64,000 nucleotides of DNA from Escherichia phage teqhad. The notes under the pieces are model-generated. The model did not search any database. It worked only from the letters and a program-made list of their open reading frames with translations, and had not been told where the DNA came from. The translations under genes were made by a program, and so were the position numbers. The number at the start of each line of letters is the position of its first letter. Positions within the stretch are counted from its first letter, which is position 1. Positions 1 through 64,000 of this stretch are shown here, piece by piece. The DNA lies in sequence record NC_054933.1, one strand, 5' to 3'.

Positions 1-996
1 AACTGGCCAGAAGGCTTCTCTGGAATTTTAACTCTGTCTGGTGGATTATCATCAAATGCTGAAGTAACAGCAGGAGATTTGATGGAAGCTTGGGACTTCT
101 TTGCTGACCGTGAATCTGTTGATGTTCAATTGTTTATTGCTGGTTCTTGTGCCGGTGAATCTCTTGAAACAGCATCTACTGTCCAAAAACATGTTGTTTC
201 AATTGGTGATGCTCGTCAAGATTGCTTAGTATTGTGCTCACCTCCGCGTGAAACTGTAGTTGGAATTCCTGTAACTCGTGCAGTAGATAATTTAGTTAAC
301 TGGAGAACTGCGGCAGGTTCATACACTGATAATAACTTTAATATCAGTTCAACCTATGCAGCAATCGATGGCAACTACAAATATCAGTATGACAAATATA
401 ATGATGTGAATCGTTGGGTTCCATTAGCAGCTGATATTGCTGGTTTATGCGCAAGAACTGATAACGTATCTCAGACTTGGATGTCTCCAGCTGGTTATAA
501 TCGTGGCCAGATTCTTAACGTTATTAAACTTGCTATTGAAACTCGCCAGGCTCAGCGCGACCGTTTATACCAAGAAGCTATCAACCCAGTAACTGGTACA
601 GGTGGTGATGGTTACGTATTGTATGGTGATAAAACAGCTACTTCTGTTCCTTCTCCATTTGATCGTATTAACGTTCGTCGTCTGTTTAATATGTTGAAAA
701 CGAATATCGGACGTAGTTCAAAATATCGTTTGTTCGAATTAAACAACGCGTTTACTCGTTCATCATTCCGCACAGAAACTGCCCAGTACTTACAGGGAAT
801 TAAAGCTCTCGGTGGAATTTATGAATATCGTGTAGTTTGCGATACAACAAATAACACTCCGTCAGTAATTGATAGAAATGAGTTTGTTGCAACATTCTAC
901 ATCCAACCGGCTAGAAGCATTAACTACATTACCTTAAACTTCGTAGCAACTGCTACTGGTGCAGATTTCGATGAGTTAACTGGTCTTGCAGGTTAA
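1..996 (+). CDS. 18: tail sheath protein gp18, C-terminal part (5' end lies upstream of window)
   Basis: Frame 1 is open from base 1 to TAA at 994-996; directly precedes the tail tube gene as in T4. Confidence 0.9.
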   Translation, partial: NWPEGFSGILTLSGGLSSNAEVTAGDLMEAWDFFADRESVDVQLFIAGSCAGESLETASTVQKHVVSIGDARQDCLVLCSPPRETVVGIPVTRAVDNLVNWRTAAGSYTDNNFNISSTYAAIDGNYKYQYDKYNDVNRWVPLAADIAGLCARTDNVSQTWMSPAGYNRGQILNVIKLAIETRQAQRDRLYQEAINPVTGTGGDGYVLYGDKTATSVPSPFDRINVRRLFNMLKTNIGRSSKYRLFELNNAFTRSSFRTETAQYLQGIKALGGIYEYRVVCDTTNNTPSVIDRNEFVATFYIQPARSINYITLNFVATATGADFDELTGLAG

Positions 997-1011
997 TACA
1001 GTGCATTCTAA

Positions 1012-1030
1012 AGGCCTGTTTCGGCAGGCC
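1012..1030 (+). terminator. stem-loop after gene 18
   Basis: GGCCTG ... CAGGCC inverted repeat. Confidence 0.5.
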
Positions 1031-1031
1031 A

Positions 1032-1039
1032 TATAAATA
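1032..1039 (+). promoter_or_regulatory. late promoter TATAAATA (gene 19)
   Basis: Exact TATAAATA; a second copy at 1091-1098. Confidence 0.7.
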
Positions 1040-1112
1040 CACTATATCCTTAATTCTTTAATTCTATATGCCCTAGGTTAAACATAGGGATATAAATACT
1101 ACAGAGGCTAAT

Positions 1113-1604
1113 ATGTTTGTAGATGATGTAACACGAGCGTTTGAATCTGGTGATTTTGCTCGACCTAACTTATTCCAAGTAGAAATTTCTTATCTTGGAC
1201 AAAATTTTACGTTTCAATGTAAAGCCACTGCTTTACCAGCTGGTATTGTAGAAAAAATTCCAGTCGGATTTATGAACCGTAAAATTAACGTAGCAGGCGA
1301 TCGTACATTCGATGACTGGACTGTTACAGTAATGAACGATGAAGCTCATGATGCTCGCCAGAAGTTTGTTGATTGGCAAAGCATTGCTGCAGGACAAGGA
1401 AACGAAATTACTGGTGGAAAACCTGCAGAGTATAAAAAGAGCGCTATCGTTCGTCAATATGCTCGTGACGCTAAAACAGTAACAAAAGAAATTGAAATTA
1501 AAGGTCTGTGGCCTACTAACGTGGGTGAACTTCAATTAGATTGGGATTCAAACAATGAAATCCAAACCTTTGAAGTAACTCTTGCTCTCGATTATTGGGA
1601 ATAA
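1113..1604 (+). CDS. 19: tail tube protein gp19
   Basis: 163 aa, same length as T4 gp19; two TATAAATA late promoters upstream. Confidence 0.93.
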   Translation: MFVDDVTRAFESGDFARPNLFQVEISYLGQNFTFQCKATALPAGIVEKIPVGFMNRKINVAGDRTFDDWTVTVMNDEAHDARQKFVDWQSIAAGQGNEITGGKPAEYKKSAIVRQYARDAKTVTKEIEIKGLWPTNVGELQLDWDSNNEIQTFEVTLALDYWE

Positions 1605-1610
1605 AATGAA

Positions 1611-1626
1611 TGGGGAGAAATCCCCA
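1611..1626 (+). terminator. stem-loop after gene 19
   Basis: TGGGGA-GAAA-TCCCCA. Confidence 0.5.
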
Positions 1627-1636
1627 TCCTGCTTAA

Positions 1637-3261
<1,625 letters not shown>

Positions 3262-3262
<1 letters not shown>

Positions 3263-3501
3263 TGGAAGGTTTAATTGAAGCTATTAAATCAAACGACCTC
3301 GTAGCCGCTCGTAAATTATTTGCTGAAGCCATGGCTGCAAGAACGACTGATTTAATCAAAGAAGAAAAAATCGCTATCGCTCGTAATTTCTTAATCGAAG
3401 GTGAAGAACCTGAAGACGAGGATGAAGATGATGACGAAGATAGTGATGATAAAGACGACAAAAAAGACAAAGACTCTGACGAAGACGAGGATGATGAATA
3501 A
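3262..3501 (+). CDS. 67: prohead core protein gp67 with polyacidic C-terminal tail
   Basis: 79 aa, [13 protein letters not shown]..., D/E-rich tail; stop/start overlap with gene 20. Confidence 0.9.
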
Positions 3502-3926
3502 TGCTTCTGATCCCTGAAACTCATGAATTAGTTCTCGAGAATGTCGAAGCACTTATTCCTGAAGCACAGGGTCGCTTTGACGAGTTGTCTTCTGCTTTAA
3601 ATAAAGACGATATAAATAAAATTATCGAGAATATGCTTGATGATGAAACTGATTTAGCGGTTGCATTAGCTTCTATTAATGAAAATATGCCGTTAAATGA
3701 ATTTATCGTTAAACATGTTTCTGCCCGTGGTGAAATTACTCGCACTAAAGATCGCAAAACCCGCGAACGTAATGCATTTCAAACTACCGGGTTGTCTAAA
3801 GCAAAACGTAGACAAATTGCTCGTAAAGCTACCAAAACGAAGATTGCCAATCCAGCAGGTCAATCTCGTGCTCAGCGTAAGCGTAAAAAAGCTCTTAAAC
3901 GCCGTAAAGCATTAGGATTAAGCTAA
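3501..3926 (+). CDS. 68: prohead core protein gp68
   Basis: 141 aa, basic C-terminus; overlapping start with gene 67 stop. Confidence 0.85.
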
Positions 3927-4564
3927 TGAATGAACCCCAATTACTAATTGAAACTTGGGGTCAACCTGGCGAAATTATTGATGGCGTACCAATGCTTGAA
4001 TCTCATGATGGAAAAGACTTAGGCTTAAAACCTGGTTTATACATCGAAGGAATATTCATGCAAGCGGAAGTCGTCAATAGAAATAAACGTCTTTATCCAA
4101 AACGTATATTAGAAAAAGCGGTAAAAGACTATATTAATGAGCAAGTTTTAACTAAACAAGCTCTCGGAGAATTAAATCATCCTCCACGCGCTAATGTTGA
4201 CCCGATGCAAGCCGCTATCATTATAGAAGATATGTGGTGGAAAGGAAATGACGTATACGGACGAGCTCGTGTTATTGAAGGTGACCATGGTCCTGGAGAT
4301 AAATTAGCAGCTAATATTCGTGCCGGATGGATTCCAGGAGTTTCTTCTCGTGGATTAGGTTCATTGACTGACACAAATAAAGGTTATCGTATCGTAAACG
4401 AAGGATTCAAATTAACTGTAGGTGTTGATGCAGTATGGGGTCCAAGTGCTCCAGATGCATGGGTAACTCCTAAGGAAATTACCGAATCACAGACGGCGGA
4501 AGCCGATACAAGTGCCGATGACGCCTATATGGCTCTCGCAGAGGCCATGAAAAAAGCGTTATAA
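3926..4564 (+). CDS. 21: prohead core scaffold protease gp21
   Basis: 212 aa, same size and position as T4 gp21. Confidence 0.92.
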   Translation: MNEPQLLIETWGQPGEIIDGVPMLESHDGKDLGLKPGLYIEGIFMQAEVVNRNKRLYPKRILEKAVKDYINEQVLTKQALGELNHPPRANVDPMQAAIIIEDMWWKGNDVYGRARVIEGDHGPGDKLAANIRAGWIPGVSSRGLGSLTDTNKGYRIVNEGFKLTVGVDAVWGPSAPDAWVTPKEITESQTAEADTSADDAYMALAEAMKKAL

Positions 4565-4567
4565 ATA
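4560..4567 (+). promoter_or_regulatory. late promoter TATAAATA (gene 22)
   Basis: Exact TATAAATA overlapping gene 21 stop. Confidence 0.65.
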
Positions 4568-4594
4568 TTATTATCTAAACAACAGGACTACAAA

Positions 4595-5404
4595 ATGCTT
4601 AAAGAACAACTGATTGCCGAAGCGCAGAAAATTGATGCTTCCGTTGCTCTTGATAGTATTTTCGAATCAGTTAATATTTCTCCGGAAGCAAAAGAAACTT
4701 TCGGCACTGTATTCGAAGCTACCGTCAAGCAGCACGCCGTTAAATTAGCTGAATCTCATATCGCTAAAATTGCTGAAAAAGCAGAAGAAGAAGTAGAAAA
4801 AAATAAAGAAGAAGCAGAAGAAAAAGCTGAGAAGAAAATCGCTGAGCAAGCTTCTAAATTCCTTGACCATCTTGCAAAAGAATGGCTCACTGAAAATAAA
4901 TTAGCAGTAGATAAAGGCATTAAAGCCGAACTGTTTGAATCCATGCTTGGTGGATTGAAAGAGCTCTTCGTTGAACACAACGTTGTTGTTCCAGAAGAAT
5001 CAGTTGATGTTGTAGCTGAAATGGAAGAAGAACTGCAAGAACATAAAGAAGAATCAGCTCGTCTGTTCGAAGAACTCAATAAGCGTGACGCATATATCAA
5101 TTATGTGCAGCGTGAAGTGGCATTGAGCGAAAGTACTAAAGATCTGACTGAGTCTCAAAAAGAAAAAGTCTCTGCTCTGGTCGAAGGTATTGATTATTCA
5201 GATGCATTCTCAAGCAAATTGAGTGCCATCGTAGAAATGGTGAAGAAATCTAATAAAGATGAAAGCACTATTACTGAGAGTATAAATACTCCTGATACTG
5301 AAGCAGCCGGACTGAATTTCGTCACTGAAGCTGTAGAAGATAAATCTGCACAAGGTGCAGAAGATATTGTAAGTGTATATGCGAAAGTCGCATCTCGTTT
5401 CTAA
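4595..5404 (+). CDS. 22: prohead core scaffold protein gp22
   Basis: 269 aa, E/K-rich coiled-coil type sequence; late promoter at 4560-4567. Confidence 0.92.
   Translation: MLKEQLIAEAQKIDASVALDSIFESVNISPEAKETFGTVFEATVKQHAVKLAESHIAKIAEKAEEEVEKNKEEAEEKAEKKIAEQASKFLDHLAKEWLTENKLAVDKGIKAELFESMLGGLKELFVEHNVVVPEESVDVVAEMEEELQEHKEESARLFEELNKRDAYINYVQREVALSESTKDLTESQKEKVSALVEGIDYSDAFSSKLSAIVEMVKKSNKDESTITESINTPDTEAAGLNFVTEAVEDKSAQGAEDIVSVYAKVASRF
5281..5288 (+). promoter_or_regulatory. late promoter TATAAATA inside 3' end of gene 22 (gene 23)
   Basis: Exact TATAAATA about 135 nt upstream of gene 23 ATG. Confidence 0.5.
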
Positions 5405-5422
5405 TTTTAAAGGTTAACACAA

Positions 5423-6988
5423 ATGACTATCAAAACTAAAGCTGAACTTTTGAACAAATGGAAGCCATTACTGGAAGGTGAAGGTTTACCGGAAATTGCT
5501 AATAGCAAACAAGCGATTATCGCTAAAATCTTTGAAAACCAGGAAAAAGATTTCCAGACAGCTCCGGAATATAAAGACGAAAAAATTGCTCAGGCGTTCG
5601 GTTCTTTCTTAACAGAAGCTGAAATCGGTGGTGACCACGGTTACAACGCTACTAACATCGCTGCTGGTCAGACTTCTGGCGCAGTAACTCAGATTGGCCC
5701 AGCTGTTATGGGTATGGTACGTCGTGCTATTCCTAACCTGATTGCTTTCGATATTTGCGGTGTTCAGCCGATGAACAGCCCGACTGGCCAGGTATTCGCA
5801 CTGCGCGCAGTATATGGTAAAGACCCAATCGCTTCCGGTGCTAAAGAAGCATTCCACCCAATGTATGGTCCAGATGCAATGTTCTCTGGTCAGGGTGCTG
5901 CTAAGAAATTCCCAGCTCTGGCTGCTAGTACTGAAACTGTTGTAGGTGATATCTATACTCACTTCTTCCAGGAAACCGGTACTGTATATCTGCAAGCTTC
6001 AGCTGTTGTGACAATTGATTCTAGTGCAAATGATGCAGCTAAATTAGATGCTGAAATTAAGAAACAAATGGAAGCAGGTGTACTGGTAGAAATCGCTGAA
6101 GGTATGGCTACTTCTATCGCTGAACTTCAGGAAGGTTTCAACGGTTCTACCGATAACCCATGGAATGAAATGGGCTTCCGTATCGATAAACAAGTTATCG
6201 AAGCTAAATCTCGTCAGCTGAAAGCTGCTTACTCTATCGAATTAGCACAAGACCTCCGCGCTGTTCACGGTATGGATGCTGATGCTGAACTGTCTGGTAT
6301 TCTGGCTACCGAAATCATGCTGGAAATCAACCGTGAAGTTGTTGATTGGATTAACTACTCAGCTCAGGTTGGTAAATCTGGTATGACCCTGACTCCGGGT
6401 TCTAAAGCTGGTGTGTTTGACTTCCAGGATCCAATTGATATTCGTGGTGCTCGCTGGGCGGGTGAATCCTTTAAAGCTCTGTTGTTCCAGATTGACAAAG
6501 AAGCAGTTGAAATTGCTCGTCAGACCGGTCGTGGTGAAGGTAACTTCATTATCGCTTCCCGTAACGTAGTTAACGTTCTGGCTTCAGTTGATACTGGCAT
6601 TTCTTATGCTGCACAGGGTCTGGCTACCGGCTTTAACACTGATACTACCAAGTCAGTATTTGCTGGTGTTCTGGGTGGTAAATACCGTGTATATATCGAC
6701 CAGTATGCTAAACAGGATTATTTCACTGTAGGTTATAAAGGTCCGAACGAAATGGATGCTGGTATTTACTACGCTCCATATGTAGCTCTGACTCCGCTGC
6801 GTGGTTCCGATCCGAAGAACTTCCAACCAGTAATGGGATTCAAAACTCGTTACGGTATCGGTATCAACCCATTTGCAGAATCCGCTGCTCAGGCTCCGGC
6901 TTCTCGCATCCAGAGCGGTATGCCTTCTATTCTGAATAGCCTTGGTAAAAACGCTTACTTCCGCCGTGTATATGTTAAAGGTATCTAA
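5423..6988 (+). CDS. 23: major capsid protein gp23
   Basis: 521 aa; strong codon bias typical of a highly expressed gene; terminator hairpin downstream. Confidence 0.95.
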   Translation: MTIKTKAELLNKWKPLLEGEGLPEIANSKQAIIAKIFENQEKDFQTAPEYKDEKIAQAFGSFLTEAEIGGDHGYNATNIAAGQTSGAVTQIGPAVMGMVRRAIPNLIAFDICGVQPMNSPTGQVFALRAVYGKDPIASGAKEAFHPMYGPDAMFSGQGAAKKFPALAASTETVVGDIYTHFFQETGTVYLQASAVVTIDSSANDAAKLDAEIKKQMEAGVLVEIAEGMATSIAELQEGFNGSTDNPWNEMGFRIDKQVIEAKSRQLKAAYSIELAQDLRAVHGMDADAELSGILATEIMLEINREVVDWINYSAQVGKSGMTLTPGSKAGVFDFQDPIDIRGARWAGESFKALLFQIDKEAVEIARQTGRGEGNFIIASRNVVNVLASVDTGISYAAQGLATGFNTDTTKSVFAGVLGGKYRVYIDQYAKQDYFTVGYKGPNEMDAGIYYAPYVALTPLRGSDPKNFQPVMGFKTRYGIGINPFAESAAQAPASRIQSGMPSILNSLGKNAYFRRVYVKGI

Positions 6989-7002
6989 TCTTTGACGATT
7001 TA

Positions 7003-7033
7003 AGGGACCTTCGGGTCCCTTTAGTTGTTTTTA
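7003..7033 (+). terminator. rho-independent terminator after gene 23
   Basis: GGGACC-UUCG-GGUCCC followed by T-run. Confidence 0.75.
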
Positions 7034-7046
7034 TGGTATAAATAAA

Positions 7047-7054
7047 TCATATAA
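7047..7054 (+). promoter_or_regulatory. late promoter TATAAATA (gene 24)
   Basis: Exact TATAAATA downstream of gene 23 terminator. Confidence 0.7.
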
Positions 7055-7071
7055 ACCAAAAGGAAAGCGCA

Positions 7072-8355
7072 ATGGCTAAAATCAACGAACTTCTGCGCGA
7101 ATCAACCACAACGAATAGCAACTCAATCGGTCGCCCAAATCTCGTTGCTTTGACTCGCGCTACCACTAAATTAATATATTCTGACATTGTAGCAACGCAA
7201 AGAACTAATCAACCTGTTGCTGCTTTTTATGGTATCAAATACCTTAACCCAGATAACGAATTTACATTTAAAACTGGTGCTACTTACGCTGGCGAAGCTG
7301 GATACGTAGACCGAGAACAAATCACAGAATTAACAGAAGAGTCTAAATTAACTCTCAATAAAGGCGATTTATTCAAATATAATAATATCGTTTATAAAGT
7401 ATTAGAAAATACACCATTTGCTGATATTGAAGAAAGTGATTTAGAATTAGCTCTTCAGATTGCAATTGTTCTTTTAAAGGTTCGTCTATTTTCTGATGCT
7501 GCAGTAACAAGCAAATTTGAAAGCTCTGATAGTGAAATTGCGGATGCTAGATTCCAGATTAATAAATGGCAAACCGCAGTTAAATCTCGTAAACTTAAAA
7601 CTGGCATTACAGTTGAATTAGCACAAGATTTAGAAGCAAATGGATTCGATGCTCCTAATTTCTTGGAAGATTTGCTTGCAACCGAAATGGCAGATGAAAT
7701 CAATAAAGATATTCTGCAGTCTTTGATTACAGTGTCAAAACGCTATAAAGTTACAGGAATTACTGATACTGGATTCATTGATTTGAGTTATGCATCTGCA
7801 CCTGAAGCCGGTCGTTCATTATACCGAATGGCGTGTGAAATGGTTTCACATATCCAGAAAGAATCAACTTATACAGCAACGTTCTGTGTTGCTTCAGCTC
7901 GTGCTGCTGCGATTCTTGCTGCATCAGGTTGGTTAAAACATAAACCAGAAGATGACAAATATCTTTCACAAAATGCCTATGGGTTCTTAGCTAATGGTTT
8001 ACCGCTTTATTGCGATACCAACAGCCCATTAGATTATGTAATCGTTGGCGTAGTAGAAAATATCGGTGAAAAAGAAATTGTTGGATCAATTTTCTATGCT
8101 CCGTATACAGAAGGTCTTGACTTAGATGACCCTGAACATGTAGGTGCATTTAAAGTTGTAGTTGATCCAGAAAGTTTGCAGCCATCTATCGGTTTATTAG
8201 TTAGATATGCTTTATCTGCAAATCCTTACACTGTAGCAAAAGATGAAAAAGAAGCAAGAGTAATTGACGGTGGAGACATGGATAAAATGGCGGGTCGTTC
8301 AGATTTGTCTGTTTTATTAGGTGTTAAGCTACCAAAAATTATCGTTGATGAATAA
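7072..8355 (+). CDS. 24: capsid vertex protein gp24
   Basis: 427 aa; position after gene 23; late promoter at 7047-7054. Confidence 0.93.
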   Translation: MAKINELLRESTTTNSNSIGRPNLVALTRATTKLIYSDIVATQRTNQPVAAFYGIKYLNPDNEFTFKTGATYAGEAGYVDREQITELTEESKLTLNKGDLFKYNNIVYKVLENTPFADIEESDLELALQIAIVLLKVRLFSDAAVTSKFESSDSEIADARFQINKWQTAVKSRKLKTGITVELAQDLEANGFDAPNFLEDLLATEMADEINKDILQSLITVSKRYKVTGITDTGFIDLSYASAPEAGRSLYRMACEMVSHIQKESTYTATFCVASARAAAILAASGWLKHKPEDDKYLSQNAYGFLANGLPLYCDTNSPLDYVIVGVVENIGEKEIVGSIFYAPYTEGLDLDDPEHVGAFKVVVDPESLQPSIGLLVRYALSANPYTVAKDEKEARVIDGGDMDKMAGRSDLSVLLGVKLPKIIVDE

Positions 8356-8360
8356 AACAA

Positions 8361-8378
8361 AGGGACCGAAAGGTCCCT
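8361..8378. terminator. bidirectional terminator between gene 24 and rnlB
   Basis: AGGGACC-GAAA-GGTCCCT with T-run on plus strand. Confidence 0.7.
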
Positions 8379-8384
8379 TTTTAT

Positions 8385-9389
8385 TTAACTTACCAATTCA
8401 ATCCAAGCCGGACGAAGTACATCTTGTACCATTTTAACTAATTCCTTCTTAATCAAAGAAGGATTATCCGCTTGAGCTAAAGTAATACCTTCACGAGAAG
8501 TTTCTTCCAAAATATCTTGAACAGTTAGTCCCATCACCTTTCCAAAATCCTTTGGACCAATTTCGCCAATTTTAGAAATAACGTTATTTACTCGATTCAG
8601 TGTAACGTAACAAGCTAAAATTCCAACCAATTTGTTATCAGCTTCTGACAGTTCAACTTTAGCTTTAATAGGCTTATCAGACTTTTTCTTTTCACTAAAT
8701 TTAGAGTTCTTGCATTTGATGGCTACACGATTGCGATTAGGCAGCCAAGAAGGATAACAAGGTTTCAATACATATCCTTCAGCAGTAAATACTTCGCCTT
8801 TTGCTTCAGCATTCCAAACGCATTTATTTGCATCAACTAATCCAGCATGGTCTACTGTAAAATTATAATCTTGGACGACAGAATCTAAATCATTTGGCAA
8901 TTTAATAAGTTCTTCAAATTTACCGCGACCTAAAAGTGGAGCCATTTTAAATTTAAATGTATTACAAAATGATTCCATCATATAATCATCGACATAAGTT
9001 ACATCACCACTTTCGGTAGTAACAATAATGTCAAATACATAAAAATCTTTATCACCATAATCGACATTCTTCTGAATGCCAGGTCCAGCGAATTCGCCAA
9101 AGACTTGATAAGATACAACCGCTGAAGTTTCCATAATATCTTGTACTGCTTTAATAGAATCAGCGTAATTCTTCAAAATAATTTCATACCCAAAGAAATC
9201 TTCAGCAGGAAGAATAGGACCAGTGCGTTTAGCACAAGTTACTTTATCACGCTCAATAATCAACGAGAAATTTGTGCCATGAATCTTTTCACGAGCCACC
9301 CATTCGCCACCAGTCAATCCCAAGCTATAAAGTTTTTCAATAAATTTAGAGTTGTAATGATTTTCAAGACTGCTATACTTTTTAAACAT
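8385..9389 (-). CDS. rnlB: RNA ligase 2 (Rnl2)
   Basis: 334 aa, [12 protein letters not shown]...; nucleotidyltransferase lysine motif KIHGTN. Confidence 0.92.
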
Positions 9390-9398
9390 AATTAATCC

Positions 9399-9677
9399 TC
9401 AAAATGTAATTTCTAACCAATCACCATCACGCTGATCACTATTGACTTTAAAATTAAATCCTTCTTTTCTCAGCCAATCACCAATTTCTTCAGTAATCAA
9501 TTTATCGCGAGCAGTACAATAATAACTAAAATATGTTTTACCTTGTTCAGCTGCTTTATTAGCAAGTTCCGAAAAATCTTTAATAAAACACTCTAGCTTA
9601 AACTGTTTACTTTTAAGTGCTTTTTCACGTAATTGATTAGCAAAAGATTCATTTTCATAAAAATCATACTGTTCCAT
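9399..9677 (-). CDS. 24.2: hypothetical protein (T4 24.2 position)
   Basis: 92 aa ORF between rnlB and hoc. Confidence 0.6.
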   Translation of the reverse strand: MEQYDFYENESFANQLREKALKSKQFKLECFIKDFSELANKAAEQGKTYFSYYCTARDKLITEEIGDWLRKEGFNFKVNSDQRDGDWLEITF

Positions 9678-9879
9678 TTTTCACCTTTTTATTAATATGT
9701 CTTTTTCTATAGACAACTTTTTCTCGAGTTTCAAATTTATTCTTAGCAGTCATAGCTCGAGCCCATAATACAGCCACTTCTTTTGCCTGTAAGTTCAATT
9801 CACGAGCAATTTCAATGAATGACTTTCCAGACTCATGAAGAGTAAACACCACAACTTCAGTTCTCATAATCAATCTCAT
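9664..9879 (-). CDS. 24.3: hypothetical protein (T4 24.3 position)
   Basis: 71 aa ORF overlapping upstream of 24.2. Confidence 0.55.
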   Translation of the reverse strand: MRLIMRTEVVVFTLHESGKSFIEIARELNLQAKEVAVLWARAMTAKNKFETREKVVYRKRHINKKVKNGTV

Positions 9880-9945
9880 GTTATCGAGTTGGTGCCATTA
9901 TATACATCATTTTCTGAGTGTGTTTTGTGTGCTTTCAAAATGAAG

Positions 9946-9963
9946 AAAGGGGCCGAAGCCCCT
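9946..9963 (-). terminator. terminator region downstream of hoc
   Basis: AAGGGGC-CGAA-GCCCCTT. Confidence 0.6.
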
Positions 9964-9968
9964 TATGA

Positions 9969-11099
9969 TTATGGATAGGTATAGATGATACCAGTTTCTA
10001 AAGCAGTTTTATGAATGATGTATCCATTACGTGATTCTTGAACATCAACTTCTGGATAGTCTTTCATCATCTTCTGAAGAGTGTAACGATGCAGGTAGTA
10101 TTTACTATCTGGATCTTCAGTTTTCCAATCTTTACCTTCTTCGGTCATTTTTTGGATTTCATCCATAACCCACCAACCGCACCAGATATAAGCCGAAGTA
10201 CGATGTGGAAGAGGATGAACATAAGGCAATTCACCTTCTGGTTCTGGAGCAACTTTATCAGTCACTTGAACTTGACCTTCTGCTGTGATAGTTTTGCTAT
10301 CATAATCAGTGGCAGTAACAGTTGCAGTAACTTCAATAGTTTGACTTCCAATAGATGATGTATCAACGGTGTATACATTAGTTGACCCTTCTACAGGAGA
10401 AGAATCTTTCTTCCATGAGTATTCGATTTGTGCTTCTTCTGGAGCATCAGTGACATTAGCAGTAAATGTAGCCGAAGCATCTTGCTGAACGTTAATAGAA
10501 GCAGGAGTCAATGTAACCTGCGGATTCATTGTTTTCTTATTAACTGTCAATGATACTTCATTAGAAGTAACTTCCTTTTCATTATAATTTTCAGCCGTTA
10601 CTTGGGCTACACACTTGATTTTTTTAACTCCGCTTGTGTCAGGAGTGTAATTGAATGTAGCGTCAGTTGCTTCGTCTACAGGAGAACCGTCAACGTACCA
10701 TTGATACGTAGCGTTTGCACCTGATGGCTGTGAAGCTAAGGCAGCGGTAAATTCAATTGGAGTTCCAATCACTCCAGCATCAGGGCTACCAGGAGTTACA
10801 GCTAAAGTAGTTGTTTGTGTCTTATTTTGAACTGTGATAGTTGTACTAATTTCAGCTGTTTCAGGTTCAGATTCTGCAACTTGATTGGTTGCAACTACTT
10901 TAATAGTCTTTTGACCGGCAGGTCCTTTTAGTACATAACTAAAAGTTGCTGACGTTTCTTCCTGTGGAGCGTCGTCTACAGTCCAAGCATATGTAATAGG
11001 TCCATCTCCAGTTTGACCACTGGGTGTAGCAGTAAACTGCTGAGTCTGATCTATAACTCCAGTAGGTGTTTTAGGAGTTATATCAACTGTAAAAGTCAT
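9969..11099 (-). CDS. hoc: highly immunogenic outer capsid protein Hoc (Ig-like repeats)
   Basis: 376 aa, T/S/V-rich Ig-like repeat sequence, same length as T4 Hoc. Confidence 0.9.
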   Translation of the reverse strand: MTFTVDITPKTPTGVIDQTQQFTATPSGQTGDGPITYAWTVDDAPQEETSATFSYVLKGPAGQKTIKVVATNQVAESEPETAEISTTITVQNKTQTTTLAVTPGSPDAGVIGTPIEFTAALASQPSGANATYQWYVDGSPVDEATDATFNYTPDTSGVKKIKCVAQVTAENYNEKEVTSNEVSLTVNKKTMNPQVTLTPASINVQQDASATFTANVTDAPEEAQIEYSWKKDSSPVEGSTNVYTVDTSSIGSQTIEVTATVTATDYDSKTITAEGQVQVTDKVAPEPEGELPYVHPLPHRTSAYIWCGWWVMDEIQKMTEEGKDWKTEDPDSKYYLHRYTLQKMMKDYPEVDVQESRNGYIIHKTALETGIIYTYP

Positions 11100-11108
11100 A
11101 AGTTATCC

Positions 11109-11789
11109 TTATTTTAATGTTACGAAAGAAGAATTGCGTGTTTCACGAATTAAAACTGATCCGTCACGGTTAATGTAATAAATTAAGCTAAATAATGTTT
11201 GGTGTGCAGAAGCATGCTCAAAACTAGTTGGGTGAGATTTCCAATCCGGAGTTTCAGCGATCCATTGATAAATCCACCAAGGAACAGTACAGAATCCTGG
11301 ATTTTTTCCAATCAGCTGAAGATTCGGGCTAAAGTTTTCCGGAAGAGTAAATACAGACGGCTTTTCAGATTCAATAATCTCAGCTACAGCCTGTTCAAAC
11401 TTTTCTTCAACAAAGGGAGTATCTTCAATCAAAACGTCGGTATTTTCAGGAATTTTATCCGTTTCTACTACTTCAATTTTAATGTCAGATTTAACTGGAG
11501 AATCAATCAGAAGTGCTGCTTCTGGATTGACTTCTTCATCGTCATATTTTAATCCCTCTGCAGCATCAGCAGCATCAATTAAGTCTTTAATAGATAACCC
11601 ATCAGTCTCTGGCATAGGTTCACTAGCGAGCTTCTGGAGAGCTTCTTCAATATCAACAACGATATTATCAAAAGATTTATTCTTTTTGACCTTTATACCA
11701 AACTGTTCAGCATATTCAGCTAATTTAGCTTTAGCTTCTTTATTATCATCAAGAGCCTTCAGCTCTGCAATATAATCTTTATCTATCAT
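11109..11789 (-). CDS. inh: inhibitor of prohead protease (Inh)
   Basis: 226 aa, position downstream of hoc. Confidence 0.8.
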   Translation of the reverse strand: MIDKDYIAELKALDDNKEAKAKLAEYAEQFGIKVKKNKSFDNIVVDIEEALQKLASEPMPETDGLSIKDLIDAADAAEGLKYDDEEVNPEAALLIDSPVKSDIKIEVVETDKIPENTDVLIEDTPFVEEKFEQAVAEIIESEKPSVFTLPENFSPNLQLIGKNPGFCTVPWWIYQWIAETPDWKSHPTSFEHASAHQTLFSLIYYINRDGSVLIRETRNSSFVTLK

Positions 11790-11802
11790 AATATTTCCTC
11801 AG

Positions 11803-11810
11803 TATAAATA
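11803..11810 (+). promoter_or_regulatory. TATAAATA late-type promoter upstream of uvsW
   Basis: Exact TATAAATA 30 nt upstream of ATG. Confidence 0.5.
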
Positions 11811-11839
11811 TAGATATATTTATTACATGGTATTTAGAC

Positions 11840-13351
11840 ATGACTGACATTAAAGTACATTTTTATGATTTTAGTCACGTGAGAATTGATTGTGAAGAAA
11901 GTACATTTCATGAACTCCGTGATTTCTTTAGCTTTGAAGCTGATGGGTATCGTTTTAATCCGAAATACAAATATGGCCACTGGGATGGACGAATCCGTCT
12001 TTTAGATTATAATCGTCTTCTTCCATTCGGCTTAGTCGGGCAAATTAAAAAGTTCTGTGATAACTTTGGCTATAAAGCCTGGATTGACCCACAAATTAAC
12101 GAAAAAGAAGAATTATCAAGAAAAGATTTTGATGAATGGCTTTCTAAATTAGAAATCTATTCAGGAAATAAAAGAATTGAACCACACTGGTATCAAAAAG
12201 ATGCAGTGTTCGAAGGATTAGTTAATCGTCGTAGAATTCTTAATCTTCCAACATCCGCTGGTAAATCGTTAATTCAAGCTTTGCTTGCGCGATATTATTT
12301 GGAAAATTATGAAGGTAAAATTCTTATCATTGTTCCAACAACTGCTCTGACAACTCAGATGGCTGATGACTTTGTTGATTATCGTTTATTCAGTCATGCA
12401 ATGATAAAGAAAATTGGTGGAGGAGCATCAAAAGATGATAAATATAAAAATGATGCACCAGTCGTTGTTGGTACATGGCAAACTGTAGTAAAACAACCGA
12501 AAGAATGGTTCTCACAGTTTGGAATGATGATGAATGATGAATGCCATCTTGCTACAGGAAAAAGTATTTCATCTATCATATCAGGTTTAAATAACTGCAT
12601 GTTCAAATTCGGTTTGTCTGGTTCATTACGTGACGGCAAAGCTAATATCATGCAGTATGTTGGAATGTTCGGTGAAATATTTAAGCCAGTAACGACTTCT
12701 AAATTAATGGAAGATGGACAAGTAACTGAGCTAAAAATTAATAGTATTTTTCTTCGCTATCCAGATGAGTTCACTACTAAATTAAAGGGAAAAACTTACC
12801 AAGAAGAAATAAAAATTATTACTGGGCTCAGTAAAAGAAATAAATGGATCGCTAAATTAGCTATTAAGCTTGCGCAAAAAGATGAAAACGCTTTTGTCAT
12901 GTTTAAACATGTATCGCATGGTAAAGCTATTTTCGATTTAATTAAAAATGAATACGATAAAGTTTATTACGTATCAGGGGAAGTTGATACCGAAACCCGC
13001 AATATAATGAAAACCTTAGCTGAAAATGGTAAAGGAATAATTATAGTAGCTAGTTATGGTGTATTTTCTACTGGTATTTCAGTTAAAAATCTGCATCACG
13101 TTGTTTTAGCGCACGGTGTTAAATCAAAAATCATTGTATTACAAACAATCGGTCGTGTATTACGTAAGCATGGTTCTAAAACAATCGCAACCGTCTGGGA
13201 CCTCATAGATGATTGTGGTGTTAAGCCAAAATCTGCTAATACGAAAAAGAAATATGTTCATTTGAACTATCTTTTAAAACACGGCATTGATCGTATTCAG
13301 CGCTACGCAGATGAAAAATTTAATTACGTAATGAAAACAGTTAATTTATAA
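11840..13351 (+). CDS. uvsW: UvsW RNA-DNA and DNA-DNA helicase
   Basis: 503 aa; helicase motifs (PTSAGKS Walker A, DECH box). Confidence 0.93.
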   Translation: MTDIKVHFYDFSHVRIDCEESTFHELRDFFSFEADGYRFNPKYKYGHWDGRIRLLDYNRLLPFGLVGQIKKFCDNFGYKAWIDPQINEKEELSRKDFDEWLSKLEIYSGNKRIEPHWYQKDAVFEGLVNRRRILNLPTSAGKSLIQALLARYYLENYEGKILIIVPTTALTTQMADDFVDYRLFSHAMIKKIGGGASKDDKYKNDAPVVVGTWQTVVKQPKEWFSQFGMMMNDECHLATGKSISSIISGLNNCMFKFGLSGSLRDGKANIMQYVGMFGEIFKPVTTSKLMEDGQVTELKINSIFLRYPDEFTTKLKGKTYQEEIKIITGLSKRNKWIAKLAIKLAQKDENAFVMFKHVSHGKAIFDLIKNEYDKVYYVSGEVDTETRNIMKTLAENGKGIIIVASYGVFSTGISVKNLHHVVLAHGVKSKIIVLQTIGRVLRKHGSKTIATVWDLIDDCGVKPKSANTKKKYVHLNYLLKHGIDRIQRYADEKFNYVMKTVNL

Positions 13352-13376
13352 GGGCTTCGGCCCTTTGGAGAAAAAG

Positions 13377-13607
13377 ATGTTACTAGAATTTAAACAATTT
13401 CTTTATGAAGCTTCTATTGATGAATTTATGGGTAAAATTGCCTCTTGTCAAACATTAGAAGGTTTAGAAGAACTTGAAGCTTATTATAAGAAAAGAGTCA
13501 AAGAAACTGAATTAAAAGATACTGATGACATCTCTGTGAGAGATGCTTTGGCAGGAAAAAGAGCTGAATTAGAAGATTCAGATGATGAAGTAGAAGAAAG
13601 CTTTTAA
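13377..13607 (+). CDS. uvsW.1: UvsW.1 small protein
   Basis: ATG at 13377 with GGAG upstream gives 76 aa; ORF-track start at 13365 is a TTG. Confidence 0.8.
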   Translation: MLLEFKQFLYEASIDEFMGKIASCQTLEGLEELEAYYKKRVKETELKDTDDISVRDALAGKRAELEDSDDEVEESF

Positions 13608-13662
13608 ATTAAAAAAGGCCCAACCAAAAAGGAAGGGCCAAAACTATAGACTAAAGGTCACA

Positions 13663-13830
13663 CTATAGCAAAAGTTGTGTTTCATTTAATTGTTCTTCCG
13701 AACTTTCTGAAACTGGTAGTTCTTTAATGTAATTATAGCAAGGCCCGGGATGTACAGGACCTTTGTCTGTTTCAACAACCAATGCAGAATCGATTGGAGT
13801 TTTACAGACAACACAAATCTTATCTGACAT
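13663..13830 (-). CDS. small Cys-containing protein, 55 aa (uvsY.-2 position), not in ORF track
   Basis: Hand translation MSDKICVVCKTPIDSALVVETDKGPVHPGPCYNYIKELPVSESSEEQLNETQLLL; GGAG 6 nt upstream of ATG. Confidence 0.55.
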   Translation of the reverse strand: MSDKICVVCKTPIDSALVVETDKGPVHPGPCYNYIKELPVSESSEEQLNETQLLL

Positions 13831-13858
13831 GATTGTCTCCTCTGAATTATATATCTAT

Positions 13859-14083
13859 TTATACAACTCTCATATGCATATCAATGCCCATATCTTTAGA
13901 ATAAAAATATTCATCAAGATATCCGGCAAATTTTCCTTTAATATAAAGGACATCTTCACCACACGGGTGGTCGGCCAGGATACGAATATCCTGGCGCTTA
14001 AGATTATGCTTTTTCATTAAGAATTGAATTTCCGTTTCAAATTCTTCTTCATAATTAAAAGCATCATCAATGCTATATCTCAT
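13859..14083 (-). CDS. hypothetical protein (uvsY.-1 position)
   Basis: 74 aa ORF immediately downstream of uvsY. Confidence 0.65.
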   Translation of the reverse strand: MRYSIDDAFNYEEEFETEIQFLMKKHNLKRQDIRILADHPCGEDVLYIKGKFAGYLDEYFYSKDMGIDMHMRVV

Positions 14084-14496
14084 TATTTTCCAGCCTCAAA
14101 TGCTCGCATGTCTTGAATATGCTTAATAGCAAATCCACGCGATTTAATAGCATCAAGAGCTCCGCTACAAAAATCCAATAAAATTCCCCAATACTGTAAC
14201 GAGGTATCAACCTTTAAAACATCCTTATCCGCTGATAGAACTGTCTTCATTTCTGATTTCTCGTAACGATCCATACTAAATTCATCACCATCTCCTCGTC
14301 CCGAGTAGTAGTCTAATTTAGCTTTAAGAGCAACTTTTTTCTGTGCATCAATTCTAAGCATTTCCTTTTTAATACTTGAATGCTTATTAAGCCATTTACT
14401 ATATAACATCACATTATTAGCTGCTTCATACTGTAATTTAGTCGAATCTATAAACACATCTTTCTTCAATTCTTCTTGAAGATCTTCTAATCTCAT
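14083..14496 (-). CDS. uvsY: recombination mediator UvsY
   Basis: 137 aa, MRLEDLQEELKKDVF...; MotA-box middle promoter upstream. Confidence 0.93.
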   Translation of the reverse strand: MRLEDLQEELKKDVFIDSTKLQYEAANNVMLYSKWLNKHSSIKKEMLRIDAQKKVALKAKLDYYSGRGDGDEFSMDRYEKSEMKTVLSADKDVLKVDTSLQYWGILLDFCSGALDAIKSRGFAIKHIQDMRAFEAGK

Positions 14497-14536
14497 ATTG
14501 TTCTCTATTCAATTGTTATTGGATGGACTTAGATTC

Positions 14537-14562
14537 ATTATACCACGTTTATACGTGAAGCA
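14537..14562 (-). promoter_or_regulatory. MotA-dependent middle promoter for uvsY
   Basis: Minus strand reads aaTGCTTCA (MotA box), 13 nt, then TATAAT. Confidence 0.65.
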
Positions 14563-14961
14563 TTATACTCTATTACTGGAAGCCAGTTGTAGTTTTATCT
14601 GCTCAATGTCATCAGGGTTATCAATGACCGAAAAGCGTATTTCTACTATCAGAGTATAATCATCATAAACTGGTATAACATTAACTGCTAATTTATCAAT
14701 ACGTGGCTCATAGTTTCTTACTGCGCTTTCGATATTGCGCTCAACTGTGTCAGCAGTAAGAGGAGTCATATTTTCAAAAAGCTGGTCTGATAAATCACAT
14801 CCAAATTCAGGGTCAAACGGTCTTGAACCTTTTCTTGTTGTAATAATTCCCAAAAGACTGTTTTTAATTGACCTTAATCCAAGTGATCTGGAAACGTCTT
14901 TGTTCCAATCCATTTTCATCTCTGGGTCAATATCAGAATAAAGCTTATTAATATTTGCCAT
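14563..14961 (-). CDS. 25: baseplate wedge protein gp25
   Basis: 132 aa, position and size as T4 gp25. Confidence 0.9.
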   Translation of the reverse strand: MANINKLYSDIDPEMKMDWNKDVSRSLGLRSIKNSLLGIITTRKGSRPFDPEFGCDLSDQLFENMTPLTADTVERNIESAVRNYEPRIDKLAVNVIPVYDDYTLIVEIRFSVIDNPDDIEQIKLQLASSNRV

Positions 14962-15587
14962 TACAATAGCTCAAAGAATTCTTTGAGTCCTCTTATTACA
15001 TGAGCGTGAGTTTTTCCACACTCTGGACACTTAATTGGAACAGCCAAATAAACAGTAGGCTTTAAAAGCATATCTTTTATAGCTACAATATCTGACTCTG
15101 TGATGATAGAATATAAATCTTCCAGTTCTTTTTCATTTAAGTCTTCAACTGGAATGCTTTCCCCGTTAGCATGAATCGTTTCTATACATGATACTATCAT
15201 GTGGGCTATATTTTTATCATCAAAAATTTTAGGGTAATGGAATTTAATTTTAATGTCACCCAGTGTATACCAGAGGTCTTCTGGTGCATCTATTTGTGTA
15301 TGTAATAGATTTATATGGGTTGGTATTTCAGTTCCACAGGTGCACTTCCAGGAATTTTCGTGATTAACTTCACCAAGAGAATGTGCCCATAAATGAATCA
15401 ACAATAGTTCTGATTCTTGGCGGTTTAAATCTTTTGCATTTGTGCAGTCTTTGATTAGCTTTTTAACAATTACTTCTACGGAACCATTATTTTTGGCAGT
15501 AATAAGTTCTAGATATTCTTTAAGCGTGAATGCGCGACAATTGATTATTTTAGAACCAACTCTCACATCAAATTTATATTCATACAT
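14961..15587 (-). CDS. 26: baseplate hub protein gp26
   Basis: 208 aa, divergent from gene 51. Confidence 0.88.
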
Positions 15588-15608
15588 ATTTAGCTCCTTT
15601 ATTTATCA

Positions 15609-15620
15609 TATTTATAAATA
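15609..15620. promoter_or_regulatory. overlapping divergent late promoters (gene 26/25 leftward, gene 51 rightward)
   Basis: tatttataaata contains TATAAATA on both strands. Confidence 0.65.
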
Positions 15621-15637
15621 GAATAAAAGGAGCATCT

Positions 15638-16387
15638 ATGGCAAACATTATTCGTTGTAAATTACCAGATGGTGTTCATCGTTTTAAACCATTTACGGTA
15701 GAAGATTATCGAGATTTTTTGTTAGTTCGAAACGATATAGAACATCGGTCACCACAAGAACAAAAAGAAATAATTACTGATTTAATTGATGATTATTTTG
15801 GAGACTATCCGAAGACTTGGCAACCATTTATATTTTTGCAGGTATTTGTAGGTTCAATAGGTAAAACTAAAGTACCCGTCACATTTGTATGTCCAAAATG
15901 TAAAAAAGAAAAGACAGTTCCATTTGAAATATATCAAAAAGAATTAAAGGAACCTGTTTTTGATGTAGCTAATGTTAAAATTAAATTAAAGTTTCCTTCT
16001 GAGTTTTATGAAAATAAAGCAAAGATGATTACTGAAAATATTCATTCTGTTCAAGTAGATGAAATATGGTATGATTGGAAGGAAATTAGTGAATCAAGCC
16101 AAATAGAACTTGTTGATGCCATCGAGATAGAAACATTAGAAAAAATTCTCGATGCAATGAATCCTATTAATTTAACTCTACATATGTCATGCTGTAATAA
16201 GTACATTAAAAAATACACTGATATAGTAGACGTGTTTAAGCTATTAGTTAACCCAGATGAGATATTTACTTTTTATCAAATTAATCACACACTCGTAAAA
16301 AGTAATTATAGCTTAAATTCAATAATGAAAATGATTCCTGCCGAGCGCGGATTCGTATTAAAACTGATTGAGAAGGATAAACAATAA
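15638..16387 (+). CDS. 51: baseplate hub assembly catalyst gp51
   Basis: 249 aa; late promoter at 15613-15620. Confidence 0.88.
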
Positions 16388-17562
16388 TGAGTATGTTGCA
16401 ACGCCCCGGATATCCAAATCTCAGCGTTAAATTATTTGATAGCTACGACGCTTGGAGTAATAATAGATTTGTTGAATTAGCTGCTACTATTACCACATTA
16501 ACTATGCGGGATTCTCTTTATGGACGAAATGAAGGAATGCTGCAGTTTTATGATTCTAAAAATATCCACACAAAAATGGATGGAAATGAAATAATTCAAA
16601 TTTCTGTAGCTAATGCAAACGATATTAATAATGTTAAAACACGAATTTATGGATGCAAGCATTTTTCCGTGTCAGTAGATTCAAAAGGTGATAACATCAT
16701 TGCTATTGAATTGGGAACTATTCATTCTATAGAAAATCTTAAATTTGGTAGACCATTTTTCCCTGATGCAGGTGAATCTATAAAAGAAATGCTTGGTGTC
16801 ATTTATCAAGACCGCACATTATTAACTCCAGCAATAAATGCTATAAATGCTTATGTTCCTGATATTCCATGGACTAGCACATTTGAAAACTATTTGTCAT
16901 ATGTAAGAGAAGTTGCTCTAGCTGTAGGAAGCGACAAATTTGTATTTGTATGGCAAGACATCATGGGAGTTAACATGATGGACTATGATATGATGATAAA
17001 TCAAGAACCATATCCAATGATTGTCGGTGAGCCATCTTTAATAGGTCAATTTGTCCAAGAATTAAAATACCCATTAGCATATGATTTTGTTTGGTTGACT
17101 AAATCGAATCCTCACAAACGTGACCCAATGAAAAATGCTACTATCTATGCTCATTCATTTTTAGATTCTTCACTGCCAATGATTACTACAGGAAAGGGCG
17201 AAAACTCTATTGTGGTGTCAAGGTCAGGTGCTTATTCTGAAATGACTTATAGGAATGGATATGAAGAAGCTATTCGTCTTCAAACTATGGCACAATATGA
17301 CGGCTATGCTAAATGTTCTACTGTCGGTAATTTTAACTTGACTCCTGGTGTTAAAATTATTTTTAATGATAGTAAAAACCAATTTAAAACAGAATTTTAC
17401 GTTGATGAAGTTATCCATGAATTATCAAATAATAATTCAGTAACTCATCTATATATGTTCACTAATGCAACGAAACTGGAAACAATAGACCCAGTTAAGG
17501 TTAAAAATGAATTTAAATCTGATACTACCACTGAAGAAAGTAGTTCTTCCAATAAGCAATAA
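16387..17562 (+). CDS. 27: baseplate hub protein gp27
   Basis: 391 aa. Confidence 0.9.
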
Positions 17563-18040
17563 AGAAGTTTCTATTCCTAAAATGGGTCTTAAACATTATA
17601 ACATTTTAAAGGATGTTAAAGGTCCTGATGAAAATTTAAAACTTCTTATTGATTCTATTTGTCCGAATTTATCACCGGCAGAAGTTGATTTCGTTTCTAT
17701 TCATTTATTGGAATTTAATGGAAAGATTAAATCTCGTAAAGAAATAGATGGCTATACTTATGACATTAATGATGTCTATGTATGCCAAAGATTAGAATTT
17801 CAATACCAAGGAAATACATTTTATTTTAGACCTCCTGGAAAATTTGAACAATTTTTAACGGTGAGCGATATGTTATCCAAATGCTTGCTTAAGGTCAATG
17901 ATGAAGTTAAAGAAATTAATTTTCTTGAGATGCCAGCATTCGTTTTAAAATGGGCAAATGATATTTTTACAACTTTAGCAATTCCTGGCCCTAATGGTCC
18001 AATAACCGGAATTGGCAATATTATTGGATTATTTGAATGA
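17507..18040 (+). CDS. 28: baseplate hub distal subunit gp28
   Basis: 177 aa; overlaps 3' end of gene 27 out of frame. Confidence 0.85.
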
Positions 18041-19809
18041 AAAAGCCACAAGAAATGCAAACGATGCGTAGAAAAGTTATTTCAGATAATAAACCAACAC
18101 AGGAAGCGGCTAAATCCGCTTCCAACACTTTATCTGGACTTAACGATATATCTACGAAATTGGATGATGCTCAAGCTGCCTCTGAATTAATAGCTCAAAC
18201 TGTCGAAGAAAAATCGAATGAAATAGTTGGAGCAATTGACAACGTTGAAAGCGCAGTGAGTGATACTACCGCAGGTTCTGAGTTAATTGCCGAGACTGTT
18301 GAAATTGGCAATAATATCAATAAAGAAATCGGTGAATCACTCGGGAGCAAATTAGATAAATTAACAAGTTTACTAGAGCAAAAAATCCAGACAGCTGGAA
18401 TTCAACAGACTGGGACTAGTTTAGCTACAGTTGAAAGCGCTATTCCTGTTAAAGTCGTTGAAGATGATACTGCTGAATCTGTGGGTCCTTTATTACCGGC
18501 TCCCGAAGCAGTTAATAATGATCCTGATGCTGATTTTTTCCCGACCCCTCAGCCAGTTGAGCCAAAGCAAGAATCACCAGAAGAAAAACAGAAAAAAGAA
18601 GCATTTAACTTAAAATTATCTCAAGCTTTAGATAAATTAACAAAGACAGTTGATTTTGGATTTAAGAAATCTATTTCAATTACTGATAAAATATCAAGCA
18701 TGCTATTTAAGTACACCGTCAGTGCTGCTATTGAAGCTGCTAAAATGACTGCAATGATATTGGCTGTTGTTGTTGGAATAGACCTGTTGATGGTTCATTT
18801 TAAATACTGGTCAGATAAATTTTCAAAAGCCTGGGATTTATTTAATACTGACTTTACTAAATTCTCTAGCGAAACCGGAACATGGGGTCCTTTATTACAG
18901 AGCATCTTTGATTCTATTGATAAAATTAAACAACTTTGGGAAGCGGGAGATTGGAGTGGATTAACAGTAGCTATTGTTGAAGGGCTTGGAAAGGTTCTTT
19001 TTAATTTAGGAGAGCTTATTCAATTAGGTATGGCTAAATTATCTGCGGCAATTCTTCGAGTTATTCCTGGTATGAAAGATACCGCTGATGAAGTAGAAGG
19101 AAGAGCGCTGGAAAATTTCCAAAATTCTACTGGAGCATCTCTCAATAAAGAAGACCAGGAAAAAGTTGCAAATTATCAAGATAAACGAATGAACGGAGAC
19201 CTTGGTCCGATAGCAAAAGGATTAGATAAAATTGCTAATTGGAAAACTCGTGCATCTAATTGGATTCGTGGGGTTGATAATAAAGAAGCACTAACTACCG
19301 ACGAAGAACGTGCAGCAGAAGAAGAAAAATTAAAGCAACTTTCACCTGAAGAAAGAAAAAATGCTTTAATGAAGGCTAATGAAGCCCGTGCCGCAATGAT
19401 TCGCTTTGAAAAATATGCTGATTCAGCTGATATGAGTAAAGACTCAACGGTTAAATCTGTTGAATCTGCCTATGAAGACCTTAAAAAACGGATGGATGAC
19501 CCGGATTTAAATAATTCACCGGCAGTTAAAAAAGAACTTGCTGCTAGATTTTCTAAAATTGATGCTACTTATCAAGAGCTCAAGAAAAATCAGCCTAATG
19601 CCAAACCTGAAACTTCTGCTAAATCGCCAGAAGCAAAACAAGTCCAGGTAATAGAAAAGAACAAAGCACAGCAAGCTCCTGTTCAACAAGCATCTCCTTC
19701 AATCAACAATACTAATAATGTTATTAAGAAAAATACTGTCGTTCATAATATGACACCTGTCACAAGCACGACTGCTCCTGGTGTATTTGATGCGACTGGA
19801 GTTAATTAA
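18037..19809 (+). CDS. 29: baseplate hub / tail length determinator gp29
   Basis: 590 aa. Confidence 0.9.
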   Translation: MKKPQEMQTMRRKVISDNKPTQEAAKSASNTLSGLNDISTKLDDAQAASELIAQTVEEKSNEIVGAIDNVESAVSDTTAGSELIAETVEIGNNINKEIGESLGSKLDKLTSLLEQKIQTAGIQQTGTSLATVESAIPVKVVEDDTAESVGPLLPAPEAVNNDPDADFFPTPQPVEPKQESPEEKQKKEAFNLKLSQALDKLTKTVDFGFKKSISITDKISSMLFKYTVSAAIEAAKMTAMILAVVVGIDLLMVHFKYWSDKFSKAWDLFNTDFTKFSSETGTWGPLLQSIFDSIDKIKQLWEAGDWSGLTVAIVEGLGKVLFNLGELIQLGMAKLSAAILRVIPGMKDTADEVEGRALENFQNSTGASLNKEDQEKVANYQDKRMNGDLGPIAKGLDKIANWKTRASNWIRGVDNKEALTTDEERAAEEEKLKQLSPEERKNALMKANEARAAMIRFEKYADSADMSKDSTVKSVESAYEDLKKRMDDPDLNNSPAVKKELAARFSKIDATYQELKKNQPNAKPETSAKSPEAKQVQVIEKNKAQQAPVQQASPSINNTNNVIKKNTVVHNMTPVTSTTAPGVFDATGVN

Positions 19810-19817
19810 GGAATAAT

Positions 19818-20912
19818 ATGGCAATTGTTAAAGAAATAACTGCTGATTTAATTAAAAAGTCCGGTGAGAAAATTTCAGCCGGACAGAGTACTAAATCAGA
19901 AGTAGGAACTAAAACATACACAGCCCAGTTTCCAACTGGGCGTGCTAGTGGTAATGACACTACAGGGGACTTCCAGGTAACAGATCTATATAAGAATGGA
20001 TTATTATTTACTGCATACAATATGTCATCTAGGGATTCTGGAAGTCTTAGATCGATGAGATCTAACTACTCTTCTTCATCTTCGAGTATTTTACGTACAG
20101 CCAGAAACACTATCAGTAATACAGTATCAAAACTGTCAAATGGATTAATATCAGATAATAATTCAGGAACAATAAGTAAAGCCCCTGTTGCAAATATTCT
20201 TTTACCAAGATCTAAATCCGATGTTGATACATCATCACATAGATTTAATGATGTTCAAGAAAGTCTTATCAGCAGAGGCGGAGGTACTGCTACTGGTGTG
20301 CTAAGTAATATTGCTTCAACTGCAGTATTTGGGGCACTGGAAAGTATAACACAAGGTATAATGGCTGATAATAATGAACAGATTTATACGACAGCCAGAA
20401 GTATGTATGGTGGTGCTGAAAATAGAACTAAAGTGTTTACATGGGATTTGACTCCACGTTCAACAGAAGATTTAATGGCTATTATTAATATCTATCAATA
20501 TTTTAACTATTTTTCTTATGGTGAAACGGGTAAATCTCAATATGCTGCTGAAATAAAGGGGTATTTAGATGATTGGTATCGTTCTACGTTAATTGAACCT
20601 TTATCTCCGGAAGACGCAGCTAAAAATAAAACACTATTTGAGAAAATGACATCGAGTTTAACTAACGTTCTAGTAGTTTCAAACCCGACAATTTGGATGG
20701 TGAAAAACTTTGGTGCAACATCTAAGTTTGATGGAAAAACGGAAATATTTGGCCCATGCCAAATACAAAGCATCAGATTTGATAAAACACCTAATGGTAA
20801 CTTTAACGGATTGGCTATTGCTCCAAACCTCCCTAGTACATTTACTCTTGAGATTACTATGAGAGAAATTATCACGTTAAACCGTGCTTCTTTATATGCG
20901 GGGACTTTTTAA
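19818..20912 (+). CDS. 48: baseplate tail tube cap gp48
   Basis: 364 aa. Confidence 0.9.
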   Translation: MAIVKEITADLIKKSGEKISAGQSTKSEVGTKTYTAQFPTGRASGNDTTGDFQVTDLYKNGLLFTAYNMSSRDSGSLRSMRSNYSSSSSSILRTARNTISNTVSKLSNGLISDNNSGTISKAPVANILLPRSKSDVDTSSHRFNDVQESLISRGGGTATGVLSNIASTAVFGALESITQGIMADNNEQIYTTARSMYGGAENRTKVFTWDLTPRSTEDLMAIINIYQYFNYFSYGETGKSQYAAEIKGYLDDWYRSTLIEPLSPEDAAKNKTLFEKMTSSLTNVLVVSNPTIWMVKNFGATSKFDGKTEIFGPCQIQSIRFDKTPNGNFNGLAIAPNLPSTFTLEITMREIITLNRASLYAGTF

Positions 20913-21877
20913 TGTATTCTTTAGAGGAATTTAATAATCAAGCAATAAACGCAGATTTCCAACGTAATAATATGTTTAGCTGCGTTTTTGCGACAACTCC
21001 ATCAACTAAAAGCTCTTCGTTGATAAGTTCAATTAGCAACTTTTCTTATAATAACTTGGGCCTAAATTCAGATTGGTTAGGATTGACTCAAGGTGATATT
21101 AATCAGGGAATTACCACGCTAATTACTGCTGGCACACAAAAACTGATAAGAAAATCAGGGGTTAGTAAATATCTTATTGGCGCTATGAGTCAACGTACAG
21201 TTCAAAGTTTATTAGGCTCATTTACAGTTGGTACATATTTAATTGACTTCTTTAACATGGCATATAACTCATCTGGATTGATGATATATTCTGTAAAAAT
21301 GCCAGAGAATAGATTATCCTATGAAACTGACTGGAACTATAACTCTCCTAATATTCGTATAACTGGAAGAGAATTAGACCCTTTGGTTATTTCATTTAGA
21401 ATGGATTCAGAAGCTTGTAACTATCGTGCAATGCAAGACTGGGTTAACGCTGTTCAAGACCCAGTAACTGGATTGCGTGCTTTACCGCAAGATGTCGAGG
21501 CAGATATTCAGGTTAATCTTCATTCTCGTAATGGATTGCCTCATACTGCGGTGATGTTCACTGGATGCATTCCAATATCAGTGAGCGCTCCTGAGTTATC
21601 ATATGATGGAGATAACCAAATAACTACATTTGACGTTACTTTTGCGTATAGAGTGATGCAGGCTGGAGCAGTTGATAGGCAAGCTGCGCTTGAATGGCTT
21701 GAATCTGCTGCTATAAATGGTATTCAAAGCGTTCTCGGAAATAGTGGAGGTGTTACTGGACTATCTAATTCGCTTTCACGACTCAGTAGATTAGGGGGAA
21801 CTGCAGGAAGCATTTCAAACATTAATACTATGACAGGAATTGTCAATTCGCAAAGTAAAATATTAGGAGCAATATAA
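20912..21877 (+). CDS. 54: baseplate tail tube initiator gp54
   Basis: 321 aa; overlapping stop/start with gene 48. Confidence 0.9.
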   Translation: MYSLEEFNNQAINADFQRNNMFSCVFATTPSTKSSSLISSISNFSYNNLGLNSDWLGLTQGDINQGITTLITAGTQKLIRKSGVSKYLIGAMSQRTVQSLLGSFTVGTYLIDFFNMAYNSSGLMIYSVKMPENRLSYETDWNYNSPNIRITGRELDPLVISFRMDSEACNYRAMQDWVNAVQDPVTGLRALPQDVEADIQVNLHSRNGLPHTAVMFTGCIPISVSAPELSYDGDNQITTFDVTFAYRVMQAGAVDRQAALEWLESAAINGIQSVLGNSGGVTGLSNSLSRLSRLGGTAGSISNINTMTGIVNSQSKILGAI

Positions 21878-21881
21878 CAAT

Positions 21882-21899
21882 GGGGACCTTTCGGTCCCC
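21882..21899. terminator. bidirectional terminator between gene 54 and alt.-3-position ORF
   Basis: GGGGACC-TTTC-GGTCCCC flanked by T-runs. Confidence 0.7.
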
Positions 21900-21905
21900 A
21901 TATTT

Positions 21906-22196
21906 TTATTTACGGAATGAAATAAAAGCAGCAACTGAAGCAACTAAACTGTCTTCAATATAAACCTCAATTTTTACCGGAGCTTCTGACTCAAATTTAC
22001 CTGTTACTATACCCTGAAAAATACTTTCAGTCTGTTCTGGCTTTGAAAAATTTTCAGAAGGAAAAATTCCGAACTTTTTATCTGTTCCAAAAATTTTAAT
22101 AAATTCATCGTAAACTGCTTCATTAAAAGCATTATCAGCAGGAATAACGCCTTCAACTACAAGTTCTTGACCTAAAAAGCGCAAAGAAGATTTCAT
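21906..22196 (-). CDS. hypothetical protein (alt.-3 position)
   Basis: 96 aa ORF driven by GTTTAC-type early promoter at 22228-22257. Confidence 0.65.
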   Translation of the reverse strand: MKSSLRFLGQELVVEGVIPADNAFNEAVYDEFIKIFGTDKKFGIFPSENFSKPEQTESIFQGIVTGKFESEAPVKIEVYIEDSLVASVAAFISFRK

Positions 22197-22203
22197 TTTG
22201 TGT

Positions 22204-22257
22204 TCCTCATGTTATGCCAGTAAGACTACTATAACACAACACGAGGGACTTGTAAAC
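22204..22257 (-). repeat. 54-bp early promoter/leader repeat, copy A
   Basis: About 92 percent identical to 38018-38071 from promoter through RBS. Confidence 0.7.
22228..22257 (-). promoter_or_regulatory. early promoter GTTTAC-N18-TATAGT
   Basis: Minus strand GTTTACA, 18 nt, TATAGT; drives alt.-3-position ORF. Confidence 0.55.
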
Positions 22258-24314
22258 TACATTTTGAACTTTTTAGACATTCCGTTGATGTTAACCAAAG
22301 AAGCCAAGATTTGAGAAACTTCGTTTTCCTCTTCTTTTGATTCTTCTACAAGGAATTGATTAAATCCAGCCATTGGACGAACTTCACCAGTTTCCATTAG
22401 ATGGTCGCCATCATATACCGATTCCTCTAATTGTTCAGAAGGAGGAACGATTGTACCTTCTATTAGATACTTGTTATAAGCAGTTTCTTTCATAAAGTAC
22501 GTGCTCACTTTATTAATCTTCAGTAAAATTCCACGCGGTAGAATAACTTCAGCTTCTGATGGAAATCCTGATAAATGACCTGGAACGATAACTTTGATTC
22601 GCTCAGCTCCTTTAATTACCATACCCACGCTAGTTTCAGCATCTTCATTAGCATATGTAGAATGACTACCCATATGCATCAAATCTTCTGCATCAACGGA
22701 ACCTTCTCCTTCGCCAGAAAATACTGCGCCGGAATCATCTAGAGCCATATAGTTTTTACCGTGCTCACCGAAAATATTTGGTTTAAGCGATGTGGATACG
22801 AAGTTCTTGAAATAGAACATTTTGTTTTCAATATTATGACGCAAAGTTTTAAAGGTAACTTCTTGTCCACGGTAAAGTGTAGTTCCTGGAGGAAGAACTG
22901 AACCTTTAGCGAATGCAGAATCAAGCGTCTCGATGTGTTTAATAGCTCGTTCCATATATTCTTCACGGGTAGAATCTGGTTTACCCAAAAGGAACGAGTT
23001 CATTTCAACATATGAATCTGCACAATAATCTTCAATTACGTCAGATTCAGCCTGAGTTAATCCTTTTGGAGTTACTTCAGTACTTGCATATTCATATGCC
23101 TGAGCGGCAGATTCATTAATCAATTTATAAATGCCATTCATGACAAATTGAATAATAGCTGTCTTTTCATCTGGCGTAGCTTTAGAACCTTTAGCTAAAT
23201 CATTGACAATTTTCTTAATAACATCAAAACTATTAGAAATATTAATATCAGCAAGATCGCTTAAAATTTTATCAGTTTTATAATCAAAGAATTCTTTATT
23301 CTTTAAATATTCTTGAGAACCTTGATATGTTATATCGCTCTGCAGCTTGATAGATGGATCGCGTAAACGTGCATGGGCCAATGCAATATGATTTCGGAAG
23401 TTTTCTAGTTCATAATCGTTAGATTTAAAACGAGAAGCACTTCTCATACCACCGATAGCTCCTTTGCTAAAGTTTGAACCAATCTGAATAACGCCAGAGT
23501 TCATCGGACCTTCTGCTTTATATACCGGAACTTTAGATTCAAACTCTTGATATTTCTTAGCAGCGAAGCTATCACCCTGAAGTGAAGCATCAACAGTAGA
23601 ATATTGAGCTTGTGCTGCTAATCGACGACTAATTTTAGTTTTCTGAATAACAGCTTGATCCGTGCGCTTATCATTTTCTAAAGCAATAGAAGCAGCAACA
23701 GCGACAGCTTTAGGAACAGCATTACCTGTTTTAACGTCTACATAAACATCACCAACCTTTGATTCAACTTTTGTGAATAACTCAGTTGAAATAGGAGGTA
23801 CACCTGGAATGTCTTCTAAATTGGCATTTTTACGGTAAACCATAATATATGCATATTTCTTATCATAGTCCCAGATTTCCTTTAAAAGAACATATCGACC
23901 TGCTCCTTTAGTACGTACTAAACGGTCAGCAATAACTTGCATTTGACGAGCTGCGCCATTTGTTTTACTTTTTAGTACGCGGAATAGGCATGCGTCGATT
24001 TTATACTGTTTCATTGTTTGAAGAGCAGTATCAAAAACAGCATTAATGACGCCAATTGGATTTCCACCCAAGTTTCTAAGCTTGACTAACGATAATTTCT
24101 CGTTGACACCTATCATTACGATATGCATCATTTTGTCGCCTGGCTTAACGTTTTTATTTGTATCACCGCCAGAGGTGTATGTACAAAATCTAAATCCAGG
24201 AAGAACGCTTTCTTCACCGGCTTGAATAGCAAAAATTTGTGGTATTTTATGCTTAGGATTTAAGTTAACAACCGGCGCCGAAGCGCCGTCAAATAATTCT
24301 GTAATAAGTTCCAT
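22257..24314 (-). CDS. Alt-like ADP-ribosyltransferase paralog (alt.-2 position)
   Basis: 685 aa; N-terminus MELITELFD..NLNPK.KIPQIF shared with Alt; C-terminal R (LYRGQ), STS (FVSTSL) and E (SEAEVILPRG) ART-type motifs. Confidence 0.8.
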   Translation of the reverse strand: MELITELFDGASAPVVNLNPKHKIPQIFAIQAGEESVLPGFRFCTYTSGGDTNKNVKPGDKMMHIVMIGVNEKLSLVKLRNLGGNPIGVINAVFDTALQTMKQYKIDACLFRVLKSKTNGAARQMQVIADRLVRTKGAGRYVLLKEIWDYDKKYAYIMVYRKNANLEDIPGVPPISTELFTKVESKVGDVYVDVKTGNAVPKAVAVAASIALENDKRTDQAVIQKTKISRRLAAQAQYSTVDASLQGDSFAAKKYQEFESKVPVYKAEGPMNSGVIQIGSNFSKGAIGGMRSASRFKSNDYELENFRNHIALAHARLRDPSIKLQSDITYQGSQEYLKNKEFFDYKTDKILSDLADINISNSFDVIKKIVNDLAKGSKATPDEKTAIIQFVMNGIYKLINESAAQAYEYASTEVTPKGLTQAESDVIEDYCADSYVEMNSFLLGKPDSTREEYMERAIKHIETLDSAFAKGSVLPPGTTLYRGQEVTFKTLRHNIENKMFYFKNFVSTSLKPNIFGEHGKNYMALDDSGAVFSGEGEGSVDAEDLMHMGSHSTYANEDAETSVGMVIKGAERIKVIVPGHLSGFPSEAEVILPRGILLKINKVSTYFMKETAYNKYLIEGTIVPPSEQLEESVYDGDHLMETGEVRPMAGFNQFLVEESKEEENEVSQILASLVNINGMSKKFKM

Positions 24315-24317
24315 GAT

Positions 24318-26411
24318 TTATCCTTGAACGAACTTGTAAGGCATGTTTGTAATATCTATGCAAGACGCAATAATTCCAAGAGATGATTCTACTTTCTGTT
24401 TAACGTTTGATGAAACAAATGATGCAAAGTCAACTCTGTCTTCTATTTCAATATCACCTGTCATTGCAACCAATTCACCAGTTTCCATTAAATGGTCTCC
24501 ATCATAGATTACCGATTCGGTGAGCTCTTCCGTGGTCATAACTTCAGCTTGAATGAGTTTTGTATTATTAGATGTTGTTCCGTCATTATTAGAAGCATCA
24601 GTTATTTTATTAACTTTGACCATCAATCCACGCGGTAGAATAACTTCAGCTTCTGTTGCTATTCCGAGACTTCCTGGATATACAACATTAACTTTATGAG
24701 CTCCATCAATTGCCCATCCTATTTGAACTTTAACGTATTCAGGATTTTCTTTATACGCTCTTATTTCGTTTGGATTAATAGTTATTCCTTCTTCATTTTT
24801 ATCAACTGTTAATTCATTGCGAGCTTCTGGTTCTAAAAGACCAATACCAGCATGTGTAATTCCAAAACGTCCAAAAATGATAGGAGTTAAAGAAGTAGAT
24901 ACAAAATTTCTGAAGTAGAACACTTTATTTTTAACTAGTGCTTCGTATATAGGAGCAGTCATACTTTGAGCACGATAAACTGTAATGCCTTCTGGTATAC
25001 GGTCACCATTTTCAAAAGCTGAATCTAAGTTATTTATAGCAGATTCAATTTCTTTTTCACTCATTACATCATATCGTTCTGGATTGTAACGACCTAAAAG
25101 AAGATTATTAATGTCAGTATATCCTGAACCACAATATTCTCTAATACCTCTCTTTTGTGATGGAGTATATTTAGAACCATCACGAGCGATTGTAATATCA
25201 ATCATAGGACCAGCTCCTACGCCAGAGAAACTGTATATCATTCGTTTGAGGAATTTAGTTTTTGCTGCGTTCCAGGAATTTTTAGTTATTTCTTCCCAGA
25301 CTTCATCTGGTTGTCCTTTACGATTTTTATTATGATTAGCAAGCCATTTATCTTTATAATCTTCAAAGAATTGATTTACAGCTGCTGCGTATTTCTCTAA
25401 ACATTTTATTGAAGTAGTTGGTTCATTTTTAATTGCATTAAAAATTACTTCTTTAATTTTTTCTGAAACTTCACCGACTTGACTCATTGGAAAGAATTTA
25501 TAATCATAGTGAAGTTCATCTGCCGTTCCTTCAGCAATAATTTTTGCTGCCTTTGTTTTAGAAGCTAATGAATTAATTCCAATTTTCATTTCTTCTGCTT
25601 CGGGAATTAAAGGTGCAGTAGCTGGTTTATTAAAATTAGCTGCTGTAGATTCATACTTCTGGAATAATTCACTTTCAAATCTAGAAGATTCCAATGACTG
25701 GCTTTGTGCAATTGCTCTACGGGAAATTTTAACTTTAACGATTACAGCTTGGTCAGAACGTTTATCATTTTCTTGTGCAATAGATGCTGCAATTGCCTCA
25801 TTTTTGGTTACTTGGGCTCCAGTATCTTTATTGATATAAACATCACCGACTTTCGATTCAACTTTAGTAAAGAGCTCGGTACTAATTTCCGGAACTCCTG
25901 GAATGTCTTCTAGTGATACATTTTTACGATGTATAAGAATATATGCATACTTTTTATCGTAATCCCAGAGTTCCTTAAGAAGGACGTATCTGCCACCTGA
26001 ACGACTACGGATAAGTCTATCAGCAATAACTTGAATTTGTCGAGCTTGACCAGCGGTTTTAGACTTAAGAATACGAAGCATACAAGCATCAATTTTATAT
26101 TGACGCATTGTTTGCATTGCAACAGTAAAAACTGAATTGATATAATTAATTGGGCTTGGACCAAGACCTTTTAATTTAGCAATTGAACCTTTAGCAGTTA
26201 ATGTAAAAGGAACGATATGCATCATTTTATCGCCCATTTTTAAATCGCGATTAGTATCACCTCCAGATGTATACGTGCATAAACGAAAGCCTGGTTGTTC
26301 AATTGCATCATCAACATGAACTGAAAAAATTTGTGGTATTTTCTTCTTTGGATTTAAGTTTGTAATCGGAAGAGTAGTATCTTCGTCAAATAATTCTGTA
26401 ATGAGTTCCAT
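24318..26411 (-). CDS. alt: Alt, head-packaged ADP-ribosyltransferase
   Basis: about 697 aa from second ATG (GAGGA upstream); R (VYRAQ), STS, E (TEAEVILPRG) motifs; late promoter on minus strand at 26435-26442. Confidence 0.88.
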   Translation of the reverse strand: MELITELFDEDTTLPITNLNPKKKIPQIFSVHVDDAIEQPGFRLCTYTSGGDTNRDLKMGDKMMHIVPFTLTAKGSIAKLKGLGPSPINYINSVFTVAMQTMRQYKIDACMLRILKSKTAGQARQIQVIADRLIRSRSGGRYVLLKELWDYDKKYAYILIHRKNVSLEDIPGVPEISTELFTKVESKVGDVYINKDTGAQVTKNEAIAASIAQENDKRSDQAVIVKVKISRRAIAQSQSLESSRFESELFQKYESTAANFNKPATAPLIPEAEEMKIGINSLASKTKAAKIIAEGTADELHYDYKFFPMSQVGEVSEKIKEVIFNAIKNEPTTSIKCLEKYAAAVNQFFEDYKDKWLANHNKNRKGQPDEVWEEITKNSWNAAKTKFLKRMIYSFSGVGAGPMIDITIARDGSKYTPSQKRGIREYCGSGYTDINNLLLGRYNPERYDVMSEKEIESAINNLDSAFENGDRIPEGITVYRAQSMTAPIYEALVKNKVFYFRNFVSTSLTPIIFGRFGITHAGIGLLEPEARNELTVDKNEEGITINPNEIRAYKENPEYVKVQIGWAIDGAHKVNVVYPGSLGIATEAEVILPRGLMVKVNKITDASNNDGTTSNNTKLIQAEVMTTEELTESVIYDGDHLMETGELVAMTGDIEIEDRVDFASFVSSNVKQKVESSLGIIASCIDITNMPYKFVQG

Positions 26412-26434
26412 CATATCCTCTCTAGTGTTTATTC

Positions 26435-26442
26435 TATTTATA
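26435..26442 (-). promoter_or_regulatory. late promoter TATAAATA for alt
   Basis: Reverse-complement TATAAATA 24 nt upstream of alt start. Confidence 0.6.
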
Positions 26443-26447
26443 AAATT

Positions 26448-26465
26448 AAAGGCCCGAAGGCCTTT
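26448..26465 (-). terminator. stem-loop upstream of alt late promoter
   Basis: AAAGGCC-CGAA-GGCCTTT. Confidence 0.55.
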
Positions 26466-26652
26466 AATAATCTATTGGTAAGAGAGTACGATATATTTCA
26501 AACTTTGGACCTTTTTCATAGGCATCAAATGTTTCTGTGAATTTATTATAAGCATATGCATCTATAAATTCAATCATGATTTGTGATACAGAAGTAGAAA
26601 CATCTCCACCTTCTTTTTGAGCCACGACAATTGTTTCTAAGTAAGCTTTCAT
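26464..26652 (-). CDS. hypothetical protein between gene 30 and alt
   Basis: 62 aa ORF overlapping the gene 30 stop. Confidence 0.55.
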   Translation of the reverse strand: MKAYLETIVVAQKEGGDVSTSVSQIMIEFIDAYAYNKFTETFDAYEKGPKFEIYRTLLPIDY

Positions 26653-28112
26653 AAACCAGTTACCTCATGAAAATTACCAAATACATCCTCGAATGTATTA
26701 GCTTTAGTTTTATCTTCACGCAAACGAATCGCAATCGGAAGAAATAATTTAACGTAATCAGTGCGGCCATCAGATTTTAACCAACCGTTGCATTCGCACT
26801 CTAGAATTTTTCCAATATAATAATTTTGGTTTTCCATAATGCGAGTACGGTCAAGTTCATGTGATTTTACGCCGGCTTTATCTTTTAAGCCTGAACCAGC
26901 ATTTACTTTAATTTTTCCACACTCTGACTCAAGAATAAATCCACCCGCTTTAGTAGGGTCTTTACGGTGAGGATAAATTCCTACAATTTTTAAATCAACA
27001 TCAATTACTTCTTTAAATTTATAGAGATTTTTTGAACGAGCATTTTCCCATAATCCATCGATATTTTTGAGAATAATACCTTCAAGACCTTGATCAATAT
27101 ACTTTTTGTAAATTACCTTAGCTTCATCTAGGTTATTTACTACTTGGTTTTCAATTAAAATTACTTTATCATAGCCTGATGTCATTTGTTCTAGTTTAGA
27201 AAAACGTACATCATATTTTAAACGAAATGCTGGAAGACCATATATTTCTACTAATGGAACATAATCCCAGACCTGAAACTTCATGCATTGTGCTTCTTTT
27301 TCAGAAATGGTTCCCTTTAAAGATTTATTGGCGATGCCATTAGATGCAGTACGTGATTCAGCTACTTCGGCGAATTCTTTAGCTTTACTAATTTCAGGAT
27401 AAGCATCAAAAAGAAAATCTAGGCCTTCTGGTTCCTTTTCAACTTGCTCATGGTATACCAATTCGCCATCAATTAACACACCTTCTGGATGAATCTGGCG
27501 GGCTTCAGCAGTCATTTTGATTAACTCTTCCTTAAGAAGATCTAATCCTAGATATTCATTGCCAGCTCGTGATAAAAGACGAACATCATCTAATTCATCA
27601 CCTCTGACTTCGGCAAAGCACCGAGCTCCATCAGCTTTTAACTGGGCAAAGGCTGGAAATTTGATATTCTTATTAATGCCTTTTTCATCATAAGAACTTG
27701 CAAGCATTTGAGGTTGTTCAGGAATTAAACCTGGCCAAACTTTGTTCGCAATAGATACTGATGCACCGCATTCAAGGTCTCGCATCATTACTCGACGTAA
27801 TACTTCAACATCATCTTTTTTACCGTCAGTAATATATCCAGTTAATTCCTCAATTGCCGCATTTCCAGTCAATTTCCGAGTAGCTAACGTGAATTCAATG
27901 AAGTCGAGCATATCGGTAAGAGTCAACATTCCAAAACTCTGGGTAGCAATACCCGGTTTAGGCCATTTCTTGATATAATACTGTAACCCACGAGAATAAG
28001 TCAGACGATATACTCGTTTAAGCAATTCATTATCTTTATTCTTTTCAAGAATTGCTTGCTTCTGCTTAGTTGAACCAATAGATGCTATTTCGTTCAGAAT
28101 TTTAAGAATCAT
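26649..28112 (-). CDS. 30: ATP-dependent DNA ligase gp30
   Basis: 487 aa; adenylation-lysine region (KADGAR) present. Confidence 0.93.
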   Translation of the reverse strand: MILKILNEIASIGSTKQKQAILEKNKDNELLKRVYRLTYSRGLQYYIKKWPKPGIATQSFGMLTLTDMLDFIEFTLATRKLTGNAAIEELTGYITDGKKDDVEVLRRVMMRDLECGASVSIANKVWPGLIPEQPQMLASSYDEKGINKNIKFPAFAQLKADGARCFAEVRGDELDDVRLLSRAGNEYLGLDLLKEELIKMTAEARQIHPEGVLIDGELVYHEQVEKEPEGLDFLFDAYPEISKAKEFAEVAESRTASNGIANKSLKGTISEKEAQCMKFQVWDYVPLVEIYGLPAFRLKYDVRFSKLEQMTSGYDKVILIENQVVNNLDEAKVIYKKYIDQGLEGIILKNIDGLWENARSKNLYKFKEVIDVDLKIVGIYPHRKDPTKAGGFILESECGKIKVNAGSGLKDKAGVKSHELDRTRIMENQNYYIGKILECECNGWLKSDGRTDYVKLFLPIAIRLREDKTKANTFEDVFGNFHEVTGL

Positions 28113-28378
28113 TGTTCATCCTTTAGAGTTTGGTTTACAGCTCTATTATAAATCAATTCATCATTAAGCTCAGTCAAAGACCTGTGGTACGTGGTTCTAA
28201 CTTTATTTCCTTGCATCCAGTGCTTGACGTAAATGAAACCTTGCTCTACACATTTTTTAAAAATTCGTTCGTCTTTTTGAGCTCGGAATTCTGGATTGCA
28301 TCTAAAAAATTGATTTACGTGACCGTAATCACGTGTAGTATTACCTTCATTTTCATAAATAGTATGAACAACAAACAT
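28109..28378 (-). CDS. hypothetical protein (30.1 position)
   Basis: 89 aa ORF overlapping the gene 30 start. Confidence 0.6.
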   Translation of the reverse strand: MFVVHTIYENEGNTTRDYGHVNQFFRCNPEFRAQKDERIFKKCVEQGFIYVKHWMQGNKVRTTYHRSLTELNDELIYNRAVNQTLKDEQ

Positions 28379-29226
28379 TAGAATGCTCCTTGGAAAATAT
28401 TATCACCACTAGTAATTCTATTAAAATACCCTGTGTCACCAGGCTTAATATAACTCCATGTATGGAATGGATGCATCTGATGTGAGTGCGTATAATATGG
28501 ATGATATGGATTATAAGGATTAAATCCAGGAGTTCTCCAGGTAGTGTTCCAACGAAAAGAATCGTTTTTAATCATCTTTTCAATTACATCTTTTATAGCT
28601 TTTTCACTATCAAAACTTTCTTTATTTTCCTTTGGTGGAAAAAGCTTATTCTCTACATCATTCCATGTATAAACTCGCTGAGCGGTTTTTGGAATACTGT
28701 CACGCTCCCCTCGAGCCATCCAATAAACAGGAACATTTAATATTTCACTTGCATGATCGCAGTGGTGAGCGAGATCGTCAATATAACAAATTACGTTATA
28801 TTTCTCTTTTGCCTTTTTGAACAACTCTTCTTTTGAAGAATCATGACCACACATCATTACTTCTGAGAAGGCACCAGGAAAAAGAGCATTCAAATTAAAT
28901 TGGCGATTCAGCAGAGCGTCAATAGAATCACCCAATGCTGTAACAGCTACAAAATTATAATCTTCTTTTAATTTGTTAATTACACACAGAGCATCTTTAT
29001 ATGGAGACAAGTAACGAATAAAATCTGATCGATTGTATTTTTCAATTAACTTGACGCCAAGTTCTTCATCACAGTTAAAGAGTTTACCAGGAGAAATAAA
29101 TTTCTCATCCTGGATCATTTTTAAAATATGTTCTAACGGAAGATTATATTTCTGAGCAAAATAAGGAAGGCCTGATTGCCAGCTTAAACATACTCCATCA
29201 ATATCAGTTAAAATAGTAGGCTTCAT
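28378..29226 (-). CDS. HAD-like putative nucleotidase/phosphatase with P/Y/H-rich C-terminal tail (30.2 position)
   Basis: 282 aa; N-terminal DIDGV motif (HAD DxDG); tail NPYNPYHPYYTHSHQMHPFHTW. Confidence 0.65.
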   Translation of the reverse strand: MKPTILTDIDGVCLSWQSGLPYFAQKYNLPLEHILKMIQDEKFISPGKLFNCDEELGVKLIEKYNRSDFIRYLSPYKDALCVINKLKEDYNFVAVTALGDSIDALLNRQFNLNALFPGAFSEVMMCGHDSSKEELFKKAKEKYNVICYIDDLAHHCDHASEILNVPVYWMARGERDSIPKTAQRVYTWNDVENKLFPPKENKESFDSEKAIKDVIEKMIKNDSFRWNTTWRTPGFNPYNPYHPYYTHSHQMHPFHTWSYIKPGDTGYFNRITSGDNIFQGAF

Positions 29227-29687
29227 AGAGAGTCTCTTAATAGGTTTAACACATCAATAAATTCAGCTTCGGTTAGTATTGTATCATCTTTTGTTAGACC
29301 ACTAGCCATGCTGTGCTTCAAAACTTTTCCTTTCGAGGCTTGTAATGCATCACGAAAGCCCTTGTTTTGGATTGCTGCTTCAAAATATGCATTTGTGTAT
29401 AATTCTTTCCACGCCGGGGAGTATCTTGAAAACGGAACTCCAAGCCAAAAGAGGGTCCCACGGTCCTGAGCTCTTGCATAAGACCTTCCAGCTTGTTGGG
29501 CGGCAAGCCCGGATAACCCAAATATACGACGTTGTTGTTCAACATTTTTCACCTTGCACCCTTGGAGGAATCCTTCAAGACCTCCAAATTGAATACCATC
29601 CATAACGAAAGGCCATTGGGCGAAATTACTTAATGCGCATGATGGCCATCTAAAATTACTTCTAATCTCTAACTCAGACATTTTCAA
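29223..29687 (-). CDS. hypothetical protein, possible NADAR/YbiA-like fold (30.3 position)
   Basis: 154 aa; motif ...LSNF..WPFVMDGIQFGGLEGFLQGCK... recalls NADAR N-terminus (recalled, not searched). Confidence 0.6.
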   Translation of the reverse strand: MKMSELEIRSNFRWPSCALSNFAQWPFVMDGIQFGGLEGFLQGCKVKNVEQQRRIFGLSGLAAQQAGRSYARAQDRGTLFWLGVPFSRYSPAWKELYTNAYFEAAIQNKGFRDALQASKGKVLKHSMASGLTKDDTILTEAEFIDVLNLLRDSL

Positions 29688-29880
29688 TGCTTATAATTTC
29701 AACATCAGCCCAATGACCATAGCAAGGAAGACGAAATTCAACTGGCCAGTTAGGGTCCTTTTCTAATATAATAGACTCAACTTTCGGTTCTTCGTGTTCA
29801 TCAGTATACGGATTTTTATCTGTTACTTTATATGTGACCTTAATGTACTGAATTCCAAAAATCTTATTAATTATATTCAT
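29674..29880 (-). CDS. hypothetical protein
   Basis: 68 aa ORF in 30.x cluster. Confidence 0.5.
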   Translation of the reverse strand: MNIINKIFGIQYIKVTYKVTDKNPYTDEHEEPKVESIILEKDPNWPVEFRLPCYGHWADVEIISIENV

Positions 29881-30074
29881 ACTAATTCCTTTAATCCGTA
29901 AATAGGAGATAATTCATCACCCATACGAAGGTCTTCATTTCCATCTACCCAGGAAACAATATAAGCCTCTTTTATTTGAATACCACTCCATTTAAATGGA
30001 GGTAGAACCTTAGAAATTAATCCAGGTATACCAACTCCCTTTAATTCAACGGTTTGACCTAAAAAGAATTTCAT
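29877..30074 (-). CDS. hypothetical protein
   Basis: 65 aa ORF in 30.x cluster. Confidence 0.5.
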   Translation of the reverse strand: MKFFLGQTVELKGVGIPGLISKVLPPFKWSGIQIKEAYIVSWVDGNEDLRMGDELSPIYGLKELV

Positions 30075-30361
30075 TAAAACCTCATCTGAAAACCGTGCGA
30101 TTTAACGTTACCGCCGCCAATATCAGAAATGTTAATTTCGCGCGCAATTGAAGGGTCAATGTCAATTTCACGATTGAGTTTAGTGATAGCTAAAGTATCG
30201 CGCCCATTTATAGTACGGAACTCTAAAGGACAAACCACATCAACGTAGTTTTTAATCGATTCACTGGTAGGCTGCAAATGAGCAGGAAGGTCTTTAGGCG
30301 CCTTTGAAAAAACCACTTCACAGAAATTTTTGCGGGTATCAAAATAAGTAGTCATAAACAT
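30074..30361 (-). CDS. hypothetical protein
   Basis: 95 aa ORF; terminator plus early-type leader upstream. Confidence 0.55.
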   Translation of the reverse strand: MFMTTYFDTRKNFCEVVFSKAPKDLPAHLQPTSESIKNYVDVVCPLEFRTINGRDTLAITKLNREIDIDPSIAREINISDIGGGNVKSHGFQMRF

Positions 30362-30377
30362 AGTATTTTCCTCAGTA

Positions 30378-30393
30378 AGGGGCCGAAGCCCCT
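30378..30393 (-). terminator. stem-loop between 30.x ORFs
   Basis: AGGGGC-CGAA-GCCCCT. Confidence 0.55.
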
Positions 30394-30402
30394 CATTTTA
30401 TT

Positions 30403-30768
30403 TTAAATATCAAATTCGTTAAGAACTACATCAAAGATTGCTTCAAGATGCTCAGGTTTAGCTCTGTTACTCAGAATATGACGAATCCAAGTTTTAACCA
30501 AAAGCTTGCGATTAGCACCATTCCAGCAAGGATGAGTCCCTAAATCGCGTTGACGAAAATCATCATCCAGAGCGATTTTAAAGTTGGAACCTTCCATTGT
30601 GATTGAAACCGTGATGCCATTTTCAAATCGCATATAAACGTAATTAGGAGTCATATACTGTTCAATTTCGCATACTGATCCATTTTGATGTTTCCAAAGG
30701 CAAATAGTATCAATAGAACCTGCAATACCATTAGAAACATATTTACGTTCAAAGTTGATGTAGTTCAT
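30403..30768 (-). CDS. hypothetical protein
   Basis: 121 aa ORF. Confidence 0.55.
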   Translation of the reverse strand: MNYINFERKYVSNGIAGSIDTICLWKHQNGSVCEIEQYMTPNYVYMRFENGITVSITMEGSNFKIALDDDFRQRDLGTHPCWNGANRKLLVKTWIRHILSNRAKPEHLEAIFDVVLNEFDI

Positions 30769-30836
30769 TTTTGTTCTCCGAGATGTTTAATTGCGGTACA
30801 GGTATATAATATCATATCCTGTACCAAAGTAAACAA

Positions 30837-31169
30837 TTATTTTACTACTTTCCAATGCTGCATGTCAAGTTTACCAACTTTTTTCATCTTCTCAATTAAG
30901 CGTTCGGCACGTTGGCGAGCTGTAACATAATGCCATTCGCCTAATTCATTTTGTTCAATTTTTCCAACGATTACTGTATTCAATTCATAAATCCAACCAG
31001 TAAAGAAATTATGAACTTGAATTGTAAAGGTGAAATCTGTTCCCATACCTTCTGTTGTTTCTACTTCAATAATATCACCTTCAACTGCCATTAAGAACCA
31101 CATAGTTTCATCATATTTACCATTGAAGCATTTAGTTTTAACTGCAGCGTTCAGATTAATCGTTTTCAT
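30837..31169 (-). CDS. hypothetical protein
   Basis: 110 aa ORF with GTTTACA-N17-TAGTAT early promoter upstream. Confidence 0.6.
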   Translation of the reverse strand: MKTINLNAAVKTKCFNGKYDETMWFLMAVEGDIIEVETTEGMGTDFTFTIQVHNFFTGWIYELNTVIVGKIEQNELGEWHYVTARQRAERLIEKMKKVGKLDMQHWKVVK

Positions 31170-31196
31170 TTTATTCTCCTTTGTTTGTGTAAGATA

Positions 31197-31226
31197 ATAC
31201 TATCACAAAGGAACCATACTGTAAAC
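31197..31226 (-). promoter_or_regulatory. early promoter GTTTACA-N17-TAGTAT
   Basis: Follows terminator 31257-31274 on minus strand. Confidence 0.55.
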
Positions 31227-31256
31227 AACTTTGTGCAATCTTTGGAAAATAAAAAA

Positions 31257-31274
31257 GGACTCCCGAAGGAGTCC
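31257..31274 (-). terminator. rho-independent terminator downstream of 30.9-position ORF
   Basis: Minus strand GGACUCC-UUCG-GGAGUCC followed by U6. Confidence 0.7.
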
Positions 31275-31279
31275 TCAAC

Positions 31280-31456
31280 TTATGCTTTCTGCTTACCAAA
31301 ACGAGAAGCATCATCTCGAAGAACCGCACGTGCTCGGCGCATGATCTTCTCAACAGTTTGATTGATACGAGAGTTCGACCCACGCTTGTAGCCAGCGCGT
31401 TTAGAATCACCAACTTTCTTTTCAACTGCTTTCTTTGCTTTAACTTGTTTTGCCAT
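31280..31456 (-). CDS. small basic protein (30.9 position)
   Basis: 58 aa from ATG (MAKQVKAKKAVEKK...); ORF-track version starts 14 codons upstream. Confidence 0.5.
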   Translation of the reverse strand: MAKQVKAKKAVEKKVGDSKRAGYKRGSNSRINQTVEKIMRRARAVLRDDASRFGKQKA

Positions 31457-31701
31457 TATAAATTCTCTTTTAAATGAAAATGCAGGACTTATTGGCATTG
31501 CCTGCGCAAGCCCTCAAGGGGAACATAGGTTTTTGGATATTTAACGACCAGGATAACCATAAACCCGTCATCATTCACATTCAAGAGGTACACCATAAAA
31601 CTGCCGGGGTCTTAAAACTATAATGATTCGCAAATCATTAATCAGACAGTTCGATGGCTCCTCGATTTTAGCTCACACTAAGGCAGTGAATCTCCAATAA
31701 A

Positions 31702-31950
31702 TTACTTCAGTGTTACCACAAAGTGACGAACTGCTTTTCGTGCAGCAGAAGCCAGAGGCTTAGCATACTTAAGTTCATCTTTTTCCTGAAGCTCAGCGGC
31801 TAATGCAGTTTGAGCAGGATTTAGATGTTTGAAATAACGCAGGATTTCAAGAGCTTCGGCTTCAACATCAATAGATGCGCCATAGTTTTCGTGACCATTA
31901 TTCCATGCGTTTCGTTGCAGTTCAAGAGCGTGTTGTAATTGTTTAATCAT
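31702..31950 (-). CDS. rIII: lysis inhibition accessory protein rIII
   Basis: 82 aa, MIKQLQHALELQRNAWNNGHENYG... Confidence 0.9.
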   Translation of the reverse strand: MIKQLQHALELQRNAWNNGHENYGASIDVEAEALEILRYFKHLNPAQTALAAELQEKDELKYAKPLASAARKAVRHFVVTLK

Positions 31951-32097
31951 TTAAAAATTCTCGTTAGAGATTAAAACTCGGTAGTCACGTTCTTCTGAAT
32001 TTCATCTTCTTTCGACAGATCTCTCAGTTGTAGACTACCACATAGAATTGTTCGGTTAACTTATTATTCCGACACCCAATTCATATTATTATTTATA

Positions 32098-32433
32098 TCA
32101 CTTATAAAGACACGGAATAGCTTTATAATGACAGGTAACGAATTTTTGTTTAATTTCTTTTGGCTGCTTAAGACCCAGAGCTACAAAAGGATGCGGAACG
32201 TTTCGAATTTGACCAACTGGAAGAGAAGTCAAATCACCAACTTCACAAAAACCTTCAGGAACATCAGGACCGACAGAGTGAATTACACACAGTTCAGGAA
32301 CTTCACCTTGGACACGTTTACCGATAATAAGTCCTGATTCTGTAACTTCTTCATCACCGGCTTGTGCAGGTTCAGAAACTAAAATAACATATTCACCGAC
32401 AGCACGAATTGGTAGCTGTTGTACTTCAGACAT
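32098..32433 (-). CDS. 31: co-chaperonin gp31 (GroES analogue for capsid folding)
   Basis: 111 aa, [18 protein letters not shown]... Confidence 0.92.
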
Positions 32434-32489
32434 CGTTTTTCCTTTTTGTTAACAGATGAATTAATAATAACAAATAATTCTTAAAGCAT

Positions 32490-32798
32490 TTATTTACCAA
32501 TAAATTGGAGTAAATGCTCAACTTTCATACCATTAACAGAAATCAATTTGTCAATAGAAAAACCTCGCCATGCACCAAGTTCAACATCAAATACTGGAAT
32601 CATGTCAGTAGATTCTTTCCGAGTAGATTCAGTCAATTTGCCAGTTTGCATGGTTGGCATAAAGTCTGCATCACGAGTACCTTTCATAGTACGAATAGTA
32701 CCATCAGACTTTTCAAAAACTACGTTTGAAACACCCATGGACAATTTAGTTTTCAAAATTTCGCGAATTGCTACTTTCTGCTCAGTTGTCAGTTTCAT
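32490..32798 (-). CDS. 31.1: hypothetical protein (31.1 position)
   Basis: 102 aa. Confidence 0.6.
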   Translation of the reverse strand: MKLTTEQKVAIREILKTKLSMGVSNVVFEKSDGTIRTMKGTRDADFMPTMQTGKLTESTRKESTDMIPVFDVELGAWRGFSIDKLISVNGMKVEHLLQFIGK

Positions 32799-33035
32799 TT
32801 ATTTACCTATCACAGTTTTAATATGAGTTGTTCCACGTTCTTTAAGGGTGGAAAGTAATTTTTGGCATTTTTCTAAATCAGATTTCCAACTATATGGTCT
32901 ATCAATACTAGTCCAATCAGTTTTATAATACTGTTTCCATTTAGAGAAAAAATATTTCTTATACTCTACAGCAAATGAGATGTTCTCGTTAGAATAAGAA
33001 CTAATTGCTGTGAGCTTTACCAAACGAAATTTCAT
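32799..33035 (-). CDS. 31.2: hypothetical protein (31.2 position)
   Basis: 78 aa. Confidence 0.55.
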   Translation of the reverse strand: MKFRLVKLTAISSYSNENISFAVEYKKYFFSKWKQYYKTDWTSIDRPYSWKSDLEKCQKLLSTLKERGTTHIKTVIGK

Positions 33036-33616
33036 TATTCACCACAGAATTCGTTGATATTTTCCCAGTTTAACTTATTCAAGTTTTTCTTAGGAACATT
33101 AAACACTTCAATACCTGCATTTCGCAGAATATCATCCCAGCCAGGTTTATTTTTATCGTATGTTTCGCAATAAACCAGCTTTTTAATACCAGATTGAGCT
33201 ATCGCTTTTGCACAATCTGGACAAGGAGAAAGTGTTACATACATAGTAGCACCTTCAATAGAAGAACCATTTCGTGCAGCAAACAAAATTGCATTTAGTT
33301 CAGCATGAATTTCATTTTTAGACGACCATTCAGAGTGAGCGCTACGGTGTTCTTTCGCCAAGACAAAGCGATCAGTTGAACCAAATGATACGCATTCAGG
33401 CTTATGGCCTTGGATGATAGTATGTTTAGGTTTATTCAGCAACCAACCTTGCTCAGCGGCATAATCACAACAGTTCACACCTCCTGCGGGTGAACCATTA
33501 TACCCAGTAGAAATAATACGTCCATTCTTTTCAATTACTGCTCCTACCTTCCAGGAGCAACATTTTGATTCTTGTGATACTAAATATGCAATTTGAAGTA
33601 CTGTACTCGCTTTCAT
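33035..33616 (-). CDS. cd: dCMP deaminase
   Basis: 193 aa; zinc-binding deaminase motifs (HAELNAI, SPCPDC). Confidence 0.92.
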   Translation of the reverse strand: MKASTVLQIAYLVSQESKCCSWKVGAVIEKNGRIISTGYNGSPAGGVNCCDYAAEQGWLLNKPKHTIIQGHKPECVSFGSTDRFVLAKEHRSAHSEWSSKNEIHAELNAILFAARNGSSIEGATMYVTLSPCPDCAKAIAQSGIKKLVYCETYDKNKPGWDDILRNAGIEVFNVPKKNLNKLNWENINEFCGE

Positions 33617-33951
33617 TTCATAATCACCAGATAAGCAGATTTAGCAGTTTCAACACGATAAATTTCATGACGAAGTTTAGTTATACTTTTAATAACAGAA
33701 CTAATTATATTCTGTCCGTCTTTAAAGCGGTTTTTCTTATCAATAAAAATTGCGCCAACCATCTTTTTGTGAAGCTCAACTGGATACTTCGTCACAATAA
33801 TAGCATCATATACAGAAGGATGAATACTATTTACTAGAGTGTCATTCATTAAAGTTATTCTAATGAACTGTGCTGTTTCAGAGTCAAGCGCTCTATGATC
33901 GCCAGTATCATTTTCAAGACAATTATCAATTATATCAGTTAAATTCATCAT
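33613..33951 (-). CDS. hypothetical protein (cd.x cluster)
   Basis: 112 aa. Confidence 0.55.
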   Translation of the reverse strand: MMNLTDIIDNCLENDTGDHRALDSETAQFIRITLMNDTLVNSIHPSVYDAIIVTKYPVELHKKMVGAIFIDKKNRFKDGQNIISSVIKSITKLRHEIYRVETAKSAYLVIMK

Positions 33952-34184
33952 AGTACGCCATACACCCTTTGTGCTTCAACTAATCCATCAAAATCCAATT
34001 TAAGATGTGTTATTTGATCACCATCACCTGGATTCACAATTACTAATACTGAACGAGGAGTTTCGGTAATAACACGAACCGATGTTTCAGGAAATCGTTC
34101 AGAAACCTTATTTACCAATTCCTGTGCAAATAGCTTAACTTTTTCTTGGAATTCTTTAACAGTAATCGGTTTTTCACTTAGCAT
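33948..34184 (-). CDS. hypothetical protein (cd.x cluster)
   Basis: 78 aa. Confidence 0.55.
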   Translation of the reverse strand: MLSEKPITVKEFQEKVKLFAQELVNKVSERFPETSVRVITETPRSVLVIVNPGDGDQITHLKLDFDGLVEAQRVYGVL

Positions 34185-34720
34185 GTTGATCCCAGCTCCT
34201 TACTTTCAACGTTTTTAACTAATTTGACAGAAACTAATTCAGCATCTTGAGTAATCATTACCGGGCCTTCTTCATACTCTTCAAGATATTCTAGAGCTTT
34301 CTTTTTAGCTTCTTCCTTCGTATCAGTTTGAGCATAGATATAAAACATACAACCAGTAATACCTACTACTTTCCATTTAATTTCTTTATCAGTTTTAATT
34401 TCAAATTTACTGACAGAATCATCTTTTTGAACTTCTTCGAAAAAATAATATTCTGACATATAAGTAATTGAAAATAATGGGCTATCTTTATAGCATTCAC
34501 CCATTACATCAACAGCTTTATACCAGTAATCGTCAATTTCACGTTTAATGCTAATAACATTTTTCGCGGGATCAATTTTTACTTTAAATGAATTTTCCCC
34601 AATAAACTGAGCAATTCGTTTATTAGCCCCGCAAGTTTCATTAAAAATATCTTTATATCCAGCTTTAAAGCGATAAACCTTATCTTCTTCAAACCATTCG
34701 CTCATTTTCAATTTCCTCAT
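34178..34720 (-). CDS. hypothetical protein (cd.x cluster)
   Basis: 180 aa. Confidence 0.6.
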   Translation of the reverse strand: MRKLKMSEWFEEDKVYRFKAGYKDIFNETCGANKRIAQFIGENSFKVKIDPAKNVISIKREIDDYWYKAVDVMGECYKDSPLFSITYMSEYYFFEEVQKDDSVSKFEIKTDKEIKWKVVGITGCMFYIYAQTDTKEEAKKKALEYLEEYEEGPVMITQDAELVSVKLVKNVESKELGSTC

Positions 34721-34767
34721 TTGTTTGATAGAGCCATAATATCACAACTCTACTGTAAAGTAAACTA

Positions 34768-35043
34768 TTAAATCGCTTTGAATTCCGCAGTTTGAGATTC
34801 AAAGCGAATGTCGCCTTTGATAACTAACTCAGCATCAAGACCGAATACGACAATGATATGCGCGGAACCTGGATACAGCGTAATGGCAACAGAATCCACC
34901 TGGTCTGGAAGCAAAGTGTTTAATACATGAGTCACTTGAGCATGGATTCGAAGTTCGGCTGCGTTATCAAGCTTTTCAAACATATTATTAGCGATAATTT
35001 GACTAAACACTACTTCTACGATTTTAGAATAAGTCGGAAACAT
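34768..35043 (-). CDS. hypothetical protein (cd.x cluster)
   Basis: 91 aa. Confidence 0.55.
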   Translation of the reverse strand: MFPTYSKIVEVVFSQIIANNMFEKLDNAAELRIHAQVTHVLNTLLPDQVDSVAITLYPGSAHIIVVFGLDAELVIKGDIRFESQTAEFKAI

Positions 35044-35045
35044 AT

Positions 35046-35246
35046 TTACCTCACATAATTTTCTTCAAGCCAATCAATAACATCCAAAGCGTTATCAAAA
35101 GTTGAACCATCTACTTTGTCTTCTGTTTCATAATCAAGAACATCTAAGCCTACTCTTCCGTCAACAATAGGCCATAAACAAAATAGATATTTCTTTTCTT
35201 TTTCAATTTTATCACAAAGACGATAAATCTTTTCTATGTTATTCAT
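35046..35246 (-). CDS. hypothetical protein (cd.x cluster)
   Basis: 66 aa. Confidence 0.5.
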   Translation of the reverse strand: MNNIEKIYRLCDKIEKEKKYLFCLWPIVDGRVGLDVLDYETEDKVDGSTFDNALDVIDWLEENYVR

Positions 35247-35435
35247 AAGTTTTCCATGGTAAAGGCAGTTTAGTTTTCTTTACTGTTAGTTCAACATCAG
35301 GATTCTTTTCTCTCAATTTAAGACATTCCTCCCAAGCTCTGATTTCACTAGTGAATACACAAAATTGCCCATTACTAGTACCGACTAAACCACTATTTAC
35401 AATAATAATAGCCCAAGTTTCATGATGCCACGCCA

Positions 35436-35436
<1 letters not shown>
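35239..35436 (-). CDS. hypothetical protein immediately downstream of pseT
   Basis: 65 aa. Confidence 0.5.
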
Positions 35437-36639
<1,203 letters not shown>

Positions 36640-36643
<4 letters not shown>

Positions 36644-36870
36644 TTATTTTTCTCAACCAATGATTGAATATAATCATGCAGGTCTTTAGATGCTTTACCC
36701 CACTTATTTTGGTATTCATTTTTAAGATTAGCACGTGATTGAGCTAATAAAACATCATTAGTTGGAGGTAAAGATTCTAATCGTTGAATCTGACGTCCAT
36801 AAATCATTGCTGCCATCTCTGATTCATAAATCAATCCTTTGAGATGTTCAAATTGATGCCATGAAATCAT
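36640..36870 (-). CDS. hypothetical protein (pseT.x)
   Basis: 76 aa. Confidence 0.55.
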
Positions 36871-37166
36871 TTACATTTATCCTCTTTTAACTCTTGACGA
36901 TAATAACATATCATAGTTTTCTGGTCATGTACATATCGTTTTACATCATTAAGCCAAATACGAAATTCCTGAGAATCTTCAAATGGCATACCGACCCAAG
37001 CTTTACCATCGATAACTTTAACTTGCCAAGATAGTTTAGCTTCGTCATATGACTTTATTTGCACAGGCCAATTAGGATGAACTGTTTCTTTCTTTACTTC
37101 TAGAGGCTTTGTCGAACAACCAACTAGAAGACCAATAGATAATATTACTGCTGATAGTTTAATCAT
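36867..37166 (-). CDS. outer-membrane lipoprotein, probable o-spanin
   Basis: 99 aa; signal peptide with lipobox LLVGC; follows a TM plus coiled-coil partner. Confidence 0.7.
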   Translation of the reverse strand: MIKLSAVILSIGLLVGCSTKPLEVKKETVHPNWPVQIKSYDEAKLSWQVKVIDGKAWVGMPFEDSQEFRIWLNDVKRYVHDQKTMICYYRQELKEDKCK

Positions 37167-37516
37167 TTAGAAAGGTCCTGGATGTCTTCTGCGAACTTGT
37201 TGAAGGAGTTGTTGATTTGTTTTTCAACCAATCCTGGCTTATGAGCCACCACATCCGCCTTCTTTGCGTCTTTGCGCAGCTTTTCATTTTCACGCTCAAT
37301 TGCAGCAATTGATTCACGATTTTTATTATTCATTGCATCAATATAATTATATTGATTTTTTAAATCATTTAATGCTAAGGCGTTTTCATTGGCCGTTTTT
37401 GTAATTTCTACAACAGACGTTTCTAATCTTTCAATTTTATTTTTTAAAATTAAAGAAGTTCCGCCCAATGCAATTACAATTAATAACAAGCCTGCTGTCG
37501 TATTACTTAATTGCAT
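37163..37516 (-). CDS. N-terminal TM plus coiled-coil protein, probable i-spanin
   Basis: 117 aa; hydrophobic helix GLLLIVIALGGTSLIL followed by charged helical region. Confidence 0.7.
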   Translation of the reverse strand: MQLSNTTAGLLLIVIALGGTSLILKNKIERLETSVVEITKTANENALALNDLKNQYNYIDAMNNKNRESIAAIERENEKLRKDAKKADVVAHKPGLVEKQINNSFNKFAEDIQDLSK

Positions 37517-38013
37517 AAAGTTTTAATAACCTCTATAATATCGTCTTGAGAAAGACCGTTAATTAAAATATGATGTTCCGCCGGAGATTTAGAAATTTTA
37601 AAGCATGCCGCAACATCTTCTGCCATATCTGATGCGCTACGATTTGGATTACTAATTCCAAGACGATGTTTTCCCGTTAAAGGATTAACGATAATATAGC
37701 ATTTACAGCTATTGATATGAACATTAGGTTGAGTCTGATTAATGAACACTTCACAATCATACTTAGCGAGTTGATTTTCTAAAAAGACTTTCATCTCCTC
37801 AACCGCATCAGGAAGCATATCACGGGCTTGCTCAAGACGACGATTTCGATATTCTTTAATGGTCGTTTTCCGCTTGACTTGCTTAGCTAAATCTTTCTTA
37901 AGATCGGTGATATATCCAACTCGACGATTTCCTTTGAATACAGAAATCCCATCTGTAGTATCACCGTATGCTTCAACGACCATTTCAGTAGTAATAAGCT
38001 GTAAATCCATCAT
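37507..38013 (-). CDS. alc: Alc, inhibitor of host transcription on cytosine-containing DNA
   Basis: 168 aa, MMDLQLITTEMVVEAYGDTTDG... Confidence 0.88.
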   Translation of the reverse strand: MMDLQLITTEMVVEAYGDTTDGISVFKGNRRVGYITDLKKDLAKQVKRKTTIKEYRNRRLEQARDMLPDAVEEMKVFLENQLAKYDCEVFINQTQPNVHINSCKCYIIVNPLTGKHRLGISNPNRSASDMAEDVAACFKISKSPAEHHILINGLSQDDIIEVIKTLCN

Positions 38014-38017
38014 AAAG

Positions 38018-38071
38018 TCCTCATGTTATGTCAGTAAGACTACTGTAACACAACATGAGGGACTTGTAAAC
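38018..38071 (-). repeat. 54-bp early promoter/leader repeat, copy B
   Basis: About 92 percent identical to 22204-22257. Confidence 0.7.
38042..38071 (-). promoter_or_regulatory. early promoter for alc
   Basis: Minus strand GTTTACA, 18 nt, TACAGT; near-identical copy of 22204-22257. Confidence 0.55.
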
Positions 38072-38074
38072 AGC

Positions 38075-39662
<1,588 letters not shown>

Positions 39663-39670
39663 AATAAAAT

Positions 39671-39684
39671 GGGCCTTGCGGCCC
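39671..39684 (-). terminator. stem-loop between nrdB stop and denA start
   Basis: GGGCC-TTGC-GGCCC; lies between an AGGAG and the denA ATG. Confidence 0.55.
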
Positions 39685-39689
39685 ACTCC

Positions 39690-40868
39690 TTAAAAATATT
39701 TTTTAAAACTCATCATAACTTTATCATCAACATCATTATCAATCTGTGCAACAAGATAAGATGACAGTTCTACTTCTTGTGGCGCGGATTGAACATTATC
39801 AGAATTAAGATATTCACGAATCCAAGGATATGGATGTTTAACCGGAGCATCGGTAATTGGGCATGGAAGACCACACTGTTTCATACGAGATACAGTTAAG
39901 TAATCAATAAAGCTCCACATGCTATTTGTATTTAATCCAGGAACATCGCCATCTTTAAATAAATGAACTGCCCAATCTTTTTCTTGGCGGTTAACTTCCA
40001 TGAAAATATCAACTGCTTCTTGTTCACACTCTTGAGCAATTTTAACCCATTCATCGCCATCAGTACCAGATTGAAGTTGACGAATAATATATTGTGTACC
40101 TTTAAGATGAAGCTGCTCATCACGTGCAATGAACTTCATAATCTTTGCATTGCCTTCCATAATTTCCATGTTCTTATGGAAGTTAAAGGTACATGCGAAA
40201 GATACATAAAAACGAATAGCTTCCAATGCGTTGATTACATGCAAACAGAGGTAAAGAGATTTCATTAGCTCACGCTTCCAATATGTCTCATGCTCAATAG
40301 CATCTTCAATAACATCTTCGTCTGCATTAATTTCTTTTTGGTATTCGATATCAGCTTTAGCGTTTTCCCAATAACGAGTTTTAGTCAGAACATCATCATA
40401 ATAACGTCCAATGGATTCAGCACGTTTCATAATAGCTTCATCTAATACAATCTCATCAAATACCTTCGATGGATCAGTATAAAGATTTCGCATGATATGT
40501 GTATATGAACGAGAGTGAATAGTTTCACTAAAAGTCCACGTAGCAACCCATGTATCAAGGCTTGGGTCTGAAATTAATGACATAAGTACAGCAGACGGCG
40601 CACGACCCTGAATGCTATCCAAAAGTGATTGATACTTCAGATTATTAGTAAAAATATTTTGCTGATACTGAGGAAGCTTATTAAACTGTGCAGCATCCAT
40701 CATTAAGTTTACTTCTTCAGGACGCCAGAAAAATGATAATTGCTTTTCGGTTAAATCTTCAAAAACTTTATGGCGTTGAATATCATAACGCGCAATACCA
40801 AGACCTGAACCAAAAAACATAGGTTCTTTTAAAACATCAACTGGATTTGTATTAAAAACTGTGCTCAT
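39690..40868 (-). CDS. nrdB: ribonucleotide reductase small subunit, uninterrupted
   Basis: 392 aa continuous ORF, no intron. Confidence 0.92.
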   Translation of the reverse strand: MSTVFNTNPVDVLKEPMFFGSGLGIARYDIQRHKVFEDLTEKQLSFFWRPEEVNLMMDAAQFNKLPQYQQNIFTNNLKYQSLLDSIQGRAPSAVLMSLISDPSLDTWVATWTFSETIHSRSYTHIMRNLYTDPSKVFDEIVLDEAIMKRAESIGRYYDDVLTKTRYWENAKADIEYQKEINADEDVIEDAIEHETYWKRELMKSLYLCLHVINALEAIRFYVSFACTFNFHKNMEIMEGNAKIMKFIARDEQLHLKGTQYIIRQLQSGTDGDEWVKIAQECEQEAVDIFMEVNRQEKDWAVHLFKDGDVPGLNTNSMWSFIDYLTVSRMKQCGLPCPITDAPVKHPYPWIREYLNSDNVQSAPQEVELSSYLVAQIDNDVDDKVMMSFKKYF

Positions 40869-40919
40869 AAATTTTCCGCTTAGTTAATAGTTGGTGACTC
40901 GTCCGTGAGTCAAATTATA

Positions 40920-43184
40920 TCATAATTTACAGGATGAACAATCTTCAGCTTTTGGAGTTTCTATTTCATAATCATCAGTACCAGAACCATCACGGGTATT
41001 ATGATAATAGAAATTTTTTCCGCCAAAATACCAAAAATACAAAAGGTCATCAATCATTATTGACATTGGAACCTTTCCTTTTGGAAAAATCTGTGGGTCA
41101 TAATATGTATTCGCTGAAGCTGATTGACATACCCATTTCAGCATAATAGCTACCTGCGTAAGATAAGGTTTATTACCTTTCTTAGCTAATTTCCATGTAT
41201 AATCATAGAGGTCTATGTTATGCTCAATATTGGGCACGACTTGATTAAAGGAGCCCTCTTTTGATTCTTTAACAGAGACTGGTCCACGTGGAGGCTCGAT
41301 ACCGTTTGTACTGTTAGAAACTTGGGAAGATGACTCACATGGCATAAGTGCTGATAATGTGCTATTACGGATGCCAAAGAGCTTAAGGTCTTCCCGCAGC
41401 GACGACCAGTCACAAACGTATTTTGGAGCTGCGATTTGGTCAATCTTTTTATTGTACCAGTCGATAGGTAATTCGCCTCGAGACCAACGAGTGTCTGAAT
41501 AATATTCACAAGGTCCTTTTTCTTTGGCGAGCTTAATGGATGCTTTAATGAGTCCATACTGTAATCTCTCAAATAGTTCATGTGTTAAATCGTTAGCATC
41601 TTCATAAGAAGCAAAGTTACTTGCCAGCCAAGCTGCATAGTTAGTAACACCTACACCAAGGTTTCGACGCTTTTTAGCTTTTTCTGCTTCAGGAACTGGA
41701 TATCCTTGGTAATCCAAAAGATTATCAAGAGCACGAACTTGAACTTCTGCTAATTCATTAATTTTATCTTGGTCTTGCCAATCGAAGTTATCCAGCACAA
41801 ATGCAGATAACGTGCACAATCCAATTTCAGCATCAGGGCTATTCACATCATTTGTTGGAATAGCAATTTCACAGCACAAGTTACTCTGACGAATAGGTGC
41901 CTTTTCACGAATAAACGGAGTATAGTTATTCGTATTATCAATGAACTGCACATAAATCCTTGCTGTTCCTGAGCGTTCAGTCATGAGCAATTCAAATAGT
42001 TCACGGGCTTTAATGCGCTTTTTACGAATATTAGGGTCTTTTTCTGCTGCTTCGTATAATTCACGGAAACGGTCTTGGTCTTTAAAATAAGAATAATAAA
42101 GCTCTCCACCCATTTCATGTGGACTGAACAAAGTAATGTAATCGTTCTTTCCAAAACGTTCCATCATTAGATCATTCAGTTGAACACCATAATCCATATG
42201 ACGAATGCGGTTTTCTTCTACACCTTTGTTATTTTTCAAAACGAGAAGATTTTCAACTTCCAAATGCCAAATAGGATAATAAGCAGTAGCAGCGCCGCCA
42301 CGAATTCCACCCTGTGAGCATGATTTAACAGCAGTCTGAAAATGTTTCCAAAAAGGAATAACACCGGTATGGCGTACTTCACCCATGCCAATCTTAGAAC
42401 CTTCAGCACGAATCATACCAACGTTAATACCAATTCCAGCGCGTTTAGAGATATATTCAACAATTGAAGCGGAAGCCTTATTGATAGACTTTAATGAATC
42501 ACCTGCCTCAATAACAACACATGAACTAAACTGTCGAGTCGGAGTACGGCAACCAGCCATAATAGGAGTTGGCAATGAAATCTGTCGAGTAGATACTGCT
42601 TCATAAAAACGGATAACGTGTTTTAATCTATCAACAGGTTCATCTTGATGCAATGCCATTCCAATAGTCATAAATGCAAACTGTGGAGTTTCATAAATTT
42701 GACCAGTGGTTTTATCTTTAACTAGATATTTTTCTTTTAATTGCATCGCCCCGGAATAAGTAAATTCCATATCCCGCTCGTGCTTAATTTTTGATTCTAA
42801 AAATGTAATTTCTTCTGCTGAATATTTTGACAATAATTCAGGGTCGTATTTACCTTCATTTACACAGTAAGAAATATGGTCAATAAATGAACGTGGTTCA
42901 TACTGCCCATAAACATGCTTACGAAGAGCGAACATTAGACAACGTGCAGCTACATATTGATAATCAGGCTCTTCAACCGAAATAGAATTCGCAGCGGCCT
43001 TAATGACAATAGTCTGAATATCATCAGTTGTCATTCCATCACGGAGATAAGATTTAATATTTTCATATAATTCATAAGGATCTACCGATGTTCCTTCAGC
43101 TGCCCAAGATAAAACTTTAATAATTTTTTGTGGGTCAAAGCTCTGAGAAACACCACTACTTTTGATAACATTAATTAATTGCAT
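40920..43184 (-). CDS. nrdA: ribonucleotide reductase large subunit
   Basis: 754 aa. Confidence 0.93.
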   Translation of the reverse strand: MQLINVIKSSGVSQSFDPQKIIKVLSWAAEGTSVDPYELYENIKSYLRDGMTTDDIQTIVIKAAANSISVEEPDYQYVAARCLMFALRKHVYGQYEPRSFIDHISYCVNEGKYDPELLSKYSAEEITFLESKIKHERDMEFTYSGAMQLKEKYLVKDKTTGQIYETPQFAFMTIGMALHQDEPVDRLKHVIRFYEAVSTRQISLPTPIMAGCRTPTRQFSSCVVIEAGDSLKSINKASASIVEYISKRAGIGINVGMIRAEGSKIGMGEVRHTGVIPFWKHFQTAVKSCSQGGIRGGAATAYYPIWHLEVENLLVLKNNKGVEENRIRHMDYGVQLNDLMMERFGKNDYITLFSPHEMGGELYYSYFKDQDRFRELYEAAEKDPNIRKKRIKARELFELLMTERSGTARIYVQFIDNTNNYTPFIREKAPIRQSNLCCEIAIPTNDVNSPDAEIGLCTLSAFVLDNFDWQDQDKINELAEVQVRALDNLLDYQGYPVPEAEKAKKRRNLGVGVTNYAAWLASNFASYEDANDLTHELFERLQYGLIKASIKLAKEKGPCEYYSDTRWSRGELPIDWYNKKIDQIAAPKYVCDWSSLREDLKLFGIRNSTLSALMPCESSSQVSNSTNGIEPPRGPVSVKESKEGSFNQVVPNIEHNIDLYDYTWKLAKKGNKPYLTQVAIMLKWVCQSASANTYYDPQIFPKGKVPMSIMIDDLLYFWYFGGKNFYYHNTRDGSGTDDYEIETPKAEDCSSCKL

Positions 43185-43501
43185 AAGTCCTCAACTTGAA
43201 AATCGTCTTTAAACAATCGGTTAACTATATGAGCTATTATATCACCATGACACGGCTTTGGTTTACATGTGCATCCTAGCCTCATTCCACGTAAAGGCTC
43301 TAAATGTGCTTTAGTTATTTCTCCGGATTTAATTCGACGTATAAAATCTTTTTTGAATAATTCAATGGCAGCCTCCCGGCTGCCAGCATCTTTACCGACG
43401 TAATTTCCCCAAAATGTACCGCGGTGAATATTAACATCAAAGTCGGATTTGTATTTATTCACTACCCGGCATAGACGGCCCGGTTGGTAATAATTCTTCA
43501 T
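43175..43501 (-). CDS. hypothetical protein (nrdA.1 position)
   Basis: 108 aa with CTCKP..CHGD cysteine/histidine pattern. Confidence 0.6.
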
Positions 43502-43730
43502 ATTGTTTTTCCGTTAAAACAGTAATATCGTAGTAACAGTCAGAAGAAGTTTTAACTGTGGAAATTTTATTGTCAAAATACTCACGAGTCATTTTATGAG
43601 TATAGTATTTTTTACCATAAATGGTAATAGGCTGTTCTGGTCCTGGAACTTCTAACTCGCTTGGATTAGGAAGTGTAAAAAGAACGACACCAGAAGTATC
43701 TTTAAATCGTAAAATCATATATCCTCTCAA
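43455..43730 (-). CDS. hypothetical protein (nrdA.2 position)
   Basis: 91 aa. Confidence 0.55.
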
Positions 43731-43741
43731 TTAAATTAAAA

Positions 43742-44602
43742 TTATACCGCCATTTTTCCTTTAATTGGCAGATGAGATACATAGTTGTTAAGAACAAAAT
43801 TATGAGGCTTTGCAAATTGACTCAACCAAAATACCTGCGATTCTGTGTCCCATTCATCAAATTCATCTGGAAATTTTAATTGTAATTCGCATAAATCCAT
43901 AGGTTCACGACGCAAAATTTCTTTACATTGTTCTACGTGATTCATATAGATATGAGTATTACCACCAGAAAATATCAAATCTCCCGGAATAAGATTACAC
44001 ATCTTAGCTACAATATGAACTAACGTAGCATATGATGCAATATTAAATGGAAGACCGAGGAAAACATCTACCGAACGTTGATACCACTGCAAATCTAAAT
44101 AGCCATTACGCACATTAAACTGATAGAACATATGACAAGGAGGTAATGCCATATATTTAAGTTCAGCTGGATTCCACGCAGAAACGATTTGACGTCGATC
44201 AGTTGGTAATTTTTTAATACGATCAATAGTTTCAACTAATTGATCCACACCACCGAAATCACGCCATTGTTTACCATATATAGGACCAAGTTCACCACTA
44301 TGATATCCTAGGTCTTTAGCCTGGTTTTCATAGTTATCGTCCCAAACTGTTTTGCCTTGGATTAACGAATCGTGTTGAATTAATCGTAAATCATTAACAT
44401 TTGTGCTTCCTGATAAAAACCATATTAGCTCAGCAATGCATGCATTCCAGGCGAGCTTCTTAGTTGTTACTGCAGGAAAACCTTTGGTTAAATCCCAACG
44501 CAATTTAGTACCGAACAGAGCAATTGTTCCTGTGCCCGTTCGGTCATCGGTTTCATAGCCATTTTCAAAAATGTCTTTAATTAAATCTTGGTATTGTTTC
44601 AT
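43742..44602 (-). CDS. td: thymidylate synthase, uninterrupted
   Basis: 286 aa continuous ORF, no intron. Confidence 0.93.
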   Translation of the reverse strand: MKQYQDLIKDIFENGYETDDRTGTGTIALFGTKLRWDLTKGFPAVTTKKLAWNACIAELIWFLSGSTNVNDLRLIQHDSLIQGKTVWDDNYENQAKDLGYHSGELGPIYGKQWRDFGGVDQLVETIDRIKKLPTDRRQIVSAWNPAELKYMALPPCHMFYQFNVRNGYLDLQWYQRSVDVFLGLPFNIASYATLVHIVAKMCNLIPGDLIFSGGNTHIYMNHVEQCKEILRREPMDLCELQLKFPDEFDEWDTESQVFWLSQFAKPHNFVLNNYVSHLPIKGKMAV

Positions 44603-44647
44603 TTAGTACCTTATATAAATTATAATACATTTTATGAAGCTAAATAA

Positions 44648-45007
44648 TCAATACGGTTTAGCATCAAATTTTCTCTCAATTTCAGGTGTGAAATATAATT
44701 CTTTACCGCGTTTGGAAAAGCGACCAATAATATGATAATTATTCTCATCAAACGTAATATTACCAATATCCATAGCTTTCAACCAAATATCGATATTTCT
44801 ATCCAGCTTTATGTCAAAATTCCAATACGGAGAACTATTACCGAAAATACTGCAAGCGGATTCAGTGAAACAGCTACTATAAATCTTGTCTTTAGGAACT
44901 ACTAATTGATAGACACCTTTAATAAACTGAGGACCCTGCCATTTAGGTTGTTTCACGTCTTTTTCTAATAGAATAGGGTAATAATTAAAATTCATATTTT
45001 CCGCCAC
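44648..45007 (-). CDS. hypothetical protein inserted between frd and td
   Basis: 119 aa from GTG at 45007, or 115 aa from ATG at 44995; no recognisable motif. Confidence 0.55.
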   Translation of the reverse strand: MAENMNFNYYPILLEKDVKQPKWQGPQFIKGVYQLVVPKDKIYSSCFTESACSIFGNSSPYWNFDIKLDRNIDIWLKAMDIGNITFDENNYHIIGRFSKRGKELYFTPEIERKFDAKPY

Positions 45008-45015
45008 GCGTTATT

Positions 45016-45842
<827 letters not shown>

Positions 45843-45852
45843 ATTATTTTCC

Positions 45853-46095
45853 TTAAACAGACTTTTTCACAATTTTCCAATCAGCTTTAAACTGCTCGAC
45901 GTCAGAATGGTAAATCCAAAATCCTGCGCTTTCTCCGTCTTCATAAAGAGGGCATCCATCACATTCATCTTCCCATCCCATGTCACGTAAAAGATGTTCA
46001 GCTTTTTCAACAAGTTCAGAATCTTTACCGATGATATTAAAATACCATTTACCTCTAACTTCCGAATCTTTGATGCTCTGACGTTGTAATCTCAT
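45853..46095 (-). CDS. hypothetical protein (frd.x cluster)
   Basis: 80 aa; early promoter at 46124-46154. Confidence 0.55.
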   Translation of the reverse strand: MRLQRQSIKDSEVRGKWYFNIIGKDSELVEKAEHLLRDMGWEDECDGCPLYEDGESAGFWIYHSDVEQFKADWKIVKKSV

Positions 46096-46123
46096 TTTAT
46101 TCTCCTCAGTAGTTGATAGGGTA

Positions 46124-46154
46124 ATAGTATCACACTACTACCCTTTCTGTAAAC
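46124..46154 (-). promoter_or_regulatory. early promoter
   Basis: Minus strand GTTTACA ... TGATACTAT. Confidence 0.5.
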
Positions 46155-46534
46155 TACTTTTTGAAAGTTTTTCGCAAAAGTTTAATGATTTCGTCTACAT
46201 TGTTTTCGTCAACAATACAGTGAATTTTTGTTACGCCATAAACCTTGTCTTTGACTTCATCTTCTTCAGAAATTGGTTCTTTATACTCACGAAAACAATG
46301 AAATTCATCTTCGCAAATTTCTAAAAGTCTATCTTTGAGGTAAAAATGCTTTCCATTTGCGCATTCAATGTGTTTTACTGCTTTATATCCATTAGCGACG
46401 GAAACTTCTTTAACTTCAAACCATCCGCCATTATCTCGAATAGCTTTAACTATTGATGAATTAGAACGTGGGCTGTAATTAATAAATGTATCAATAAGTC
46501 TTGGAACAAGTTCATACTTTTTACCAGTATACAT
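46154..46534 (-). CDS. hypothetical protein (frd.x cluster)
   Basis: 126 aa. Confidence 0.6.
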   Translation of the reverse strand: MYTGKKYELVPRLIDTFINYSPRSNSSIVKAIRDNGGWFEVKEVSVANGYKAVKHIECANGKHFYLKDRLLEICEDEFHCFREYKEPISEEDEVKDKVYGVTKIHCIVDENNVDEIIKLLRKTFKK

Positions 46535-46578
46535 TACGTTTTCCTCATTTTGATAGGGGCTTGATAGCCCCTTGATAA

Positions 46579-46806
46579 TTATTGTTCAATCAGTCCCATG
46601 TAAAATTCTGCGTCTTCAGAATCCATGCCATCGCAATATTCATTAGCCATAAAGCGGGTGAGGTCTTCAAGAGGACCTTCAATAACGATTTGAATACTCC
46701 AAAACTTAGAATCTTGCACGCTTGTAATACTAAGTTCAGGATAACGATTACGAATAATTTCTTCAATATATTCAAAATCAACGATGTCAATATCAACTTT
46801 AGCCAT
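46579..46806 (-). CDS. hypothetical protein (frd.x cluster)
   Basis: 75 aa from ATG with AGAGGA upstream; ORF-track start at 46827 lacks an RBS. Confidence 0.55.
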
Positions 46807-46845
46807 ATTGTTTTCCTCTTTAATCATCAGCAGTATTGCCGATAG

Positions 46846-46879
46846 TTGTATAGTACCACAGTCCTTGTGGTATGTAAAC
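46846..46879 (-). promoter_or_regulatory. early promoter within PeSL-like cassette
   Basis: Minus strand GGTTTACA ... TGGTACTAT, preceded by terminator 46909-46927. Confidence 0.55.
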
Positions 46880-46908
46880 CGTTTTGTGAAAAAATTTTTA
46901 AAATAAAA

Positions 46909-46927
46909 AAGGGGACCCTAGAGGTCC
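46909..46927 (-). terminator. terminator downstream of gene 32
   Basis: GGGGACC-CTAGA-GGTCCCC with A/T runs. Confidence 0.7.
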
Positions 46928-46951
46928 CCAATTAATTAGTAATATAATCTA

Positions 46952-47860
46952 TTAAAGGTCATTCAAAAGGTCATCCAGGTCCGTGTCATCAGCACTAGAT
47001 GAACTGCCAGAGCTTGAGCTCATAAAATCATCTTCAGTTTTTGTATTGAAGTCATCAACATTGAATGCATCCAAATCATCAGCAACTTTATCAGCTTTCT
47101 TAGCAGCAGTTGCAGCGGCACCGCCCATCACAGCAGTTCCCATAACTTGACCAAATTTAGTGCTCAGTTCTTCAAACGATTTGAATTTATCTTTAGAAGT
47201 CATTTCAGAAAGGTCAACCATTTGTTCGAACAGTTCTTTCTGGAAAGATTCATCGTCAATGTTTGGAATCGCAGATTGATTCAGGAATTTAGATTCGTCG
47301 TAGTTACTAAATCCAGAAACCTGTTTAACTTTCAGTACAAAGTTAGCACCTTCCCACGGACAAGTTACATCAACCGGAGTTTCACCCATTTCAACATCAA
47401 CCGCAATCATCGCGTTGATTTTATCCCAGATTTTCTTACCGAAACGATATTTAAATACTTTACCTTCGTTTTCTGGAGCAGCTGGGTCTTTTACAACAAG
47501 AATGTTAGCCCAGTAAGAAGTTTTACGTTTAACAAGACTGTACTCTTTGTTGTCAGTGTTGTACAGATCATTTTTACTGATGTATTGACATACTGGGCAA
47601 GAATCGTAATCACCGTGGGTAGATGAACAGTTTTCAATATACCATTTACCATTTTTCTTGAAACCGTGATTTACAAGAATTGCGAATGGTGCTTGTTCAT
47701 CATTTTTAGACGGAAGAAAACGAATTACTGCTTGACCGTTACCCGCATTGTCGAGTTTCAGTTTCCACTCGCCTTTATCTTCAGAAGAAAAACCACCTTT
47801 ATTTCCAGCCAGTTTAGCCATTTGTGCAGCGAGTTCAGCAGTAGATTTACGTTTAAACAT
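46952..47860 (-). CDS. 32: single-stranded DNA-binding protein gp32
   Basis: 302 aa; acidic Ser-rich C-terminus; AU-rich translational operator upstream. Confidence 0.95.
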
Positions 47861-47900
47861 TTTTATTTCCTTTTTAATTTAATTAACAGTTGGTGCTATG
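47861..47900 (-). promoter_or_regulatory. gene 32 autogenous translational operator (AU-rich leader)
   Basis: Minus-strand leader reads UUAAAUUAAAAAGGAAAUAAAA-AUG. Confidence 0.65.
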
Positions 47901-47943
47901 ACGATGTATGACCTCATAGCTGGTCAGTGAGATAATTATAATC

Positions 47944-47951
47944 TATTTATA
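47944..47951 (-). promoter_or_regulatory. late promoter TATAAATA for gene 32
   Basis: Reverse-complement TATAAATA upstream of gene 32 leader. Confidence 0.5.
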
Positions 47952-47959
47952 ATAAGCAA

Positions 47960-48613
47960 TTAATACTTACAAGATTTCACAGTTTCAATGAAAACATTTT
48001 TAGCTTTCTGTGAATCAATATTTAAAATTTTTCTATAAGCCTTTAACTTTATAGAATAATTATTCCAGACTAAATTATCAGTCTGTTCATCATGTTTATC
48101 AATTATATTTAAAAATGAATCAAGCAAGATAAACGTCTCAAACGAAATTATGTTCGATTGCAGAAGTTTAAAAATATAACTTGACTGAACTTTTGGATTA
48201 TACTCAAAGATTTCTTTAAAAGCAGAAACTTCAACTTTTTTACTAAAATAATAAATGTTGCGAATATCTTCTTCAAACTTAAATTTAATTTGCTTTAAGC
48301 GTCCGATATATTCACGATAAAACACAAGTGCATCAGCGTCAGAGATGTCACCAATCCAAGCATCTTGGTTAGCAACAAGATTGCTTATAAAGATTAAAGC
48401 AAGTTCCTTTAATTTATATTTTTCTGATAACTTCTGGAAAAAATACTTATCCCTTCGCTTTTGATAAGCGGCATCAGACACCCGCATGCACCAATTATAC
48501 TTAATAACATCATACTTTCCATTCATATGCTGTTTTATCATTAAGTATAATTTATAAACTGATTTACCATCAATGTATCTTTCACCACCAGCAGGCATGC
48601 GGAGTTTAATCAT
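47960..48613 (-). CDS. 59: helicase loader gp59
   Basis: 217 aa. Confidence 0.92.
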   Translation of the reverse strand: MIKLRMPAGGERYIDGKSVYKLYLMIKQHMNGKYDVIKYNWCMRVSDAAYQKRRDKYFFQKLSEKYKLKELALIFISNLVANQDAWIGDISDADALVFYREYIGRLKQIKFKFEEDIRNIYYFSKKVEVSAFKEIFEYNPKVQSSYIFKLLQSNIISFETFILLDSFLNIIDKHDEQTDNLVWNNYSIKLKAYRKILNIDSQKAKNVFIETVKSCKY

Positions 48614-48948
48614 AGTAGAAAATCTAATGTATTAGTTTTTTCACAACGAACAACAGAAGGACGTAAAAGATTTTCGTCAATAGCTTCTGACTGAATTTTT
48701 TCAATTATACCCGAAGGAATAAATTTAGCAAATTGAGTTTCAGGAATAGAGTTTTCTTCCAAGAATGCTGTCGTAGCTTCAAGATAACTCATTCCAAACT
48801 CTTCTACCATTTTTTCAATAATAAATCCATTTTCTTGACGATCAAGAAGCTTTGCTATTTCATCCTTTTCTTTCTTGATTGAAAGTTCTTTTTCTGAAAG
48901 ACCGGTCTCATCGACCGGACGAATATCATTTAGAGAAAACTGTGTCAT
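48610..48948 (-). CDS. 33: late transcription co-activator gp33
   Basis: 112 aa from MTQFSLNDIRPVDETGL... Confidence 0.88.
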   Translation of the reverse strand: MTQFSLNDIRPVDETGLSEKELSIKKEKDEIAKLLDRQENGFIIEKMVEEFGMSYLEATTAFLEENSIPETQFAKFIPSGIIEKIQSEAIDENLLRPSVVRCEKTNTLDFLL

Positions 48949-49195
48949 AAAGTTCAACTACCTCTTCAGTTTCAGCTTCAAACACATCACGGTTATCTTT
49001 ATGATACAAAGCTAACAGACGATTAAACATCTTACCATCAACGCCAAGTTCATCTTTGGCACGAATTCGAATATCTTTAATCAGTTCATTATAACCGGAA
49101 ATTTTCAGTTTATGATCAGATGCTTCTTTAATAAATTTAGCCAAGTCTTCGCCGTGGATAGCTTCATCAAATTCAACCATTTCTTTTTTAGCCAT
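48926..49195 (-). CDS. dsbA: dsDNA-binding protein DsbA
   Basis: 89 aa. Confidence 0.85.
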   Translation of the reverse strand: MAKKEMVEFDEAIHGEDLAKFIKEASDHKLKISGYNELIKDIRIRAKDELGVDGKMFNRLLALYHKDNRDVFEAETEEVVELYDTVFSK

Positions 49196-49203
49196 TATTC
49201 ACC

Positions 49204-50121
49204 TCAAAATTCATTAATGCTATTAGTTAATTTAGAAAGACCCGCTTTTACAAAATATGAATAAATTTTGCCACGCGGTGGTAATTTATATGAATTATAG
49301 TAATTCACAATGTTTGAAGCAATATTATCAGGAATATAATCAAAATCAATTAGAACTAAATTTTCTTTATAACGATTATATTCAGATTCTGTAAGAAGCA
49401 CCTTAGCTTGCTCACGGTCATTAGCAATAGCTTCAACGATTGAAGTTTTCATTGAAGGAGTTCGTTCACCTTCAACTCTGGTAAACCAAAAGTCAGATCG
49501 TACTTTAACTGAAGCAACGTTGTCCTTTTTGTCGCCTTTAAGGATTTTAGTCATACAGTCAATTTCAGCAGAACCGCTTTTAATTTTAACCCATTTCTTA
49601 TGCATCGGTGACCATTGCTTAACATTTGGGTATTTATGAAGCTGTGTAAAGTCACCATCCGATGAAATGATTAAAATCTTGTGTCCTTCTAAAGAGAACT
49701 TTTTAACAAGAACAGCAATGTGGTCATCTGCTTCATACTTATCAATATCCATAACAATGTATGGCATATAAGCTTTCAATTCATCTATAACTTTATGACT
49801 GGATTCAAAATAACCTTCCCAGTCCCAAGTCGATTCTTCTCGTGCTTTTCCACGGTTTTTCTTATAATAATAAGCAAAATCACGGCGCCAGTATCCAGAT
49901 TTCGCGTTATCAATACACAGTACAATTTTAGTGTATCCAAGCGTTTTTGCTTTTTTGACGTTAAACTTAATTGAGTTCAATATCAAATGACGAACCATTG
50001 ATAAATTAATTTTTTCTTTATCTGGGAAGTTTACCAGAGCAGTTGAAAGCGCGATTTGACTAAAGTCAATTAAGCAAATTCCTTCTTTGTAATCTTCATC
50101 CAGCATCATTTCTAAATCCAT
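49204..50121 (-). CDS. rnh: RNase H (5'-3' exonuclease, FEN family)
   Basis: 305 aa from MDLEMMLDEDYKEG...; ORF-track start is a TTG 5 codons upstream. Confidence 0.92.
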   Translation of the reverse strand: MDLEMMLDEDYKEGICLIDFSQIALSTALVNFPDKEKINLSMVRHLILNSIKFNVKKAKTLGYTKIVLCIDNAKSGYWRRDFAYYYKKNRGKAREESTWDWEGYFESSHKVIDELKAYMPYIVMDIDKYEADDHIAVLVKKFSLEGHKILIISSDGDFTQLHKYPNVKQWSPMHKKWVKIKSGSAEIDCMTKILKGDKKDNVASVKVRSDFWFTRVEGERTPSMKTSIVEAIANDREQAKVLLTESEYNRYKENLVLIDFDYIPDNIASNIVNYYNSYKLPPRGKIYSYFVKAGLSKLTNSINEF

Positions 50122-50183
50122 ATGAACCTCGTTCAATTAGTGAGATTTCTATTATATACCATCCAAATCTTAAAGTAAACAAG

Positions 50184-50191
50184 TATAAATA
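50184..50191 (+). promoter_or_regulatory. late promoter TATAAATA (gene 34)
   Basis: Exact TATAAATA 35 nt upstream of ATG. Confidence 0.7.
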
Positions 50192-50225
50192 CTTATTATT
50201 GAAAACACAATAGGAGCCCGGGAGA

Positions 50226-53200
50226 ATGGCCGAGATTAAAAGAAAGTTCAGAGCAGAAGATGGTCTGGACGCAGGTGGTGATAAAATAATCAACGTAGCT
50301 TTAGCTGATCGTACCGTAGGAACTGACGGTGTTAACGTTGATTACTTAATTCAAGAAAACACAGTTCAACAATACGATCCAACTCGTGGATATTTAAAAG
50401 ATTTTGTAATCATTTATGATAACCGCTTTTGGGCTGCTATAAATGATATTCCAAAACCGGCAGGAGCTTTTAATAGCGGACGCTGGAGAGCATTACGTAC
50501 CGATGCTAACTGGATTACGGTTTCATCTGGTTCATATCAATTAAAATCTGGTGAAGCAATTTCGGTTAACACTGCAGCTGGAAATGACATTACGTTTACT
50601 TTACCGTCTTCTCCAATTGATGGTGATACTATCGTTCTCCAAGATATTGGAGGAAAACCTGGAGTTAACCAAGTTTTAATTGTAGCTCCAGTGCAAAGTA
50701 TTGTAAACTTTAGAGGTGAACAGGTACGTTCAGTACTAATGACTCATCCAAAGTCACAGCTAGTTTTAATTTTTAGTAATCGTCTGTGGCAAATGTATGT
50801 TGCTGATTATAGTAGAGAAGCTGTAATTGTAACACCAGCGAATACTTATCAAGCGCAATCAAATGATTTTATCGTACGTAGATTTACTTCTGCTGCACCG
50901 ATAAATATTAAACTTCCGAGATTTGCTAATCACGGCGATATTATTAATTTCGTCGATTTGGATAAATTAAACCCTCTTTATCATACAATTGTTACGACAT
51001 ACGATGAAACGACATCAGTACAAGAAGTTGGAACTCATTCCATTGAAGGCCGTACATCGATTGACGGTTTCTTGATGTTTGATGATAATGAGAAATTGTG
51101 GAGATTGTTTGACGGGGATAGTAAAGCACGTTTACGTATCATAACGACTAATTCAAACATTCGTCCAAACGAAGAAGTTATGGTATTTGGTGCGAATAAC
51201 GGAACAATTCAAACAATTGAGCTTCAGCTTCCAACTAATATTTCTGTTGGTGATACTGTTAAAATTTCCATGAATTACATGAGAAAAGGACAAACAGTTA
51301 AAATCAAAGCTGCCGGTGAAGATAAAATTGCTTCTTCAGTTCAATTGCTGCAATTCCCAAAACGTTCAGAGTATCCGCCTGAAGCTGAGTGGGTTACAGT
51401 TCAAGAATTAGTTTTTAACGGTGAAACTAATTATGTTCCGGTTTTACAACTTGCTTATATAGAAGATTCTGATGGAAAATACTGGGTTGTACAGCAAAAC
51501 GTTCCAACCGTAGAAAGAGTAGATTCTTTAAATGATTCTACTAGAGCAAGATTAGGCGTAATTGCTTTAGCTACACAAGCTCAAGCTAATGTCGATTTAG
51601 AAAATTCTCCGCAAAAAGAATTAGCAATTACTCCAGAAACGTTAGCTAATCGTACTGCTACTGAAACTCGCAGAGGTATTGCAAGAATAGCAACTACTGC
51701 TCAAGTGAATCAGAACACCACATTCTCTTTTGCTGACGATATTATCATCACTCCTAAAAAGCTGAATGAAAGAACTGCTACAGAAACTCGCAGAGGTGTT
51801 GCTGAAATTGCTACGCAGCAAGAAACTAATACAGGTACTGATGATACTACAATCATTACTCCTAAAAAGCTTCAAGCTCGCCAAGGTTCTGAGTCATTAT
51901 CTGGTATTGTAACTTTTGTATCTACTGCAGGTGCTACTCCAGCTTCTAGCCGTGAATTAAATGGTACTAATGTTTATAATAAAAACACTAATAATTTAGT
52001 TGTTTCGCCTAAAGCACTGGATCAGTATAAAGCTACTCCAACGCAACAAGGTGCAGTAATTTTAGCAGTTGAAAGTGAAGTAATTGCTGGACAGAGTCAA
52101 GAAGGATGGGCAAATGCGGTTGTAACGCCAGAAACGTTACATAAAAAGACATCAACTGATGGAAGAATTGGTTTAATTGAAATTGCTACGCAAAGTGAAG
52201 TTAATACAGGAACTGATTATACTCGTGCAGTCACTCCTAAAACTTTAAATGACCGTAGAGCAACTGAAAGTTTAAGCGGTATAGCTGAAATTGCTACACA
52301 AGTTGAATTCGACGCAGGCGTCGACGATACTCGTATCTCTACACCATTAAAAATTAAAACCAGATTTAATAGTACTGATCGTACTTCTGTTGTTGCTCTA
52401 TCTGGATTAGTTGAATCAGGAACTCTCTGGGACCATTATACCCTTAATATTCTTGAAGCAAATGAGACACAGCGTGGTACACTTCGTGTAGCTACACAGG
52501 TTGAAGCTGCTGCAGGAACATTAGATAATGTTTTAATAACTCCTAAAAAGCTTTTAGGTACTAAATCTACCGAATCACAGGAAGGTGTTATTAAAGTTGC
52601 AACTCAGTCTGAAACTGTGACTGGAGCATCAGCAAATACTGCTGTATCTCCAAAAAATTTAAAATGGATTGTGCAGAGTGAACCTACCTGGGCAGCTACT
52701 ACTGCGGTAAGAGGTTTTGTTAAAACTTCATCTGGTTCAATTACGTTCGTTGGTAATGATACAGTCGGTTCTACCCAAGATTTAGAACTGTATGAGAAAA
52801 ATAGCTATGCAATATCACCATATGAATTAAACCGTGTATTAGCAAATTATTTACCGTTAAAAGCAAAAGCTGCAGATAGTAATTTATTGGATGGTCTAGA
52901 TTCATCTCAGTTCATTCGTAGGGATATTGCACAGACGGTTAATGGTTCACTAACCTTAACCCAACAAACGAATCTGAGTGCCCCTCTTGTATCATCTAGT
53001 ACTGGTGAATTTGGTGGTTCATTGGCCGCTAACTCAACATTTACTATCCGTAACACAGGAACTATGACGCCCCGTATCGTTTTCGAAAAAGGTCCTGCAT
53101 CTGGTGCAAACCCGGCACAGCCAATGAGTATTCGTGTATGGGGTAACCAATTTGGTGGCGGTAGTGATACGACTCGTTCGACAGTGCTTGAAGTTGGCGA

Positions 53201-54098
53201 TGAAACATCTTATCACTTTTATTCTCAACGTAATAAAGACGGTAATATAGCGTTTAGCATTAATGGTACTGTAATGCCAATAAACATTAATGCTTCCGGT
53301 TTGATGAATGTGAATGGCGTTGCAACATTCGGTCGTTCAGTTACAGCCAATGGTGAATTCATTAGCAAGTCTGCAAATGCTTTTAGAGCAATTAGTGGTG
53401 ATTACGGATTCTTTATTCGCAATGATGCTGCTAATACCTATTTTATGCTTACTGCATCTGGTGATCAGACTGGCGGATTTAATGGATTACGTCCTTTAGC
53501 TATTAATAATGCATCTGGTCAGGTTACGATTGGTGAAGGCTTAATCATTGCCAAAGGTGCTACTATAAATTCAGGTGGTTTAACTGTTAACTCGAGAATT
53601 CGTTCTCAGGGTACTAAAACATCTGATTTATACACCCGTGCGCCAACATCTGATACTGTAGGATTCTGGTCAATCGATATTAACGATTCAGCCACTTATA
53701 ACCAGTTCCCGGGTTATTTTAAAATGGTTGAAAAAACTAATGAAGTGACTGGGCTTCCATACTTAGAACGTGGCGAAGAAGTTAAATCTCCTGGTACATT
53801 GACTCAGTTTGGTAACACACTTGATTCGCTTTACCAAGATTGGATTACTTATCCAACGACACCAGAAGCGCGTACTACTCGCTGGACACGTACATGGCAG
53901 AAAACCAAAAACTCTTGGTCAAGTTTTGTTCAGGTATTTGATGGAGGTAACCCTCCTCAACCATCTGATATCGGTGCTTTACCATCTGATAATGCTACAA
54001 TGGGGAATCTTACTATTCGTGATTTCTTACGAATTGGTAATGTTCGCATTGTTCCTGACCCAGTGAATAAAACGGTTAAATTTGAATGGGTTGAATAA
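50226..54098 (+). CDS. 34: long tail fibre proximal subunit gp34
   Basis: 1290 aa; late promoter at 50184-50191. Confidence 0.93.
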   Translation: MAEIKRKFRAEDGLDAGGDKIINVALADRTVGTDGVNVDYLIQENTVQQYDPTRGYLKDFVIIYDNRFWAAINDIPKPAGAFNSGRWRALRTDANWITVSSGSYQLKSGEAISVNTAAGNDITFTLPSSPIDGDTIVLQDIGGKPGVNQVLIVAPVQSIVNFRGEQVRSVLMTHPKSQLVLIFSNRLWQMYVADYSREAVIVTPANTYQAQSNDFIVRRFTSAAPINIKLPRFANHGDIINFVDLDKLNPLYHTIVTTYDETTSVQEVGTHSIEGRTSIDGFLMFDDNEKLWRLFDGDSKARLRIITTNSNIRPNEEVMVFGANNGTIQTIELQLPTNISVGDTVKISMNYMRKGQTVKIKAAGEDKIASSVQLLQFPKRSEYPPEAEWVTVQELVFNGETNYVPVLQLAYIEDSDGKYWVVQQNVPTVERVDSLNDSTRARLGVIALATQAQANVDLENSPQKELAITPETLANRTATETRRGIARIATTAQVNQNTTFSFADDIIITPKKLNERTATETRRGVAEIATQQETNTGTDDTTIITPKKLQARQGSESLSGIVTFVSTAGATPASSRELNGTNVYNKNTNNLVVSPKALDQYKATPTQQGAVILAVESEVIAGQSQEGWANAVVTPETLHKKTSTDGRIGLIEIATQSEVNTGTDYTRAVTPKTLNDRRATESLSGIAEIATQVEFDAGVDDTRISTPLKIKTRFNSTDRTSVVALSGLVESGTLWDHYTLNILEANETQRGTLRVATQVEAAAGTLDNVLITPKKLLGTKSTESQEGVIKVATQSETVTGASANTAVSPKNLKWIVQSEPTWAATTAVRGFVKTSSGSITFVGNDTVGSTQDLELYEKNSYAISPYELNRVLANYLPLKAKAADSNLLDGLDSSQFIRRDIAQTVNGSLTLTQQTNLSAPLVSSSTGEFGGSLAANSTFTIRNTGTMTPRIVFEKGPASGANPAQPMSIRVWGNQFGGGSDTTRSTVLEVGDETSYHFYSQRNKDGNIAFSINGTVMPININASGLMNVNGVATFGRSVTANGEFISKSANAFRAISGDYGFFIRNDAANTYFMLTASGDQTGGFNGLRPLAINNASGQVTIGEGLIIAKGATINSGGLTVNSRIRSQGTKTSDLYTRAPTSDTVGFWSIDINDSATYNQFPGYFKMVEKTNEVTGLPYLERGEEVKSPGTLTQFGNTLDSLYQDWITYPTTPEARTTRWTRTWQKTKNSWSSFVQVFDGGNPPQPSDIGALPSDNATMGNLTIRDFLRIGNVRIVPDPVNKTVKFEWVE

Positions 54099-54106
54099 GA
54101 GGTATT

Positions 54107-55222
54107 ATGGAAAAATTTATGGCAGAGTTTGGACAAGGATATGTCCAAACGCCATTTTTATCGGAAAGCAATTCAGTAAGATATAAAATAAGCATAGCGG
54201 GTTCTTGCCCGCTTTCTACAGCAGGACCATACGTTAAATTTCAGGATAATCCTGTAGGAAGTCAAACATTTAGCGCAGGCCTTCATTTAAGAGTTTTTGA
54301 CCCTTCCACCGGAGCATTAGTTGATAGTAAGTCATATGCTTTTTCGACTTCAAATGATACTACATCTGCTGCCTTTGTTAGTTTCATGAATTCTTTGACG
54401 AATAATCGAATTGTTGCTATATTAACTAACGGAAAGGTTAATTTTCCTCCTGAAGTAGTATCTTGGTTAAGAACCGTCGGAACGTCTGCTTTTCCATCTG
54501 ACTCTATATTGTCAAGATTTGACGTATCATATGCTGCTTTTTATACTTCTTCTAAAAGAGCTATCGCATTAGAGCATGTTAAATTAAGTAATAGAAAAAG
54601 CACAGATGATTATCAAACTATTTTAGATGTTGTATTTGACAGTTTAGAAGATGTCGGAGCTACCGGGTTTCCAAGAAGAACGTATGAAAGCGTTGAGCAA
54701 TTTATGTCAGCGGTTGGTGGAACTAATAACGAAATTGCGAGATTGCCAACTTCAGCTGCTATAAGTAAATTATCTGATTATAATTTAATTCCTGGAGATG
54801 TTCTTTATCTTAAAGCCCAGTTATATGCTGATGCCGATTTACTTGCTCTTGGAACTGCGAATATATCCATTCGATTTTATAATGCATCAAATGGATATAT
54901 TTCCTCAACACAGGCTGAATTTACCGGGCAAGCTGGATCTTGGGAATTAAAGGAAGATTATGTAGTTGTTCCAGAAAACGCTGTAGGATTTACGATATAT
55001 GCACAAAGAACTGCACAAGCTGGCCAAGGTGGCATGAGAAATTTAAGCTTTTCTGAAGTATCAAGAAATGGCGGAATTTCAAAACCCGCTGAATTTGGCG
55101 TCAACGGCATTCGTGTTAATTATATCTGTGAATCTGCTTCACCTCCGGATATAATGGTACTTCCTACACAAGCATCGTCTAAAACTGGTAAAGTGTTTGG
55201 GCAAGAATTTAGAGAAGTATAA
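54107..55222 (+). CDS. 35: long tail fibre hinge protein gp35
   Basis: 371 aa. Confidence 0.9.
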   Translation: MEKFMAEFGQGYVQTPFLSESNSVRYKISIAGSCPLSTAGPYVKFQDNPVGSQTFSAGLHLRVFDPSTGALVDSKSYAFSTSNDTTSAAFVSFMNSLTNNRIVAILTNGKVNFPPEVVSWLRTVGTSAFPSDSILSRFDVSYAAFYTSSKRAIALEHVKLSNRKSTDDYQTILDVVFDSLEDVGATGFPRRTYESVEQFMSAVGGTNNEIARLPTSAAISKLSDYNLIPGDVLYLKAQLYADADLLALGTANISIRFYNASNGYISSTQAEFTGQAGSWELKEDYVVVPENAVGFTIYAQRTAQAGQGGMRNLSFSEVSRNGGISKPAEFGVNGIRVNYICESASPPDIMVLPTQASSKTGKVFGQEFREV

Positions 55223-55227
55223 ATTGA

Positions 55228-55252
55228 GGGAGCCTTCGGGTTCCCTTTTTCT
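55228..55252 (+). terminator. terminator after gene 35
   Basis: GGGAGCC-UUCG-GGUUCCC plus T-run. Confidence 0.7.
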
Positions 55253-55253
55253 T

Positions 55254-55261
55254 TATAAATA
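55254..55261 (+). promoter_or_regulatory. late promoter TATAAATA (gene 36)
   Basis: Exact TATAAATA after terminator hairpin. Confidence 0.7.
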
Positions 55262-55284
55262 CTATTAAAATAAAGGGGCATACA

Positions 55285-55947
55285 ATGGCTGATTTAAAAG
55301 TAGGTTCAACAACTGGAGGCTCTGTCATTTGGCATCAAGGAAATTTTCCATTGAATCCGGCCGGTGACGATGTACTCTATAAATCATTTAAAATATATTC
55401 AGAATATAACAAACCACAAGCTACAGATAACGATTTCGTTTCTAAAGCTAATGGTGGTACTTACGCCGCGACTGTTCGATTTAATGGAGGCGTGCATGTT
55501 CCTACTATAGGTAGTAGTCAACAGTGCGGTGTTTATCCAGGTAACGGTGATGCAGCTACTTTTGCTATGGCAAATATTGATATTGTTTCGTGGAATGGTA
55601 TTGGTTTTAAATCATCACAAGGTTCAGCAGACCGAACTGTTGTAATTAATGCACGTAATGGTGATATTAGTACAAAAGGCGTTGTGACAGCAGTAGGTCA
55701 AATAAGAAGTAATGCAGTTGCTCCTGTAGCAGCGAATGACCTTACTAGAAAGGACTATGTTGATGGAGCAATAAATACTGTTACGGCAAATGCAAACTCT
55801 AGGGTGCTACGGTCTGGTGACACCATGACAGGTAATTTAACAGCGCCAAACTTTTTCTCGCAGAATCCTGCATCTCAACCTTCACACGTTCCACGATTTG
55901 ACCAAATCGTAATTAAGGATTCTGTTCAAGATTTCGGCTATTATTAA
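55285..55947 (+). CDS. 36: long tail fibre hinge/distal connector gp36
   Basis: 220 aa; late promoter at 55254-55261. Confidence 0.9.
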
Positions 55948-55955
55948 GAGGACTT

Positions 55956-58900
55956 ATGGCTACTTTAAAACAAATACAATTTAAAAGAAGCAAAACCGCA
56001 GGTGCACGTCCTGCTGCTTCAGTATTAGCCGAAGGTGAATTGGCTATAAATTTAAAAGATAGAACAATTTTTACTAAAGACGATTCAGGAAATATCATTG
56101 ACTTAAGCATTTCCGCTGGCGGTAATATCAGTGGTAATATCACTCAAACTGGTGATTATACACAGACTGGAAAATTTAATTTAATTGGTCCGCAAATTGT
56201 AGCAAGCGGTGGATATATTGAGTTTAATTATCGTACTACTGGAAGTGGGGCTTGGTCCGGTCAACATACTGCGAAAGCTCCAATTTTTGTAGATTTAAGC
56301 TCAGCTACTTCCACATCTGAATATAATCCTATAATTAAACAGCGCTTTAAAGATGGAACTTTTTCATTAGGTACTTTAGTTTCTGAAGGTTCGTTGAAGA
56401 TTCATTATATCAATGAATCTGGCGATTCGAAATATTGGACGTTTCGACGTGACGGCGGATTTACTGTTGACGGTGGAGGTTTAGCAGTATCAGGAGGTAG
56501 TATAACTACATCTGGAAATATTGCAGCTATTGGAAATATTACTTCGCCTCAGATTAATACTAAAAATATTATTTTAGATACAAAAGCATTTGGACAATAC
56601 GATTCGCAATCATTAGTTCAATATGTTTATCCTGGAACAGGCGAAGAAAATGGTATAAACTATCTTCGTAAAGTTCGAGCTAAATCAGGCGGTACAATTT
56701 ATCATGAATTAGCTTCTGCGCAAACCGGAAAAAGTGATGAACTTTCTTGGTGGACTGGTAATACAGCCGTTAATAAACAAATGGGTCTTCGTAATGATGG
56801 GGCTTTAGTATTACGACGCTCACTCGCAATTGGTACAATTACAACAGATGAAAACATTAATAACTACGGCTCCGCTGGAGCAATGGGCGAATGTTATATA
56901 GTTATCGGTGATGCATCAACAGGCTTATCATACAAAAAAACTGGAGTATATGATTTAGTTGCTAGTGGTCTTTCTTTAGCATCTATTACTCCTGATAGTT
57001 TCCGTAGTACCCGTAAAGCGATTTTTGGTCGTTCCGAGGACCAAGGTACAACATGGATTATGCCTGGAACCAACGCCGCGTTTTTATCGGTTCAAACACA
57101 AGCTGATGAAAACACTGCTGGAGACGGCCAGACGCATATTGGCTATAACTCAGGCGGAAAAATGAACCACTATTTCCGTGGTAAAGGCAAAACTAATATT
57201 AATACTCAAGAAGGCATGGAAGTTAACCCGGGTATTTTGAAATTGGTAACTGGCTCTAATAATGTAATGTTTTATGCTGATGGCGGTATTACATCTGTTA
57301 AGCAGCTTTCAATATATAATGGCATATATTTAGCAGCTAATAATTCTACTGCTGGGCTAACATTCGCTCCAACTACTACAATTGATGGCACTAAGCAAAT
57401 TTTGTGGGAAGGCGGTACTCGTGCTGGTCAGAATAAAAGCTATGTAACTGTTAAAGCATGGGGTAATTCATTTAACGCATCTGGCGATCGTAATCGTGAA
57501 ACGGTTTTTGAAGTAGCTGATGGACAAGGATATTATTTTTATTCACAGCGTGTGGCTCCAAGTGGCTCTGAAACTACTGGGCCTGTTGTAACCCAGTTCA
57601 ATGGACAAGTTAATGCTAGAGGAAGTATTATTACTGACGGAAGTTTTAAAGTTAATGGATTAAGCACTTTAGTCGGTAATGTTACCATGTCTAATGGTTT
57701 GTTTGTCCAAGGTGGTTCTTCTATTACTGGACAAGTAAAAATTGGTGGAACTGCTGATGCATTAAGAATTTGGAATGCCGAATACGGTGCTATTTTCCGT
57801 CGCTCAGAAACAGCATTACATATTATCCCGACTCCTAAAGATGCCGGTGAAAGTGGTGGAATAAGTAATCTCCGCCCACTTAGTATTAGTCTTAATAATG
57901 GTATGGTACAAATGCGCCATTCTGTTACGTTAGGCGATGATGGCGCTGGCGGTAATATGATTACTGTGGACAACGATACCAAACTTGTTGTTGTTACTAG
58001 TAATAGTCGCATTTCTCCTAATTACCGTATGCAGGTAGGACAAGCAGCTTATATTGATGCTGAATGTACTGACACAGTTCGCCCGGCTGGTGCAGGGTCT
58101 TTTGCTTCACAAAATAATGAAAACGTTCGTGCTCCATTCTATATGAATATTAATCGTACAGATACAAGTACTTACGTTCCTATTTTGAAACAACGATATG
58201 TCCAAGGAAACAGTTGTTATTCTCTGGGAACTCTAATTAACGGCGGTAACTTCAGAGTTCATTATCATGAAGGCGGCGATGGCGGTTCGACTGGCGCTAT
58301 TATAAAGGATTTAGGTTGGGAATTTACCAAAAATGGTGATTTTATATCTCCTAAGCGTGTTTCTGCTGGTGGTTCAGTTTATTTAGGTACAGACGGCAAT
58401 ATTACAGGTGGTTCTGGCAATTTTGCTAATTTAAACAGTACAATTGAATCACTTAAAACCGATATTGTATCGAGTTACCCAATCGGTGCTCCTATTCCAT
58501 GGCCAACGGATACTCCTCCTGACGGTTACGCTATTATGGAAGGCCAGACTTTTGATAAGTCTGCATACCCAAAATTGGCTATGGCTTACCCATCTGGCGT
58601 AATTCCAGATATGCGCGGGCAAACTATTAAAGGTAAACCAAGTGGTCGAGCTGTATTAAGCGCAGAAGCCGATGGTGTTAAGGCTCATAGCCATAGTGCA
58701 TCGGCTTCAAGTACTGACTTGGGTACTAAAACTACGTCGAGTTTTGATTATGGTACTAAGACGACAAGTAGCTTTGACTATGGCACTAAGACTAGCAATA
58801 CCACAGGTAACCACTCTCATACTGTAAGCGGTACTACGAGTTCTGCTGGTGCACACCAACATGCGCGCTCAGGTCCTCAGATACAAGCCGGCATACCCAA

Positions 58901-59231
58901 TAACATATTCTATGACGGATATAATAGTGTAGGTGCAAACGCCAACGCTAAATTCACTGGAACCGTGAACGGTGCTACTGCAGGGTCGAATATAGCCAAA
59001 ACTTCTTCAGACGGTGCTCATACTCATACTTGGTCTGGTACTACAAGCACTACAGGTAACCATGCTCACACAGTAGGTATTGGTGCTCATACCCATACTG
59101 TAGGTATCGGTGCTCATACCCACACGGTAGCAATTGGCTCGCATGGTCATACTATCACTGTAAATAGTACAGGTAATACAGAAAACACGGTTAAAAACAT
59201 TGCTTTTAACTATATCGTTCGTTTAGCATAA
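55956..59231 (+). CDS. 37: long tail fibre distal subunit gp37 (receptor-binding tip with His-x-His repeats)
   Basis: 1091 aa; C-terminal GxHxH repeats and ...NYIVRLA end. Confidence 0.92.
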
Positions 59232-59258
59232 GGAGAGGGGCTTCGGCCCCTTCTAAAT
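59231..59258 (+). promoter_or_regulatory. gene 38 translation initiation region: SD, hairpin, AUG
   Basis: AGGAG at 59231-59235, GGGGC-UUCG-GCCCC hairpin 59237-59250, ATG at 59259. Confidence 0.6.
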
Positions 59259-59810
59259 ATGAAAATATATCATTATTATTTTGACACTAAAGAATTTTAC
59301 AAAGAAGAAAATTACAAACCGGTTAAAGGCCTCGGTCTTCCTGCTCATTCAACAATTAAAAAACCTTTAGAACCTAAAGAAGGATATGCAGTTGTATTTG
59401 ATGAACGTACTCAGGATTGGATTTATGAAGAAGACCATCGCGGAAAACGAGCATGGACTTTTAATAAAGAAGAAATTTTTATAAGTGAAATTGGAAGCCC
59501 GGTTGGTATAACTTTTGATGAGCCTGGCGAATTTGATATATGGACTGATGACGGTTGGAAAGAAGACGAAACATATAAGCGAGTTTTAATTCGTAATAGA
59601 AAAATTGAAGAATTATATAAAGAGTTCCAAGTTTTAAATAATATGATTGAAGCTTCTGTCGCCAATAAAAAGGAAAAATTTTATTATAAAAACCTTAAGC
59701 GGTTCTTTGCTCTTTTAGAAAAGCATGAGCATTTAGGTGGTGAATTCCCTTCATGGCCTGAAAAAGAACGGAAACCTTGGTATAAGCGTTTATTCAAGCA
59801 TTACGTATAA
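59259..59810 (+). CDS. 38: tail fibre assembly chaperone gp38 (T4-type)
   Basis: 183 aa; SD-hairpin-AUG initiation region upstream. Confidence 0.88.
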   Translation: MKIYHYYFDTKEFYKEENYKPVKGLGLPAHSTIKKPLEPKEGYAVVFDERTQDWIYEEDHRGKRAWTFNKEEIFISEIGSPVGITFDEPGEFDIWTDDGWKEDETYKRVLIRNRKIEELYKEFQVLNNMIEASVANKKEKFYYKNLKRFFALLEKHEHLGGEFPSWPEKERKPWYKRLFKHYV

Positions 59811-59813
59811 ATA
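59806..59813 (+). promoter_or_regulatory. late promoter TATAAATA (holin t)
   Basis: Exact TATAAATA overlapping gene 38 stop. Confidence 0.7.
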
Positions 59814-59830
59814 TCTTAAAAGGAGGGTCT

Positions 59831-60487
59831 ATGGCAGCACCTAGAATATCATTTTCGCCCTCTGATATTCTATTTGGTGTTCTAGATCGCTTGTTCAAAG
59901 ATAACGCTACTGGGAAGGTTCTTGCTTCCCGGGTAGCTGTCGTAATTCTTTTATTTATGATGGCGATTGTTTGGTATAGGGGAGATAGTTTCTTTGAGTA
60001 CTATAAGCAATCAAAGTATGAAACATACAGTGAAATTATTGAAAAGGAAAGAAATGCACGCTTTGAATCTGTCGCCCTGGAACAACTCCAGATAGTTCAT
60101 ATATCATCTGAGGCAGACTTTAGTGCGGTGTATTCTTTCCGCCCTAAAAACTTAAACTATTTTGTTGATATTATAGCATACGAAGGAAGATTACCTTCAA
60201 CAATAACTGAAAAATCACTTGGAGGATATCCTGTTGATAAAACTATGGATGAATATATAGTTCATTTAAATGGACGTCATTATTATTCTGACTCAAAATT
60301 TGCTTTTTTACCAACTAAAAAGCCTACTCCCGAAATAAACTACATGTACAGTTGTCCATATTTTAATTTGGATAATATCTATGCTGGAACGATAACCATG
60401 TACTGGTATAGAAATGATCATATAAGTAATGACCGCCTTGAATCAATATGCGCTCAGGCGGCCAGAATATTAGGAAGGGCTAAATAA
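59831..60487 (+). CDS. t: holin T
   Basis: 218 aa; single N-terminal TM segment; late promoter at 59806-59813. Confidence 0.93.
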   Translation: MAAPRISFSPSDILFGVLDRLFKDNATGKVLASRVAVVILLFMMAIVWYRGDSFFEYYKQSKYETYSEIIEKERNARFESVALEQLQIVHISSEADFSAVYSFRPKNLNYFVDIIAYEGRLPSTITEKSLGGYPVDKTMDEYIVHLNGRHYYSDSKFAFLPTKKPTPEINYMYSCPYFNLDNIYAGTITMYWYRNDHISNDRLESICAQAARILGRAK

Positions 60488-60760
60488 TTATTTGTTCGTA
60501 TACATCTCTAGATATCGATATACACCCTCAAAACCCTCGTTGAATTCGTCGATGAGGGTTTTCTTATCTTCTTGAGTTAATTCAGAAACAATTTTACGGA
60601 ATGAATTCTGATTTAATTTTCTACCTTCATGCGTTACTCCAATCTCATTCAGAAATGCAATAAAATTAGCACGATTCTCAACAATATCTTCTCTGGAAAA
60701 TTTAATCAAAATAGACGCAACAGTAATAATTTCACGAACTGTATCAATGTTTTTATTCAT
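60488..60760 (-). CDS. asiA: anti-sigma70 factor AsiA
   Basis: 90 aa, MNKNIDTVREIITVASILIKFSREDIVENRANF... Confidence 0.93.
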   Translation of the reverse strand: MNKNIDTVREIITVASILIKFSREDIVENRANFIAFLNEIGVTHEGRKLNQNSFRKIVSELTQEDKKTLIDEFNEGFEGVYRYLEMYTNK

Positions 60761-60921
60761 TAACTATACCACTCAATTAGTTGACTTTGTTATAATATCA
60801 TCAGACGCTTGATTTGTAAACTGGTCTGTGTTATTTTCTTCAAAAATTTTTTCTACGAATTCCTTGAACGACTTACGTTCCTGAGCTACATTATGCTCGA
60901 TTACTTTTTCAAGATTATGAC

Positions 60922-61200
60922 TCATTCGAAATAATCTTCAATTTCATAATCATGGACGTAAATCATTATAGTTTTTAATACATCATCAATACTTTTTCCT
61001 GGAGCTGGAATTACGTAGAAATATCCTGCTTTTGAGAGGTCTTTATAAGTTCCAATCAAGAAATCATTATTCTCAAGATGTAGTTCTTCAACTAATTCAT
61101 TAACAATTGAATGGTATAGGTTTGGTAGAAACTTATATAGCTTTTCTAGAATATCAATTTTGATTGTGTATTGAACCACGGATTGAGAATCAATAATCAT
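60922..61200 (-). CDS. arn: Arn, inhibitor of McrBC restriction
   Basis: 92 aa, MIIDSQSVVQYTIKIDILEKLYKF... Confidence 0.9.
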   Translation of the reverse strand: MIIDSQSVVQYTIKIDILEKLYKFLPNLYHSIVNELVEELHLENNDFLIGTYKDLSKAGYFYVIPAPGKSIDDVLKTIMIYVHDYEIEDYFE

Positions 61201-61283
61201 AGACCTTCCCCTTATGTTTCTGTTTGCGATTAGATTCTTTAAACGCTTTCTTCTTATCCTTATGAACAGAAGCTTTATTAAAA

Positions 61284-61502
61284 TTATGTTTTGCGACTAA
61301 ATTGTTCATAGTGCTGAATTACCTCTCTCAAACATTTGCATGTGAATGAAAACTTTTTAGCTACACCACATTCAAATATATGTTCTCTTAAATCGCGTGT
61401 ATCGGTATATCCCATCTCAACAATAAAATGCCGTATTAGATTTTTATCTTTATCATTGAGAGAATTAAAATAATCAGATTTTGAATTAATTTCCCTGGCC
61501 AA
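61284..61502 (-). CDS. hypothetical protein (arn.x cluster)
   Basis: 72 aa. Confidence 0.55.
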   Translation of the reverse strand: MAREINSKSDYFNSLNDKDKNLIRHFIVEMGYTDTRDLREHIFECGVAKKFSFTCKCLREVIQHYEQFSRKT

Positions 61503-61782
61503 ATTGAATCACCTTCAGTTGACGTTTTAATTCTTTTATCATTTCTTCGTTCATCGCAATATAAAGATCGCGTAAAGCAGGTTTTAGCATTCCATTTACT
61601 GGAGAACTAAATGGACATACATAATCTTTTCCTACAAGCTTTTTGGCAAATTCCATATCACAAAATTTAAATGCCGGCTCATTCGCATAAATTCCCCAAT
61701 TAGTTGACATCATTTTATTGGCATATTCCAGTGCCTGGATTTGATTCATAATTCCATCGATTTGAAACTTTTTAATATTCAT
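61486..61782 (-). CDS. hypothetical protein (arn.x cluster)
   Basis: 98 aa. Confidence 0.55.
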   Translation of the reverse strand: MNIKKFQIDGIMNQIQALEYANKMMSTNWGIYANEPAFKFCDMEFAKKLVGKDYVCPFSSPVNGMLKPALRDLYIAMNEEMIKELKRQLKVIQFGQGN

Positions 61783-62243
61783 TAGTAAAGGTCCTCAGAG
61801 TAAAGTTCTTTTTCACTACCACCACGTTCAATACGTACTTGTCCAGCGTAAGTTGCAATAATCATTGCTTCTTCACGTGTCCAATAATTACTGTATTGGT
61901 CAATAAACCCTTGGTCATCATCACAAACTTGTTGAGTAACTAATTGAGGTTTAACTACATCTAAAACTTCGGCCATATCTTTAGAATAATGACGAGCACC
62001 TGGAATAATAAGAGTTCGTCCATCTTTTAATTTAAAACGGTTGGCTGCACAGACAATTCGTCGTTGATACTTTTGGTTTTCATCCCAGTACGCAGTCTGC
62101 CAACAGATTTCAGGAACTTCTTTCAGAATATCTTCTTCTGTGCATTTATAACCATGCGTTTTAAATTTTTCAACAAGACTTTCTGGAGTTTCACGAGATA
62201 AAGGAACATTCAGCATTTTTAAACGATTGATAAATGGGTTCAT
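61782..62243 (-). CDS. hypothetical protein (arn.x cluster)
   Basis: 153 aa. Confidence 0.6.
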
Positions 62244-62569
62244 TTAAACCATCCTTTAATACGTTGCCACAAAGTTTTCTGCTGAGCTCTGTTAACACCA
62301 ATTGAACGAATAACCGGTTGAGATTCCTGGAATTCTTTATAATCAGCAAGGTAAATTTCGTAAGCTGCATCCGTAAATGAACTTATCGCTGCCATAAAAT
62401 TATTACGAATACCTACTGGAGCATCTTTACTTTCACGAATAATCATGTATTTACCAGTCTTAATCTTTACGATAGTTCCAAGATAAGCTCCATGATACCA
62501 GATGTCCCAACCCTCTTGTGTAGGTTCTGCACAACGACGAAGTTCATTAACAATTTCTAACTTGTTCAT
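62240..62569 (-). CDS. hypothetical protein (arn.x cluster)
   Basis: 109 aa. Confidence 0.55.
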
Positions 62570-62579
62570 TATTTATTCC

Positions 62580-63215
62580 TCACAGTTCAGATGCTACAGT
62601 GATTACTGCTTCAATGTTTTCTGCTGAGCGTTTAATGTCAAGATACACATTACCGTTTTTAGCGATTTTACATGACATTCCGATATCAGTAAATTTCTGA
62701 ATATGATGTTCCATCATTTTGTATCCAAAAATTCGCATATTTCCATTGTTGTTAATTTCAAAATTGCGAATTCCATGTGTACGTTTTTCTAAAATGGCAA
62801 GATAATTACTACGATAAGTTTCAACCTTTTTAAGAACAAATCCATTTTCATCTAGCAGTTTTAACATGAGGTCTTTATCTTCTTCCATATCAGAAGTAAT
62901 CTCACGAGCTTTACGAGTTGCTCGTTTTTTCAGAAGTTCTGGAGCATTTTCCTGTGCATATAAAGTTGCTGCATTTGAAATAATATCTTGTGCTTCACCC
63001 GTGATGATTAATCCATCACCTGATTTCTCTACCAGGCCTTTTTTAATTAATACCCCAATATTACTATTAACTACTGCGTTACCTAAATCTGGATGCACCT
63101 CACGAACTTCTGCAGCTGTAATGAAATCTTTCTTAGCAATGGTAATTAAAATCGCAGCGGTTTTTTCATTCAGAACATCGTTAGAAGCTTTGATGATGTA
63201 AGTTACTTTAGACAT
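62580..63215 (-). CDS. motA: middle-transcription activator MotA
   Basis: 211 aa, MSKVTYIIKASNDVLNEKTAAILITIAKKDF... Confidence 0.93.
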   Translation of the reverse strand: MSKVTYIIKASNDVLNEKTAAILITIAKKDFITAAEVREVHPDLGNAVVNSNIGVLIKKGLVEKSGDGLIITGEAQDIISNAATLYAQENAPELLKKRATRKAREITSDMEEDKDLMLKLLDENGFVLKKVETYRSNYLAILEKRTHGIRNFEINNNGNMRIFGYKMMEHHIQKFTDIGMSCKIAKNGNVYLDIKRSAENIEAVITVASEL

Positions 63216-63255
63216 TTTCTAATCTCCGTAATTCTGTATCAGTAGTTGATAGTTG

Positions 63256-63286
63256 TATAGTACCACAGTATGCTTTGGTTGTAAAC
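63256..63286 (-). promoter_or_regulatory. early promoter for motA within PeSL-like cassette
   Basis: Minus strand GGTTTACA ... TGGTACTAT, preceded by terminator 63318-63337. Confidence 0.55.
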
Positions 63287-63317
63287 CGTTTTGTGAAAAA
63301 ATTTTTGAAATAAAAAA

Positions 63318-63337
63318 GGGAGAGCCTCGGCTCTCCC
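63318..63337 (-). terminator. terminator upstream of motA early promoter
   Basis: GGGAGAGC-CUCG-GCUCUCCC with flanking A/T runs. Confidence 0.65.
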
Positions 63338-63342
63338 TAAAA

Positions 63343-63492
63343 TTACTGCATGACTGTGATAACTGTCATGATAACACGTTGAATGCCGAACGCAAGAAGA
63401 CCTCCTGCTACGGCTGGAACAACACCTAAACCCGCCAGTAAAATGCTACCGGATACTAATGCAGCGCTTGTAATACCTATGAATGGACTCAT
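63343..63492 (-). CDS. small hydrophobic membrane protein, 49 aa, not in ORF track
   Basis: Hand translation MSPFIGITSAALVSGSILLAGLGVVPAVAGGLLAFGIQRVIMTVITVMQ; ATG overlaps gene 52 stop as ATGA. Confidence 0.5.
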   Translation of the reverse strand: MSPFIGITSAALVSGSILLAGLGVVPAVAGGLLAFGIQRVIMTVITVMQ

Positions 63493-64000
63493 TTGATTTC
63501 CTCTAAATCTTTGGTGTATTCTGTAACTACATCAGTAGTTTTCCAATATTCGTTTTCTTCTTTTTTAGCTTTAGCTTCTTCAGCAAGTTTCTTTGCTTCA
63601 TCAGAAGTCATATGAAAAATATTCATACCAACTAGTTTATCAACATAAGAAGAATACATCTCAATTTTAGAAAGTTCTTCGGTCAGTTCTTTACGAGTTT
63701 TACCCTGTACAACAATTTCACCTGAAATTACTTTCTTAATGAAATGCGCCTTGGCAAAGGCTAAACGAAAAGCTGACTCAGTTTCTTTAATTTTGTTATC
63801 AATTCGTTTTTGGACATAAGTTTTACGAACTTCGACGAAGTCTTTGATTAAATCAACTACGTTATCGTAAACTTGCAGTTTTCCTTTCTCATTAATAACC
63901 GTAATATTCTGAGAACGACGCTCAATCAACCCAAAGTCTTTCATAATTTTTGCATGGCGTTCTTCTTCGTTATCGCTCAAAGAATATTCTTTACGGAATT
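63489..64000 (-). CDS. 52: DNA topoisomerase II medium subunit gp52, C-terminal part (5' end beyond window)
   Basis: Reading frame ends at TGA 63489-63491 and is expected to continue past the window edge; follows motA as in T4. Confidence 0.8.
   Translation of the reverse strand, partial: FRKEYSLSDNEEERHAKIMKDFGLIERRSQNITVINEKGKLQVYDNVVDLIKDFVEVRKTYVQKRIDNKIKETESAFRLAFAKAHFIKKVISGEIVVQGKTRKELTEELSKIEMYSSYVDKLVGMNIFHMTSDEAKKLAEEAKAKKEENEYWKTTDVVTEYTKDLEEIK

Follow-up and report, generated by a model that had tools for sequence, protein, structure and literature searches.

An intact adfN gene in a T4-like Tequatrovirus, encoding a NADAR enzyme predicted to counter DarTG1

Introduction

What is encoded by the small open reading frame that lies close to the genes for DNA ligase and two ADP-ribosyltransferases in a 64,000-nucleotide stretch of phage DNA (the window), and does its product defend the phage or regulate the phage's own modification enzymes? 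The initial annotation had noted a NADAR/YbiA-like signature in this frame and had proposed either counter-defence against DarT(G) or regulation of phage-driven ADP-ribosylation. NADARs hydrolyse guanine-linked ADP-ribose and serve as DarT1 antitoxins (Schuller et al., Mol Cell 2023, PMC11543638); the assignment of the family goes back to de Souza & Aravind (2012), cited in Schuller 2023 (PMC11543638). Here we conclude that the open reading frame is almost certainly adfN, an intact NADAR enzyme of a T4-like Tequatrovirus that, judging from its sequence, would counter DarTG1. Both the identity of adfN and its counter-defence function are already known, having been published in 2023-2025, and the result is nothing new to biology; what changes is that a "hypothetical protein" of the window becomes a named counter-defence gene.

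Identity and extent of the open reading frame

The minus strand of the window is open from 29223 to 29687, and the translation of this frame includes LSNFAQWPFVMDGIQFGGLEGFLQGCK. A mechanical call, in which the first TTG is taken as the start, yields the 154 aa of the initial annotation. In the T4 record, however, the orthologous gene begins at an ATG six bases (two codons) downstream of the TTG. Because the T4 record starts at this ATG, and because the published numbering of E36 and K43 fits only the ATG, we placed the gene at 29223..29681. The open frame and its motif were thus real, whereas the length had to be corrected to 152 aa, and the two additional codons are probably not translated.

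29223..29681, minus strand: adfN (T4 gene 30.3) coding sequence, 152 aa plus stop, predicted phage-type NADAR DNA ADP-ribosylglycohydrolase
29682..29687, minus strand: extra codons TTG AAA upstream of the ATG, added by the mechanical call

The start codon of adfN, ATG, shares bases with the end of gene 30.4 (ATGTCTGA), and its stop codon runs into the start of gene 30.2 (ATGA). Such tight packing is usual for the T4 string of early and middle genes. The frame is far from a chance one: the protein matched Pfam PF08010 (Phage_30_3) with E=2.3e-70 and 235 bits against a cut-off of 36, over profile positions 1-138 of 138, it matched PHROG 652 with E=1.3e-51, and 645 phage records hold at least 80% of the open reading frame at 80-99% DNA identity. 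Compared with T4 gene 30.3, the identity is 98.3% at the DNA level and 99% at the protein level (151/152 residues). Seven of the eight nucleotide differences are synonymous, and the sole residue change is at position 125, two residues from His123, where the window has Met, the family consensus, and T4 has Ile. By these sequence comparisons the open reading frame is an ortholog of T4 gene 30.3, published as adfN (anti-DarT factor NADAR).

Genomic context

On the minus strand, from low to high coordinates, the genes run as follows: the second Alt-type transferase, alt, alt.1, 30 (ligase), 30.1, 30.2, the open reading frame under study, 30.4-30.9, rIII and 31. This order equals that of T4T gene for gene and is also that of 19 related loci; the window comes from a T4-like phage (Tequatrovirus). 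It is not T4 itself, because the second alt paralog is intact here and is broken into alt.-1/alt.-2 in T4. The flanking features to which the text refers are these:

22257..24314 and 24318..26414, minus strand: tandem, intact pair of Alt-type ADP-ribosyltransferases, 685 and 698 aa, both PF03496 (ADPrib_exo_Tox)
26464..26652, minus strand: alt.1, between alt and the ligase gene, matching Pfam PF24647 "Phage blade protein" with E=7.5e-29
28378..29226, minus strand: gene 30.2, 282 aa, its start overlapping the adfN stop (ATGA), predicted NT5C-like hydrolase of the HAD superfamily
29278..29303, minus strand: stretch of 26 bases identical to the one annotated as middle promoter PM30.2 in T4 record X53848, putative promoter
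29318..29545, minus strand: T4 gene 30.3', a 75-aa open reading frame embedded in another frame of adfN according to the T4 records, open here

The window phage retains the full second Alt paralog. The distance of the frame from the transferase pair, which had been given as three genes, was roughly right, although four genes (alt.1, 30, 30.1 and 30.2) intervene. No darT1 toxin gene was found adjacent to adfN, whose neighbours are 30.4 and 30.2. The nearest ADP-ribosyltransferases are the Alt-type pair four genes away, and adfN is an orphan, as published.

In relatives the block comprising alt, ligase, 30.2 and adfN is kept down to about 41% identity. At 41-46% identity adfN, 30.2 and ligase occur together without 30.4 to 30.9, and the adjacency of adfN and 30.2 holds down to this same range while the genes upstream of adfN are variable. 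In three loci (L019-L021) alt is inverted relative to adfN. The small gene alt.1 is absent from some relatives that retain both alt and ligase (L008, L011, L012, L018-L021).

The stretch identical to PM30.2 lies inside the 3' part of adfN and reads into 30.2. A scan for sigma-70 promoters and terminators around the gene gave counts near the shuffled expectation and nothing usable. We also considered 30.3' as a second, conserved gene product. Among 13 related loci the ATG of 30.3' is frequently replaced (by ACG, ATT or ATC), and nearly all nucleotide changes alter 30.3' while sparing adfN; in one example, 40 nucleotide changes amounted to 11 aa in adfN and 29 aa in 30.3'. A conserved product of this frame is thus unlikely, and 30.3' is probably not a conserved gene.

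Fold and family membership

Single-sequence searches fell short of linking the protein to NADAR, and the link required a profile, a structural model or family members that bridge the two. In Pfam the window protein matched PF08010 and noise only, with no match to PF08719 (NADAR) at E<=1, and a phmmer search of the single sequence against the PDB returned only an irrelevant match (E=0.61). Membership in NADAR at the sequence level therefore rests on the comparisons of profiles and structures. The family profile, run against all PDB sequences, placed YbiA first with a weak score (E=0.055) and an alignment covering the motif. When a deeper profile (176 domain hits) was compared with YbiA by hhalign, the probability rose to 94% (E=1.2e-7, 107 columns), and this alignment runs through LSNFAQWPFVMDGIQFGGLEGFLQGCK, in agreement with the motif given in the initial annotation. 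Bridging members were also found: among 76 diverse representatives, all of which match PF08010, 13 matched PF08719 as well at E<=0.001, the best at 1.2e-6 and all below the gathering score where shown, and the catalytic Glu and Lys vary little or not at all.

The comparison with YbiA by structure prediction, which had been named as a check, pointed in the same direction. An AlphaFold model built on ten family sequences had a pLDDT of 82 and a pTM of 0.82. When the model was compared with solved structures, E. coli YbiA was the best match, and Foldseek returned the same top three. Taken together, the profiles and the model support the assignment of the window protein to the NADAR/YbiA superfamily as a stand-alone enzyme of 152 aa with a predicted NADAR fold; the missing PF08719 match reflects Pfam's treatment of the phage clade as a family of its own.

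The extent of the family depended on the search. Only 22 close relatives came from a word-indexed search for homologs, whereas an exhaustive search of representatives gave 1451 clusters at 50% identity, far broader than the T4-like phages. Among the best 150 of these 1451 clusters, which were those examined, P0023, P0025, P0026, P0037, P0111 and P0024 illustrate two kinds of architecture: some members contain two or three tandem gp30.3-type NADAR domains, and in others the NADAR domain is joined to LRR_5, ASCH, DUF6939, GDSL lipase, alpha/beta hydrolase or membrane (FtsW/RodA, Lgt) domains.

Catalytic residues and the C-terminal helix

The residues that matter for activity in the published work can be located in the window as follows:

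29553..29633, minus strand: N-terminal NADAR signature, residues 17-43 (LSNFAQWPFVMDGIQFGGLEGFLQGCK), with N19, E36, Q40 and K43, aligning to YbiA FSNFAAWPIKVDGKTWPTSEHYFQAQK
29574-29576, minus strand: E36 codon
29553-29555, minus strand: K43 codon
29313..29315, minus strand: His123 codon, residue of the phage subfamily in the last active-site strand, invariant in all alignments
29226..29270, minus strand: C-terminal helix, residues 138-152, intact and identical to T4 (helix 138-151 in the model)

The Glu and Lys of YbiA SEHYFQAQK are the counterparts of E36 and K43 in the alignment, and these two residues also match the ADP-ribose-contacting Glu and Lys of NADARs (E43/K50-type in PnNADAR; E88/K95 in E. 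coli C7 NADAR). E36 and H123 do not vary among 31 loci, in which position 43 is K or R. In T4 AdfN, E36A and K43A reduce counter-defence, and E36A is inactive in vitro (PMC11825919). H123 lies in a strand predicted by the model at 120-123, and a His at this place is the mark of the phage NADARs, the YbiA family having Glu and the DarT1-linked family Asp (PMC11125620, PMC11543638). At the C-terminus, phage RB69 has lost the last 15 residues to a frameshift, which makes it DarTG1-sensitive, and the truncated protein is less active (PMC11825919). The window allele has every one of these activity-linked features, including the C-terminal helix.

Predicted function and alternative explanations

The counter-defence function that had been proposed for the open reading frame has been demonstrated experimentally for the T4 protein, from which it differs by one residue (PMC11825919, PMC11125620, HIDEN-SEQ preprint). 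Purified T4 gp30.3 removes guanosine-ADPr and not thymidine-ADPr in vitro, and it gives no protection to uninfected cells from DarT1 (Cihlova 2024, PMC11125620). The resistance of T2 and T4 to DarTG1 was mapped to gene 30.3, which was renamed adfN (Johannesman, Awasthi, Carlson & LeRoux, Nat Commun 2025, PMC11825919). T-even phages need adfN to resist DarTG1, and the gene suffices for this resistance, as shown with the T4 and T2 alleles; T4 AdfN cleans DarT1-modified DNA in vitro and does not bind DarT1 (PMC11825919). In a transposon screen of T4, according to the text of the HIDEN-SEQ preprint (2025), insertions in 30.3 were lost only on DarTG1 hosts; this same text and PMC11825919 describe adfN as dispensable on E. 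coli K-12 and essential only with DarTG1.

In the mechanism established for the T4 protein, DarT1 of the host DarTG1 system ADP-ribosylates guanines in phage DNA and so blocks replication. AdfN hydrolyses the N-glycosidic bond between ADP-ribose and guanine in the DNA, the adducts disappear and the phage can replicate. Acting on guanine and not on thymidine adducts, AdfN does not counter DarTG2. Because the window protein is essentially identical to T4 AdfN, we infer that the window phage would resist DarTG1. Transfer of the function from T4 AdfN to the window allele appears safe, although it proceeds by comparison of the two proteins. If it holds, the phage is predicted to plate on DarTG1-carrying E. 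coli, which would be useful in choosing or engineering therapeutic T4-like phages. The picture of a free-standing antitoxin is nevertheless incomplete, because T4 AdfN fails in uninfected E. coli and barely helps T5 or Bas25, its full activity being seen only in T-even infection (PMC11825919).

With respect to the T4 NADAR construct, the methods of PMC11125620 give "gp30.3; residues 1-208", compared with 152 aa for both T4 gp30.3 and the open reading frame; the greater length could be due to tags or to a different accession.

Three other explanations can be set against counter-defence by an intact enzyme. The gene could have as its main job the regulation or reversal of the phage's own ADP-ribosylation, carried out by the two Alt-type transferases or by ModA/ModB, which we consider extremely unlikely. 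Two intact Alt-type transferases do lie 3 kb away, the block from alt to adfN persists down to the low identity given above, and the NADAR genes of T4-like phages are expressed early, together with the transferases (Iyer et al., PMC9503650). The whole region is syntenic in T4-like phages, however, and nearness to alt therefore carries little weight; the suggestion of a regulator in the initial annotation found no support, since its position by alt and ligase reflects ordinary T4-type synteny. Alt of T4 modifies proteins on arginine, whereas T4 gp30.3 was found to act on guanine-ADPr in DNA and to be inactive on thymidine-ADPr. The dispensability of adfN without DarTG1 on E. coli K-12 and the inversion of alt relative to adfN in L019-L021 also argue against a regulatory role. 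The main target could instead be soluble ADP-ribose derivatives, such as immune signals or by-products of RNA repair, or small metabolites of the YbiA type, with activity on DNA being secondary. In its favour, the best structural match, YbiA of E. coli, carries an N-glycosidase annotation, the 1451 clusters with their many fused domains seem to be spread more widely than DarTG1 alone explains, and a role on soluble ADPr derivatives was predicted from genomic context by Iyer et al. (PMC9503650). As a second activity such a role may exist, and it would fit the great size of the family. As the main function we nevertheless regard it as very unlikely, given that direct genetics and biochemistry link the T4 protein to DarT1-modified DNA and that the phage subfamily is not known to act on any small molecule. 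Furthermore, the His123 variant is specific to the phage clade, and the chemistry of YbiA is therefore not simply transferable.

That the window allele might be a decayed, non-functional copy, as in RB69, deserves mention because broken alleles do exist: besides the RB69 frameshift with its loss of 15 residues (PMC11825919), there are a deletion in L015 and several truncated database entries (P0007, P0015 and P0016). In contrast, the window copy retains its full length and every conserved residue, and I125M, a change to the family consensus, is its sole difference from the active T4 protein. A pseudogene reading was rejected at the sequence level, and we hold it to be virtually impossible. The reading that we prefer thus remains an intact adfN acting in counter-defence. 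The broken alleles themselves (L015, RB69 and the truncated P0007/P0015/P0016) suggest that adfN may have been lost or inactivated repeatedly in T4-like phages. In L015 (6001..6342 of IMGVR_UViG_2974741249_000001) residues 9-41, among them the SNF motif and the catalytic E36, are deleted in frame.

A possible partnership with gene 30.2

Johannesman et al. invoke an additional T-even protein for the full activity of AdfN only in T-even infection (PMC11825919). We considered whether AdfN and gp30.2, the product of the translationally coupled downstream gene, form a two-enzyme module in which gp30.2 is this protein. Several lines point to gp30.2 being an NT5C-like HAD hydrolase resembling 5'(3')-deoxyribonucleotidases: the N-terminus contains an invariant DxD motif (D8, D10), and homologs are named 5'(3')-deoxyribonucleotidase or HAD hydrolase in some sources. 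Pfam gave no match for gp30.2 at E<=0.01, its PHROG matches, to polynucleotide kinase and to a heptose-phosphate enzyme, were weak, and a search of the paper collection for "gp30.2" gave no result.

In some proteins from other viral contigs (P0034, P0040 and the open reading frame of L031) a gp30.3-type NADAR domain is followed at the C-terminus by a Pfam NT5C domain, an arrangement that parallels adfN and then 30.2. This gene fusion, together with the neighbourhood, suggests that NADAR and NT5C-HAD enzymes may cooperate. A phmmer search with gp30.2 against the fused family members found nothing, the comparison of the gp30.2 profile with the P0034 C-terminus by hhalign was weak (62% probability, over HAD motif I only), and the profile did not match P0149. 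The link to the fused NT5C domains therefore rests on a shared fold and family rather than on demonstrated orthology.

T-even phages rebuild their DNA from the nucleotides of the degraded host chromosome. A nucleotidase could therefore clear ADP-ribosylated dGMP while the NADAR enzyme clears adducts in the polymer, although this division of labour is a matter of reasoning only. Against such a module, adfN occurs without 30.2 within 6 kb in nine distant loci (L022, L024, L026-L033 except L025), and the text of the HIDEN-SEQ preprint (2025) names only adfN as lost on DarTG1. On balance we consider it unlikely that the two proteins form this module. If they did, the pairing of NADAR and NT5C-HAD enzymes would offer a candidate explanation for the T-even dependence of T4-type AdfN.

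Relation to characterized NADAR enzymes

The closest known system is T4 AdfN (gene 30.3, PMC11825919), with which the window gene shares its neighbours, the overlaps at start and stop, the catalytic residues and the C-terminal helix, the differences being confined to M125 in place of I125 and seven silent changes. The NADAR antitoxins associated with DarG1/DarT1 (BC4488 family; E. coli C7, Geobacter lovleyi 8bat; PMC11543638) are more distant in several respects. The window gene is an orphan without darT, and its protein has His123 and about 150 aa, whereas the DarG1-type enzymes have a catalytic Asp in the last strand and about 190-220 aa; moreover, T4-type AdfN cannot replace DarG1 in uninfected cells. 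E. coli YbiA (PDB 2b3w) belongs to PF08719 (NADAR/DUF1768), a Pfam family separate from the PF08010 of the window protein, and has Glu at the third active-site position where the window protein has His. Its gene belongs to a host operon under LexA control, and the protein gives no protection against DarT1 (PMC11125620). AdfN-Bas32 and AdfN-Bas60, from T5-like and Vequintavirinae phages, resemble the window protein in being orphan phage NADARs that counteract DarTG1 and act specifically on guanine adducts, but they were acquired independently from other branches of NADAR (PMC11825919). They also neutralise DarT1 without infection and function in unrelated phages; the T4 type, in contrast, reaches its full activity only in T-even infection (PMC11825919).

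Follow-up and report, generated by a model that had tools for sequence, protein, structure and literature searches.

The DNA analyzed here is a 64-kb stretch (64,000 nucleotides, referred to throughout as the window) of a Tequatrovirus, a T4-like phage; 1-kb pieces taken around the two loci described below match approximately 500 phage records at 95–100% identity. Two intergenic regions of the minus strand carry copies of the same 54-nt cassette, one ahead of alc (copy B) and the other ahead of alt.-3 (copy A; Table 1). Read on the minus strand (38071..38018 versus 22257..22204), the copies are identical at 51 of 54 bases without gaps. The original prediction of a duplicated promoter cassette before these two genes was therefore right about both the repeat and the gene assignments, and its figure of about 92 percent identity was slightly low, the actual value being 94%. 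The two copies are the sole matches within the window at up to three mismatches, and a cassette match arose in none of 100 dinucleotide-preserving shuffles, with none expected by chance.

The shared stretch starts at the G of GTTTACA and ends at GAGGA, which contains the Shine-Dalgarno (SD) sequence; the flanks are unrelated, and the final 4–8 nt ahead of the ATG are unlike between the copies. In both cases the SD and start codon of the downstream gene stand at the 3' end and the stop codon of the upstream gene lies just 5', with copy B coming directly after the stop of rnlA, and copy A sharing its G at 22257 with the TAG stop of the alt paralogue. That paralogue belongs to a tandem pair of full-length alt-like ADP-ribosyltransferase genes (window 22257-26400, minus strand) forming direct repeats approximately 2094 nt apart; both genes are found in most relatives, and in T4 itself the second alt copy is reduced to the remnants alt.-1 and alt.-2. 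Each cassette comprises TTTACA, 17 nt and TAYAGT preceded by TGn, and is thus a T4-type sigma-70 early promoter with an extended -10 element.

Table 1. Coordinates of the cassettes, their parts and the neighboring genes in the window
Feature	Position	Strand	Remarks
Copy A, 54-nt cassette	22204..22257	minus	between alt paralogue and alt.-3
-35 hexamer TTTACA, copy A	22251..22256	minus
-10 hexamer TATAGT, copy A	22228..22233	minus	preceded by TGT
Predicted start site, copy A	~22221	minus	standard sigma-70 geometry
5' arm of predicted hairpin, copy A	22227..22249	minus	RNA fold
3' arm of predicted hairpin, copy A	22202..22222	minus	RNA fold; SD GAGG at 22205..22208
alt.-3 homologue	21906..22196	minus	96 aa, function unknown; served by copy A
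ATG of alt.-3	22194..22196	minus
Second alt-like ADP-ribosyltransferase gene	22257..24314	minus	full length; upstream of copy A
Copy B, 54-nt cassette	38018..38071	minus	GTTTACAAGTCCCTCATGTTGTGTTACAGTAGTCTTACTGACATAACATGAGGA; between rnlA and alc
-35 hexamer TTTACA, copy B	38065..38070	minus	G at 38071 completes GTTTACA
-10 hexamer TACAGT, copy B	38042..38047	minus	preceded by TGT
Predicted start site, copy B	~38035	minus	A, 7 nt past -10; standard sigma-70 geometry
5' arm of predicted hairpin, copy B	38041..38065	minus	RNA fold; anti-SD CCCUC + AUGUUGUG + CAGUA
3' arm of predicted hairpin, copy B	38015..38036	minus	RNA fold; SD GAGG at 38019..38022; ends 1 nt before alc ATG
alc	37507..38013	minus	inhibitor of host transcription; served by copy B
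First ATG of alc	38011..38013	minus
rnlA	38075..39235	minus	RNA ligase 1; upstream of copy B
Third cassette (candidate)	31181..31226	minus	arms UCCUUUGUG / CAAAGGA, unrelated sequence; upstream of gene 30.8 homologue; weaker evidence

An early promoter nested in a predicted hairpin

Each copy is predicted to fold, as RNA, into a hairpin with a stem of 20–22 bp and a GUCU tetraloop, with folding energies of -26.1 kcal/mol for alc and -23.0 kcal/mol for alt.-3 (z = -4.0 and -3.7). The 5' arm begins right after the -35 hexamer and fills the promoter spacer and most of the -10 element. A 9-bp inverted repeat spanning the SD had originally been described as part of the leader; the repeat exists and does reach the SD, although its stem is approximately 22 bp long, and only its 3' arm with the SD belongs to the leader, the 5' arm (CCTCRTGTTGTG) lying in the -35/-10 spacer upstream of the predicted start. 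In 300 shuffles of the spacer the observed hairpin energy was never matched. Scoring the shuffles instead by whether the SD paired to bases ahead of the start site gave no discrimination, because C/T-rich spacers pair weakly with GAGG in any case, and only the energies are informative. A search of Rfam returned no relevant match to the cassettes.

On the modeled geometry, any start usable by the nested promoter would fall 3' of the 5' arm. RNA from the cassette's own promoter would thus lack that arm, and only transcripts that enter from rnlA or the alt genes could therefore form the hairpin. RNA starting past the -10 element folds at -3.2 kcal/mol (alc) and -4.9 kcal/mol (alt.-3), with z of about -0.9 and -0.4, which is like shuffled sequence. 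The computed cost of opening the SD is 8.0 kcal/mol (alc) and 11.2 kcal/mol (alt.-3) in read-through RNA started 100 nt upstream, versus 1.4–2.1 kcal/mol in own-promoter RNA (3.1 kcal/mol for the earliest alt.-3 start tried).

Conservation, covariation and exchange between loci

A blastn search with the 54-mer returned 498 records and 995 places, two per genome, all in Tequatrovirus and at 92% identity or more. The duplication is consequently old rather than recent, given that approximately 498 Tequatrovirus genomes have both copies, and a recent duplication event was ruled out by this genus-wide distribution. The neighbors are always rnlA and alc at one junction and an alt-like gene and alt.-3 at the other (in T4, T2, T6, PP01, pSs-1 and eight further genomes); in T4 the alt-like gene at the alt.-3 junction is the remnant alt.-2. 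At the two junctions, 493 of 496 and 403 of 499 records span at least 80% of the 1-kb regions, and the only variation nearby is the T4-type internal deletion of the alt paralogue, which does not end in the cassette. The expectation that the repeat would mark variable junctions in relatives thus largely fails within the genus, the neighboring genes being the same in every genome examined.

When 27 copies were compared, the 3' half, comprising the transcribed arm and the SD, was nearly invariant, and substitutions clustered in the 5' arm, the -10 element and the loop. Most changes in the 5' arm keep a wobble pair, replacing C by U where the partner is G, or A by G where it is U; one pair in Tequatrovirus is fully compensated (C27-G40 to U27-A40). 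The alc cassette of phage 4E10 has a 1-nt insertion (GTTTACAAGTTCCCTC) that gives a promoter spacer of 18 nt.

Homologues of Alc are present in many T4-like genera. An IMG/VR scan with a 14-mer of the cassette gave only chance matches and one with a 22-mer gave 8 loci; the spacers between rnlA and alc were taken from eight annotated phages and 42 IMG/VR loci, which yielded 37 distinct elements. Approximately 26 of the 37 keep the architecture in a different sequence, running from GTTTACA through an anti-SD arm, TGn/-10 and a loop to an SD arm, and this arrangement precedes alc in at least six other genera: Gelderlandvirus (arms UCUCCGUUU/AAACGGAGA), Karamvirus (UCUCCAUUUGG/CCAAAUGGAGA), Jiaodavirus (UCCUCAUCAG/CUGAUGAGGA), Bragavirus (CCCUCUCGUUUUU/AAAAAUGAGAGG), Dhakavirus and Winklervirus. 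Among 27 elements upstream of alc, drawn from many genera, GTTTACA and TGn/-10 are either invariant or conserved. Stems outside Tequatrovirus range from 13 to 22 bp, often with large loops. About a quarter of the alc promoters leave the SD unmasked; in three elements the hairpin around the -10 halts 2–5 nt short of it, and Mosigvirus-type elements have only a small hairpin within the spacer. What all alc promoters have in common is accordingly a hairpin that begins directly behind the -35, and SD masking itself is not universal.

Covariation between the arms was assessed in two ways. RNAalifold found no pairs in a MAFFT alignment of 27 elements, the register of the helix shifting by 1–3 nt between clades, and an alignment-free duplex test and an ungapped alignment of 11 sequences were used in its place. 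Across 26 distinct elements, cognate arms pair at -18.4 kcal/mol versus -10.5 kcal/mol for non-cognate arms, a difference equaled in 0 of 20,000 permutations. In the ungapped alignment 93% of cells are paired, versus 39–47% with the partner slid; four pairs show compensatory double changes, and the covariation score was reached in 0 of 500 shuffles. A covariance model built solely from the other genera found exactly three matches in the window, the two copies and a further one at 31181-31226. In Gaprivervirus phages resembling VR26 and VR20, an extra small Alc-like ORF stands between rnlA and alc, and upstream of it a -35-like GTGTACA lies in the loop of a G+C-rich hairpin (AAGGGGTGTACAAGCCCCTT).

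The two loci differ in their history outside the genus. Homologues of alt.-3 also occur in other genera, and in Gapriver-, Dhaka-, Mosig-, Marfa-, and Gelderlandvirus the promoter ahead of the gene has a small spacer hairpin only (e.g., CACCACAAGGAUGUGG) and leaves the SD unmasked. By this comparison the large hairpin is ancestral at alc and specific to Tequatrovirus at alt.-3, and the pattern points to replacement of the alt.-3 promoter by the alc cassette in the ancestor of Tequatrovirus; copying in the direction from alc to alt.-3 is indicated because alt.-3 of the other genera lacks the large hairpin. Such a replacement could have occurred by ectopic recombination (gene conversion), with the near-identity of the copies since upheld by constraint and probably by occasional further conversion.

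An exchange in the opposite direction is apparent in a Dhakavirus-like contig (IMG/VR 2706795356), in which the alc leader agrees with the alt.-3 leader over its final 32 nt, ATGAA included, versus 10 nt in sister phages. The sequences indicate an independent alt.-3 to alc conversion, with a crossover probably near the -10, and the hairpin is kept in the chimeric alc leader. Within Tequatrovirus, no fixed difference separates the paralogous cassettes of 12 genomes and the same polymorphisms segregate in both; the distance between paralogues is 2.33 within a genome versus 2.83 between genomes (permutation p = 0.018), which is suggestive of continuing conversion. Concerted evolution judged from the single polymorphic site at position 32 was not significant (8 of 13 genomes concordant, about 6 expected). 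Of the recent recombination footprint originally proposed, then, recombination is upheld by the different alt.-3 promoter of other genera and by the Dhakavirus-like exchange, and its recency is not, both copies being so widespread. The cassette may offer a clean natural case of a complete regulatory unit that has been copied, independently in two lineages, from one locus to another 15 kb away.

Proposed gating of translation and its alternatives

The reading that we favor, and regard as modestly probable, is that each copy is an early promoter nested in an SD-masking hairpin which ties translation of alc and alt.-3 to their own promoter, the alc cassette being the ancestral one. Polymerase starting at the cassette promoter would begin 3' of the loop, approximately 7 nt beyond the -10 element, and the resulting mRNA would carry the 3' arm only, with its SD open. 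RNA arriving from upstream would contain both arms, fold, and bury the SD. Translation of alc and alt.-3 would in this way be limited to the first minutes of infection, and later read-through RNA would be translationally silent. From the promoter geometry and the folds we infer the exact start of transcription, that the hairpin forms in vivo and that it affects translation. The suggestion that the duplicated leader is a post-transcriptional control element thus gains from structure, covariation and position, and it does not hold for the leader made from the own promoter, which lacks the 5' arm.

In T4, read-through into alc could originate at the nrdB-region middle promoters (at 138939 and 139878, before nrdB-denA-rnlA) via denA and rnlA, and read-through into alt.-3 from P30 (at 127234, before gene 30 and alt) via gene 30 and the alt genes (PMC2988021 Table 1). 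Neither the interval from rnlA to alc nor the one from the alt paralogue to alt.-3 contains a terminator-like site and, given the upstream T4 middle promoters, read-through is plausible. In the T4 time course, denA is classed as middle RNA and late protein, rnlA as early RNA and late protein, and alc as early for both; toward the other junction, alt is middle RNA and late protein, alt.-1 and alt.-2 are middle RNA, and alt.-3 is early for both (PMC9697503 supplements). The switch of temporal class at both junctions supports an early promoter active there, and the classes are consistent with silent read-through RNA. Besides the alc promoters that leave the SD unmasked and the stable antisense folds considered below, further observations count against masking as the function: the early-protein class of Alc and Alt.-3 is equally expected from an early promoter alone, alt.-3 manages without a mask in other genera, and a palindrome centered on the -10 in a 60-bp spacer tends to reach the SD anyway.

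The closest functional parallels are the T4 elements of the e, soc, 49, and I-TevI type, together with those of related homing-endonuclease genes such as mobE of Aeh1, in which masking of the ribosome-binding site is transcript-specific (PMC3014915). As modeled, the likeness lies in a hairpin that hides the SD in RNA from a distal promoter, and in a proximal promoter whose RNA lacks the 5' strand and is translated. In those elements the nested promoter is a gp55 late promoter (TATAAATA) and translation is delayed to late infection, whereas the nested promoter here is a sigma-70 early one and the predicted effect is reversed, in that translation would be restricted to early infection. For e and I-TevI the effect has been shown by experiment, while the present cassettes are known from sequence and predicted folds. 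We thus infer by analogy that the cassette works as these elements do, outside the set so far described. The 2010 review of T4 post-transcriptional control treats late-promoter cases only (PMC3014915); older T4 literature may already note the alc hairpin.

By anatomy and by the evidence of recombination, the cassette is a PeSL, one of the promoter-early stem-loop cassettes of T4-type phages (Arbiol et al., 2010, PMC2839356; Comeau et al., 2014, PMC4122927). PeSLs are likewise intergenic and consist of an early promoter of the sigma-70-like type, a stem-loop that overlaps the -35 and -10 boxes or sits between them, and the downstream gene's SD and start codon; they occur in repeated copies per genome and exchange by recombination over approximately 50 bp. 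The T4/PST consensus TTTACW-N17-TAYWAT fits copies A and B. They differ in that the T4/PST PeSLs are drawn with the stem-loop upstream of the promoter, whereas the stem here wraps the -10 and the start site, ends on the SD and is followed by no U tract. The neighbors of the present cassettes are also conserved and in part essential genes instead of variable ORFans, and the cassettes do not lie in a hyperplastic location. Because the flanking genes are conserved, recombination between copies is seen as conversion and not as deletion or a mini-circle.

The published role of the PeSL stem-loop is that of a terminator or attenuator, and neither translation nor ribosomes are mentioned in PMC2839356 and PMC4122927. 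Applied to the present cassettes, this would mean that the hairpin ends or attenuates transcription, or marks or stabilizes the 3' ends of rnlA and alt RNA, with the nested promoter restarting synthesis and the SD included incidentally. The fit of the anatomy speaks for it, as do the RB49 PeSL stem-loop, which reduced reporter expression as strongly as rrnB T1 (PMC2839356), hairpins in the same position that exclude the SD in some genera, and the change of T4 temporal class at both junctions. The hairpins resemble intrinsic terminators in being stable and intergenic, but neither the two copies nor the orthologous hairpins are followed by a U tract, in contrast to the terminators of the window at 21880-21901 and 31255-31276; the tails are A-rich, with a mean of 1.8 T in the 8 nt after the stems (copy A continues with AACACAAAAUG). 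Neither copy was called terminator-like, whereas real terminators nearby were, and what most genera preserve is the arm that pairs with the SD. An intrinsic terminator was rejected for lack of the U tract, and the wider explanation in terms of termination, attenuation or 3'-end protection appears unlikely.

A second explanation, which we consider quite improbable, is that the approximately 22-bp stem in read-through RNA is cut by RNase III or another endonuclease and so separates the cistrons, or that it shields the upstream mRNA from 3' exonucleases. The Tequatrovirus stem has about two helical turns and small bulges, which is the size of a typical RNase III substrate. Stem length is not conserved, however, given the shorter stems and large loops of other genera; no Rfam family matches, and RNase III is not mentioned in a review of T4 post-transcriptional control.

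The palindrome could instead act in the DNA, as a cruciform or protein site around the -10 that modulates or shuts off the promoter, or as a recombination hotspot, the RNA hairpin being a by-product. The fold of the antisense strand is as stable as that of the sense strand across genera (p = 0.98), so that a structure in the DNA or on the other strand is conceivable outside Tequatrovirus; the cassettes have clearly recombined with each other, and protein binding to PeSL stem-loops has been speculated upon by the authors who described them. Against this, a sequence-specific binding site is disfavored by arms that vary freely between genera and yet remain complementary. Within Tequatrovirus, moreover, several pairs are G.U, which favors the sense RNA (-23 to -26 kcal/mol, versus -15 to -22 kcal/mol for the antisense) and in DNA would correspond to mismatches. 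A role at the DNA level is, on balance, very unlikely.

That the repeat has no separate function, being two strong early promoters of the T4 extended consensus (UP element, -35, TGn and -10; PMC2988021) or the neutral remnant of a duplication, is hardly credible even though another promoter pair in the window is 88% identical over 73 nt, since identity spans the full spacer and the transcribed 3' arm beyond the consensus boxes, the 3' half is nearly invariant with mostly pairing-preserving changes in the 5' half, and neither the spacer shuffles nor the covariation across genera would be expected of it. A RegB site was also considered and rejected: the SD is of the T4 type GAGG, not GGAG.

If the gating model is correct, the promoter of origin decides whether an mRNA is translated in the early direction too, which would extend a classic T4 principle. 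It would account for the strictly early behavior of Alc, which is a potent transcription terminator, and of Alt.-3, although their genes end long middle and late units, and would recast one class of PeSL stem-loops as masks of translation instead of terminators. For engineering of T4-like phages, or where RNA-seq serves as a proxy for protein, it would mean that read-through RNA over alc and alt.-3 may be silent.

A third cassette and other elements of the window

A true terminator at 31255-31276 immediately precedes the third match of the covariance model, and a gene 30.8 homologue (30837..31169) lies downstream. This match consists of an early promoter with an anti-SD arm in the spacer and is kept in 13 Tequatrovirus genomes; its folding energy of -12.5 kcal/mol is reached by some spacer shuffles. 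A broader proposal, which we advance tentatively as plausible without judging it probable, is that an anti-SD arm in the spacer of a sigma-70 early promoter is a general and conserved device of Tevenvirinae that licenses translation only from the promoter's own start and so restricts proteins such as Alc to the opening minutes of infection, and that such cassettes move between loci by short-homology gene conversion with their program of transcription and translation included; the window would then hold at least three (alc, alt.-3, and 30.8). Close to the third cassette, Rfam gave a sub-threshold match to Atu_C8 (31241-31324, minus strand; 31.4 bits against a gathering threshold of 50), which overlaps the terminator hairpin and is most likely due to chance.

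The second repeated pair of early promoters, at 46841-46913 and 63248-63320 on the minus strand (73 nt, 88% identical), precedes an 82-aa ORF (46579..46827) and a 211-aa ORF of MotA size (62580..63215). It contains a T-run tail, the UP-like AAAAATTTTTTCACAAAAC, GGTTTACA and the -10 element GGTACTATAC, and the SD is unmasked in both copies; a small spacer hairpin in the 46.8k copy is degraded in the 63.2k copy. A short hairpin, CACCACAAGGAnGUGG or a variant of it, recurs in the -35/-10 spacer of early promoters of Dhaka-, Marfa-, Mosig-, and Gelderlandvirus (alt.-3/alc), and the window promoter at 46878 resembles this type. Between the convergent genes alt.-3 and 54, finally, lies a terminator-like bidirectional hairpin (21880-21901; ATGGGGACC-TTTC-GGTCCCCAT) with a T-rich tail on the plus strand only.

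Follow-up and report, generated by a model that had tools for sequence, protein, structure and literature searches.

A strongly constrained small gene, probably an old resident, between frd and td of T-even phages

Is the small open reading frame (ORF) between frd and td of Escherichia phage teqhad cargo inserted at a conserved gene junction, a chance frame, or a gene that has long had its place there? In T4 the two genes meet in an overlapping stop/start (ATGA; frd at 5110..5691 of the T4 locus, td end at 5113). The initial annotation gave this overlap correctly, and took the extra frame to be an insertion, mobile or accessory, wedged into the junction. We examined the locus in the window, which is the whole 64,000-nucleotide stretch of sequence record NC_054933.1, and compared it with its counterparts in T4-like phages.

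The reading frame and its coding status

The frame occupies 44648..45007 on the minus strand and specifies 119 residues from a GTG at 45007 or 115 from an ATG at 44995. It lies downstream of frd (dihydrofolate reductase, 45016..45597, minus strand), which probably belongs to the same transcription unit, and upstream of td (thymidylate synthase, 43742..44602, minus strand), which is one uninterrupted 286-aa frame. After the frd stop, 8 nt precede the GTG, the ORF beginning at the ninth, and 20 nt precede the ATG. The gap between the ORF stop and the td ATG is 45 nt. The ORF list and the sequence bear out the position between the two genes and, in essence, the spacing first described. The small gene thus shares the strand of frd and td and is tightly packed with both. 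It is part of a T-even type gene 32–nrdA cluster, which runs on the minus strand throughout: gene 32 (46952..47860), homologs of frd.3, frd.2 and frd.1 between gene 32 and frd, nrdA.2 and nrdA.1 downstream of td, and nrdA (40920..43184). The cluster also holds a second small ORF that T4 lacks (81 aa, 45597..45842, minus strand), which is RB32ORF231c in the T2 and T6 records and is placed between frd.1 and frd, abutting the frd start. The equivalent T4 site is a 71-nt spacer only (frd end 5691, frd.1 start 5763), and the frd.1 protein flanking this ORF is 100% identical to the T4 frd.1 protein.

Of the two starts, the ATG at 44995 is more likely to be used, because relatives are annotated from the same ATG and the N-terminal extension is not conserved in homologs. 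This candidate extension, which applies if the GTG is the start, consists of four codons at 44996..45007 on the minus strand (GTG GCG GAA AAT, encoding MAEN). From the equivalent ATG, the annotated CDS measures 348 nt in T2, T6, AugustSocin and PHB12 and 351 nt in EP01. The favoured CDS of the window, 115 codons and a stop, is 44648..44995 (minus strand), as judged from the ORF list, the sequence, the phrog_1928 match and dN/dS. A weak Shine–Dalgarno-like GGCGGA precedes the ATG within 44996..45007 (minus strand); EP01 reads GGCAGA there. The small gene would be transcribed with frd and td from the minus strand, and its translation would begin at ATG 44995, about 20 nt past the frd stop, possibly by re-initiation.

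The 45-nt spacer between the small gene and td (44603..44647, minus strand) carries the td Shine–Dalgarno AAGG and a promoter-like TTGATT-18-TATTAT. It is not conserved, being 15 nt long in PHB12. Taken together with the stop codon of the small gene (44603..44651, minus strand), it contains this sigma-70-like pair and a GCTTCA that resembles the T4 middle-promoter (MotA) box. The promoter-like stretch is missing from the PHB12 spacer, so any promoter there is not conserved. A promoter and terminator scan of the region gave sites that are not enriched over shuffles, with no terminator-like site between frd, the small gene and td on the minus strand, and an Rfam scan gave a single meaningless match below threshold.

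The gene is already catalogued. Its product matches phrog_1928 with E = 1.6e-35 (residues 8–115 against profile positions 2–125 of 126), and the same profile is matched by all 42 of the 42 family representatives. It is RB32ORF229c of T2, T6, RB14, RB32, RB51, ECML-134, wV7 and others: the amino-acid identity is 97–99%, the length and the frd–td position are the same, and there is no material difference. Under these entries every source names it hypothetical protein, and phrog_1928 is listed as of unknown function, with no Pfam entry and no solved structure; our literature searches found no paper on the ORF. A search of the window with the family profile found no paralog.

By its pattern of substitution, the ORF truly codes for protein, and purifying selection on it is very strong, tighter than that on frd. 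Among six Tequatrovirus/PHB12 alleles, dN/dS (Nei–Gojobori) is 0.00–0.05 for the ORF and 0.05–0.25 for frd in the same pairs. The ORFs of the window and PHB12 differ by 35 synonymous and 10 nonsynonymous changes (dS ~1.0), and the T2, T6 and AugustSocin proteins are identical though dS is 0.18–0.29. The window protein differs from that of T2 and T6 at one residue, V14 against A14 in the 115-aa numbering from the ATG, which is residue 18 in the 119-aa numbering used below for W23 and the other named conserved residues. Synonymous divergence of the ORF, 0.07–1.0, is similar to or above that of frd in the same pairs, 0.11–0.54. The motifs QxKW, GIY, GN and IIGRFxKxGxxxxFxP are kept in homologs at 26–44% identity and even at 21–27%.

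These data leave a negligible probability for a chance ORF or a non-functional leftover between two real genes. Such a reading could appeal to the lack of a known domain, the weak Shine–Dalgarno and the absence of the ORF from the reference phage T4. However, it is refuted by the dN/dS of 0.00–0.05 over up to 35 synonymous changes, by homologs in distant genera that keep the motifs down to 21–27% identity, and by an AlphaFold model that is confident (pLDDT 89). The ORF is far beyond chance, since it matches phrog_1928, has homologs in 578 phage records and shows this degree of constraint.

Alleles of the frd–td slot and their history

To describe the slot we call this ORF's family A, its diverged tandem paralog A', and an unrelated gene of 67–68 aa B. 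In a megablast search with the junction, the ORF is covered in 354 records at 90–98% identity, including T6, RB51, RB68, wV7 and ECML-134. By tblastn, its homologs occur in 578 phage records at one place each, 361 at 90% identity or more and 217 below 60%. Within Tequatrovirus, the A-only allele, which is that of the window, T2 and T6, accounts for about 361 of 526 records (~68%), and the B-only allele for 135 records at 90% identity or more (~26%). The empty allele, the direct frd/td fusion of the T4 type, was counted with a 50-nt probe, full coverage of which requires a contiguous junction of the T4 type; it is present in 32 records (~6%), about half of them T4 isolates or T4-like laboratory strains. 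These counts add up to 528, against 526 records whose frd is at least 80% identical to that of the window, so the three alleles account for the whole genus. The arrangement of the reference phage is thereby put in proportion: at this junction T4 is the exception among its relatives.

The B allele is well illustrated by Paracelsus, in which the gene was left unannotated (451..654 of its locus). The 67-aa product begins MSNKLKVKDVPNAM. At both ends the gene shares bases with its neighbours, its start codon with the frd stop (ATGA) and its stop codon with the td start (TAATG). Its counterpart in CIP9, at 67% identity, is CIP9_059, which comes third in the slot there (3188..3394 of the CIP9 locus). 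We had considered whether this allele of ~205 bp is a deletion derivative of the ORF, and rejected the idea, as the sequence is unrelated and the 67-aa protein is homologous to the third CIP9 gene. Homologs of B at ~43% identity are also found in Phapecoctavirus phages, outside the T4 family.

In five other genera of Tevenvirinae, homologs of A at 26–44% identity follow frd directly, and A' is found in four of them. The order is frd-A-A'-B-td in Kanagawavirus (CIP9), frd-A-td in Jiaodavirus (Mineola), and frd-A-A'-td in Moonvirus (Moon), Kagamiyamavirus (EcS1) and Gelderlandvirus (S16). The slot can thus hold up to three small genes, and at most junctions in the slots of these other genera the stop and start codons overlap. 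Across genera, identity to the window proteins runs at 26–44% in A, rises to 45–53% in Frd and is highest, at 68–78%, in Td. The junction is a direct frd/td fusion in Mosigvirus (p000v) and in Dhakavirus (VR5). PHB12, which is listed as a Mosigvirus, has an A gene with 93% amino-acid identity to that of the window and a Frd with only 83.5%, whereas Mosigvirus p000v has the direct fusion; PHB12 is either taxonomically mislabelled or a mosaic genome.

From this comparison of sequences, A is very probably an old, constrained and non-mobile resident of the frd–td slot in enterobacterial T4-like phages and not a recent insertion. Synteny in five genera, a single place in every record and an ORF dS close to that of frd argue for long residence and divergence together with the flanking genes. 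The data do not support the picture of mobile or inserted cargo at a conserved junction: A is the majority state, its position is syntenic in five genera, it has one locus, and its dS is at least that of frd. The word accessory keeps its sense of a non-universal and dispensable gene, and loses that of mobile cargo. The initial annotation had looked to synteny at this junction to tell rare cargo from a common gene with a housekeeping role; the ORF is present in most close T4 relatives, but no known housekeeping role goes with it.

The distribution of the alleles, with its polarity read from occurrence and not from a rooted tree, indicates long residence followed by repeated loss or replacement. 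Since the slot is empty in the closest sister genera of the sample, Mosigvirus (p000v) and Dhakavirus (VR5), the ancestor of Tequatrovirus may also have re-acquired A by recombination. Slot alleles could be exchanged when recombination takes place within the frd and td genes on either side.

For T4 the boundaries of the difference are exact. The T4 junction equals the window junction minus 417 bp between AAATGAAA repeats, and the flanking repeats match at 10 of 11 positions. The left direct repeat, AAATGAAATAA (45011..45021, minus strand), holds the frd stop TGA (45018..45016), and the right one, AAATGAAACAA (44594..44604, minus strand), holds the td start codon (44602..44600); the copies are 417 bp apart, and the T4 frd/td fusion has a single copy. 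The T4 junction may have arisen by short-homology deletion between the repeats, where the direction, a loss, is read from the distribution of the alleles. As evidence for this mechanism the repeat is weak, because it is partly forced by the contexts of the frd stop and the td start. The left repeat is conserved in the A-allele phages PHB12, EP01 and T6. It contains a two-codon mini-ORF (ATG AAA TAA) in frame with the small gene, which could serve as a termination/re-initiation relay from frd into the small gene.

One homolog departs from the usual form of the family. In P0013, a Klebsiella-type protein of 195 aa from NCBI, the last 35 residues match the C-terminal end of P0007, the A protein of the Jiaodavirus type, in all but one position, and they are joined to an unrelated N-terminal part of 160 aa that has no Pfam match, as in a fusion or truncation product. 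The sequence suggests that an insertion or rearrangement disrupted the A gene in this one genome.

The homing-endonuclease label

AugustSocin is one of several BASEL records that label the protein 'putative homing endonuclease'. According to the methods of BASEL, annotation was comparative, and the label was given without domain evidence. We compared this label with the results of domain searches. In Pfam, the ORF protein has no match at E ≤ 10 and its 42 relatives have no recurrent family at E ≤ 1, and NCBIfam has no match for the ORF protein. That the ORF carries no nuclease motif, as first noted, is confirmed by the Pfam, NCBIfam and PADLOC searches, all without a match. The residues invariant in the family are W23, G95, K99 and G101, and no R, E, N or H is conserved. 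Among the homing-endonuclease types GIY-YIG, HNH, LAGLIDADG and PD-(D/E)XK, no nuclease fold was recognized in the ORF protein. The segment GVYQL...IYS was considered as a GIY...YIG pair and rejected, as only G31 and Y33 are conserved and catalytic residues are lacking. The label in these GenBank records is without domain support.

It could still be argued that the ORF is a homing endonuclease gene, or the degenerate remnant of one, carried as mobile cargo at the frd/td junction. The junction is occupied in some relatives and empty in others, as such an element would leave it, and free-standing homing endonucleases abound in this genome family; a short direct repeat flanks the indel, and the BASEL label and the superficial likeness of GVYQL...IYS to GIY...YIG point the same way. 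Against this stand the missing Pfam match and catalytic-type conserved residues, the one fixed locus per genome and a dS equal to that of the flanks. An element that had spread horizontally in recent times would be much less diverged than its flanks, and the ORF is not (dS 0.07–1.0, against 0.11–0.54 for frd). Nor is there an association with the td intron and I-TevI. We consider a homing element very improbable.

The td intron was compared with the ORF across records. The window td has neither a group I intron nor I-TevI, like T2 and unlike T4 and T6; intron-less td records are recognized by coverage of ~64% of the T4 probe. The ORF and the intron occur together in T6, ECML-134 and ECO4, the ORF without the intron in T2 and the window, and the intron without the ORF in T4. 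The idea that absence of the ORF is tied to the td group I intron and I-TevI by co-conversion was rejected, since the two assort independently among Tequatrovirus records. In the EcS1 locus, a gene annotated as a homing endonuclease (4015..4773) runs on the opposite strand into the 3' end of td. Other genera thus do have true mobile endonuclease genes near this operon, and the ORF contrasts with them.

Predicted product and candidate roles

The AlphaFold model of the protein, built from a 42-sequence alignment, has a pLDDT of 89.2 and a pTM of 0.83. Strands are predicted at residues 10–16, 31–38, 42–44, 52–54 and 66–68, followed by a helix at 72–80 and strands at 84–86, 90–100 and 103–108. The model is a predicted β-barrel with one helix in the order β1-β2-β3-α-β4-β5, which is that of the OB-fold, and we describe it as OB-like. 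The conserved aromatic and basic residues are W23, Y33, F97, K99 and F106, and the pI ranges across the family from ~6.6 to 9.3. Matches of the model in BFVD are uncharacterized proteins of T4-like phages only, and no matching fold was found among solved structures. When solved structures were searched by sequence, neither the protein itself nor two profiles gave anything above noise (E ≥ 0.04). When 1.84 billion representatives were searched exhaustively with a profile, 42 clusters were obtained. Apart from two short fragments and two repetitive proteins judged spurious, the matches are standalone proteins of 95–139 aa. P0040 and P0044, considered as clues to the domain type, proved spurious, their scores being sums of short-motif matches in internally repeated proteins.

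We propose that the product is a soluble single-domain protein of 115 aa, predicted to be OB-like and without a catalytic motif, that would act as a non-enzymatic binding or adaptor protein, useful under some conditions and dispensable. The ligand might be a nucleic acid, which we propose because of the OB-like topology and the conserved W23, Y33, F97, K99 and F106, or else a conserved protein of phage or host, with a possible link to the enzymes of thymidylate synthesis. The gene is dispensable in nature, since T4, Mosigvirus, Dhakavirus and the B-allele phages are without A. On the strength of the model, the binding role is a tentative assignment. For the account as a whole, the resident gene and the binding role taken together, our blended confidence is somewhat better than even.

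The same patchy presence among close relatives could be that of an anti-defence or host-takeover protein, a small early protein that neutralizes an immunity factor or redirects a host protein and is retained in phages that encounter the host factor and lost in those that do not, as in T4, Mosigvirus and Dhakavirus. An unrelated small gene can fill the slot, tandem paralogs have diversified in several genera, and A has diverged across genera faster than frd and td. A small, non-enzymatic protein with an unmatched predicted fold would also suit this role. However, the protein is almost invariant within Tequatrovirus (dN/dS 0.00–0.05), unlike the diversifying pattern common in counter-defence genes, and the gene sits in a nucleotide-metabolism operon and not in the usual variable early-gene clusters. 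It has no PADLOC family at E ≤ 1, in a collection that covers defence and not anti-defence proteins. We regard this role as conceivable but doubtful.

The position of the gene suggests another partner. As a dedicated accessory subunit or regulator of thymidylate synthesis, the protein would bind dihydrofolate reductase, thymidylate synthase or the td mRNA and tune dTMP in the dNTP complex. In every genus examined that carries A, it lies between frd and td. The stop/start overlaps, which are frequent, suggest coupled translation, and the strong purifying selection suggests a conserved partner; the predicted OB-like topology is compatible with binding of RNA or protein. On the other side, T4, Mosigvirus and Dhakavirus manage without A. 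Frd is nearly identical with or without the gene (AugustSocin against T4, dN 0.009), which gives no sign of co-adaptation, and the unrelated 67-aa gene fills the slot in 135 records, so the position may reflect history and not function. With respect to the T4-type dNTP-synthesizing complex (Frd, Td, NrdAB and gp42), only co-location of A in the operon is shown. A dedicated role of this kind is unlikely. In its boldest form, and a long shot on the basis of a model, phrog_1928 would be a previously unseen small-protein fold, retained between frd and td throughout the history of enterobacterial T4-like phages, that binds the enzymes or the mRNA and so tunes either thymidylate synthesis or the expression of td. 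If that is true, a regulatory layer has been overlooked because T4 happens to have deleted the gene.

We retain the tentative binding-protein assignment for the resident gene. Three features set it apart from other uncharacterized small genes of T-even phages: constraint tighter than that of frd, one slot in at least six genera, and a confident model without a match. The ORF is missing from T4 and has therefore never been reached by the genetics of that phage. As T2 and T6 carry it naturally and T4 does not, deletion and knock-in are simple.

Finally, we compared the gene with known systems. The candidate fold relatives are the OB-fold nucleic-acid-binding domains (S1/Rrp40, RPA/Teb1/Cdc13 and HIN), and any likeness of the ORF product to these is a predicted one. 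With the seg, mob and I-TevI types of free-standing homing endonuclease gene in T-even phages, the ORF shares presence/absence polymorphism at a junction of conserved genes, but it differs in having no nuclease motif or fold, a single fixed locus, ancient cross-genus synteny and strong purifying selection. The small ORFs of the T4 gene 32–nrdA region (frd.1, frd.2, frd.3, nrdA.1 and nrdA.2) resemble it in being small, tightly packed on the same strand and without an assigned function, and they are likewise interleaved with nucleotide-metabolism genes and variably present among T4 relatives. They have no sequence relationship to the ORF, which, unlike those genes, is absent from T4.

Follow-up and report, generated by a model that had tools for sequence, protein, structure and literature searches.

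Terminator and early-promoter cassettes downstream of gene 32 and upstream of motA in a Tequatrovirus: a tight promoter subfamily with rearrangement junctions in related phages

Abstract

Two intergenic cassettes of Escherichia phage teqhad, found downstream of gene 32 and upstream of motA in a 64-kb window (the whole stretch of 64,000 nucleotides analysed here), are very probably composite transcription punctuation signals of a T4-like genome, the conserved patches of which act, as a by-product, as junctions for sequence exchange. Their anatomy, their non-random similarity, the existence of several allelic promoter cores matching paralogous promoters, and the location of breakpoints inside cassettes were observed directly; that the promoters and terminators are active in this phage, and how recombination proceeds, is predicted from the sequence. 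The cassettes illustrate how neighbouring transcription units may be insulated while immediate-early genes are switched on, among them motA, which activates the middle programme, and would provide a concrete sequence basis for the gain and loss of accessory genes without disruption of essential operons. The T4 literature and the papers on PeSL elements have already established both points, and our finding confirms more than it extends them. Its added value is modest, and consists of the quantification of junctions in all four cassettes (~480 genomes) and of paralogous core swapping at frd.3.

Background

PeSL elements combine a stem-loop, an AT-rich tract and an early promoter with a Shine-Dalgarno (SD) sequence and ATG, are repeated in hyperplastic regions, and have been linked to indels (PMC2839356, PMC4122927). 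The promoter consensus reported for the PeSLs of PST and T4 is TTTACW-N17-TAYWAT (PMC4122927). Early promoters of T4 are composed of UP, -35, TGn and -10 elements with additional conserved regions (Hinton 2010, PMC2988021), and RegB sites follow the consensus GGAGRAYARAA (PMC3014915). Arbiol et al. described PeSL mini-circles in RB49 and phi1, and speculated on a protein binding GGGG..CCCC stems (PMC2839356).

Results and discussion

Genomic context

Alignment to annotated T4 showed the window to be collinear with T4 ~99.5-164.4 kb and assigned it to Tequatrovirus; its best match in the GenBank phage collection reached 97.5% over 24 kb. Population counts were taken from this collection, an exact-pattern scan of IMG/VR having returned only 4 loci. 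Rfam families gave no match at the gathering threshold anywhere in the window, and a literature search found no genome-wide map of transcription start sites and terminators for T4; the promoter and terminator activity of these sites is presumably covered by the older T4 literature. The two focal cassettes are orthologues of the gene 32|frd.3 and motA.1|motA intergenic cassettes, both of which are present in T4 (their promoters correspond to the T4 sites at 146874 and 163672, respectively). The PeSL feature is thus already known, these being orthologues of T4's own cassettes and the concept having been published for T4 and PST. The features discussed below are collected in Table 1.

Table 1. 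Coordinates of genes, cassette parts, homology breaks and related promoter sites (window positions unless marked T4)
Feature	Position	Strand	Details
Gene 32	46952-47860	minus	ORF; collinear alignment to annotated T4
frd.3	46579-46806	minus	ORF; ATG 46806-46804; equivalent of T4 frd.3
motA.1	63343-63492	minus	ORF; alignment to T4
motA	62580-63215	minus	ORF; ATG at 63215; alignment to T4
Predicted intrinsic terminator downstream of gene 32	46911..46929	minus	GGGGACCTCTAGGGTCCCC; 8 pairs, 6 GC; -15.2 kcal/mol; U-tract 46900-46910
Terminator U-tract merging into UP-element-like tract	46879..46910	minus	T6AT4 + A5T6 + CACAAAACGG; from sequence, UP reading from E. coli consensus and Hinton 2010 (PMC2988021)
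Early promoter core upstream of frd.3	46850..46878	minus	-35 TTTACA 46878-46873; -10 TACTAT 46855-46850; 17-nt spacer TACCACAAGGACTGTGG with TGn
Initial transcribed region, frd.3-specific leader, SD and ATG	46804..46849	minus	ACAACTATC; SD AAAGAGG; from sequence
Predicted intrinsic terminator downstream of motA.1	63317..63338	minus	AGGGAGAGCCGAGGCTCTCCCT, then U-tract; 9 pairs, 6 GC; -20.1 kcal/mol, z=-4.7
motA early promoter	63257..63316	minus	UP-like tract, CACAAAACGG, -35 TTTACA 63285-63280, spacer ACCAAAGCATACTGTGG, -10 TACTAT 63262-63257
motA leader	63213..63256	minus	ACAACTATCAACTACTGATACAGAATTACGGAGATTAGAAAATG, SD CGGAG; ~63228-63246 is the insertion site of an extra ORF and promoter in ~29% of Tequatroviruses
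frd.1 early promoter, no terminator	46093..46153	minus	frd.2 TAG stop, TTTACA, 18 nt, TACTAT, TACCCTATCAACTACTGAGGAGAATAAAATG; SD GGAGAATAAAATG
30.9|30.8 intergenic terminator and early promoter	31167..31276	minus	Hairpin 31276-31255; -35 31225-31220; -10 31202-31197; SD GGAGAATAAAATG; gene 30.8 start 31169
Gene 30.7 early promoter	30764..30833	minus	TTTACT, 16 nt, TATTAT; SD GGAGAACAAAAATG; tandem partner of the 31225 cassette
frd.3-site spacer allele A			TACCACAAGGACTGTGG; window, SholemSchwarzbard; ~50 records
frd.3-site spacer allele B			AGCATAAAGCTTTATGG; T4; ~78 records
frd.3-site spacer allele C			TCCCTATTCTTCCATGG and variants; GiZh, G8, PST, T2; ~266 records + 116 variants
Extended-motif site, denB|ndd.6	T4 167085		T4 whole-genome scan
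Extended-motif site, motA.1|motA	T4 163672		T4 whole-genome scan
Extended-motif site, 32|frd.3	T4 146874		T4 whole-genome scan
Extended-motif site, upstream of e.8	T4 70695		T4 whole-genome scan
Extended-motif site, nrdC.11|nrdC.10	T4 55383		T4 whole-genome scan
Extended-motif site, 43|imm.1	T4 27079		T4 whole-genome scan
Cassette indel, alt.-3 promoter	22276		20 nt upstream of the promoter; window/T4 homology break
Cassette indel, 30.8/30.7 tandem cassettes	30779-31165
Cassette indel, ORF213	34183-34712		16 nt downstream of cd.2 promoter start (34764 promoter)
Cassette indel, frd.1 promoter	46093-46109
Homing-element absences	7000-7060, 11826-11846, 40192-40195, 40868-40924, 44053-44054, 47923-47959		Relative to T4

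Anatomy of the focal cassettes

The original prediction was that 46841-46927 and 63248-63337 share a minus-strand cassette downstream of gene 32 and upstream of motA. A repeat search of the window recovered this pair, with 46841-46913 and 63248-63320 aligning ungapped over 73 nt at an identity of 88%; a BLAST comparison inside the window that allowed gaps extended the match to 92% over 75 columns (E=1e-17). Read on the minus strand, both copies display the same order of parts, i.e. the stop of the upstream gene, a GC-rich hairpin, a U-tract, an UP-like A/T tract, CACAAAACGG and the -35 hexamer TTTACA, followed by 17 nt ending in TGG, the -10 hexamer TACTAT, ACAACTATC, a leader, an SD and an ATG. 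Between hairpin and CACAAAACGG stands T6AT4 in the frd.3 copy vs T6AT3C in the motA copy, then A5T6 in both; in the motA copy, the motA.1 stop is followed by GGGAGAGCCGAGGCTCTCCC before the shared upstream tract. The block comprising U-tract, UP and position -36 is identical at 31 of 32 nt (46879-46910 vs 63286-63317), including the non-contact positions C-43, C-45 and CGG at -38..-36. The -35 and -10 hexamers match at six of six positions each and the 9 nt just past the -10 at nine of nine, the leaders diverging after +9, whereas only nine positions of the 17-nt spacer agree and the hairpin stems are unrelated except for GGG..CCC. Uninterrupted identity is restricted to two runs of 38 and 21 nt.

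This distribution of identity bears on one account of the pair, in which a segmental duplication recently carried one cassette to the second site and has no further significance; the 88% identity over 73 nt would favour this account, which we consider extremely improbable. The similarity ends at the promoter, and since stems and spacer differ, the pair is not a recent duplication of the whole cassette; identity is patchy (31/32, 9/17 and 21/21) rather than uniform. Moreover, at least six members of the promoter subfamily occur in T4, and both sites hold the same cassettes in T4, T2, PST and ~480 other Tequatroviruses, the arrangement being therefore old.

Relatives also show how the individual parts are conserved. 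In the T4 orthologues, A+T makes up 83% of the 30 nt that precede the -35, and compared with the window this tract is identical at frd.3 and has one A/T difference at motA. The spacer of the motA promoter is identical in T4, T2, PST, PhiZZ23 and G9062, as is its -10 except in T2 (TATTAT). A 'terminator' annotation is present at the orthologous gene 32 site in GiZh, and a terminator is likewise annotated at the orthologous motA.1 site in G9062.

The other two predicted copies

A third promoter copy had been placed at 46096-46154, and a terminator and early promoter of the same layout at 31197-31274. The former is the frd.1 promoter and follows the same consensus, but it lacks a hairpin and is not a strict repeat, sharing with the motA copy only the 14-nt word CTATCAACTACTG(A) (E=0.02-0.03). 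The latter proved to be a complete unit, equivalent to the T4 cassette at 130309 between 30.9 and 30.8, in which the promoter reads TTTACA-N17-TAGTAT (31225-31197) and TAGTAT departs from TAYWAT at one position; only words of 12-15 nt are common to it and the focal copies (E 0.006-0.5). Both loci therefore resemble the focal copies in layout and consensus only, and are not strict repeats.

The three terminator hairpins (-15.2, -20.1 and -17.7 kcal/mol), with stems of 8-9 bp and a U-tract after each, are the top three minus-strand terminator-like sites within 24-64 kb. They have the form expected of Rho-independent terminators, a GC-rich hairpin and U-run 3' of a stop codon on the coding strand, and the gap from stop to hairpin is 22 nt for gene 32 and 4 nt for motA.1. 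For promoters, a generic sigma-70 scan returned 72 and 82 sites vs 73 and 77 expected, i.e. no discrimination, while CACAAA-N4-TTTACA-N17-TANTAT occurred three times exactly and once with one mismatch, none being expected (100 shuffles). Only the extended T4 motif discriminates promoters in this AT-rich DNA.

A tight early-promoter subfamily

If the similarity of the focal pair were limited to the promoter consensus, the pair should be no more alike than other T4 early promoters. We compared it with the 496 pairs formed by 32 early-promoter-like sites of T4 with an SD and ATG downstream. Over -55..+22 the focal promoters are 73% identical, compared with a mean of 42% (sd 7.6%) among the T4 pairs, two of which reach 73%, placing the focal pair in the top 0.4%. 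In the upstream 32 nt identity rises to 97%, where T4 promoter pairs average 40%, and the mean pairwise identity of spacers among T4 promoters is 38%. The focal promoters are thus members of a tight early-promoter subfamily, beyond the generic consensus. The subfamily has at least six close members in T4, with looser relatives elsewhere in that genome (Table 1), and queries spanning each cassette hit 4-7 places per genome in most of the near-full-length Tequatrovirus records sampled.

A second near-identical promoter pair was noted in the window, 22204-22257 and 38018-38071 (94% over 54 nt), which correspond to the promoters of alt.-3 and alc and read GTTTACAAGTCCCTC.TGTTGTGTTA.AGT... A 9-bp inverted repeat, CCTCATGTT...AACATGAGG, spans their -10 and resembles the RB49-type PeSL, in which the stem overlaps the promoter.

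Relationship to PeSL elements and other modular systems

The focal cassettes conform, at the sequence level, to the PeSL type of PST and T4. TTTACA-N17-TACTAT is found at 46878-46850 and 63285-63257, and an A/T tract, an upstream stem-loop, an SD and an ATG accompany both, the frd.1 copy being a promoter-only or 'half' element. The copies are repeated and head the frd.x, 30.x and motA-arn runs of small ORFs, motA itself being conserved and of known function. Indel junctions coincide with such elements at the motA leader, at 30.8 in T2, at the frd.1 promoter and at ORF213. The proposal that PeSL-like cassettes mediate modular gene shuffling thus agrees with both sequence and junctions, and the cassettes may have a causal role in it. 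That they flank small-ORF islands held in part: they mark the upstream edge of small-ORF runs, and that edge only. Furthermore, 16.4 kb of sequence with essential genes separates the focal copies, which cannot therefore themselves bound an exchangeable module.

Compared with the PeSLs described by Arbiol et al. (2010) and, for PST/T4 and nt-1/KVP40, by Comeau et al. (2014), the cassettes are likewise multi-copy, upstream of small ORFs, and have indels at or next to them. However, PeSLs of RB49 type have near-perfect TTGACA/TATAAT promoters and a stem often between or over the -35 and -10, whereas here the terminator is separate and upstream; and the present stems (GGGGACC.., GGGAGAGCC.. and GAGGACTCC..) are not of the AGNA-loop-TCNT form called frequent in PST. 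From the T4 early promoters (Pe) there is no difference in kind, with a GTTTAC -35, a 17-bp spacer, TGn, a TAnTAT -10, an A/T-rich upstream tract and extra conserved positions, although the frd.3 spacer allele differs here from that of T4. As in lambdoid morons (Hendrix et al. 2000) and the 'linkers' of Botstein, small ORFs travel with a promoter or terminator and conserved boundaries are exchange points; morons, in contrast, are not thought to move via regulatory sequences, while here junctions fall inside conserved regulatory sequence. Integron gene cassettes similarly are ORF-sized modules at a recurring boundary element that secures expression, but here there is no integrase and no defined crossover site, and each module has its own promoter.

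Rearrangement junctions in related phages

Had breakpoints in related genomes failed to coincide with the cassettes, the shuffling proposal would have lost its ground. Targeted searches comparing gene content between cassettes across relatives (~480 public genomes) instead located rearrangement junctions in each of the four cassettes in some relative. In the motA leader, phages of the G9062 type carry an inserted 75-codon ORF and a second early promoter, the insert being flanked by a ~35-nt direct repeat of -10 and leader (TACTATA.A.CTATCAAATAAATGAACTGAAAC). The 75-aa ORF is present at >=95% identity in 138 Tequatrovirus records (~29%), and homologues lie at other loci in a Gelderlandvirus and a Jiaodavirus, those of the Jiaodavirus being bracketed by early promoters. 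In Citrobacter phage PhiZZ23, a 127-nt tandem duplication comprising the 3' end of motA.1 and the terminator has its junction in the A/T tract of the motA cassette; this phage is otherwise 100% identical to the window over 62850-63750, and the duplication results in two tandem terminators before the motA promoter. In Mosigvirus ATK47 and Dhakavirus IME08, terminator-P-ORF-P(-ORF) arrays with direct promoter repeats of 40-65 nt occupy the interval between 52 and motA.

Gene 30.8 is absent from T2, with the junction within the SDs GGAGAATAAAATG and GGAGAACAAAAATG of the two tandem cassettes (30.8 and 30.7), and both SDs fit the RegB site consensus. At the frd.1 promoter, an insertion directly 5' of the -35 gives GiZh a 259-nt ORF, the C-terminus of which adjoins the frd.3 promoter in JS10, and T4, PST and SholemSchwarzbard have a 22-codon ORF between the leader TATCAA and the SD. 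The latter is hydrophobic (MFAPYIMAAVMLVCLYLLIKAC) and unannotated, lies at ~146019-146084 in T4, and is lacking from the window (46093-46109), T2 and GiZh.

Among ~490 Tequatroviruses, no change of gene content was found exactly at the 32|frd.3 cassette, where variation within the genus amounts to spacer-allele swaps, terminator loop flips and one ~100-nt deletion, in Shigella phage Sfk20. In this deletion (~window 46870-46970) the gene 32 stop, terminator, UP tract and -35 are lost and the gene's 3' end is joined to the spacer of the frd.3 promoter; it is either a real mutant or an assembly error. Across three genera, a terminator and promoter keep their position after gene 32 while the downstream genes differ, the promoter preceding frd.3 in Tequatrovirus, frd.2a in JS10 and frd.2 in SQ17.

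Comparison of the window with T4, PST and T2 yielded six homing-endonuclease or intron indels and, over 19-64 kb, ten others. The former are all clean cases of presence or absence, the window being without segD, segE, the nrdB intron (I-TevIII), nrdB.1/mobE, the td intron (I-TevI) and segG of T4. Four of the ten remaining indels lie at early-promoter cassettes (Table 1; binomial p ~0.04 under a null in which ~10 of ~65 early gene junctions carry such promoters), and the other six at translationally coupled junctions with no promoter. This unbiased tally is the only usable one, a count of 8/14 being biased by the targeted cassette searches. The enrichment is modest, and could partly reflect the tolerance of promoter-bearing gaps to insertion.

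Four small ORFs of the window that T4 does not have (34183-34712, 36341-36637, 44605-45011 and 45597-45842) correspond to ORF213, ORF218, ORF232 and ORF234 of Yersinia phage PST; three of these four sit at translationally coupled junctions without a promoter.

The positions of the junctions are relevant to the idea of a dedicated mobile-element system, in which hairpin and promoter would form a site for an integron-attC-like recombinase moving ORF mini-circles. The P-ORF-P arrays between 52 and motA would suit such a system, but we regard it as highly improbable: junctions are scattered over the UP tract, the region upstream of the -35, the leader and the SD, with no single crossover point, and it is because of this scatter among sub-elements that site-specific recombination was rejected. 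In addition, no part of the cassette is less conserved than the stems, and the junction-bearing frd.1 and 30.7 promoters are without a hairpin. To our knowledge, T4 has no integrase-like gene. Even in RB49 and phi1, where the PeSL mini-circles were described, Arbiol et al. identified no such gene (PMC2839356).

Spacer alleles at the frd.3 site

At the orthologous frd.3 site, the terminator stem, the leader and frd.3 itself are conserved among Tequatroviruses, while the 17-nt spacer occurs as at least three unrelated alleles (Table 1), counted with 80-nt queries that differ in the core alone (for C, also in one upstream base) among the ~483 records that have the site. Each allele has a counterpart elsewhere. 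Allele B at frd.3 of T4 is identical at 17 of 17 positions to the promoter of nrdC.11|nrdC.10 (146874 vs 55383). Allele A matches the T4 denB|ndd.6 promoter at 16 of 17 and the denB-downstream promoter of SholemSchwarzbard, a phage that itself carries allele A at frd.3, at all 17; allele C resembles the e.8 and imm.1 promoters. Spacers being otherwise poorly conserved (mean 38%), these paralogue-matching alleles call for sequence transfer rather than convergence, and are evidence that the frd.3 promoter core has probably been swapped among paralogous alleles.

The gene 32 terminator loop also varies, reading GGGGACC-TCTAG-GGTCCCC in the window, PST and T2 and GGGGACC-CTAGA-GGTCCCC in T4, GiZh, SholemSchwarzbard and G8, where the loop is the exact reverse complement of that of the window. 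The orientation was read directly in these seven sequences only; ~321 records match the window version at >=95%, and ~161 fall in the 90-95% band, which includes the T4 version. The motA terminator (63317-63338) likewise flips, GCC-GA-GGC vs GCC-TC-GGC. At least five of the six combinations of loop orientation and spacer allele occur.

The spacer alleles also bear on pure functional convergence, according to which selection for early-promoter strength alone shaped the cassettes, without any role of recombination, and the indels nearby are coincidental. Much of the shared A5T6..AAAA tract fits the distal and proximal subsites of the E. coli UP-element consensus, as would be expected if function maintained it. 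Likeness is seen in the promoter alone (-67..+9), with different stems and a mostly different spacer, and the unbiased indel enrichment reaches only p ~0.04. T4 early promoters have, besides, an unusually extended consensus (PMC2988021), and this together with the UP-consensus fit means that function accounts for part of the conservation of the focal pair. As a complete explanation, however, convergence is unlikely, given that spacers, though weakly constrained, match at 17/17 positions in promoters that are not orthologous and belong to unrelated alleles in promoters that are, that the non-contact positions listed above are identical too, and that a direct repeat of promoter and leader flanks the G9062 insertion.

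We prefer the reading of the cassettes as punctuation signals that double as exchange junctions. A rho-independent terminator would end the upstream unit (gene 32, or 52/motA.1), with its U-tract running into the UP-like tract of a presumably very strong sigma-70 early promoter (UP, -35 GTTTACA, 17 bp, TGn, -10 TACTAT). This promoter would fire right after infection to express frd.3-frd.2, or motA and the genes downstream, from a start predicted within the conserved ACAACT-A-TCAAC region, and the transcript would bear a GGAG-type SD of the RegB-cleaved kind. The copies would be alike as members of a tight early-promoter subfamily under strong functional constraint, and dispersed copies may also exchange sequence via homologous recombination or gene conversion. 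As in the published PeSL model, the UP tract, the -10 and leader, and the SD could then be preferred junctions for insertion, deletion or replacement of modules made up of an ORF and a promoter. Recombination between the two focal copies themselves would delete 16.4 kb of essential genes. For efficient homologous recombination in T4, ~50 bp of homology is usually quoted, and the runs of the focal pair (38 and 21 nt) fall below this.

Taking spacers and loops together, we lean towards the view that the early-promoter cassettes of Tequatroviruses constitute a concertedly evolving, multigene-like family, in which the ~100-nt unit 3' of gene 32 is a recombination micro-hotspot, its three or more unrelated spacer alleles each having its source in a paralogous promoter at a distance of up to 90 kb and, with the two loop orientations, assorting almost freely in ~480 phages. 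If this is true, conversion tracts of a few tens of nt between dispersed promoters would be frequent in nature, could serve to gauge how little homology T4-type recombination needs and how long its tracts are, and could account for the way in which ORF modules reach 'safe' landing sites. The spacer alleles and loop flips are small additions, which could grow into a population-scale study of promoter gene conversion.

Other features of the window

Two full-length tandem alt paralogues of 685 and 698 aa occupy 22257-26414; T2 also has two copies, and T4 only the remnants alt.-1 and alt.-2. The region most divergent from T4 (76-79%) extends over 56.1-59.1 kb. Three tandem 27-nt units at 59061-59141 represent, by position, the His-x-His repeat of the tip of the distal tail fibre (gp37).

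Follow-up and report, generated by a model that had tools for sequence, protein, structure and literature searches.

Gene 37, gene 38 and the layout of the fibre tip

In the window analysed here, a stretch of 64,000 nt from the genome of Escherichia phage teqhad (NC_054933.1), the product of the 1091-aa ORF is gp37, the distal subunit of the long tail fibre in a Tequatrovirus, and its gene is followed by gene 38 (Table 1). The full-length gp37 gene shares 99.2–99.8% DNA identity with its counterparts in FelixPlatter, KMB22, Ozark, FriedrichZschokke, AdolfPortmann, R5505, teqdroes and other phages, and the gp37 proteins of these named relatives carry few, scattered substitutions with respect to teqhad. 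The 24 kb around gene 37 are about 96–97.5% identical to the same phage group. Identity to T4 gp37 is 68% at the amino acid level, and the teqhad protein is, as stated in the initial annotation, the longer of the two (1091 vs. 1026 aa). An ORF of 157 aa, located antisense inside gene 37 (57539–58012, minus strand), is most likely a chance ORF.

Table 1. Genes, tip domains, repeat arrays and RNA hairpin at the gene 37–38 locus (positions in the window).
Feature	Position	Strand	Basis
Gene 37, long tail fibre distal subunit gp37, 1091 aa	55956..59231	+	ORF
Collar (D10) domain, first part, aa 839–909 (T4 811–881)	58470..58682	+	Pfam PF07484; near-identical to 2XGF chain A; limits transferred from T4 (PMC6957217)
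Ascending needle strand, aa 910–969, HxH at aa 911, 953, 967	58683..58862	+	HxH positions; 2XGF alignment
30-nt tandem array, 10-aa xxDLGTK/xxFDYGTK repeats, one copy more than T4	58715..58794	+	Tandem Repeats Finder
Head (tip) loop, aa 970–1021, 52 aa (T4 34 aa), TuIb-type	58863..59018	+	T4 and TuIb alignments
Descending needle strand, aa 1022–1074, HxH at aa 1022, 1036, 1045, 1054, 1063	59019..59177	+	HxH positions; 2XGF alignment
GxHxHxVxI array, four 27-nt units (36 residues), one unit more than T4	59055..59162	+	Repeat searches, alignment
Collar domain, second part, aa 1075–1091, same as T4	59178..59228	+	Alignment
GGGGC-UUCG-GCCCC hairpin, between AGGAG Shine-Dalgarno and gene 38 start codon	59234..59253	+	RNA fold
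Gene 38, T4-type tail fibre assembly chaperone, 183 aa	59259..59810	+	99% identity to T4 and TuIb gp38

The segment that had originally drawn attention (58690–59160) corresponds to aa 912–1069 of gp37. The T4-type tip fold is that of a homotrimer with metal ions octahedrally coordinated at each HxH layer, an arrangement that would be expected for teqhad as well. The proposal that this segment belongs to the C-terminal receptor-binding tip is borne out by a match over the full tip length to PDB 2XGF chain A (2xgf_A; phmmer vs. PDB, E = 4.2e-96, query 16–293 to chain 2–242) and by a Collar domain, PF07484, which precedes the needle at aa 844–891 (E = 2e-11, 43.9 bits vs. a cut-off of 24). In T4, D10 (collar) comprises residues 811–881 and 1010–1026, D11 (needle and head) residues 882–1009, and the needle holds seven irons by means of HxH motifs (PMC6957217); the chain turns back at the head, which gives a six-stranded needle (PMC12609058). 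Domain order, homologous HxH positions and the adjacent gp38 gene are common to teqhad and the T4 tip (2XGF; collar, needle and head, seven iron ions). Identity to T4 extends to the collar and the C-terminal 41 aa (1051–1091, 100% identity), and the protein ends in the T4 collar sequence ...NYIVRLA. In contrast, teqhad possesses an additional 10-aa repeat on the ascending strand, an additional 9-aa His unit on the descending one, and eight HxH boxes (three before the head loop, five after it) where T4 has exactly seven. The head loops also differ, that of teqhad being 52 aa long against 34 aa in T4 and about 40% identical to it (37–42%), with insertions of 15 and 3 aa. In the 2XGF alignment, gaps coincide precisely with the additional repeat, the head loop and the additional His unit. 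An AlphaFold2 monomer model of aa 799–1091 based on a 36-sequence alignment had a mean pLDDT of 50.9 and was confident for the collar only, needle and head staying below 50.

The initial annotation had also recognized gp38 as the T4-type chaperone, which agrees with its near-identity to T4 gp38 as well as with a match to PHROG 105 ("tail fiber assembly", E = 4e-45). A T2/T6-type tip, composed of a cleaved gp37 and a glycine-rich gp38 adhesin of ~260 aa, was rejected given the 183-aa length and chaperone type of gp38 and the ...NYIVRLA end of gp37. At the junction between the two genes (59229–59261), the gene 37 stop codon overlaps the AGGAG sequence, and this Shine-Dalgarno is situated ~23 nt upstream of the gene 38 ATG. 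The hairpin located between them lies within a block 98% identical to T4, and folding of 59215–59275 gave an MFE of -16.1 kcal/mol (z = -1.95). It looks like the known "split" ribosome-binding site of T4 gene 38, in which Shine-Dalgarno and start codon are drawn together by a hairpin.

With respect to T4, the locus has a mosaic structure. DNA identity to T4 is 95% from gp34 through codon 49 of gene 37 (including 55956–56101), while DNA alignment detected no similarity to T4 at 56102–56568; identity is 76–79% over 56569–58760, is again absent from the DNA alignment at 58761–59087, and reaches 98.2% from 59088 through gene 38 and t to the end of asiA. The stretch 56102–56568 encodes aa 50–205 of the N-terminal shaft, which are 20–37% identical to T4 with a net gain of 16 aa; to judge from these alignments, the mosaic includes this as a second segment that has nothing to do with the tip. 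The junction at 59088 is placed inside the GxHxH array, within a His-box unit. Tetart and colleagues are said to have described, in 1998, recombination at conserved motifs, and the position of this junction fits conserved motifs serving as recombination sites.

Tandem arrays in a TuIb-type tip

Tandem Repeats Finder assigned 2.7 copies to the 30-nt array (58715–58794; 74% matches, score 83) and 2.4 copies to a 27-nt period at 59067–59130 (86% matches, score 100), and a separate repeat search recovered the same 30-nt and 27-nt families. The initial annotation had quoted two peptide strings from this region. The first one, of 35 residues, occurs literally at aa 921, while the second is not found as quoted: the true 33-residue string opens with the His unit GNHAH (GNHAHTVGI) and not with GAHTH (GAHTHTVGI). 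Alignment with T4 showed that repeat number is not the same in the two phages, teqhad having one extra 10-aa and one extra 9-aa unit. These repeats supply 19 (+10, +9) of the 65 additional gp37 residues and the head loop supplies 18 (52 vs. 34 aa), while the remaining 28 are distributed outside needle and head (+16 net in aa 1–250, +11 at aa 652 and +1 at aa 805). The repeats explain less than one third of the gain in length over T4.

The two full FDYGTK copies (58722–58751 and 58752–58781) encode one and the same decapeptide, with 0 of 10 aa but 8 of 30 nt differing between them, among these a serine codon switch (TCG/AGT). This upholds the earlier observation that the copies differ synonymously and do not stem from recent slippage. 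When the FDYGTK copy was given 8 random substitutions, none of 200,000 variants retained the peptide; the copies are therefore old and subject to purifying selection. Between neighbouring His units, 5–14 of 27 nt differ. Tandem repeats of 27–30 nt are typical substrates for slippage or mis-assembly, yet the chance that the arrays arose by recent slippage or through faulty assembly of the sequence is practically nil, as the same sequence is present at 100% identity in nine records and again in the 1990 Sanger sequence of TuIb, copies differ at 8/30 and 5/27 nt, and the same architecture is found in distant prophage fibres. We rejected this explanation on these grounds. A recent duplication of the laboratory T4 type, in which the copies are identical in DNA, likewise does not correspond to the diverged copies observed here or to the occurrence of the architecture in distant prophage fibres.

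The closest reference for the tip is the C-terminal part of gene 37 from phage TuIb (GenBank X55191; Montag, Hashemolhosseini and Henning 1990, J Mol Biol 216:327). Over the last 267 aa of gp37, to which the comparison is limited as X55191 does not contain the rest of gene 37 (N-terminal 824 aa), 264 residues are identical, and tip DNA is 99.3% identical. All three differences are located in the head loop, at aa 1000, 1003 and 1005 (F1000I, T1003S and N1005S in TuIb); repeat numbers and gp38 are the same in both phages, as is the head loop apart from these substitutions. Judged by its sequence, the teqhad tip is a TuIb-type allele of the T4-family gp37 receptor-binding tip and not a new one. 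We found the 832-bp tip DNA to be 100% identical in the nine records mentioned above, which represent eight distinct phage genomes, and 99.9–100% identical in the BASEL phages FelixPlatter (Bas40), FriedrichZschokke (Bas41) and AdolfPortmann (Bas44).

For the latter three phages, whose OmpC dependence was typed experimentally, OmpC is listed as the primary receptor, and the ompC dependence of Bas40 has been complemented genetically (PMC8594841). OmpC is also among the listed receptors of TuIb (PMC9659904). T4 itself can, according to the literature, also use the LPS of E. coli B as receptor. Several T-even phages fail on E. coli B REL606, which is devoid of OmpC, and this was ascribed to OmpC or Tsx dependence (PMC8594841). 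By analogy with phages that carry the same tip and depend on OmpC according to the literature, that of teqhad can be labelled as presumably OmpC-dependent.

Spacing of HxH boxes in T4-type tips

We classed tips by the spacing of their HxH boxes, using explicit spacing classes, in three sets: 119 homologues from a protein database, most of them side-tail-fibre proteins of prophages; 75 IMG/VR viral contigs; and 10 annotated phages, of which PhiZZ6, VR7, F2, SHBML-50-1, sutha, SP18, slur03 and JS09 are T4-like, while SEN5 is P2-like and Yersinia phage vB_YenM_27 is unclassified. The pool, with teqhad, T4 and TuIb, holds 205 tips with 100 unique sequences and 26 head-loop families; its members are phylogenetically related and were recruited by conserved flanking motifs, a procedure which aberrant architectures could escape. 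Classing of 299 phage records by match length only was rejected, since head-loop length confounds needle class; the classes cover retrieved sequences only.

All 205 tips share one grammar, in which the first HxH box (H1) is followed after 31/32 or 41/42 aa by the second (H2), then by n modules of 14 aa, the head loop, again n modules of 14 aa, and finally two or three 9-aa steps. We found that an H1–H2 distance of 31/32 aa, which accommodates one FDYGTK repeat, is always accompanied by two 9-aa steps, and a distance of 41/42 aa (two FDYGTK repeats) always by three; in turn, the 14-aa modules are equal in number (0, 1 or 2) on either side of the head. Exceptions to this pairing were not found among the 205 motif-anchored, related tips (100 unique, 26 head families), although in two sequences a 15-aa or 16-aa step replaces a 14-aa one. 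The needles fall into four discrete length classes with 5, 6, 7/8 and 10 HxH boxes. According to a published statement, HxH count may scale with needle length (PMC12609058). That the needle of T4-type tips would be built from obligatorily paired modules is well supported by these spacings.

The tips at both ends of the size range obey the same rule. The longest needle, with 10 HxH boxes and a head flanked on either side by two 14-aa modules, was seen in a protein of 363 aa (P0041, source "lgn"; spacings 42,14,14,43,14,14,9,9,9). Minimal tips are those of Salmonella phage SEN5 (L090) and Yersinia phage vB_YenM_27 (L091); they have 5 HxH boxes and a single FDYGTK-like repeat, lack 14-aa modules and show two 9-aa (or 9 + 8) steps. 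Beyond the T-even phages, the same collar-needle-head module, built by the same grammar of paired repeats, forms the C-termini of Stf-like side tail fibres in E. coli and Shigella prophages of the lambdoid and P2-like kinds. These fibres differ from gp37 in their short (230–510 aa), unrelated N-terminal shafts and in assembly proteins that come from a different family. In two prophage tail fibres of 450–455 aa, from Shigella sonnei and S. flexneri (P0001 and P0002), the tip is 81–87% identical to that of teqhad, its head loop being TuIb-like and its needle of the 8-HxH form. The tip module evidently moves between T-even and temperate phages.

The description of the teqhad tip as repeat-expanded holds with T4 as the yardstick, teqhad having more copies, but it is T4-centric. 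The 8-HxH form occurs in seven of the eight T4-like phage tips fetched for comparison, and because of this T4 is to be seen as the shorter variant and the teqhad allele as no unusual expansion; the long FDYGTK spacing is present in 59 of the 100 unique tips.

Published contacts within the T4 tip, G921–F970 and G964–H929 (PMC6957217), together with the D11 limits (882, 1009) yield an antiparallel register of i + j ~1892, extrapolated linearly from the two contacts and the two domain limits. This register sets every ascending xxDLGTK/xxFDYGTK decapeptide against one descending HxH box. The two tandem arrays of gp37 would then be two sides of the same structural layers of a hairpin needle, each ascending 10-aa repeat probably standing opposite one descending 9-aa GxHxHxVxI unit, and the needle could be lengthened only by simultaneous insertion on both strands.

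Head loop, needle length and receptor choice

The initial annotation had put forward repeat number and inter-repeat loops as plausible determinants of specificity, with expansion creating new receptor contacts. The region does belong to the host-range-determining C-terminus. Laboratory T4 host-range mutants with duplications here, in a small domain of the adhesin, were reportedly described by Tetart in 1996, so that copy number can, by that account, alter host range. According to the summary in PMC5221442, Bartual 2010 proposed docking models with additional contact between OmpC and the side of the needle. Our comparison speaks against this role. The repeat sequences are almost invariant over 26 unrelated head families, and one head can sit on a 7-HxH as well as on an 8-HxH needle: four head-loop families were found on both needle lengths, the same 45-aa head being carried by sutha on a short needle and by SHBML-50-1 on a long one, and the TuIb-like head (ARSGP...NIF.DGY...) being placed on a long needle in teqhad and on a short one in the homologue P0008. 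Another head family is combined with one pair of 14-aa modules in L011 and with two pairs in P0041. Purifying selection for one peptide is moreover the opposite of what a diversifying contact surface would be expected to undergo. In T4, mutagenesis by alanine and amber scanning located the contacts with LPS and OmpC in the head, in the segment that separates the third HxH from the fourth (residues ~929–958), while folding depends on glycines and histidines of the needle (PMC6957217). Near-constant modules, purifying selection and T4 mutagenesis therefore argue for specificity residing in the head loop and not in repeat number, which as a host-range determinant we consider very improbable. By analogy with T4, the head loop at aa 970–1021 is likely the receptor-contacting part.

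A different role for the repeats would lie in geometry instead of contacts. Needle length (5–10 metal layers) would be quantised and could itself be selected, independently of the head, e.g., for reach to OmpC through LPS or O-antigen and for spanning surface layers of differing depth above the porin. Both the assortment of length classes independently of head family and the existence of four discrete classes would suit such an adaptive parameter. The pattern could equally reflect neutral variation limited by the need to fold, and we regard an adaptive role of needle length as rather unlikely.

The explanation we favour, and hold to be very probable as a whole, is that of a TuIb-type tip with paired repeat layers, a receptor-setting head loop and a dedicated chaperone. 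The gp37 chain would run from the collar up the needle, form the head loop and return downwards, so that three chains build a needle of six strands with HxH boxes arrayed along its axis, each of which binds one metal ion in T4. With one pair more than T4, the teqhad needle would be longer by about one layer, and its eighth HxH site would presumably also hold a metal. The choice of OmpC would depend chiefly on the 52-aa head loop, and not on the repeats, if the contacts mapped by mutagenesis in T4 apply here, and gp38 would act as the chaperone folding the gp37 trimer.

Sequence, repeats, receptor and fold of this tip are already in the literature, and the paired-module rule is a modest refinement and a natural consequence of the known hairpin architecture; it opens no new biological question. 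An explicit statement of the rule, or of the independent assortment of head and needle length, was not found in the searchable literature. For annotation, the finding means that the tip can be labelled as a TuIb-type, putatively OmpC-dependent adhesin. For the construction of chimeric fibres, it implies that junctions would best be placed in the conserved His-box or FDYGTK modules and that the number of modules should be equal on both sides of the head, as otherwise the hairpin needle would be unlikely to fold.
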